IMG/VR virus record: IMGVR_UViG_3300028654_000194
DNA length: 20,000 nucleotides
From: an uncultured virus (IMG/VR IMGVR_UViG_3300028654_000194)
Taxonomy: Duplodnaviria > Heunggongvirae > Uroviricota > Caudoviricetes
Strand: one strand, 5' to 3'
How positions within the stretch are numbered: the first letter of the stretch is position 1; every line of letters starts with the position of its first letter. The notes below the pieces were generated by a model. It saw nothing but the letters and a program-made list of their open reading frames with translations. It was not told the DNA's origin and did no database searches. This document shows positions 1-20,000 of this stretch, piece after piece. Both the position numbers and the translations under genes were made by a program.

Positions 1-294
1 GAAATCGTCACCGTGCCACTTGTTCGTTTTGGTGGTGACGATCTTGACGCGGATCAGCGAACGCCTGTGCTTGCCGCTTACGACAGTGCAGATCACTTCA
101 CCCTTCGGTGCGCCATAGCCCTGTTCGATCAAGGCTGTGAACACCGGGAAGGATTGCAGCTTGTCGATCTTGCGCTTGACGCCATCGACAGATGGTGCGC
201 GCACTGTCTCACTGTTCAGCGTGGCTTCGAACTTCGCTGTCTTCGCGTTGAACGTGATCGCGACATCGCGGTACGTCTGTTTGAACTCATCCAT
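1..294 (-). CDS. Hypothetical phage early protein (partial, runs off the window)
   Basis: Own translation from ATG at 294 (MDEFKQTYRDVAITFNAKTAKFEATL...) is open to position 1. It is preceded by ACAGGAGA and repeat copy 1. Not in the ORF track. Confidence 0.75.
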   Translation of the reverse strand, partial: MDEFKQTYRDVAITFNAKTAKFEATLNSETVRAPSVDGVKRKIDKLQSFPVFTALIEQGYGAPKGEVICTVVSGKHRRSLIRVKIVTTKTNKWHGDDF

Positions 295-300
295 TGCAGT

Positions 301-388
301 TCTCCTGTGCTGCGCCATCGCGCAGCGTTGTCGTGCAATCTTCTGATCGCACTGGATGCCAGCTTCCCATCAGGAAGCTGGACACCAC
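301..388 (-). repeat. Intergenic structured repeat, copy 1 (three hairpins + RBS)
   Basis: Minus strand: TGGTGT-CCAGCTTCC tgatg GGAAGCTGG-CATCCA-GTGCGATC agaa GATTGCAC-GACAAC-GCTGCGC gatg GCGCAGC-ACAGGAGA. Confidence 0.9.
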
Positions 389-399
389 TGCGTTCCTTT

Positions 400-1503
400 C
401 TACGACGCCATGTCCAAGATTTTGCCAGCCTTGCGTTCCAGTTCGACACGCTTGTCCTGAAACTGGATGCCACGTGCGAAGGCCGTGATGCCGGTGGCGA
501 TGTCCCACAGGTTCGACACACCGTCCTTCGTGCCCAGCGGACGACCTTCGTCCGTCTGGAAGGCCGACACGATGTTCTGTGCTTCGCGCTTGGTGAAACG
601 CTTGGCCAAGAACTCATCGATGTTGTCCACGCGCTTGGCACGCGCGTCCGTCACCGCCTTGACCACGCCAGCCGAAGATGAGTTGGCGTAGGCTTGGATC
701 GCAGGTGTGACTTCCTCGATCCACTTGTCAGGCGCAGACACCGTGTGGCGCACGGTGATCTGTTCGAAGTTGCATGCACCCCACACGATGCGGTTCATGC
801 AGGCGTAGTCGAACAGGAACGACGCCATGCCCAGCGTGCGATCACCGACTTCGCTGTTCCACACGAAGAACCCGCGTGCCAGCGCGCCGGACTGTCCGTC
901 GCGGCGGTTCGGGATTTCGATGCGGTTTTCCTCATCCGCAAGGAAGATGAACATGTCGCGATCACCGGCATACAGCGTGGTGTTCTGTTCGGTGATCGGC
1001 ACCTTCTTGCCGAACTCACCGGGGACCGTGAAGTCGCCAGTGATGCCATCGCCGTAGTGTTCAAGGATCGCCTTGGCCACGTCGCTGTTCCAGATGCGCC
1101 CGTAGTTCGGACCCGTCGCGGCAGCCAAGACCGGGCTGCCGTTCTGGCGAAGCAGCAGACCCACGTCCTGAATGTCGCGGTCGTAGCGCAGGCCGAAGTT
1201 CAGGGCGTCGGCTGCAATCGGCGCGGGCAACCCGCGCAGATAGCCCGCAGGTGCGTTTACAAGACGCGCCAACTGGCCGAACGCATGGTGCGTGGGGAAG
1301 AACCCGTTGCCTACCGGGCCGACCACCTGAAGGCCCTTGGCGTCGTTTTCAGTCGGCTGGATTTCAATCGACCGTGACGACACGACTGCGCCGCGCGACT
1401 GCTTGCGCATCTTCAGCGTGGCTTCATGCAAAGCCGTGACTGAAAGGAAGCGTTCATCAGCCGGACGCGAAGCCCACTGATGTGATGCTTGATAAAGCTG
1501 CAT
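400..1503 (-). CDS. DUF932-family phage/plasmid protein
   Basis: MQLYQASHQWASRPADERF..., LYAGDRDMFIFL, RGFFVWNSEVG, CMNRIVWG, VRHT resemble DUF932 proteins. Start moved to ATG 1503, 6 nt after AGGAGA; the track's upstream extension crosses the repeat and another gene. Confidence 0.75.
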   Translation of the reverse strand: MQLYQASHQWASRPADERFLSVTALHEATLKMRKQSRGAVVSSRSIEIQPTENDAKGLQVVGPVGNGFFPTHHAFGQLARLVNAPAGYLRGLPAPIAADALNFGLRYDRDIQDVGLLLRQNGSPVLAAATGPNYGRIWNSDVAKAILEHYGDGITGDFTVPGEFGKKVPITEQNTTLYAGDRDMFIFLADEENRIEIPNRRDGQSGALARGFFVWNSEVGDRTLGMASFLFDYACMNRIVWGACNFEQITVRHTVSAPDKWIEEVTPAIQAYANSSSAGVVKAVTDARAKRVDNIDEFLAKRFTKREAQNIVSAFQTDEGRPLGTKDGVSNLWDIATGITAFARGIQFQDKRVELERKAGKILDMAS

Positions 1504-1509
1504 TGTCAT

Positions 1510-1603
1510 TCTCCTTGTACCCAGCCATCGCTGGGCGGTTGCGTGCAATCTTGTGATCGCACTGGACGCCTGTCGCTTGCGCGACAGGACACCAGCAGGG
1601 TCA
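1510..1603 (-). repeat. Intergenic structured repeat, copy 2
   Basis: TGACCCTGCTGGTGT-CCTGTCGC gcaa GCGACAGG-CGTCCA-GTGCGATC acaa GATTGCAC-GCAACCG-CCCAGC gatg GCTGGG-TACAAGGAGA. Confidence 0.9.
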
Positions 1604-1604
1604 C

Positions 1605-1844
1605 TCACCAGTGCTTGAACGCCGGGCACCAGTGTGCGTGCCCGGATAAGCCACCGTTGCAGTCGCAGCGCGTGATGCGCATGTACTGCGGGTTGAACGT
1701 GGGCCATGTGGTGAAGAAACGTTCCATCGCATCGGCGCTGCTGTCGAAGCGCAGTTCACCGATGAAGGGAAGTTCCAGCGGCACCCAACGTGTCACCGGA
1801 TAGCCGCCATAGGTGCCGAACTTTTTCCACTGGATGACGACCAT
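1605..1844 (-). CDS. Hypothetical protein (79 aa, C-terminal CxC...HxxxC motif)
   Basis: ORF with GGAGG RBS, directly after the upstream gene's stop, ending at the edge of repeat copy 2. Confidence 0.65.
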   Translation of the reverse strand: MVVIQWKKFGTYGGYPVTRWVPLELPFIGELRFDSSADAMERFFTTWPTFNPQYMRITRCDCNGGLSGHAHWCPAFKHW

Positions 1845-1845
1845 A

Positions 1846-2067
1846 TCAGCGGCCTCCGCTTACGTAGTGGCTGCACAGGTCGAACAGTTGGTCGCGTTCC
1901 AGCGTTGCTACAACGCGGCGCACGCTTTCACCATCTTCGTACCACCCCTTCGCGTGCTTGAAGCCGGGGTCAGGGATGTGGCGTTCGGCGCAAGCGTGCG
2001 CCAGAAACCCCCACCACACCAAGAACTCGGTCGTGGCGCATGTCGCGTTCAGTTGTGAATTTGGCAT
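1846..2067 (-). CDS. Hypothetical protein (73 aa)
   Basis: ATG follows the AAGGAGA of repeat copy 3. Confidence 0.7.
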   Translation of the reverse strand: MPNSQLNATCATTEFLVWWGFLAHACAERHIPDPGFKHAKGWYEDGESVRRVVATLERDQLFDLCSHYVSGGR

Positions 2068-2073
2068 TGTCAG

Positions 2074-2167
2074 TCTCCTTGTGCGCCACCACCGTGGCGC
2101 GTTGTCGTGCGGTCTTGTGATCGCACTGGATGCCGGTCGTCTTCACGACCGGACACCAGCAGGGTCA
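2074..2167 (-). repeat. Intergenic structured repeat, copy 3
   Basis: TGACCCTGCTGGTGT-CCGGTCGT gaag ACGACCGG-CATCCA-GTGCGATC acaa GACCGCAC-GACAAC-GCGCCAC ggtg GTGGCGC-ACAAGGAGA. Positions 2068-2134 are identical to 2557-2623. Confidence 0.92.
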
Positions 2168-2557
2168 AAGGGAATTTTCAGCAACGCCGTGCTGTTCGAC
2201 GTAGTCCACGAAGTCGCCGGGGTACATCTTCTTCATCATCGCTTCGTTCAGGCCACCGATCTTCTTGAAACCGAACTGGGCGACAACGTGGAAACCGCGT
2301 GCGTCCTGCACGACATCGCCAACGGACAGCGAAGACATGCGGTCAACCAGCTTGCGAACCAGACTGCCACCGTTCCACAGGTTCAACATCTCGAAGGCGT
2401 GTTCCATGTCGTGGGCGTCCACGATGGCGACAGCGCGATACATGCCCGCCGTCAAAGCAAGCGCCACATCTTCCATCTTGCCGAAGCAGCGGATGTCGCG
2501 CGCGGTGTTAGACATAAGATGCACAGGCTTCATCTGCCAGATTGTGTAGTTCGTCAT
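2165..2557 (-). CDS. YodL-like domain protein
   Basis: Y..V.......ME.AF..LN ... MSSLSVGDVV ... GF pattern typical of YodL-like proteins; RBS supplied by repeat copy 4. Confidence 0.6.
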   Translation of the reverse strand: MTNYTIWQMKPVHLMSNTARDIRCFGKMEDVALALTAGMYRAVAIVDAHDMEHAFEMLNLWNGGSLVRKLVDRMSSLSVGDVVQDARGFHVVAQFGFKKIGGLNEAMMKKMYPGDFVDYVEQHGVAENSL

Positions 2558-2562
2558 GTCAG

Positions 2563-2656
2563 TCTCCTTGTGCGCCACCACCGTGGCGCGTTGTCGTGCG
2601 GTCTTGTGATCGCACTGGATGCCAGCCGCTTGCGCGGCTGGACACCAGCATGGTCA
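2563..2656 (-). repeat. Intergenic structured repeat, copy 4
   Basis: TGACCATGCTGGTGT-CCAGCCGC gcaa GCGGCTGG-CATCCA-GTGCGATC acaa GACCGCAC-GACAAC-GCGCCAC ggtg GTGGCGC-ACAAGGAGA. Confidence 0.92.
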
Positions 2657-2992
2657 GGCTGTGACCGTGAACTTCTTGTTGCGACGTGCGCGCTTCTCTG
2701 CGGCAGCGAAGTATTTTTCCATCGCGGCATGCGCGGCTTCGACTGTCTTGTGTTCGGTGCGGTTGAACGCGGGGCCGTACTTCTTGCCAGCGCGCAGCGC
2801 CCGCACCCACAACCAGATTGCATCGTCCGCGTTGTCGCGGTTCCAGTAGGCATGCTGTGCGTTTGTTTCTTCATGGTATTGCGTGCGAACGATCATCGCA
2901 TGCGCGCCAACCGCGCGACCGAAGTTGTCCTTCACCGCGAAGGTGCGATCTTCAGTGTGCAGCGTTTCGGATTTCGTTTCGTTGACCTTCAT
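2654..2992 (-). CDS. Hypothetical protein (112 aa), first gene of the leftward early operon
   Basis: ATG at 2992 (MKVNETKSE...) after GGAG; the longer track ORF would run through the hammerhead. Confidence 0.7.
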   Translation of the reverse strand: MKVNETKSETLHTEDRTFAVKDNFGRAVGAHAMIVRTQYHEETNAQHAYWNRDNADDAIWLWVRALRAGKKYGPAFNRTEHKTVEAAHAAMEKYFAAAEKRARRNKKFTVTA

Positions 2993-3005
2993 TGTCTTCT
3001 CCATA

Positions 3006-3021
3006 CTGCACCACCGTGCAG
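3006..3021 (-). promoter_or_regulatory. RBS-proximal hairpin (fifth, partial copy of the repeat)
   Basis: AACG-CTGCAC ggtg GTGCAG-TATGGAG has the same G(A/G)TG loop, C-G closing pair and position as hairpin 3 in copies 1-4. Confidence 0.75.
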
Positions 3022-3022
3022 C

Positions 3023-3084
3023 GTTCAGCGTTTCGATCAATACTGTGATCATCATCAGCACGACTGTTTGTCGTGGACGCTAAC
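3023..3084 (-). ncRNA. Type III hammerhead ribozyme
   Basis: GUUAGC-GUC|CACGAC aaaca GUCGUG (stem I)-CUGAUGA-U-GAUCA caguau UGAUC (stem II)-GAAAC GCUGAAC (stem III pairs with UUAGCGU). Complete core; predicted cleavage between 3076 and 3075. Confidence 0.9.
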
Positions 3085-3249
3085 TTCGACCCCATGCAGG
3101 CTTCCTGCTCTGGCGCTACTGACCCTCATCGCGTGCTACGAACATCCGCCTTCACATCTGGCTAACGTCCGCATCCCGACTTGGGCGGGTCCGATTTTCC
3201 CGCCACCGTCACTTGACCGGGGGAACCACCGGGGACCACCCGGCACAAC

Positions 3250-3375
3250 GCAAATAGATCAAAAAACAGGGGCGCTGTAAATACGAGAAACAGGGGGTTT
3301 CGTATTTATTTTTGGGAGATTTTTGGCGGGAAAGCTGGGTTTTTACAGGGGGGTTCAAATACGAGGGTTTCCGAT
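3250..3375. promoter_or_regulatory. Divergent control region with operator-like repeats
   Basis: AT-rich gap between divergent operons. Inverted repeat TAAATACG (3278-3285)/CGTATTTA (3301-3308), second AAATACGAG at 3357-3365, three CAGGGG copies, candidate leftward TTTACA..CTATTT promoter. Confidence 0.55.
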
Positions 3376-3413
3376 ACCTTGTCGCCAGCGCAAATCACCG
3401 CTTTTCTTCGCAC

Positions 3414-3611
3414 ATGAAATGGCACCCGGAAGACCGCGCGCTGGCGCTGCATCTCTACGCGCAAGGCATGTCTGCATCGCGCATCAGCGCGCGCACCGGC
3501 AAGTCGCGCAACGCGATCATCGGTCTTGCGCATCGCGCTGGTATCAAACACGGCAACGCAATGGTCGCGAAGCTTGAAGAACGCGTTGCTGCGTTACGTA
3601 TCGCGCCATGA
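3414..3611 (+). CDS. GcrA-like N-terminal HTH protein (65 aa)
   Basis: MKWHPEDRALALHLYAQGMSASRISARTGKSRNAIIGLAHRAGI follows the GcrA N-terminal pattern W.......L..L...G.SAS.IA..LG..RNAVIG..HR.GL. Confidence 0.75.
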   Translation: MKWHPEDRALALHLYAQGMSASRISARTGKSRNAIIGLAHRAGIKHGNAMVAKLEERVAALRIAP

Positions 3612-3763
3612 ACATGTTCGCTGCTGCGCGCGATGCGGTGATTGCAGCAGCACGCGTTGTCGATCAGGTTTTTCCTGTCGCGCAGTATCACTGCATCGAT
3701 GATCTGAGTGCAGCACTGCGCGAATACGATGCTGCGAAGAAAGCGAAGAAGTGGAATGACTGA
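3608..3763 (+). CDS. Hypothetical protein (51 aa)
   Basis: MNMFAAARDAVIAAARVVDQ...KKWND*. ATGA overlap with the upstream gene and overlap with the next start; below the track cutoff. Confidence 0.55.
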   Translation: MNMFAAARDAVIAAARVVDQVFPVAQYHCIDDLSAALREYDAAKKAKKWND

Positions 3764-4136
3764 GTGCGACATCCCCGATGTCGATCCGCCCGGTCGTATC
3801 TACTGCGATCACACGCTGGTCATCTACGCCGTGGTCGATCCGCAGGATACATTCTTCACGAAGTGGAAGTGGCACATCAACGTTCCGCACAACAAGCGCA
3901 ACGGAAAGAAAAAGTATTTCAGGCGTTCGCGCAGTCGTGGGGGCGTTTACAAGTCGCCGCTATATCTTCACGTGGAGATTATGAAGCGCACCGGCATCGA
4001 ACCGCCGACCAAGAAGCACAAGCTGGTCGATCACATCGACGGCAACGAATGGAACTGCCGCCGCAGCAATCTGCGCTGGGCGACGCATAGAGAGAACCGG
4101 CACAACATCAACCACGGAGGCGCTTACCTTGTTTGA
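3756..4136 (+). CDS. Free-standing HNH endonuclease (HNH_3-like)
   Basis: YLHVEIM...VDHIDGNEWNCRRSNLRWATHREN motif. Confidence 0.85.
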   Translation: MTECDIPDVDPPGRIYCDHTLVIYAVVDPQDTFFTKWKWHINVPHNKRNGKKKYFRRSRSRGGVYKSPLYLHVEIMKRTGIEPPTKKHKLVDHIDGNEWNCRRSNLRWATHRENRHNINHGGAYLV

Positions 4137-4359
4137 CATATCGAAGCTTGGACAGCCGACCGGAACCAGCGGGTTTCGTTTCGGCATGACGCAGGATGGT
4201 GCCGTCGCCATGCTTGAAGAATTTTTGGCACAGGTGAAGGGCGGCAAGATCGCACTTCAGGGTGTCGAACAATCGACAACGGCGACGCCCGATGATTTCA
4301 TGTTGCGCAGCCTGACATTAAAATATGCGGAAAAAGATGACACGCAAACGACTGCCTAA
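4129..4359 (+). CDS. Hypothetical protein (76 aa)
   Basis: GGAGG RBS before a TTG start; overlaps both neighbours in operon fashion. Confidence 0.6.
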   Translation: MFDISKLGQPTGTSGFRFGMTQDGAVAMLEEFLAQVKGGKIALQGVEQSTTATPDDFMLRSLTLKYAEKDDTQTTA

Positions 4360-4654
4360 CCGCCGCGACAACGACACGGTCGTGTTCGAACATGACGGCA
4401 TCCGCTACCACGCGACCGCCAGCTTCATCGACGGTCAACTGGCGGAAGTGTTCTTGGATGGCCCGAAGGCCGGATCGCTGGCCAGCATGGTCGCGCGCGA
4501 AAGCGCCGTGCTGCTATCGCTGGCGCTTCAGCACGGCACGCCGGTCAGCGTGCTGCGCGAAGCGTTGCCGAAGCTGCCGAATGGTGCGCCTGCCGGGCCG
4601 ATGGGGGCAGCACTATTTGCCATAGACCACATCATTGCCAATGTCCGCGCCTAG
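4337..4654 (+). CDS. Stand-alone TSCPD / class II ribonucleotide reductase C-terminal-like domain protein
   Basis: RKRLPNRR...DGQLAEVFLDGPKAGS...AVLLSLALQHGTP matches the NrdJ C-terminal/TSCPD pattern. Confidence 0.7.
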   Translation: MTRKRLPNRRDNDTVVFEHDGIRYHATASFIDGQLAEVFLDGPKAGSLASMVARESAVLLSLALQHGTPVSVLREALPKLPNGAPAGPMGAALFAIDHIIANVRA

Positions 4655-7501
4655 CGGCAGACCGGCTGCCCAGTCAGGGCCGGTGGTCATTACGGACTGA
4701 AGCACCTGACGCGCGTCTGCGACTTCATCATCCGGCACTTCCATGATCGCTTCGTCATGCGTGTGCCCGATCAGGCAGTCGTTCCAGTCCAGATCGCACA
4801 GGCGGCGCAGCGTCCAGCGCAGCAGCGATGCTGCTTCGCCCTGCGTGCAGTTCGATACGATGAACGGCATACCATCCTGTCCGCGCACAACGAACCTGTG
4901 ACGCGGGCCTGCGTTCAGAAGATCGTAGACCGGCGATAACCGTTGCCCAGATCGACCGGAAGGAATAGATCGGCCACTGGCCACTGACGCGCCAGACGAT
5001 ACGCCAGCGTGGTCGCGCCAATCCCTGTTAGTTCTGACGCCTCGCACAGAAGCATCCTGCCTTTGGGCGTATCGATCACGCGGCTGTTGCGACGGTTGCG
5101 CGATTGCTGTGACCACGTGCGCCATGCGCAGTTCTTCGGGGTATATCCTTTGTTGTTGTTCAATCGATCCAAGGTAAGGCCGGGCGCGTAAGTCGGCCCC
5201 ATGTCGTCCCAGAAATTTTGGAACTTGCGCCAGCGCTTGCACACTACGATGCCGCGCCTGCCATAATTGCCCCACGCCTGATGCGATGGCAGACGGCACC
5301 GATCCAGCATAGACCGCCATACGGCAAAAACCGGGTGCGCTGACATTCCATGTGTCGTCAAACGCTGCGCCGCCCTTTCGCGGCGTAGACACCCGCAACT
5401 GTGGACGCGTCCTTTCGTAATCTCCACGCCTATACGTTTGATCGTCTTGCCGCAGTCGCATCGCGCCCACCACAGCATTTTTTGACCGTTGCTGCCTGCG
5501 CTGCGCAAGATCGTCAGCCGTCCAAACTTCTGCCCGCGCAAATCCCTGCGTCGCCAGTCCATGGTGTGTGTCCTTTGCAGCTTTCCAAACCCCGGACACT
5601 AGCACCTTGTGGTCTTCCGTCAATAATACCCCGCCGAAGGACATGACAGGCTGCACACCTTGATACGTCAGACCATCGTGGCGAACAAATTCAACGCCAT
5701 CGTGGACACGATCCGCGATACTGACATCCACAATATGCTTCCAGCCACTGTCTGTCAGAACTTCCGTGTTCGGGCCAAGACAGTTCTCCGCTTGGATGCC
5801 GCCGTACAGCTTCATGCGCGGCCAGTAGTTCGATCCATGCTTCGGGTGCCACGCACCCTTGATCGCGGTGATCGCCTGCTGCGGCCCGAAGCGGCTGCTG
5901 ACCGTTTCGATCTTGGCGAACGGGTACGCCAGCATGCGACCGCTGGGCAGCATGCACCACAAGACGCTGCTGGCGAACATGTACCGGACGCGCCCGGCAG
6001 TGAAGACGCATTCGGGGTTGCGCACGGCGCTGAACGCAGCGTCTTCCAGCGCGCGCCAGAAGCGCGGTGCCCATGGGTTGGCGTTGCGCCAGCGGCGCTT
6101 GTACTCATCCGCCGTGCTGTCGCTGACGTGCAGGTCGTAGTTGTGCGCCATGACTTGGAACGCGCCGACGCCGCCACCGAAGCCGAACGCCAGCACGGCC
6201 ACCTTGCCGCCCTGCCGCAAGTTCTTGTCCACGTCTTCGGGCGCGACGCCGAACATGCCTGCCGCCTGCTGCACATAGATGTCTTCGCCGCGCGCGAAGG
6301 TGTCCAGCACGGCGCTGGCGCTGTTCTCCTTGGACAACCATGGCAGCACGCGGGCTTCGATGGCCTTCCAGTCGCCCCACACGAACTGCTTGCCTTCCTC
6401 TGCCACGATGGAAGGACGCAGCGTGCGCGACAGCGTGGTCAGCACGTTGTAGCCGGACAGCTTGATCAGTTCGGACTTGGGCGTGCGCCGCAGGATCGCT
6501 TCGACCACGTCTTCGATGTTGTCCAGCTTGGCGCGGACGAAGTTGTGAAGCTGGGCACCAGTGGATGAGAAGCGTCCGGTCTGCCCGGCACCGCTGAAGA
6601 CGTAGGCACCGCGCACACGGCCATCCGGCCCGGCGCGCATCTCCATGGCGCGGAACTTGGCGGTGCTGGCGCGGCCACCGTCATCGATCAGGCCGACCAC
6701 TTCGCGCTGGATGACGTTCAGATCGTCGCGTTCCAGAAGTTCGGCGCGCGCGTCGGCGTCGAACTTGATCTTGCCGTGCGCGTTCTCCTGCAACACCGGG
6801 CCGAACCAGTCCTTGATGCGCTGGAACTGCTTGGGGCTGGTGATGCTGCCGCACGTCAGTTCGTCCAGCCGGACGCAGATGTCGGTCAGTTCATCACGTG
6901 CGTAGTGCTGCGCGGCACGGATCAGGTCTAAGTCAACCGGCAGACCCTTGTCGTTGATCATCTCCGTGATGACCCAGTCGCGCTGTTCGTCCGGCGACAG
7001 TTCGCGAACCGTGCGTCCTAGTCCCATCTCCGTGTGAACATCGACGTCACAGTAAGCGCACAGTGCATGAAACTCCTGCGGATCGTCTGCCCAGCCGCCG
7101 TTCTTCAGCGGCTTGCACCACTTCAACATCACGCTGTTGTCCGACTTCTGCACCGGCATGCGCAACGCCTTGGCGCACATCTCCAACTTGCCGGGCAGCG
7201 CCATCGACCGGGCGCGCGCCATGGTGCAGCGGAAGCGTTCGGCTGGGATGTCCATCTTCAACACGAACTTCAGGATCAGCCGTTCGAAGGCTGCGTTCCA
7301 CGCGTGGATCGTTTCGCTGGCCAAGGCTGCCTTCAGATCGTCCGGCATGGCTTCGCCTTCCCACGCGCGCCACTGCTTCACCGTCAGGCCATCAAGGCTG
7401 TACGATGCGCACAGCACGCTGGTAGACGGATGCTGCGCATAGATGTAGCTGCCGACCAGCTTCAGATCGACGGTGCTTCGGGTTTCGAAATCAAGGTTCA
7501 A
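4613..7501 (-). CDS. polA: Phage family-A DNA polymerase precursor with intein (962 aa; about 651 aa spliced)
   Basis: ExoI DFET, ExoII HAWNAAFER, ExoIII YCDVD, TGRFSS, motif A DWKAIEAR, motif B RQGGKVAVLAFGFG, motif C HTHDE; TTG start. Confidence 0.95.
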   Translation of the reverse strand: MNLDFETRSTVDLKLVGSYIYAQHPSTSVLCASYSLDGLTVKQWRAWEGEAMPDDLKAALASETIHAWNAAFERLILKFVLKMDIPAERFRCTMARARSMALPGKLEMCAKALRMPVQKSDNSVMLKWCKPLKNGGWADDPQEFHALCAYCDVDVHTEMGLGRTVRELSPDEQRDWVITEMINDKGLPVDLDLIRAAQHYARDELTDICVRLDELTCGSITSPKQFQRIKDWFGPVLQENAHGKIKFDADARAELLERDDLNVIQREVVGLIDDGGRASTAKFRAMEMRAGPDGRVRGAYVFSGAGQTGRFSSTGAQLHNFVRAKLDNIEDVVEAILRRTPKSELIKLSGYNVLTTLSRTLRPSIVAEEGKQFVWGDWKAIEARVLPWLSKENSASAVLDTFARGEDIYVQQAAGMFGVAPEDVDKNLRQGGKVAVLAFGFGGGVGAFQVMAHNYDLHVSDSTADEYKRRWRNANPWAPRFWRALEDAAFSAVRNPECVFTAGRVRYMFASSVLWCMLPSGRMLAYPFAKIETVSSRFGPQQAITAIKGAWHPKHGSNYWPRMKLYGGIQAENCLGPNTEVLTDSGWKHIVDVSIADRVHDGVEFVRHDGLTYQGVQPVMSFGGVLLTEDHKVLVSGVWKAAKDTHHGLATQGFARAEVWTADDLAQRRQQRSKNAVVGAMRLRQDDQTYRRGDYERTRPQLRVSTPRKGGAAFDDTWNVSAPGFCRMAVYAGSVPSAIASGVGQLWQARHRSVQALAQVPKFLGRHGADLRARPYLGSIEQQQRIYPEELRMAHVVTAIAQPSQQPRDRYAQRQDASVRGVRTNRDWRDHAGVSSGASVASGRSIPSGRSGQRLSPVYDLLNAGPRHRFVVRGQDGMPFIVSNCTQGEAASLLRWTLRRLCDLDWNDCLIGHTHDEAIMEVPDDEVADARQVLQSVMTTGPDWAAGLPLGADIGNDVVYGK
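4850..5782 (-). mobile_element. Intein in the DNA polymerase (residues 574-884, 311 aa)
   Basis: Block A EN|CLGPNTEVLTDSGWKHI, block B LTEDHKVL, block F VYDLLNAGPRHRFVV, block G IVSN|C. Removal restores YGGIQAEN-CTQGEAA, the conserved PolA N..Q motif. Confidence 0.93.
4915..5562 (-). CDS. HNH-type homing endonuclease nested out of frame inside the intein
   Basis: DLRGQKFGRL..W..RCDCG..SCGC..THGMS..WRSMLDRC..YGRRGIVVCKRW..F..DMG..LTLDRLNNNKGYTPKNCAW..QSRNRR plus an HTH-like tail. Own SD AAAGGA (5571-5576) 8 nt before the ATG; +1 frame relative to polA. Confidence 0.9.
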   Translation of the reverse strand: MDWRRRDLRGQKFGRLTILRSAGSNGQKMLWWARCDCGKTIKRIGVEITKGRVHSCGCLRRERAAQRLTTHGMSAHPVFAVWRSMLDRCRLPSHQAWGNYGRRGIVVCKRWRKFQNFWDDMGPTYAPGLTLDRLNNNKGYTPKNCAWRTWSQQSRNRRNSRVIDTPKGRMLLCEASELTGIGATTLAYRLARQWPVADLFLPVDLGNGYRRSTIF

Positions 7502-7787
7502 TGGTAGTGACCTTCGGCGGCAGTTCTTCCGACTTTATGATCAGCAGCACACCTTCCGGCGACATCCAATCAACGCAGCGAATGAAAGCAATGAACTCAT
7601 CTTCCAGCAAGTAGTTCACCGTGGTCGCGAAGCAGCGCATCGATGGGCACTTGTAGCCGCCGAAGCCATCTGTCACATCGTTGAACATCGTCCCCGGATA
7701 CTTGGAATGCAGCCAGTCGTTGACCGGGGCGATGGTGTCTTCATCGATGATTTCCGTGATCAGGACGATGCCATACGCGCGGGTCAT
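7491..7787 (-). CDS. Hypothetical protein (98 aa)
   Basis: MTRAYGIVLITE...; ATGA-coupled to the upstream mini-ORF, and its end overlaps the polA start. Confidence 0.65.
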   Translation of the reverse strand: MTRAYGIVLITEIIDEDTIAPVNDWLHSKYPGTMFNDVTDGFGGYKCPSMRCFATTVNYLLEDEFIAFIRCVDWMSPEGVLLIIKSEELPPKVTTIEP

Positions 7788-7876
7788 GGATGCGTCTGGC
7801 CGTGCGGCAATGGGTGGGCGACCTTCGCCCACCCAGTACCGTTGCAGTCAGGACAGCGACGTGTCCCGATTACCAT
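7784..7876 (-). CDS. 30-aa mini-ORF with a CxxCxGxG motif
   Basis: MVIGTRRCPDCNGTGWAKVAHPLPHGQTHP*. Starts right after the SSB stop (TAAATG) and ends in an ATGA overlap. Confidence 0.5.
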   Translation of the reverse strand: MVIGTRRCPDCNGTGWAKVAHPLPHGQTHP

Positions 7877-8659
7877 TTACGCCTTCGTCGCAGCGCGACG
7901 GCGACGCGGCGCTTCAGCAGCGGCAGCAGCAGCCGGGGCTTCAGCAACAGCGGCGGCGGGCTTCTCACTGGCGTCACCATTCGTGGCACCGGCAGCCGGG
8001 GCGCGGCGCTGGCGCGTCACGGGCTTGGCCGGTTCGGCTGCGGCCTGCGCAGCAGGTGCAGGCTCATCGACCACAGGCGCAGCATCGGACAGTTCGATCC
8101 ACTTCGTGATGGTGAAGATCGGATTGTAGATCGTCCCATACTGTTTGTGTTCGTAGCTGTCGGAAGTCATCGTCACGACCGGCACGATCTTCGCCGGGTC
8201 CGTCCCGATCTGCGCCTGCAACGATTGCAGCAGTTCCTTGTACGCCTTCATCGCGCCGTAGCTGGTCTGTTCGTATTCAACAGACACGCCAGTGTCTTCA
8301 CCGTTCAGGCACAGCAGCGTGAACGCGATGCAGTCCACCCACGGAAAGCCGGTCTGACTGAGTTCGGCCTGCGTGACTGGGGGCTTCATTATGCTGCGCA
8401 TAAGCTTGCCAGCAACTTCGCCCTTACCCCATGAGATGAAACCCTTGCGAAGCGATCCGGGGTTGATGGCCCAGAGCGATCCGTCCTGCACATCGACTTC
8501 GTCAGCGCCGTAGCGCCACACGCCGTCACGCTTGTCCAGCTTCAGGAAGGGAACACCATTCGCAGTCTGGATGCTGCTTTGTGCAGTCTCCAAGGCTTGC
8601 GAGAACTGCGCAAGATCGACAGGCAATCCTGCGGCTTTGAATGCGGCTAGTTCGTTCAT
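7877..8659 (-). CDS. Putative phage ssDNA-binding protein with Ala/Pro-rich tail
   Basis: FLKLDK.DGVWRYGAD, WAINPGS...GFISW, SYEHKQYGTIYNPIF; typical position between the DUF2800 nuclease and PolA. Confidence 0.65.
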   Translation of the reverse strand: MNELAAFKAAGLPVDLAQFSQALETAQSSIQTANGVPFLKLDKRDGVWRYGADEVDVQDGSLWAINPGSLRKGFISWGKGEVAGKLMRSIMKPPVTQAELSQTGFPWVDCIAFTLLCLNGEDTGVSVEYEQTSYGAMKAYKELLQSLQAQIGTDPAKIVPVVTMTSDSYEHKQYGTIYNPIFTITKWIELSDAAPVVDEPAPAAQAAAEPAKPVTRQRRAPAAGATNGDASEKPAAAVAEAPAAAAAAEAPRRRRAATKA

Positions 8660-8662
8660 TGT

Positions 8663-9751
8663 CTAGGCTCCTAGTTGTTTGAGTGCTTGTCCTATGGCGG
8701 CTGCCGGTAGGACTTCGGGTCGTTTGTCGTCTTGTGTTGCGATGGTCGTGCCTGAAGACACAGGCGAAGCAAGACCGTCTATTTTCAGTTTCTTTTTTTC
8801 TGCTTGTGCTGGTGTGATGAGTTGTTTCTTGATGTACGTGTCTTCGCTGATACCTTGATCGGCAAACGTTTTGGCTGTCAAGGCTTCGTCATTCCACTGG
8901 CGCACGGCCCGCTTGTTCACCAGCTTCCACCCCGGAACAGCAACGCCGTGTTCCAGTTCGTGGTGGATGCGGTCTTCCGCTTCTTCACGCCAGTCATCCC
9001 ATGATCTTATCTTCGCAAGGCGGTCGCCCAGTTCGGCCAGATCAAGGATGTGGTTCGGCGCGGTGAGAGTTGCCAGCCGCTGTGTCTTCAGCGGGCAGAC
9101 AAGCTTCGCATCGCACCACTTGCACCATTTGCCTTCCGCGAAGGTCGGCATCGGTGATCGCGCTGCTTTCAATGCCGCGTACAGGGACATCTCGAAAGCA
9201 GTCAAGTCTTCCGCCGTGACCGTGTGACTGTCGATGGCGGGGTCCATCGTCGGCTGGATGATCACCAGTTCGATAGTCTTGGGTTTCAGTCCCAGCGTCT
9301 TGCGCGCAGCGGCAGCGTAGAACATCGCCTGTGCGTTCGCTTCCGCCTCCACCACGATCTGGCCGAACTTGAAGTCGGCCACGACCAGATGGTCGTTGTG
9401 ATGGAACAGGATGTCGGACGTGCCCCACGCTTCGGGTTCCAGTTCGACCCGCTGTTCCGCCCAGATGCCGCCGGGGTGCTTCGCCGCCAGCATGTCGAAC
9501 GCTTCCAGTGCGACCTTGATCGCGCCGATTTCGTCTTCCCCCAGCCGGATGCCTTCGACAGTCGCGCCAAGGAACGCATCAGGATGCTTGTCGGCATCGT
9601 TGATCAGCAGTTCCATCACGGTATGCTGCGCGGTGCCGACTTGCGCAGCCATACCAGCCGGGCGCTTCGGCACCTGTTCCAGCAGGCTGGTGCTGCCTGC
9701 ACAATTCATCCAGCGCGCGGCACTGCTGCCGCCGAATTTCGCATGGTTCAT
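8663..9751 (-). CDS. DUF2800 / Cas4-like PD-(D/E)XK exonuclease
   Basis: HAKFGGSSAARWMNCAGS, GTAQH, WGTSD, VADFKFG, NAQAMFYA, IIQP, CKWCDAKLVCP; GAGGAGG RBS favours ATG 9751. Confidence 0.88.
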   Translation of the reverse strand: MNHAKFGGSSAARWMNCAGSTSLLEQVPKRPAGMAAQVGTAQHTVMELLINDADKHPDAFLGATVEGIRLGEDEIGAIKVALEAFDMLAAKHPGGIWAEQRVELEPEAWGTSDILFHHNDHLVVADFKFGQIVVEAEANAQAMFYAAAARKTLGLKPKTIELVIIQPTMDPAIDSHTVTAEDLTAFEMSLYAALKAARSPMPTFAEGKWCKWCDAKLVCPLKTQRLATLTAPNHILDLAELGDRLAKIRSWDDWREEAEDRIHHELEHGVAVPGWKLVNKRAVRQWNDEALTAKTFADQGISEDTYIKKQLITPAQAEKKKLKIDGLASPVSSGTTIATQDDKRPEVLPAAAIGQALKQLGA

Positions 9752-9835
9752 TTTCATCCTCCTCGTTGTTGTTCAGCGATGGCACTTTGCTTTCCGCGTG
9801 CACGGTGAACGTGCCATCCAGATTGTAGTGGTCAT

Positions 9836-10051
9836 CTAATCCCACTCCGGTGCAGCAATCTGTGAGATGATGCGAAGTTCACAACGCTTGCAGACGAATG
9901 CGCCGATGCAGCATGCCCATGGCCGTCCGCACAACTGGTGTTCTTTCACTTCGGTATCGGTGGCTTCGACCTTGCGCGCGTAGCCTCCGCAGGCGGGACA
10001 CTCACACGCATTCGCATTGCGCGGCAACGTTTCAGTCAGGATGACGGGCAT
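9836..10051 (-). CDS. Small Cys-rich putative zinc-binding protein (71 aa)
   Basis: CECPACG...CGRPWACC...CKRC; AGGA upstream. Confidence 0.6.
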   Translation of the reverse strand: MPVILTETLPRNANACECPACGGYARKVEATDTEVKEHQLCGRPWACCIGAFVCKRCELRIISQIAAPEWD

Positions 10052-10054
10052 GTG

Positions 10055-10125
10055 TCTGGTCCTAGTTCGAACGACCCCTTTACCACGATATTGTAATGCA
10101 CCGCAATACCTGATAAAGAGGCCGG
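10055..10125. promoter_or_regulatory. Divergent promoter/operator region
   Basis: Short gap between divergent operons with inverted repeat TATTG (10089-10093)...CAATA (10104-10108). Confidence 0.45.
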
Positions 10126-10305
10126 ATGCGTAAAGTCACCAGTTTCCAGTTGCCTTCTCCCCTGCTGCACCAGCTTCACGCTGCTGCGGCCAACAATCCA
10201 TACGGCATGACGGCGTCGCAGATCATCCGGCGCGGCATCGAACTGGCGCTGGCAGAGATTGCGAAGGACATGCGCAAACAGAAACTGAGGAAGGCACGGT
10301 CATGA
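10126..10305 (+). CDS. Ribbon-helix-helix (Arc/CopG-like) DNA-binding protein (59 aa)
   Basis: MRKVTSFQLPSPLLHQLHAAAANNPYGMTASQIIRRGIELAL fits a beta-strand, helix, G.T.S..IR..I pattern; GAGG RBS; missing from the track. Confidence 0.65.
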   Translation: MRKVTSFQLPSPLLHQLHAAAANNPYGMTASQIIRRGIELALAEIAKDMRKQKLRKARS

Positions 10306-10502
10306 CAGGTAAGCTTCACGCAGGACAGCGTCAGCGGCATGAACATCTTACGCAACAGGAAATCGTTGCGCTGAAGTCTGAAATTCGTTCTGACTACTTC
10401 GGCGCGATACGCAAGACCCTCGTGATGGATCGTCTGTGCGCGAAGTACCGCATCAGCAGCCGCGTGTTTCAGAAGTACGTCAGCTATGTGAGGCAAGGAT
10501 GA
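10302..10502 (+). CDS. Small protein, possibly HTH (66 aa)
   Basis: ATGA-coupled; LTQQEI...LCAKYRISSRVFQKYV resembles an HTH. Confidence 0.55.
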   Translation: MTGKLHAGQRQRHEHLTQQEIVALKSEIRSDYFGAIRKTLVMDRLCAKYRISSRVFQKYVSYVRQG

Positions 10503-11026
10503 CGCCGATAGAACAAGTGGCCCGCGCGATCTGCGCAGCATTCAGCGACAAGAACGATTATGATCCTGATGAACTGGTCTATCGCGACAGTCTGAACAAA
10601 GACTACACGCTTGTGCCGCGCTGGCGCTTCTGGATGAAGGAAGCAGAAGCTGCTTTGTCTGCGATGCCGTCGCTGACACCGTTGAACGCGCTGGCAGCGC
10701 AGTGCCATGCAGCGAACGCCACATGGTGGCGCGATCCTGCGACCGGCGAACGTCTTCAGCGCAACAAGGGCGAACTGCTAATGCTGATCGTCAGCGAAGT
10801 GGTCGAAGCCATGGAGGGCGAACGCAAGAACCTGATGGACGATCACCTGCCGCATCGCAAGATGGCGGAAGTGGAACTGGCTGACGTTCTCATTCGCCTG
10901 TTCGATTACGCTGGCGCGTTCGGATACGATCTGGATGGCGCACTGGCAGAGAAGCGCGCGTACAATGCGCAGCGTGCAGATCACAAGCCTGAAGCACGGC
11001 TGGCCGCTGACGGCAAGAAGTGGTGA
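10499..11026 (+). CDS. MazG-like NTP pyrophosphohydrolase with N-terminal extension
   Basis: LMLIVSEVVEAMEG.RK...EVELADVLIRLFD...K..YN..R (ExxE...ExxD); ATGA-coupled start at 10499. Confidence 0.85.
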   Translation: MTPIEQVARAICAAFSDKNDYDPDELVYRDSLNKDYTLVPRWRFWMKEAEAALSAMPSLTPLNALAAQCHAANATWWRDPATGERLQRNKGELLMLIVSEVVEAMEGERKNLMDDHLPHRKMAEVELADVLIRLFDYAGAFGYDLDGALAEKRAYNAQRADHKPEARLAADGKKW

Positions 11027-11262
11027 AAGAGTATGCGGGACGATCTTGAAACCCTTCTCAAGCAAGCGAAGGAGACGGTCGAAAAGATGACGCCAGAAGA
11101 ACGGACACTGATGTCTCTCCGCCAGAAGCGCGCCCCGTCCCATTGCTCAATTCTGACTGAGGTCGCACCAAACGGCACAATGAAGATTTGGTCTTCGTAG
11201 CCGTCCCGCGTCAGCACGATCTTTTCCCCACCACTAACTTTGAGTGTCATATCGGTTTTCAT
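10981..11262 (-). CDS. Hypothetical protein, last gene of the minus-strand block
   Basis: MKTDMTLKVSGGEKIVLTRDGYEDQIFIVPFG after TAAGG; the 3' part runs antisense into plus-strand genes. Confidence 0.4.
   Translation of the reverse strand: MKTDMTLKVSGGEKIVLTRDGYEDQIFIVPFGATSVRIEQWDGARFWRRDISVRSSGVIFSTVSFACLRRVSRSSRILFHHFLPSAASRASGL
11033..11200 (+). CDS. Hypothetical protein (55 aa), possibly truncated at a junction
   Basis: MRDDLETLLKQAKETVEKMTPEER...; overlaps an antisense ORF. Confidence 0.4.
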   Translation: MRDDLETLLKQAKETVEKMTPEERTLMSLRQKRAPSHCSILTEVAPNGTMKIWSS

Positions 11263-11272
11263 CAGCCCGGCC

Positions 11273-11476
11273 TTAATCTGACGGTTCAAGTTCAGCAACG
11301 TGGTCGTCCGGCTCAAAGGCGTTTGCAGCCTCAAGAAGCCACATAGCGTCCTCACGAACGCGGGCCGCATCTCGGCTTGCCGCGAAGGGGAATACGTCCG
11401 CAACAGGTTCGCCCCTTCGGAAGATGCGAAGGAAACCTTGCGTCTTTTTCGTGTAGTCCTCGATGGTCCAGATCAT
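11273..11476 (-). CDS. Hypothetical protein (67 aa)
   Basis: GAAAGGCCGCCCAG-ATG start (MIWTIEDY...). Confidence 0.6.
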   Translation of the reverse strand: MIWTIEDYTKKTQGFLRIFRRGEPVADVFPFAASRDAARVREDAMWLLEAANAFEPDDHVAELEPSD

Positions 11477-11542
11477 CTGGGCGGCCTTTCCTGTCTCAAA
11501 TTCTTTGCCCCGGTTTATTCCGCCGTCCGGGGCCACGCGGTA

Positions 11543-11722
11543 TCAGACGAGTCGCGAGCCGGAAGCGTCGGCATTAGTCGCGCTCTCGACAGGAATTTCA
11601 TGCCCTCTTATTCCAAGTAGATGCCGAAAGGCTTCCCGGATATCGAAGCCCGCACACTTCATTCTCCACACAAACATGCTGCTGCGGAACTTCCACGTAC
11701 GCTCATATTCTCGGTCGGTCAT
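11543..11722 (-). CDS. Hypothetical protein (59 aa)
   Basis: GAAAGGACCGAACG-ATG start (MTDREYERTWKF...). Confidence 0.45.
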   Translation of the reverse strand: MTDREYERTWKFRSSMFVWRMKCAGFDIREAFRHLLGIRGHEIPVESATNADASGSRLV

Positions 11723-11742
11723 CGTTCGGTCCTTTCCCGTCT

Positions 11743-11970
11743 CTAAGCGCCAACGCCAAATTGGCCGTCAGCTTCGGTTAAGTCGCGGTGCAGAACGTTC
11801 TCATGGATTGCGACCTCACTATCGTTTTCGCAAAGGTAAATTTGCCTGCCCGTTCTAGATAGGACAATCACATGAACGAAGAACTCACCCGGATCATTGG
11901 GCGGCGCTAGCGCGACTACCGTGGCGTCCTGATACGGTTTAAGCGCCTCGATTAGTTGTCTTACTCTCAT
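11743..11970 (-). CDS. Hypothetical protein (75 aa)
   Basis: AAAGGCCCGACA-ATG; MRVRQLIEALK.Y..DA.VV is a common small-phage-protein start. Confidence 0.65.
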   Translation of the reverse strand: MRVRQLIEALKPYQDATVVALAPPNDPGEFFVHVIVLSRTGRQIYLCENDSEVAIHENVLHRDLTEADGQFGVGA

Positions 11971-11981
11971 TGTCGGGCCTT

Positions 11982-12158
11982 TTATAGGCGTTTCAGGATT
12001 TCGTTAATTTCGAGGACTTTGTTCGCTGCCGTCCGGTTCTTCCGCAGCGCGGTTTTGATGGCAGAAATGATGTTCTGGTATTCGCGCAGCTTGTCAGTCG
12101 CTGTTGCCATCATACTTTCGTACTGGTTCATCGACATCTTGATCTGTCCCTTACGCAT
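11982..12158 (-). CDS. Hypothetical helical protein (58 aa)
   Basis: GAAAGGCCCGCC-ATG; MRKGQIKMSMNQYE...EILKRL*; not in the track. Confidence 0.6.
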   Translation of the reverse strand: MRKGQIKMSMNQYESMMATATDKLREYQNIISAIKTALRKNRTAANKVLEINEILKRL

Positions 12159-12174
12159 GGCGGGCCTTTCGTGT

Positions 12175-12387
12175 CTATTCTGGAATTTCGGCGTAATGGG
12201 TCAAATCCCAAAGCCGAGTGTAGTTGTCAATGAACGCCGTGAAGCCTGCATCGTTGTCCTTCTCGTGGACCATACTGACGATCCAAACATGTGAGCGGTT
12301 GCCGTGAGCATCGCGCGCCTTGATGTTGTTCGTCACAAGCACCTTGCGCTTAATCTCGCCCTTGATTGGTTTCCACGCTCGCGTCAT
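12175..12387 (-). CDS. Hypothetical protein (70 aa)
   Basis: GAAAGGCCCCCA-ATG; MTRAWKPI...THYAEIPE resembles DUF551-like W.PI...THW/Y proteins. Confidence 0.6.
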   Translation of the reverse strand: MTRAWKPIKGEIKRKVLVTNNIKARDAHGNRSHVWIVSMVHEKDNDAGFTAFIDNYTRLWDLTHYAEIPE

Positions 12388-12478
12388 TGGGGGCCTTTCA
12401 AAAATCTGGTGCCAGAAGTCAGCTATCCCGCCTCGCGGCAACGCCTCAATCCTACCGGCACGCCGATATAGGCCGCAT

Positions 12479-12537
12479 TTGCCAAATTGTCAAAACCTGA
12501 TAGATACATTCCCAGAACAGGGTTTTGAAAATGGCAA
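12479..12537. promoter_or_regulatory. Inverted repeat, candidate recombinase binding/operator site
   Basis: TCAAAACC (12490-12497) and GGTTTTGA (12521-12528), outer TTGCCA/TGGCAA, overlapping the recombinase start. Confidence 0.5.
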
Positions 12538-13100
12538 AACGAGGCTTTTACCGCAAATCGGCGCGACACCCGGAAGGGTCGCAAAAGGAAATGCTGATCG
12601 CGGCTGGTTACGCGACGCTCTACACGGAAGGCAAAGACGAGACCGTGATGCACTTCGCATCCAGCGCGCGCGCGAAGGAAGTCATCGGCGTGCCGACACT
12701 CGGCAGGCTGGCGTCATCGCGGGATGCGATCCGCGCCGCCGTCGAAAAGATTTTCGAAAAGGGCGCGATCATTCACGAGGTCGCGACAGGCAGGCGATCC
12801 GACAAAGCGCATGATATGGCGCTGATGATGGCCGACGCCGCTGATGAGATTGGCGCGGACAAGAAGGTCCACGGTCACGCCGCCTCTGTGCGGAACGGCA
12901 GCAAGGGCGGAAGGCCAGAGCTTCCTGATCGCATGGACGACGACGACGCCAAGCCGATCTGGTACAACGTCAAGCGTTATCCGAAGCCGGAGGACGCGGT
13001 GCCACACATGCACGGCTTTAGCGTTTCGACGGCATACAAGCGACTTGGTGCGCGCGGTTCGCCAGCGGGTCGAAAGTCAAAACGTAAGAGACACCACTAA
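12531..13100 (+). CDS. Divergent resolvase/invertase-like serine recombinase family protein with C-terminal HTH
   Basis: GFYRKS...Q...L..AG (cf. GYARVS), VPTLGRLASS (cf. LDRLGRS), GGRP hinge, GFSVSTAYKRLG HTH. Confidence 0.7.
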   Translation: MAKRGFYRKSARHPEGSQKEMLIAAGYATLYTEGKDETVMHFASSARAKEVIGVPTLGRLASSRDAIRAAVEKIFEKGAIIHEVATGRRSDKAHDMALMMADAADEIGADKKVHGHAASVRNGSKGGRPELPDRMDDDDAKPIWYNVKRYPKPEDAVPHMHGFSVSTAYKRLGARGSPAGRKSKRKRHH

Positions 13101-13110
13101 GGAGCCGGAG

Positions 13111-13281
13111 ATGAAGTGCGATTACCATCTTTGCGTCGGCGGCGGGTACGCCAAGGGCGACCGTTCGGACTGCTGCGTATGCTATCGGCCCCGGCCTCTG
13201 TCGCGTGACATGCCATCACTTGAAACAACAAGGTTCGCCGCCTCAGTGGGGCGGGGGTCATCTAACGATAACGAAAGATAA
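13111..13281 (+). CDS. Hypothetical Cys-rich protein (56 aa)
   Basis: GGAG RBS; MKCDYHLC...CCVC. Confidence 0.45.
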   Translation: MKCDYHLCVGGGYAKGDRSDCCVCYRPRPLSRDMPSLETTRFAASVGRGSSNDNER

Positions 13282-13514
13282 TGGAGCCGAGGATGCTGTC
13301 GCGGACGGACGAGATGTTGGCAACTGCGGAATGGATGATCGAAGACCTCAATGTCGCCAGCGGGTCTCTGCGAGACTACGCGCATCGCCTCCTTGAGCAG
13401 AGATTGTCTGTAATGACCATCGGGCAGTTCTCGGCGCTTGAAGACGCTGCCAGAAAGTTACAGGGCGAAGCATGGGAACGAACCTACGGCAATCGCCGCA
13501 GGACACGTTTATAA
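13281..13514 (+). CDS. Hypothetical protein (77 aa)
   Basis: TAATG coupling with the upstream ORF. Confidence 0.55.
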   Translation: MEPRMLSRTDEMLATAEWMIEDLNVASGSLRDYAHRLLEQRLSVMTIGQFSALEDAARKLQGEAWERTYGNRRRTRL

Positions 13515-13525
13515 AAGGAGCGGCT

Positions 13526-13702
13526 ATGACTTGGACACGGCCAGAGAACATAGACAAGCACCCGCTTCGGTACTCGCCACTCCGCGATCAGATCGAGGGC
13601 ATCCTGTTGCGTCGGCATTTTGATAAGCGGCTTGACGGGTATTTTCTTGAAACGTCACTTGAGATTGCTGAAACATTGTCGCCACCCCCAGAGTTAAAGT
13701 AG
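13526..13702 (+). CDS. Hypothetical protein (58 aa)
   Basis: AAGGAG RBS then ATG (MTWTRPENIDKH...). Confidence 0.6.
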   Translation: MTWTRPENIDKHPLRYSPLRDQIEGILLRRHFDKRLDGYFLETSLEIAETLSPPPELK

Positions 13703-13711
13703 GAGCGACGG

Positions 13712-13897
13712 ATGACAGTTGGCGATGTCCCGGTGTGCCTGACATGCGGTCAGTACATTTACAGCGTTCCACATCGCTGCGGGGAGCGCCCCGGCTTCGT
13801 GTCAAACGCGATGGGCTGCATCTGCCCGCCCGGTTCCGAGCGCACATGCCAAGGCGCATTGTGCCCACGCCGATCTTTCTCCCTACCGATCACGTAA
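13712..13897 (+). CDS. Hypothetical Cys-rich protein (61 aa)
   Basis: AGGAG RBS; CLTCG...HRC...CICP...C....CP. Confidence 0.6.
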   Translation: MTVGDVPVCLTCGQYIYSVPHRCGERPGFVSNAMGCICPPGSERTCQGALCPRRSFSLPIT

Positions 13898-13911
13898 AGC
13901 TAGGAGGCCCT

Positions 13912-14229
13912 GTGGACGCGATAGAGAAAATCCGCGCACGTCGCGAAGCGATCAACGGCGCACCTTGGCGCTATGAAAAGCGCGGGCAGATGGTCTTCGG
14001 GTTTTCGGTCGGAGGCTGCAACAAGGAACTGTCAGACTATCGCGTTGCCGACATCCGCGGCTGGGGCCACCTTCAGTACATGGGCGAGACACGAGGCGAC
14101 GGGAAGGCGCAGGCAATGCAGGATGCCAACGGCGAGTTTATTGCTCATGCCCCGCAGGACATCGATGTGTTGCTGGCTGAAATTGATCTGCTTCGCGCAT
14201 CATTGTCGTCACCCCTTGAGAGCAGATAG
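13912..14229 (+). CDS. Ead/Ea22-like phage protein
   Basis: AGGAGG-GTG start; IRARREA..GAPW...ANGEFIAHAPQDIDVLLAEI pattern. Confidence 0.6.
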   Translation: MDAIEKIRARREAINGAPWRYEKRGQMVFGFSVGGCNKELSDYRVADIRGWGHLQYMGETRGDGKAQAMQDANGEFIAHAPQDIDVLLAEIDLLRASLSSPLESR

Positions 14230-14238
14230 GAGCCGGAC

Positions 14239-14493
14239 GTGACCACAACTCGCATTCAACTTCTCGGGTGGCTTGAACATTGCGAGCGCGAGCATCCGGG
14301 CAAAGGCACACCCATCCCGACATGGCTCTGCTCGATGGACGCGCTCTATGATGAAGTCGGGCGCGGCACCGTCGAGGAGATTGGTATCCAGCCGATTGTT
14401 CCGCGCATGGGAATGGTATCGACCATCTACGGACTCACCGACAAAGGCCGTCAGGAATTTTATTCATCTCTGCCGACACCGGCAGACGTTTAA
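14239..14493 (+). CDS. Hypothetical protein, possible winged helix (84 aa)
   Basis: AGGAG RBS; ...YGLTDKGR wing-like motif. Confidence 0.6.
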   Translation: MTTTRIQLLGWLEHCEREHPGKGTPIPTWLCSMDALYDEVGRGTVEEIGIQPIVPRMGMVSTIYGLTDKGRQEFYSSLPTPADV

Positions 14494-14704
14494 GAGGAGC
14501 GGATCGTGGAAAACCGATGGGCATTCGAGGACTACAGTTACCCGCGAACTGGTTGTGCATGTTGTGAGCAGAATATCGGATGCCCGCCGGATGAGAAAAA
14601 CATCCATCACTGGACTGGTAGTGTGGCTGGGCGGTTATGGAAAAAGTGTACCCGCCGCGAAATAAGACAATCATTGCCGACACCGGCAAGCGTTTAAGAG
14701 GAGC
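14471..14704 (+). repeat. 30-nt direct repeat pair (14471-14500 / 14675-14704) covering gene end, stop and RBS
   Basis: TGCCGACACCGGCA(GA/AG)CGTTTAAGAGGAGC, 28/30 identical; both genes end SLPTPAxV*. Confidence 0.9.
14506..14697 (+). CDS. Hypothetical protein (63 aa)
   Basis: GAGGAG RBS then GTG; flanked by the direct repeat. Confidence 0.55.
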   Translation: MENRWAFEDYSYPRTGCACCEQNIGCPPDEKNIHHWTGSVAGRLWKKCTRREIRQSLPTPASV

Positions 14705-14709
14705 ATCTA

Positions 14710-15027
14710 GTGCCGTCGCATCGCCGCGTTGCCAAACCAATCGACCCGCGCAAGGCACTCAACAGCGCCATTGCGATGGATGTTGGCAAGGAGATGGTCG
14801 CCTATCTTGAGGTAATGTACCCGGACGTATTCGACAAGATGAATGGCGGGTGCAAACTCTCGATCCGCAACCACATTCACAATGACATCATCGCGGCGAT
14901 GGAAATAGTCGGCGCGGCGAACCATGTAGAGCGTCTCAAGGAACAGGCAGACTTTCGTCGCCAGTGGGTTGCTGCCTATCGTGGCATGAGACGCAAGAAG
15001 CTTGTCGCTACCGGCGACGGAAAGTAG
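14710..15027 (+). CDS. Hypothetical protein (105 aa)
   Basis: GAGGAG RBS then GTG; protein-like composition. Confidence 0.7.
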   Translation: MPSHRRVAKPIDPRKALNSAIAMDVGKEMVAYLEVMYPDVFDKMNGGCKLSIRNHIHNDIIAAMEIVGAANHVERLKEQADFRRQWVAAYRGMRRKKLVATGDGK

Positions 15028-15039
15028 GGAGCGATTGAC

Positions 15040-15309
15040 GTGGCGAAGGACTGGCCCTGCAAACTGAAAGACGGAAGCGTCAAGCCGTGTCACGCACTCG
15101 CTGCGGTGGTGGATGGCAACTGGATGGAGAAGCGCAAGGGCATCTTCGTCGCGACGATCATCAACCGAGGCGACGACACTCAGCGTTATCTCTATGGCGT
15201 CCGAAGCGGCGACCATACCAAGAAAGGCGTTATGTTTAATCACTGCCCGTTCTGCGGCGAGTCGATCCTGCCGGACGCAGCGGCTAAACTTGGCGCTAAG
15301 GCAGCGTAA
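15040..15309 (+). CDS. Hypothetical zinc-ribbon protein (89 aa)
   Basis: PC...PC...FNHCPFCG; GGGAG RBS. Confidence 0.7.
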   Translation: MAKDWPCKLKDGSVKPCHALAAVVDGNWMEKRKGIFVATIINRGDDTQRYLYGVRSGDHTKKGVMFNHCPFCGESILPDAAAKLGAKAA

Positions 15310-15325
15310 GAAAGAGGAGGCCCGC

Positions 15326-15535
15326 GTGGAGCGAGAATGGAAGTGCGGTGAATGTGGGGAATGGGTCTCCACTAAATTCATGCGCCATCACCACCTCTCG
15401 CAACCCGCCCCAAGAGTGTCGTTCGATGAGCCAGAGAACACCATGACGTTCGAGGCCACCAGCAATATGACTGTCTACACTCGAAAGCACGAAGATCCGG
15501 TTCGCAATGTTGTCATTACCGGCGACGGAAAGTAG
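15326..15535 (+). CDS. Hypothetical protein (69 aa, CxxC...HHH)
   Basis: GAGGAGG RBS then GTG. Confidence 0.6.
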   Translation: MEREWKCGECGEWVSTKFMRHHHLSQPAPRVSFDEPENTMTFEATSNMTVYTRKHEDPVRNVVITGDGK

Positions 15536-15547
15536 GGAGCGCTTGGA

Positions 15548-15700
15548 ATGACCCGCGAAGACCATCTGAAAGAACTGATCGCCCGATGCGTCGAGCGTCA
15601 CCAGCGTCAGTGCGAGCAAGAGACGAAAGAGTGGGTCAACGAATTGATTGAGATCGAGATGCACAAACCAATCTCTTTCGCCACACTTCTGGAAAAGTAG
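15548..15700 (+). CDS. Hypothetical protein (50 aa)
   Basis: GGGAG RBS; MTREDHLKELIARC...LLEK*; not in the track. Confidence 0.55.
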   Translation: MTREDHLKELIARCVERHQRQCEQETKEWVNELIEIEMHKPISFATLLEK

Positions 15701-15711
15701 GGAGACTTTAA

Positions 15712-15972
15712 TTGGCCCAAGACATCAGTGAAACGTTGAAGCAGCGCGGTGCGCAGTACGGTGTCTTTACGGACAACGCGCAGAACATTCAGAACATCAA
15801 GCGCGTGATGCATCAGATGGAAAACTGGAAGAAGCTTGCGGACGACCAGAAGGAAGCCTTGGAGATGATCGCCGTGAAGATCGGGCGCATCCTGTCAGGC
15901 AACCCCGATCTGTATGATCACTGGCACGACATCGCTGGTTACGCCAAGCTGGTTGCGGATCGGCTGACATGA
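15712..15972 (+). CDS. DUF6378-family phage protein
   Basis: TLKQRGAQYG.F...EALEMIAVKIGRILSGNP...DHWHDIAGYAKLV. Confidence 0.8.
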   Translation: MAQDISETLKQRGAQYGVFTDNAQNIQNIKRVMHQMENWKKLADDQKEALEMIAVKIGRILSGNPDLYDHWHDIAGYAKLVADRLT

Positions 15973-16361
15973 CTGAGTTCGCAAGGCACACTGATCCTTC
16001 TACTAGCCACCGTGCTGCGCCGGAGGATGACGCACTGACACGGTTGCAGATGCTTGTCGTGGAGTGCCTTGAACAACATCCAAGCGGGCTAACAGTGCCA
16101 GAGATTGCAACGATCCTGAGCCTGCCACGCGATACGGTGTCGCCGCGCATGAAGACCTTGGTGGCGCAGGGTCGCGCACACGACACCGGGTTCGAAAAAA
16201 TCCCGCCGCGCCACAGGCGGCACTGCATCATCTGGTGCGCCGGTCTTGGCAACGCGCCACCACCACTGTCACGTCACGCGCGCATGAAACGCGCACTACA
16301 AACCATAGCTGCGAACGGCGATGACGTGTCGCGCGAGGTCGCAAAGGCGGCACTGACATGA
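15969..16361 (+). CDS. Winged-HTH DNA-binding protein
   Basis: ARHTDPSTSHRAA...GLTVPEIA......TVSPRMKTLVAQG...DTG. Confidence 0.75.
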   Translation: MTEFARHTDPSTSHRAAPEDDALTRLQMLVVECLEQHPSGLTVPEIATILSLPRDTVSPRMKTLVAQGRAHDTGFEKIPPRHRRHCIIWCAGLGNAPPPLSRHARMKRALQTIAANGDDVSREVAKAALT

Positions 16362-16648
16362 GAGAAAGTCAACTGGAAGCGGTGTGCCGCAAGCGCGCCA
16401 CGCAACATGGCGGCTATCTGCTGAAGTGGCAGGGAGAACGCGGCGTGCCGGATCGCATCCTGACGATGCCGTTCTACGTCGCCTTCATTGAGTTCAAGAC
16501 GCCGGTCGGCGTGATGAGCGAGATACAGCTTGTGTGGAAGGTGCGCCTTCAGACGATGGGCTTGAACCACTTCATCGTGCGCAGCGTCGATGACTTCCAA
16601 GCGATCTTGGAACAGGCAGAGATAATCAAATCGAGGATGTCACGCTGA
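16358..16648 (+). CDS. VRR-NUC domain nuclease
   Basis: RESQLE...GVPDRI...FIEFKTP.G.MS..Q...VRS.DD. Confidence 0.88.
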   Translation: MRESQLEAVCRKRATQHGGYLLKWQGERGVPDRILTMPFYVAFIEFKTPVGVMSEIQLVWKVRLQTMGLNHFIVRSVDDFQAILEQAEIIKSRMSR

Positions 16649-16860
16649 TGGTAGAGAAAATATTTGTGTGGTCGATGGTCAATCTGGTCGTCGCAGTGAT
16701 GATCATGGTCGTGGCGGGGGTGTCGTGTATGTATGGCGGTAGCCCGTCTATCTTCGCTTGCCACGCGTACCTACCGCCAGTGTGGATCGTCACGTGGATA
16801 GCCGGAAGCGTTGTGACATTCGTACTGTCTTTCGTTGCCACGGTGTGGAGGATGATGTGA
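16648..16860 (+). CDS. Small two-TM membrane protein
   Basis: Two hydrophobic segments; TGATG coupling on both sides. Confidence 0.55.
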   Translation: MVEKIFVWSMVNLVVAVMIMVVAGVSCMYGGSPSIFACHAYLPPVWIVTWIAGSVVTFVLSFVATVWRMM

Positions 16861-17270
16861 TGAACCAGAACACATCATTGAAGAAGATGCAGGCGATCAT
16901 CGGGGGCGTGAACGATATGCGCACCGCATATGAAAAGCTGGAAGGCGAACTGCGCAAGGGTCCGGCGTCCTACTACTTCAGCAAGCTGGAAGTGATGCTG
17001 ACCGGCCTGTTCAGCTTCGCCAAGTTCCAGATCGGTGATCGCGTGAAGCTGGCCGCGGACATCGACGCCAAGGGCGGCTGGTATCACTGCGCGCACTTCC
17101 TGAAGAAGGGCGAGATGGCGACCGTTGTTGACATGGACTATGACGAACGCGGCTTTTCATACAATGTCGTCTTCGACAACGAAACGTGGATCGACCGCGA
17201 TGGCGTCAAGCAGCCGGTCGCTAACAAGCATTCGTTCGGCCTATATGAACGGCATCTGGAAACAGCGTGA
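16860..17270 (+). CDS. Hypothetical protein with SH3/KOW-like C-terminal region
   Basis: GGAGG RBS; KFQIGDRVKL...G..ATVV...YNVVFD. Confidence 0.65.
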   Translation: MNQNTSLKKMQAIIGGVNDMRTAYEKLEGELRKGPASYYFSKLEVMLTGLFSFAKFQIGDRVKLAADIDAKGGWYHCAHFLKKGEMATVVDMDYDERGFSYNVVFDNETWIDRDGVKQPVANKHSFGLYERHLETA

Positions 17271-17515
17271 TGAACGACGCAGAGTGGTTTGAGAAAAATC
17301 CACACAGGCTTTTCCGTCTGCGCCCCTATGTACCCGGAGAGTTTGGCAAGCCCATCCCGGTGGGACGGCTTCCTGATGAAGCGATGTTCTTCATCATATC
17401 GGCCCGACTGTATGAGGAAATCGCGCGGCGGCTTGTCATAACGGACCGCGTGATTGACGACAACGATCACGACTTGGGGTTCGTGTACATCGTCGCAGGG
17501 AACGTAGTGACATGA
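17267..17515 (+). CDS. Hypothetical protein (82 aa)
   Basis: Coupled ORF; D..WFEKNPHR.FRLRP...GEF. Confidence 0.65.
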   Translation: MMNDAEWFEKNPHRLFRLRPYVPGEFGKPIPVGRLPDEAMFFIISARLYEEIARRLVITDRVIDDNDHDLGFVYIVAGNVVT

Positions 17516-18813
17516 AGCCCGCCAGCTACCAGATCGACGCATCCGGCTTCGTGTACGAACGCGACAGCAGCATGATTTTCGCGCGGATGGGCACAGGCAA
17601 GACGCTGTGCAACATGATGGCAATGAACGACTGGCTGACGGATGATGCGGCCAAGCGCATCATGGTCGCTGCGCCGTTGCGCGTTGTTGAGAACGTCTGG
17701 CGGCAGGAAGCGATGAAGTGGGGCATGCCGTTCAGCTTCGGCATCTACACTGGCAAGTGCAAGCAGATCGAAGGCCACAACGATGTGATCTTAGTCAATT
17801 ATGAGAACTTATCGGCGCTGCTGGACACCAACCATGGCTGCGACGCCATCGTGTTCGATGAACTGAGCAAGCTGCGCAACCCGACAGGCAAGCGCCAGAA
17901 GGCAACGCGGCGCGCGGACTGCTTCAAGATCAGGACAGGCAGCACAGGCACGCCGACGCCGAACGGATTGATGTCGGTCTACGGCATGTGTCAGGCGGTG
18001 GGTCTTGGCCATCTTGTCGGAAAGAGTTTCGACAAGTGGAAGCGCCAGTTCTTCTACCCGACCGACTTCAAGGGTCACGACTGGGTTGCGTTCAAGCACA
18101 CCGAACTGGAACTGGCGAAGCTACTCAAGCCCTACACCTACATCCTTGAGGATGACGCGGTGGAGTTGCCGCCCATCGTGCGCCCGCCGATCCATCTGAC
18201 GCTGCCGACTGAACTGCGCGAAGTCTACGACCGCATGCGCGCGCAGTCCGTGTTGTCCGATCTGGACATCGTCGCTGGCAGTGCTGGCGTGCTGCGCAAC
18301 AAGCTGCGCCAGATCGCGTCGGGCTTCATCTACGACAACGCTGGAGCGCCTGTGAAGCTGACCGACTGGCGACTTCGTGTGTTGCAGGACATCGTGGATG
18401 AGCAACAGGGTCAGCCGCTGATCATCGCATACGAGTATCGCGAACAGCTTGCGATGCTGCGGCAGCGGTGGCCGGACGCACCGTTTCTTGGTGGAGGATC
18501 GAAGGACAACGACAAGACCATCGAACGCTGGAACAGGCGCGAACTGCCGCTGCTGTTCCTGCATCCTGCATCAGCCGGTCACGGCCTGAACATTCAGGAA
18601 GGCGGCAACGCGATTGCATGGTGGACGCTGCCGGATGATCGCGAACTGTACGACCAGACGATTGGCCGTCTGGTGCGCCGGGGGCAGGCCAACAGCCACG
18701 TTTTTTCCTATGAACCAGTAGCACAGGACACGGTCGAAACCGCCGTCCAGTACGTGCTGGGACAGAAGGACACCGAACAAAAAAACTTTTGGAACGCATT
18801 GAAGTCTGCCTGA
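17512..18813 (+). CDS. SNF2-like (SF2) phage helicase
   Basis: MGTGKT, VAAPLRV, NYE, VFDELS, TGTP, HPASAGHGLNIQ, QTIGRLVRRGQ. Confidence 0.92.
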   Translation: MKPASYQIDASGFVYERDSSMIFARMGTGKTLCNMMAMNDWLTDDAAKRIMVAAPLRVVENVWRQEAMKWGMPFSFGIYTGKCKQIEGHNDVILVNYENLSALLDTNHGCDAIVFDELSKLRNPTGKRQKATRRADCFKIRTGSTGTPTPNGLMSVYGMCQAVGLGHLVGKSFDKWKRQFFYPTDFKGHDWVAFKHTELELAKLLKPYTYILEDDAVELPPIVRPPIHLTLPTELREVYDRMRAQSVLSDLDIVAGSAGVLRNKLRQIASGFIYDNAGAPVKLTDWRLRVLQDIVDEQQGQPLIIAYEYREQLAMLRQRWPDAPFLGGGSKDNDKTIERWNRRELPLLFLHPASAGHGLNIQEGGNAIAWWTLPDDRELYDQTIGRLVRRGQANSHVFSYEPVAQDTVETAVQYVLGQKDTEQKNFWNALKSA

Positions 18814-18824
18814 CAACGGCAGAT

Positions 18825-18862
18825 AAAAACAGACCGCGCTGGTTGACGCCAGCGCGGTCTTT
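18825..18862. terminator. Strong hairpin, possible bidirectional terminator
   Basis: AAAAAC-AGACCGCGCTGG ttgacg CCAGCGCGGTCT-TT, a 12-bp stem between helicase and primase. Confidence 0.55.
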
Positions 18863-18899
18863 GATGGGGTTCCCCCCATAAGTGATCAAAGGGCAAGCA

Positions 18900-20000
18900 A
18901 TGACCACGAAGATCAACGCCTTTCTGGCGAACTTGTTCCCTAGTGTCAATAAAGATCAAGGCGTAGTAGCTGTTTCCTATCCCACCCCCAAGGGGTGGCC
19001 ACGCGAACGCTGGGTTCCGCAGGGGCCGTCACCTTCTTCATCGCTGTACTATTTCCCCACCACACTTCATGCCGACAACCCGCGTGCCCGGCGCTTGCGC
19101 GCACGCGCGACCGACTTCCGCTTCACGTTCGTGATCGTCTTGGACGATGTCGGCACCAAGGTGGGCAAGATGCGCTTGATAGGAAAGCGCCCGACGCCCA
19201 CCTACACACTTGAGACATCACCCGGCAACGAACAGTGGGGCTACCGCCTCAAGGAACCAGTGCCTGTCGATGTAGCGAACGCGTTCATCGCATCGCTGGT
19301 TGCTGCCGGATTGACGGACAGCGGTCGCCCAAATGGTGCAGGACAGGTGATGCGCGTGCCGGGTTCGCTCAACACCAAGTACGATCCGCCGTTCCCTGCC
19401 CAGTTGATCGAATGGAACGATGTCGCCTACACGCTGGACGAACTGCGTCACGGTCTTGGCTTCGATCTTGTCGAACACAAGCCTGCTGCATCGCAGGCAG
19501 CGCCTTCACTGGCCGATGGCGAAGTCGATCCGGTGTTCGACTGGCTACGCGACAACGGCATGGTTGAAGGCGAAGCAGACGCGCGCGGCTGGGTGCCGAT
19601 CCAGTGCCCGTGGGGTGACGAACACACCAGTGAAGGCGGCGGAACAGATTACTTCCCCGGATCACCCGGTGCGTTCAAGTGTCTCCATGCGCACTGCAAG
19701 GACCGCACGACCGCGACGCTGAAGGAGTGGATCGCATCGCAAGACCCACAGGTTGATCTGTCCGTGCTGCCTGCAACGCTGGTGGACAGCGTCGGCGCAT
19801 CGCTGGACGCGATCATGCACCCGGTTGAAGACATGACGCTGCTGGAACGCTTGACGCGTTCGATCCGCAACGTTCCGCTAGGCCCCATGGTGCTGCCGGA
19901 TTGCGACATGACTGCACGCGGCATCCCGCAACTCTCCCAAGGCGTCAGCGCGGTGCGCGTCGAAACGGTAATGGGACTGATCGGTGCCAAGGCGCGCTAC
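18900..20000 (+). CDS. RepB-type DNA primase (primase-helicase), partial
   Basis: Own translation from ATG 18900: VIVLDDVGTK, ETSPGNEQWGY, MRVPGSLNTK, then zinc motif CPW..EH...FKCLHAHC. Open to the window end; not in the track. Confidence 0.88.
   Translation, partial: MTTKINAFLANLFPSVNKDQGVVAVSYPTPKGWPRERWVPQGPSPSSSLYYFPTTLHADNPRARRLRARATDFRFTFVIVLDDVGTKVGKMRLIGKRPTPTYTLETSPGNEQWGYRLKEPVPVDVANAFIASLVAAGLTDSGRPNGAGQVMRVPGSLNTKYDPPFPAQLIEWNDVAYTLDELRHGLGFDLVEHKPAASQAAPSLADGEVDPVFDWLRDNGMVEGEADARGWVPIQCPWGDEHTSEGGGTDYFPGSPGAFKCLHAHCKDRTTATLKEWIASQDPQVDLSVLPATLVDSVGASLDAIMHPVEDMTLLERLTRSIRNVPLGPMVLPDCDMTARGIPQLSQGVSAVRVETVMGLIGAKARY

What the first reader, a model, noticed from the sequence alone, without database searches (positions are those of the whole stretch)
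301..2656. Four-copy covarying three-hairpin RNA motif between early genes: candidate new processing RNA or ribozyme
Seen: four intergenic spacers (301-388, 1510-1603, 2074-2167, 2563-2656) share one minus-strand design, UGGUGU-CC[stem-loop]GG-CRUCCA-GUGCGAUC asaa GAYYGCAC-G(A)CAAC-[stem, GRUG loop]-RBS-AUG. The apical stem of hairpin 1 differs completely in every copy but always pairs (CCAGCUUCC/GGAAGCUGG, CCUGUCGC/GCGACAGG, CCGGUCGU/ACGACCGG, CCAGCCGC/GCGGCUGG), and two copies have a GNRA loop (GCAA). Hairpin 3 also covaries (GCUGCGC, CCCAGC, GCGCCAC) around a conserved loop. The bulged base UGGUGUCC/GGCRUCCA is conserved. None has a U-tract, so they are not terminators. Inference: structure and specific bulge nucleotides are under selection at the RNA level. 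The first gene has a hammerhead in the slot occupied here by hairpins 1+2, so the motif may be functionally equivalent: an unrecognised self-cleaving RNA, an RNase III-type site as between T7 early genes, or a put-like antiterminator. I do not recognise it as a known family.
Basis: partly seen in the sequence, partly recalled or inferred. Interest (0 to 1): 0.88.

Follow-up and report, generated by a model that had tools for sequence, protein, structure and literature searches.

The report
Repeated three-hairpin RNA spacer between phage genes
An uncultured soil phage separates the genes of one operon with four copies of a folded RNA spacer that is in no RNA database, and puts a probable hammerhead ribozyme ahead of the first gene, so the spacer probably helps cut, protect or translate the message gene by gene.

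Summary
Four minus-strand spacers (300-400, 1510-1607, 2074-2171, 2563-2660) share one design: H1 (13 bp, two single-U bulges, variable apex), H2 (8 bp, abutting H1), a GACAAC linker, H3 (7 bp, GRUG loop), then SD and start. 110 of 112 pair cells are standard pairs, and 9 of 28 pairs show compensatory changes. Rfam has no match.

At 3083-3025 (minus) lies a complete type III core, and a natural variant carries three compensatory changes in stem II. Rfam does not call it.

The motif is lineage-restricted. No full copy turned up in any collection searched. Two related phage lineages share only a backbone without H2. Metagenome contigs carry the element next to unrelated sequence, and some lack H2.

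Best reading (about 0.45): an intercistronic RNA module for processing, stabilising and RBS insulation, cut by an endonuclease. It parallels T7 RNase III sites and prophage hammerhead arrays. A new ribozyme is unlikely (about 0.07) but not excluded. Cleavage is untested.

The parts
2563..2660 (-). Copy c4, between gF and gE. The stop UGA (2656-2654) lies inside the conserved UGACC. H1 2616-2647, H2 2596-2615, linker 2590-2595, H3 2572-2589, SD 2564-2569, start 2555-2557.
   Evidence: Model R1 hit at 115 bits. Alignment, fold.
2074..2171 (-). Copy c3, between gE and gD. H1 2127-2158, H2 2107-2126, linker 2101-2106, H3 2083-2100, SD 2075-2080, start 2065-2067. Its 3' 67 nt are identical to c4.
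   Evidence: R1 hit at 114 bits..
1510..1607 (-). Copy c2, between gC and gB. H1 1563-1594 (one U-G pair), H2 1543-1562, linker GCAACC 1537-1542, H3 1519-1536 (one G-U pair), SD 1511-1516, start 1501-1503.
   Evidence: R1 hit at 108 bits..
300..400 (-). Copy c1, between gB and gA. H1 353-387 (9-bp apex), H2 333-352 (AGAA loop), linker 327-332, H3 309-326, SD 302-306, start 292-294.
   Evidence: R1 hit at 94 bits..
3025..3083 (-). Probable type III hammerhead in the leader of gF. Stem III 3077-3083 with 3025-3031; GUC with cleavage after C3076; stem I hairpin 3059-3075; CUGAUGA 3052-3058; extra U 3051; stem II hairpin 3035-3050; GAAA 3031-3034.
   Evidence: My descriptor gave 1 hit in the window, 0 in 60 other loci and 0 in 300 random windows. 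Variant contigs in runs X6 and X7 change both sides of 3 of 5 stem II pairs and leave the core unchanged. Stems checked. Rfam gives no hammerhead hit.
3005..3022 (-). H3-type hairpin of the leader (GCUGCAC GGUG GUGCAGU). It is preceded by AAC and followed by SD GGAG (2999-3002) and the gF start (2990-2992).
   Evidence: Folds. Pairs (6 Watson-Crick, 1 G-U). Aligned with the other H3 copies.
2654..2992 (-). gF, 112 aa, no family match. One variant contig lacks it.
   Evidence: Joint 2656->3006 in run X7.
2165..2557 (-). gE, 130 aa, weak full-length YodL-like match (E 0.2, below threshold).
1605..2067 (-). gD (1846-2067, 73 aa) and gC (1605-1844, 79 aa; weak DUF982 match, E 0.04). The two are coupled, with the start 1 nt after the stop and no motif between them.
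400..1503 (-). gB, 367 aa, phrog_1362. Weak DUF932 match. Relatives in other phages are annotated DUF932.
1..294 (-). gA, at least 97 aa, running off the window. No family match.

Best explanation
The element is a cis-acting RNA module in a polycistronic phage message. It marks each gene junction for end formation and protection. H1 is a strong GC-rich hairpin that starts 6-12 nt after the stop codon. I take it to be the recognition and cut site of a structure-specific endonuclease, most simply host RNase III cutting near the 3'-side bulged U, which lies 10-11 bp below the loop. H1 would then remain as a 3' cap on the upstream message. H2 and H3 would stay at the new 5' end: H2 as a 5' protective hairpin, H3 to keep the Shine-Dalgarno sequence free of upstream pairing. 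The first gene reaches the same result with a hammerhead in place of H1+H2.

Shown: the four copies, their fold, the covariation, the gene-strand bias, the hammerhead-like element in the equivalent slot, and the modular spread of the element.

Inferred: that cutting happens, which enzyme does it, where it cuts, and the roles of H2 and H3.
For: - Structure is conserved through compensatory change in H1 and H3.
- G-U pairs favour the gene strand: 4 G-U and 2 mismatches, against 2 G-U and 4 mismatches on the other strand.
- The position is fixed between stop and SD at every junction except the coupled gD-gC pair.
- There is no promoter-like or terminator-like site at the copies.
- The leader has hammerhead + AAC + H3 + SD in the same order as H1-H2 + AAC + H3 + SD.
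- That order matches the engineered RiboJ insulator, a hammerhead followed by a hairpin before the RBS (PMC6206723, passages).
- Prophages are known to flank single genes or short gene blocks with several hammerheads. This is read as processing of long transcripts, and one example flanks ardA (PMC3088659, passages).
- Related phages carry their own multi-copy hairpins in the same operon. I looked at 6 of the 45 related loci; four show them (L016, L017, L023, L026) and L018 and L058 do not.
- A backbone GGYAUCCA..YAAC-hairpin-SD is shared with two lineages whose flanked protein is only 56-58% identical.
- H3-like 'hairpin then SD' units recur before other genes of this phage.
Against: - There are no RNA data. 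No RNA run is listed for this DNA, so no end has been seen.
- H1 is only 13 bp, short for a classical RNase III site. Stacking on H2 to about 21 bp is my own suggestion.
- The linker has no U, so it is a poor RNase E site (recalled consensus).
- A pure stabiliser role does not explain why H2 and the H1 base are invariant in sequence.
- Covariation rests on four paralogous copies in one genome, two of them half identical, plus fragments. Template switching at quasi-palindromes could imitate compensatory change.
- The element could serve mainly at the DNA level.
Confidence: 0.45

Rival explanations
1. The element is a cassette-junction repeat whose main effect is at the DNA level. A shared spacer lets related phages swap, gain and lose single SD+ORF units by recombination, as PeSL promoter/terminator cassettes do in T4-type phages. 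On this view the hairpins are secondary or regulatory.
For: - Contigs from four metagenome runs align only to the element (about 322-360, 1558-1593, 2555-2656, 2588-2657) and continue into unrelated sequence on both sides.
- One contig joins 2656 to 3006. That removes exactly SD+gF, from the end of the leader hairpin to the UGA of UGACC.
- The conserved block starts at the stop codon in c3 and c4.
- c3 and c4 share 67 identical nt.
- PeSL precedent: PMC4122927 (abstract).
Against: - Homologous recombination needs only sequence identity. It does not explain apical stems that differ yet always pair, nor the G-U bias toward the gene strand.
- There is no promoter-like site, so the element is not a PeSL.
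- Contigs are low depth (2.6-6.3), and repeats can cause mis-joins.
- This reading is compatible with the best explanation rather than exclusive of it.
Confidence: 0.2
2. The element is an RNA operator for a sequence-specific protein, either phage or host. The protein would bind the invariant H1 base plus H2 and coordinately control translation, decay or read-through of all genes in the operon. Comparable cases are a RegA/RegB-type shut-off or an N/put-type antitermination signal.
For: - The H1 base (UGGUGUCC/GGCRUCCA with two bulged U) and H2 are invariant in sequence, while the neighbouring stems drift.
- GGYAUCCA is conserved even in L026 and L023, where I found no pairing partner for it by eye and the consensus fold gave none.
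- Two abutting stem-loops with conserved bulges recall put RNA (recalled, not tested).
Against: - No candidate RNA-binding protein was identified. 5 of the 6 operon proteins have no family match at E<=0.001 in Pfam or PHROGs, and the sixth (gB) matches only phrog_1362, of unknown function.
- Natural variants lack a foldable H2.
- No copy sits directly after the promoter region, where an antiterminator would be expected.
- The H2 palindrome is absent from the divergent control region. This also argues against a DNA operator.
Confidence: 0.15
3. H1+H2 is a new class of self-cleaving ribozyme that takes the place of hammerheads at the internal junctions.
For: - It occupies the slot that a hammerhead-like element holds before the first gene.
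- Hammerhead arrays flanking prophage genes are known (PMC3088659). Association with such arrays is how newer ribozyme classes were found (recalled).
- It matches no known ribozyme model.
- The two bulged U and the H1/H2 junction are invariant.
Against: - There is no multi-helix junction, no conserved internal loop and no pseudoknot.
- The H1 loop is not conserved.
- H2 is missing or truncated in natural variants and absent from L026 and L023.
- There are very few conserved unpaired nucleotides compared with every known class (recalled).
Confidence: 0.07

Closest known systems
RNase III processing sites between early genes of phage T7 (recalled textbook knowledge)
   Same: Structured hairpins with small irregularities lie at gene junctions of a polycistronic phage message. 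There are several copies per operon, all in the sense strand and without a U-tract. After cutting, a hairpin is left at the 3' end of the upstream message.
   Different: T7 sites are about two helical turns with an internal loop. H1 here is 13 bp with two 1-nt bulges and is followed by two further hairpins. Cutting has not been shown here.
Arrays of hammerhead ribozymes flanking single genes in prophages (Perreault et al. 2011, PMC3088659; passages read)
   Same: A self-cleaving or processing element sits at each gene junction of a phage operon of small genes of unknown or anti-restriction type. The leader here carries a hammerhead-like element. That paper also reports a hammerhead 13 nt before the first early ORF of haloviruses HF1/HF2.
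   Different: Four of the five slots here hold a non-hammerhead three-hairpin element. The hammerhead candidate has an extra U between A9 and G10.1 and is not reported by Rfam models.
RiboJ synthetic insulator: sTRSV hammerhead plus a 23-nt hairpin before the RBS (PMC6206723; passages read)
   Same: The leader here has the same order of parts: a type III hammerhead, then a short hairpin, then the SD. The internal copies keep the hairpin-SD part.
   Different: The element here is natural, not engineered. The internal copies replace the ribozyme with H1+H2.
PeSL promoter/terminator cassettes of T4-type phages (PMC4122927, abstract read; PMC2839356, search listing only)
   Same: Short conserved stem-loop cassettes lie between small variable genes and act as points of exchange between otherwise unrelated sequences.
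   Different: A PeSL contains an early promoter. No promoter-like site was found here. The variable but paired stems here point to RNA-level selection.
Intercistronic stem-loops that stabilise upstream segments of bacterial operons, such as puf of Rhodobacter and REP elements (recalled)
   Same: GC-rich hairpins without a U-tract lie just after a stop codon inside an operon.
   Different: Those elements lack the fixed three-part design, the conserved bulges and the RBS-proximal hairpin.

Membership tests
Hammerhead ribozyme, type III (leader element 3025-3083) | Core CUGANGA ... GAAA, with an A15.1-U16.1 pair and a UH cleavage triplet | tested here: met
   CUGAUGA 3052-3058, GAAA 3031-3034 and GUC ending at 3076. 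One extra U (3051) lies between A9 and G10.1. A natural hammerhead with an extra A at that place is known (PMC1636495, passage).
Hammerhead ribozyme, type III (leader element 3025-3083) | Three helices around the core, stems I and II closed by loops, supported by covariation | tested here: met
   Stems are 6, 5 and 7 bp. A variant lineage in 2 of the 4 runs laid changes both sides of 3 stem II pairs (3049/3036, 3047/3038, 3046/3039). It changes two loop bases, and its 1-nt deletion at 3026 still leaves stem III at 7 bp. No core base changes.
Hammerhead ribozyme, type III (leader element 3025-3083) | Score at or above Rfam's gathering threshold for a hammerhead model | tested here: not met
   No hammerhead family is listed at gathering score or at E<=10 on 3600, 171 or 73 nt.
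Hammerhead ribozyme, type III (leader element 3025-3083) | Site-specific self-cleavage | not testable with these tools
   Needs in vitro transcription or end mapping.
Known self-cleaving ribozyme classes (twister, twister-sister, pistol, hatchet, HDV-like, hairpin, hammerhead) for H1-H2-H3 | Match to the class covariance model | tested here: not met
   There are 0 matches at gathering score in the window. The 5 matches at E<=10 in 1-3600 are unrelated families, and none lies on the motif as such.
RNase III site of the T7 type | About 20 bp of helix interrupted by an internal loop or bulge | tested here: inconclusive
   H1 is 13 bp with two 1-nt bulges. H2 (8 bp) abuts it with 0 nt between, so a stacked 21 bp is possible but not shown.
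RNase III site of the T7 type | Cleavage by RNase III | not testable with these tools
   No RNA data.
Intrinsic terminator | GC-rich hairpin followed by a U-tract | tested here: not met
   None of the 5 terminator-like sites in 1-3700 is H1, H2 or H3 followed by a U-tract. One + strand site (2649-2669) only overlaps the upstream edge of c4.
PeSL cassette | Early promoter next to a stem-loop | tested here: not met
   0 sigma-70-like sites in 1-3700. Other promoter types are not covered by that scan.
Integron attC site | Paired RYYYAAC / GTTRRRY core sites at the base of the stem, with an integron integrase nearby | tested here: not met
   The base of H1 is UGGUGUCC/GGCRUCCA. No GTTRRRY partner for the linker AAC was seen by eye. 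No integrase was found among the 22 window proteins scanned. The attC consensus is recalled.
put-type antiterminator RNA (HK022) | Two adjoining stem-loops placed downstream of an early promoter | tested here: inconclusive
   Two abutting stem-loops are present. However, there are four copies at gene junctions and none directly after the control region at 3130-3412. The family features are recalled, and no model was on hand.
tRNA-like element | Cloverleaf detectable by ARAGORN | tested here: not met
   0 genes in the window.

The most novel reading that the evidence does not exclude
The invariant H1 base with its two bulged U, together with H2, is a new catalytic or enzyme-guiding RNA. It would do at internal gene junctions what the hammerhead does at the first. 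This phage would then be a natural case of two different RNA-cutting devices used interchangeably to cut an operon into single-gene messages.
Probability: 0.08. Interest if true: 0.85.

Novelty: new variant of a known kind. Interest (0 to 1): 0.58.

Why it matters
Phage operons of small genes of unknown or anti-defence type are known to be punctuated by hammerheads, but why is still open. Here a hammerhead-like element and an unrelated, uncatalogued three-hairpin element occupy equivalent slots in one operon. That gives a direct way to ask what the slot is for: end formation, 5'/3' protection or RBS insulation. It also lets one test whether a host nuclease site can stand in for a ribozyme.

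The leader is a natural counterpart of the engineered RiboJ insulator.

The same element also appears to mark the points where related phages exchange single genes, which links RNA processing signals to genome mosaicism.

Its narrow distribution limits its reach: one lineage, plus a partial backbone in two others.

Tried and rejected
**Rfam**
- No match for the motif at gathering score or at E<=10.
- No hammerhead model hit on the leader, even on 171 nt or 73 nt.
- 15 related viral loci gave only 2 tRNAs. 20 bacterial loci gave nothing.

**Search for homologues with model R1** (built from the 4 copies)
- Among 14 genome-contig loci and 1 viral locus found with an H2 pattern, none scored better than 20.6 bits, and those scores came from H2 alone.
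- Among 45 viral loci encoding gB relatives, there was 1 weak hit (L026, 26 bits).
- Among 51 metagenome loci found with an H1-base pattern, there were 2 weak chance-level hits.
- Among 15 viral loci found with a looser pattern, there were 2 H1-only look-alikes at 14-18 bits, which I take to be chance.
- Among 31 bacterial loci with gB homologues, there were 0 hits.

**Other searches**
- Hammerhead model R2 found no homologue in 46 other sources.
- gE and gF have no relatives in IMG/VR.
- Megablast of the whole window against cultured phages found no match.
- The nearest held virus record, G001, does not cover 1-3600.
- No RNA holder was listed for this DNA, so expression and RNA ends could not be examined.

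**Readings set aside**
- DNA operator: the H2 palindrome occurs only in the four copies.
- Promoter: none found.
- tRNA-like element: none.
- attC and sigma-54 or ECF promoter readings were checked by eye and do not fit all copies.
- A resemblance to the 3' end of 16S rRNA was dropped, because shared 6-7-mers are expected by chance.
- A consensus fold of the L026 copies was uninformative, because the alignment misplaced the hairpins.
Full report
**Context.** The window is part of an uncultured phage.
- It encodes a family A DNA polymerase, a DUF2800/PD-(D/E)XK nuclease, an SNF2-type helicase, a primase-like protein, an HNH endonuclease and a small GcrA-like HTH protein.
- Its DNA is held by rhizosphere metagenome runs.
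- No cultured phage matches it at the DNA level.
- The finding lies in a minus-strand operon that starts at a divergent control region (about 3130-3412). The order is gF (2992-2654), gE (2557-2165), gD-gC (2067-1605, coupled), gB (1503-400) and gA (294 to beyond the window).
- Only gB has a family match (phrog_1362). gB, gE and gC give sub-threshold hints to DUF932, YodL and DUF982. That the operon is 'early' is an inference from its position and these hints.

**The observation.**
- Four spacers share one design. The core pattern occurs 4 times against 0.01 expected.
- Each copy folds into three hairpins in series:
  - H1: 3 bp, a 3'-side bulged U, 2 bp, a 5'-side bulged U, then 8-9 bp and a variable loop.
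  - H2: 8 bp with an ACAA or AGAA loop, starting at the base next to H1.
  - A 6-nt linker ending in AAC (AACC in c2).
  - H3: 7 bp with a C-G closing pair and a GAUG or GGUG loop.
  - The SD follows 3-4 nt later.
- Pairing is strong. 110 of 112 pair cells are standard pairs. 9 of 28 pairs carry changes on both sides (5 in H1, 4 in H3, none in H2). 0 of 500 shuffles reach the observed score, and slid controls pair 24-46%.
- RNAalifold finds the same three hairpins and no helix joining the flanks.
- The gene strand has 4 G-U cells and 2 mismatches. The opposite strand would have 2 and 4. This is a modest argument for RNA of the gene sense.
- Limits: the structure was derived from these same sequences, the copies are paralogues in one genome, and c3 and c4 are identical over their 3' 67 nt.

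**Not a known family.**
- Rfam 15 gives nothing at gathering score for the window. Only five unrelated chance-level matches appear at E<=10 in 1-3600.
- There is no tRNA-like gene.
- There is no sigma-70-like promoter and no U-tract terminator at the copies.

**The hammerhead.** The leader of gF contains, on the minus strand 3083-3025:
- UUAGCGU, then C with cleavage after C3076.
- A 6-bp hairpin (stem I).
- CUGAUGA, then one extra U.
- A 5-bp hairpin (stem II).
- GAAA, then CGCUGA pairing back to the start (stem III, 7 bp).

This is the full type III topology and core.

- A descriptor I wrote from the standard rules finds this one site in the window. It finds none in 60 other loci and none in 300 random windows of the same composition. 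The descriptor was written after I had seen the site.
- Independent support comes from metagenome contigs of a related lineage in runs X6 and X7. Within 3025-3083 they differ at eight bases and one deletion.
  - Six changes are the two sides of three stem II pairs: A-U to G-C, C-G to U-A, A-U to C-G.
  - Two changes are in loops.
  - The deletion turns a G-U into an A-U and keeps stem III at 7 bp.
  - No core base changes.
  - Upstream of 3083 the same contigs differ freely.
- Against it: Rfam's hammerhead models report nothing, even on 73 nt at E<=10. I cannot explain this beyond the extra U.
- A natural hammerhead with an extra A at that position is documented and is moderately slower (PMC1636495, passage).
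- I put the hammerhead at about 0.85.
- After cleavage the message would begin with stem I. It would carry an 83-nt leader: ribozyme body, AAC, H3-type hairpin (3022-3005), SD.

**Equivalence of slots.** Aligned from the linker onward, the leader and the four copies share AAC, H3, SD and start. Upstream of AAC the leader has the hammerhead and the copies have H1+H2.
- Two literature precedents frame this.
  - Prophages often flank single genes or short blocks with several hammerheads. This is read as processing of long transcripts, and haloviruses HF1/HF2 have a hammerhead 13 nt before the first early ORF (PMC3088659, passages).
  - The engineered RiboJ insulator is a hammerhead followed by a hairpin before the RBS. 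The cut removes upstream context, and the hairpin is thought to stabilise the message and expose the RBS (PMC6206723, passages).

**Distribution.** The full motif was found nowhere else.
- Pattern scans of viral, genome and metagenome contigs, followed by the covariance model, gave no convincing hit.
- Of 45 viral loci encoding gB relatives (30-62% identity), only L026 scored, and weakly.
- 31 bacterial loci with gB homologues gave none.
- L026 and L023 (with its near-duplicates L024 and L047) do carry their own multi-copy spacers. These align with the window's as ACnGGYAUCCA - AC - nnYAAC - GCGGC hairpin - SD, without the 18-nt H2 insert.
- An HMM of this backbone finds only these lineages among 158 sequences.
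- I looked for repeats in 6 of the 45 related loci. L016 and L017 have quite different multi-copy hairpins in the same operon, while L018 and L058 show none of this kind.
- So structured spacers are common in this phage group, and the particular design is lineage-specific.

**Natural variants (Logan contigs at depth 2.6-6.3, seen only as tables).**
- Contigs align to the element alone and then run into unrelated sequence on both sides.
- One version keeps a c4-like H1 and has a different H3 that still pairs (GCUGCC GGUG GGCAGC), followed by another SD and gene.
- One version keeps H1 and GUGCGAUCA but lacks the 3' strand of H2.
- One version, seen in three runs, keeps the c2 H1 exactly and has a shortened H2 (GUGCG CUUG CGCAU).
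- One contig joins 2656 to 3006, removing SD+gF exactly.
- These observations show two things. The element is a module found next to different genes, and H2 is dispensable. The best-kept part across all versions is GGUGUCC - apical stem - GGCRUCCAGUGCG.

**Interpretation.**
- The fold, the gene-strand bias, the fixed place between stop and SD, and the hammerhead in the equivalent slot all point to an RNA-level role in making and protecting message ends and in insulating the RBS.
- I favour cutting by a structure-specific endonuclease at H1. The 3'-side bulged U lies 10-11 bp below the loop, a distance I recall as typical for RNase III hairpin substrates. H1 would then cap the upstream message, and H2/H3 would head the downstream one.
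- This is inference. No RNA ends were seen.
- The invariant sequence of the H1 base and H2, and the conserved GGYAUCCA in relatives where I found no partner for it, suggest a sequence-reading partner as well. I keep a protein-operator rival for that reason.
- The DNA-level cassette-exchange reading is supported by the variant contigs and is compatible with the RNA role.
- A new ribozyme is the boldest reading. It is disfavoured by the lack of any junction, internal loop or pseudoknot, and by H2-less natural versions. It is cheap to test.

**Verdict.** The element is a new, narrowly distributed variant of a known kind of thing, the structured intercistronic signals of phage operons. It comes with a probable hammerhead that current Rfam models miss.

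Noticed in passing
window 3025-3083 (-): A type III hammerhead-like element with a complete core and an extra U after A9, followed by a hairpin and the SD in a RiboJ-like order. Rfam models do not report it.
   Followed up: yes
window 14466-14500 and 14670-14704 (+); 13877-13912, 15002-15037 and 15510-15545 (+): Two further families of short 'hairpin then SD' repeats lie just before plus-strand genes (starts at 14506, 14710, 15040, 15548). 'Small hairpin before the RBS' therefore looks like a general habit of this phage.
   Followed up: partly
window 3240-3360: The divergent control region between the operon and the GcrA-like gene holds several CCCCTGT repeats and no sigma-70-like promoter. 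These may be operators or an unusual promoter type.
   Followed up: no
window 3414-3608 (+) and 3708-4136 (+): A small GcrA-like/HTH_23 protein (65 aa) is transcribed divergently from the operon, followed by an HNH endonuclease gene.
   Followed up: no
window 1558-1593 versus contigs of runs X6, X7 and X8: A contig shares the c2 H1 exactly but has other flanks. The 8-mer AUGGCAAG appears on both sides of the shared piece, which could be a target duplication of a mobile hairpin unit or could be chance (roughly 1 in 100 by my estimate).
   Followed up: no
window 2656/3006 joint in run X7: A related lineage lacks SD+gF. In it the leader hairpin is followed directly by UGACC-H1, then by a second copy of the leader-type hairpin. 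This may be a real rearrangement or an assembly mis-join at repeats.
   Followed up: no
L016 1577-1620, 1854-1897, 2392-2435, 6294-6337; L017 4916-4966, 7121-7171, 7767-7817: Related phages carry their own, unrelated multi-copy intergenic hairpins in the same operon. In L016 the inner stem varies but always pairs and sits directly before the SD.
   Followed up: partly
L058 6212-6712; L026 1805-1926: Tandem repeats occur in related viral loci: an 18-nt unit in about 21 overlapping registers, and a 31-nt unit in three copies.
   Followed up: no

Follow-up and report, generated by a model that had tools for sequence, protein, structure and literature searches.

Inteins with a homing endonuclease encoded in another reading frame, or on the other strand, have already been described in preprints of 2025–26. 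Gosselin, Arsenault & Gogarten (bioRxiv 10.1101/2025.01.02.630785) reported non-canonical inteins of actinobacteriophages, and Phillips, DeSimone & Gogarten (bioRxiv 10.64898/2026.09.14.751524), who in the available text of their preprint credit Gorbalenya 1998, described a dnaX intein of cyanobacteria whose LAGLIDADG endonuclease is out of frame. Related arrangements include the ShiLan-type hidden HNH insertion in phage DNA methylases (Arsenault, Gosselin & Gogarten, Genes 2025, PMC11855218) and the fractured genes of Dassa et al. (NAR 2009, PMC2677866), in which free-standing endonuclease genes are located between the halves of split inteins. Additionally, the intein of APSE phages is mentioned in PMC7313666, where it is described as differentially lost. 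The general architecture is thus in print, and the novelty that the first-pass annotation implied for the present locus was too high.

The window, i.e., the whole 20,000-nt stretch of DNA analyzed here, belongs to an uncultured virus (IMG/VR record IMGVR_UViG_3300028654_000194). Its polA gene most probably carries a composite selfish element, in which a class-1 intein is combined with a separate, HNH-like putative homing endonuclease gene in the +1 frame. The features of the locus are as follows.

4613..7501, minus strand: polA, phage family A DNA polymerase precursor; one open frame of 962 aa, intein included.
5783..7501, minus strand: N-extein, residues 1-573, ending in ...GGIQAEN; the phiM5 PolA alignment stops at ...TEN, and a nine-locus alignment was also used.
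4850..5782, minus strand: class-1 intein, 311 aa, residues 574-884, from Cys1 to Ser-Asn and then Cys+1; placed by alignments and the phiM5 boundary.
5561..5782, minus strand: N-terminal splicing region, intein residues 1-74, with block A CLGPNTEVLT and block B LTEDH; pLDDT 82-94.
5571..5576, minus strand: Shine-Dalgarno-like AAAGGA in the intein codons that follow block B; the nested ATG comes 8 nt downstream.
4915..5562, minus strand, +1 relative to polA: nested ORF of 215 aa, HNH-like (His-Me-finger-like) putative homing endonuclease, matched by phrog_374.
5086..5175, minus strand: predicted beta-beta-alpha core, nested residues 130-159 (LDR...Y140...NC.W...N156), from DSSP and the I-HmuI alignment.
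4946..5560, minus strand: intein-frame linker, intein residues 75-279; pLDDT 28-50, predicted to be unstructured.
4850..4945, minus strand: C-terminal splicing region, intein residues 280-311, with block F VYDLLNAGPRHRFVV and block G FIVSN; pLDDT 75-88.
4613..4849, minus strand: C-extein, Cys885 to Lys962 and stop, with the HDE polymerase motif; from the phiM5 comparison.

The polA ORF matches Pfam DNA_pol_A (E 6.1e-18) and phrog_17 (E 3.1e-81). An intein-less homologue is provided by polA of Sinorhizobium phage phiM5, the product of which is 33% identical to the window PolA on either side of the insert and 39% identical to the C-extein from N|VVQG onward. The phiM5 protein has ...TEN|VVQG... 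at the point at which ...AEN|C(intein)N|CTQG... is found in the window, and since phiM5 polA is contiguous there, the insert is assigned to residues 574-884 (4850..5782, 311 aa). The single uninterrupted 962-codon frame with a 311-aa intein that had been noted in the first pass is indeed present, and blocks A, B, F, and G are all visible at their expected coordinates. As a separate observation, a canonical HNH_3 endonuclease gene is located at 3708..4136, 477 nt downstream of polA; endonuclease genes likewise lie downstream of polA in APSE-1 and in Caulobacter phage GB2A.

The window intein begins with Cys1 (Cys574 of the precursor), contains the TxxH motif as LTEDH and block F as VYDLLNAGPRHRFVV, and terminates in ...IVSN|C with Cys+1. 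Across the aligned relatives, C1, T10, G13, W14, T55, H58, and W66 are invariant columns of the N-terminal splicing region, and the splicing residues are almost always retained (Cys1 and TxxH in 69/70 each, terminal HN in 67/70, and Cys+1 in 68/70). The window and its closest relative, L013, end in Ser-Asn instead of the His-Asn found in those 67 relatives, and asparagine cyclization could consequently be slower in the window intein. A penultimate histidine is a usual, not a strictly defining, feature of inteins, and some active inteins are devoid of it. The AF2 model shows a confidently predicted Hint domain made up of residues 1-74 and 280-311, with the linker between them not folded. The best Foldseek matches of this model are inteins and Hint domains (prob 0.98-1.0, E 9e-3 to 2e-2 for the top ten), and the rows listed are mostly inteins, BIL, Vint, or Hedgehog Hint domains; the E values do not fall below 1e-3 because the linker is long. 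Pfam and NCBIfam intein models gave no match to the window intein at E <= 0.1, and among family models the N-terminal region is matched only by phrog_93 and phrog_26005. Judged by its splicing residues, its Hint-fold model, and a site that is unoccupied in phiM5, the insert is a class-1 intein, and the polA precursor would be expected to splice autocatalytically.

The nested ORF starts with ATG at 5562..5560 and stops with TGA at 4917..4915, within the codons of block F. Thus, a 215-aa +1 ORF with its own Shine-Dalgarno (SD) sequence and a stop in block F is found exactly where it had been proposed. Its product matches phrog_374, "HNH endonuclease", at E 7.8e-60, as well as four further PHROGs named HNH or restriction endonuclease; the families 374, 3377, 2081, and 953 all carry the name HNH endonuclease, a label that reflects annotation instead of assays. 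No match was obtained in Pfam or NCBIfam, HNH models included, and the match to the I-HmuI profile is weak (E 0.14), aligned at the DH...N...N core. The HNH designation therefore derives from PHROG family names and this I-HmuI alignment, and is best read as putative. The AF2 model (mean pLDDT 73) begins at the N-terminus with an SH3-like barrel that bears a CxC...CGC motif, followed by a central beta-beta-alpha unit and a C-terminal helix-turn-helix-like tail; DSSP assigns strands to residues 130-133 and 145-148 and a helix to 150-159. With the whole model, Foldseek and VIA-align matched only the N-terminal barrel and no nuclease core. Between six sequences, each 41-51% identical to the nested protein of the window, 51 columns are invariant, and D132, R133, N136, Y140, N144, and N156 are among the invariant residues.

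The position of the general-base histidine, with which the first strand ends, is occupied by invariant Arg133 (LDR vs VDH of I-HmuI) in all aligned members, the free-standing relative L011 included. Because of this invariant arginine, the nested protein may not be a canonical HNH nuclease, or may be no nuclease at all. It could instead be an expressed DNA-binding factor, for instance a regulator or a protein that binds the target site and brings in a different nuclease, in which case the spread of the element would rely on other enzymes, such as the product of the free-standing HNH_3 gene beside polA. The D132-R133 pair in place of the D-H of I-HmuI, the lack of a Pfam HNH match, and the endonuclease genes that follow polA here and in APSE-1 and GB2A all point in this direction; however, the predicted beta-beta-alpha topology and the Asn positions are kept, and four PHROG families bear the HNH name. 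Furthermore, the invariant Tyr140 is positioned in the loop joining the two beta strands, and in PacI a loop tyrosine replaces the missing histidine (PMC5714182, as far as the available text goes); by analogy, Tyr140 might substitute for the general base in the nested protein. A non-nuclease role is thus regarded as unlikely, while retaining some weight, and the "complete HNH-family endonuclease" first described is an overstatement: the family matches come from PHROG and not from Pfam or NCBIfam, and the catalysis is putative, with the general-base histidine replaced by an invariant arginine.

The two frames across the overlap are under different constraints. Synonymous-codon shuffles and codon-usage resamplings of the window (20,000 trials each) left the polymerase frame stop-free over the nested ORF in 0.055% and 0.88% of cases, respectively, i.e., a P(open) of 0.00055 by shuffling and 0.0088 by codon usage; 42 sites are at risk, 5.9 stops are expected, and 0 are observed. 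Polymerase-frame stops are likewise absent from all nine loci of the first test (9/9), all 70 IMG/VR loci, and the seven genomic loci with a full HNH gene. For the 70 IMG/VR loci, synonymous shuffles predict a median of 6.0 stops (range 2.0-13.5), and P(open) is below 0.01 in 64/70. The mean pairwise identity is 0.447 in the HNH frame and 0.222 in the intein frame across the overlap, the latter close to the 0.215 +/- 0.005 predicted when HNH amino acids are kept and synonymous codons are drawn at random. Only at its two ends, where the ORF runs into the splicing blocks, is the intein frame more conserved than predicted (z = 5.7 and 5.8), the value of 5.8 being that of the C-terminal splicing region. 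These comparisons of sequences indicate that amino-acid selection acts on the HNH frame, and that in the polymerase frame stop codons are avoided and nothing more. The proposals that selection keeps the intein frame open, that the HNH frame is under amino-acid selection, and that the stretch between blocks B and F is an off-frame linker were all supported, the last also by its pLDDT of 28-50.

In relatives, the nested start was taken as the ATG, GTG, or TTG nearest to the start of the HNH match. It falls 67 codons past Cys1 in 38/70 loci and 62 codons past Cys1 in 16/70, and an SD 4-mer precedes it in 52/70 relatives; the background frequency is 0.168 (binomial P 5e-26). The ribosome-binding site and the start codon are formed by codons of conserved intein residues just past block B; therefore, constraint on the intein instead of the nuclease may account for part of the SD conservation. 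The nested start is located inside a translated ORF, and the nuclease could be imagined to arise by programmed frameshifting instead of internal initiation, or the insert to be removed as a group I intron with an HNH ORF, as HNH genes are common in group I introns of phage polymerase genes (PMC3428280, in its available text). Against frameshifting stands the start codon with its SD sequence at a conserved position; against an intron stand the absence of any Rfam family match at E <= 1 in 4400..7700, the conservation of the intein catalytic residues and the Hint fold, and the selective maintenance of an open polymerase frame, which an intron would not need. Either of these routes is exceedingly improbable.

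Homologous PolA inteins were collected, and the same layout recurs in each of those with a full HNH gene. A first set of 10 loci (the window, APSE-1, GB2A, Shewanella phage SFCi1, and L004-L009) contains the +1 nested HNH in 10/10; a full HNH gene in the +1 frame is present in 70/80 IMG/VR loci, kept out of 251 relatives, and in 7/10 loci from bacterial genomes. No HNH gene in frame 0 or +2 within this PolA intein was encountered among the loci examined. The nested proteins in the same place and frame are 37-63% identical to that of the window, and the HNH proteins form 36 clusters at 70% identity, from which the +1 layout appears to be old and stable. Phage inteins whose HNH lies in frame are known (bioRxiv 10.1101/2025.01.02.630785, in its available part), and assembly or sequencing frameshifts might have displaced such an ordinary in-frame domain; yet every full HNH within this intein is in the +1 frame, the ORF has its own start and a stop within the block F codons, and contigs from four other metagenome runs are without insertions or deletions. 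The compensating indels that could have hidden an in-frame HNH were thus not seen in these contigs, and the sequencing-artefact reading, whose probability is close to nil, is refuted by the comparative data.

Mini-intein relatives hold HNH remnants; therefore, the element decays by internal deletion. The same remnants demonstrate that the gene can be lost, and no RNA run was found to contain this stretch; the nested ORF could accordingly be pictured as an unexpressed relic in a functional mini-intein with a long, tolerated linker, its HNH frame open by recent ancestry only. Contrary to this picture, the full-length ORF is kept in the 70 IMG/VR and 7 genomic loci across the 36 clusters, the 51 invariant columns persist at 41-51% identity, the HNH frame is twice as identical as the intein frame, and the start position and SD sequence are conserved, all of which makes a relic highly improbable. 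Over 2145 pairs from 66 loci, the median pairwise identity is 0.48 for the HNH, 0.53 for the splicing domain, and 0.30 for the flanking exteins, and the HNH and splicing-domain identities are correlated (0.74). The higher conservation of the element than of its exteins is consistent with mobility, as are the intein-less polA alleles and the differential loss reported for APSE phages; the higher conservation could alternatively reflect constraint and not transfer.

Taken together, a composite element is proposed that sits between ...AEN and CTQG... of the family A polymerase, with the nuclease gene flanked by the two splicing regions. During translation of polA, ribosomes would read through the nuclease gene in the polymerase frame, and the resulting linker would be spliced out with the intein. 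The nuclease would be made separately, by internal initiation at the ATG at 5562 behind the AAAGGA sequence; its presumed role is to cut or nick polA alleles that lack the intein, and repair of the cut allele would copy in the whole element (homing). Splicing, independent translation of the nested ORF, nuclease activity, and homing are all presumed. The nuclease has free-standing relatives (L011 and L100-L102, and the phage matches H48-H60 outside polymerase genes), and the ends of the ORF overlap the splicing blocks, both of which fit the suggested out-of-frame invasion of a mini-intein by a free-standing HNH gene; its direction is what we infer. The further suggestion of an intermediate toward split inteins is not supported, since the layout is old and stable and its decay products are mini-inteins, not split genes. 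No split-gene relatives of the PolA intein were seen among the loci examined, and for the window a split intein or fractured gene was rejected on the basis of the single 962-codon ORF and the 0 polymerase-frame stops in the 70 IMG/VR and 7 genomic loci. At the polymerase motif B site, a sister intein (L057) has a related HNH-like gene that is offset the other way, by +2. A broader and more tentative reading, less likely than not, unites a very large, old, co-adapted dual-coding lineage that is no transient accident and has the start signals and stop of the nuclease written into intein codons, a His-less branch of the His-Me finger fold in which the invariant loop Tyr may serve as in PacI, and the +2 sister intein. 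If true, out-of-frame nesting would have arisen or persisted on two or more occasions, and it may have an advantage over fusion in frame in this nuclease family.

The element is a clean natural test case of overlapping genes under opposite selection regimes: one frame is constrained in its amino acids, and the second is required only to stay free of stops. It also provides a large family in which the gain and loss of homing genes by inteins can be studied. For protein engineering, the junk linker of ~205 aa, predicted to be spliced out, illustrates the length of unstructured insert that may be compatible with a Hint domain. Domain models are blind to both the intein and the nuclease, and the nested gene is mostly missed by annotation. 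The prediction that standard annotation misses it is accurate for GB2A and SFCi1, in whose records it is uncalled, and too sweeping for APSE-1, where RefSeq has a shortened P46.

APSE-1 P45/P46 (NC_000935) is a homologous element, at the same polA site and with an HNH ORF that is 50% identical and in the same +1 frame; P46 is annotated inside P45 only as a shorter ORF of 423 nt. A link between P46 and the intein as an out-of-frame homing gene was not found in the literature searched. Among more distant arrangements, the ShiLan-type insertion is likewise an out-of-frame HNH inside a host ORF left stop-free on read-through, and translation of the nested gene is an open question there too. According to the available text of PMC11855218, it has no splicing domains, is thought to stay in the mature protein, and has no detectable ribosome-binding site, whereas in the window intein blocks flank the nested gene and an SD sequence precedes its start. 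Analogous to the fractured genes, an endonuclease gene is found between intein parts with its 3' end overlapping the downstream intein coding region; however, the host gene is there divided into two trans-spliced ORFs (PMC2677866, in its available text), in contrast to the one ORF kept open by selection here.

The dnaX intein is similarly widespread, its overlapping frame also contains an endonuclease ORF that is conserved, and mini-intein alleles are found at the same site; its authors, in the accessible part of the preprint, propose secondary invasion of a mini-intein. It differs in its LAGLIDADG endonuclease, in a frame called the +2 ORF, and in its cellular host gene, as opposed to an HNH-like protein and a phage gene in the window. 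A further parallel is that of the actinobacteriophage inteins. There, the endonuclease gene sits amid the splicing blocks and uses a different frame, or a different strand, from the one that encodes extein and intein; the authors propose an origin by invasion of a free-standing endonuclease gene and argue that splicing is retained. In the window, an endonuclease ORF is similarly located between the splicing blocks in another frame, the extein/intein frame is uninterrupted, and the nuclease is akin to free-standing phage endonuclease genes. In the text available from that preprint, the case on the same strand involves a frame-3 gene that resembles endonuclease VII, the other cases are antisense LAGLIDADG or VSR-like genes, the HNH inteins are in frame, and the host genes are those of terminase, minor capsid protein, thymidylate synthase, and DNA polymerase III alpha. 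The window-type element, with an HNH-like gene in the +1 frame of a family A polymerase gene in phages of many bacterial phyla, thus broadens the class of out-of-frame homing-gene inteins by another nuclease family, by the family A polymerases, and by phages and prophages from many phyla.

The DNA polymerase gene of the window has a Pfam match to DNA_pol_A (E 6.1e-18) and a PHROG match to phrog_17 DNA polymerase (E 3.1e-81). Since its neighbors are exonuclease, helicase, and primase-like genes, the locus is a phage replication module; the same DNA is contained in rhizosphere metagenome runs. Within the gene, an intein and a second coding sequence are nested as follows:

4613..7501, minus strand: polA, family A DNA polymerase, a single open reading frame of 962 codons
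4850..5782, minus strand: intein, polA residues 574-884, placed by alignment to the intein-less PolA of Sinorhizobium phage phiM5
5562 (ATG) to 4915 (TGA), minus strand: nested HNH-like gene, 215 aa, in the +1 frame within the intein insert

In the pairwise alignment, phiM5 PolA is 33% identical to the window protein until ...TEN and the alignment restarts at VVQG..., where the window reads ...AEN, 311 additional residues, and then CTQG.... The insert starts with CLGPNTEVLT, contains LTEDH as block B, and has a C-terminal part that reads VYDLLNAGPRHRFVV...FIVSN, followed by Cys. The nested ATG is preceded 8 nt upstream by AAAGGA, and the nested stop falls within the block F codons. The first-pass annotation had described the polymerase gene, the intein blocks, the nested frame, and its SD in these terms, and the ORF calls, the phiM5 alignment, and the motifs agree with it at every point.

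The AlphaFold model of the intein frame has two confidently folded parts, residues 1-74 and 280-311 (block pLDDT 75-94), while residues 75-279 reach a pLDDT of 28-50. No match to the intein was found among curated Pfam and NCBIfam models, nor any Rfam match at E <= 1 over 4400..7700. In a Foldseek search with the model, the majority of the listed rows belong to inteins or to further Hint domains (BIL, Vint, and Hedgehog); the top ten have probabilities of 0.98-1.0 and E values of about 1e-2, which are modest because the long linker weakens the match. The splicing residues are retained in the relatives with a full HNH match among the best 80 of 251 IMG/VR loci: Cys1 and TxxH in 69/70 each, HN in 67/70, and Cys+1 in 68/70. 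The penultimate residue of the window intein is Ser883 (4853..4855), where 67/70 relatives have His; Ser-Asn is common to the closest relative, L013, whose exteins are 62% identical to those of the window.

The same layout recurs in phages, in IMG/VR contigs, and in bacterial genomes, which confirms the observation of an HNH-like gene nested in the +1 frame of a PolA intein. By tblastn, APSE phages, four Caulobacter phages, and the Shewanella phage SFCi1 carry copies of the nested protein within their polymerase genes, at 49-51% identity. In APSE-1, Caulobacter phage GB2A, and SFCi1, the start of the polymerase coding sequence falls at 1 mod 3 and that of the HNH match at 2 mod 3; the APSE-1 record annotates a truncated P46, "HNH endonuclease", within the polymerase P45. 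An IMG/VR scan with the nested protein returned eight loci, six of which are nested alike, one cut off, and one free-standing, and in the ten polymerase loci formed by these six, the window, APSE-1, GB2A, and SFCi1, the HNH frame is +1 in 10/10. With the intein alignment as query, a further scan identified 251 relatives, the best 80 of which were analysed, including two loci (L034 and L038) located on the same contigs as two others (L005 and L010). A full HNH match lies inside the intein in 70 of these 80, always in +1 and never at 0 or +2. Eight of the best 80 are short inteins of 120-174 aa that lack a full HNH; the remaining two are L038, which is cut off, and L065, which was misparsed and whose HNH match is also +1 relative to its N-terminal block. 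In two loci (L041 and L051), whose inteins are 257-260 aa long, the nested gene is shorter (HMM positions 5-173) and lacks the C-terminal helix-turn-helix-like tail; it is still in +1 and leaves the polymerase frame open. In bacterial genomes scanned with the HNH alignment, the arrangement is repeated in 7 of 10 loci, namely in Alicyclobacillus (two), Parapusillimonas, Novosphingobium, Pseudoxanthomonas, an Opitutae MAG, and an Oscillospiraceae MAG; the other three are free-standing relatives.

An assembly or sequencing artefact, in which compensating indels would place the HNH gene in frame with the intein, is ruled out by this recurrent +1 nesting together with the contigs of four further runs, which contain zero inserted or deleted letters over 4800..5850 (one run spans all 30 bins). 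The contigs of run X6 differ by two single-contig substitutions at a depth of 3 or less, the first silent in the HNH frame and the second W150C, which are too few to be informative. There is no RNA run among the 14 runs that contain the stretch.

A stop in the polymerase frame arises wherever a T-ending HNH codon precedes a codon whose first two bases are AA, AG, or GA. None of the 42 at-risk sites of this type in the window is a stop, an outcome reached in 0.055% of 20,000 synonymous-codon shuffles of the HNH gene and in 0.88% under resampling from extein codon usage; the corresponding probability of an open frame is 0 to 0.012 across nine loci. In all 70 loci with a full HNH (from the best 80 of 251), polymerase-frame stops number 0, vs. 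an expected median of 6.0 per locus, and the probability of an open frame is below 0.01 in 64/70 and below 0.05 in 66/70, with a maximum of 0.094. These loci are related to one another; they nevertheless form 36 clusters at 70% HNH identity, and thus synonymous sites have turned over many times despite kinship. The proposal that the polymerase frame is kept open by stop avoidance is upheld by these counts.

Conservation differs between the two frames. A codon alignment of nine loci with 206 usable columns gives a mean pairwise identity of 0.447 for the HNH frame and of 0.222 for the intein frame. For the latter, simulations with the HNH amino acids fixed, synonymous codons drawn at random, and stops forbidden predict 0.215 +/- 0.005. 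Thus, no selection on the linker residues themselves is detectable, in line with the earlier expectation of purifying selection in the HNH frame and only stop avoidance in the intein frame. Identity in the overlap is above expectation only in its first and last parts (z = 5.7 and 5.8), where the ends of the ORF share their bases with the region downstream of block B and with block F, respectively. A second stop-free stretch of 208 codons occupies the +1 frame of polA within the N-extein (~5815..6438, minus strand); in a gene with 62% GC, it is probably open by chance, and an open alternative frame by itself means little here.

For the 70 loci, the start of the nested gene was picked as the ATG, GTG, or TTG closest to the start of the HNH match, which yielded 40 ATG, 27 GTG, and 3 TTG starts. 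The chosen codon lies 67 codons past Cys1 in 38/70 loci and 62 codons past it in 16/70. A four-base SD core is present 4-18 nt before it in 52/70, vs. a background of 16.8% in comparable windows within the same genes (binomial P 5e-26). The SD is made up of codons for conserved intein residues (the K/E-G-W-K stretch), and its conservation may therefore partly belong to the intein. We infer that the nested gene would be translated by independent initiation.

The nested protein matches phrog_374 "HNH endonuclease" (E 7.8e-60) and seven further PHROGs, with no match in Pfam or NCBIfam. Its AlphaFold model, built with an alignment of five relatives (mean pLDDT 73), displays a barrel at its N-terminus, a middle part made of helices, a beta-beta-alpha unit with strands at 130-133 and 145-148 and a helix at 150-159, and a pair of helices at its C-terminus. 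The family profile aligns weakly with the beta-beta-alpha core of I-HmuI (E 0.14), and the Asp-His position of I-HmuI is Asp-Arg in every family member aligned, including the free-standing relative L011. According to a review of His-Me finger nucleases, three groups lack the catalytic His, and a loop Tyr fills its role in PacI (PMC5714182). Tyr140 is invariant in the corresponding loop of the family, and by analogy with PacI it is a lead for a residue that may act in place of the missing His. Foldseek against the PDB with the whole nuclease model returned nothing at E <= 1e-3, and VIA-align wide matched only the N-terminal barrel (residues 2-53), to SH3/Tudor/KOW-like barrels at Z <= 6.6. "HNH endonuclease" is thus used as a family label, and nuclease activity is putative. 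A canonical free-standing HNH_3 endonuclease gene, matched by Pfam at E 3.8e-10 and showing the usual VDHID...N motif, is located at 3708..4136 on the plus strand, 477 nt past the 3' end of polA and on the opposite strand to it; endonuclease genes also follow polA in APSE-1 (P44) and GB2A (gp057).

HNH fragments persist in four of the eight short inteins, in +1 in L057, L053, and L088 and in +2 in L083 (E 5e-13 to 2.5e-8 in a small search set of 24 translations). Judged from these remnants, the short inteins that contain them are deletion derivatives, not ancestors. Intein-less polA alleles exist, as in phiM5, and differential loss of the intein is described for APSE phages (PMC7313666). No split-gene and no in-frame form of the element was seen among the best 80 of 251 IMG/VR loci and the 10 bacterial-genome loci, and loss occurs by deletion; the earlier suggestion of an intermediate toward split inteins is therefore without support. 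Across 66 loci (2145 pairs), the flanking exteins have a median pairwise identity of 0.30, compared with 0.48 for the HNH and 0.53 for the splicing ends, and HNH and splicing-domain identities correlate at 0.74, a pattern that fits an intein and HNH gene traveling as one unit among diverged polymerases.

One IMG/VR polymerase (L057:472-3702) contains two inteins. The first (~278 aa) is inserted at a different site, within motif B (...ERFVGKT|C...VVHN|CVLGLGYG), and encloses a related HNH-like ORF that is read in the +2 frame (1800..2555) and runs for 251 codons between stops; the second is a 157-aa mini-intein at the site used in the window, with HNH remnants in +1. The mini-inteins of L050 and L083 are flanked by ...GKV(A/M)ELA|C...HN|(S/C)GYQG..., i.e., the motif B site, and the intein family thus uses at least two insertion sites.

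The core interpretation, an intein with a +1-frame HNH-like gene, is strongly backed by comparative and statistical evidence from sequence; the mechanistic steps of splicing, internal initiation, cleavage, and homing are inferred. Searches of the literature, which did not extend to subscription papers and preprint supplements, found no PolA or APSE intein described with an HNH gene in a different frame; PMC3185647 and PMC1564403 mention "APSE" and "intein" only incidentally. Gosselin, Arsenault, and Gogarten (bioRxiv 10.1101/2025.01.02.630785) describe actinobacteriophage inteins with the homing endonuclease in a separate frame or antisense and propose invasion by free-standing genes; the separate-frame case is endonuclease VII-like (frame 3), and the antisense ones are LAGLIDADG and VSR-like. 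Their HNH inteins are in frame and their polymerase host is Pol III alpha, whereas the window has an HNH-like gene in +1 within PolA. Phillips et al. (bioRxiv 10.64898/2026.09.14.751524) report a cyanobacterial dnaX intein with an out-of-frame gene, crediting Gorbalenya 1998; that gene is LAGLIDADG, in contrast to the HNH-like gene of the window. Related arrangements are an out-of-frame HNH insertion in which neither intein nor intron features are detectable (Arsenault et al. 2025, PMC11855218) and split inteins that are accompanied by endonuclease genes of the free-standing type (Dassa et al. 2009, PMC2677866). The architecture is thus already published as a kind, within which the lineage of the window is set apart by its nuclease family, frame offset, host gene, and breadth.
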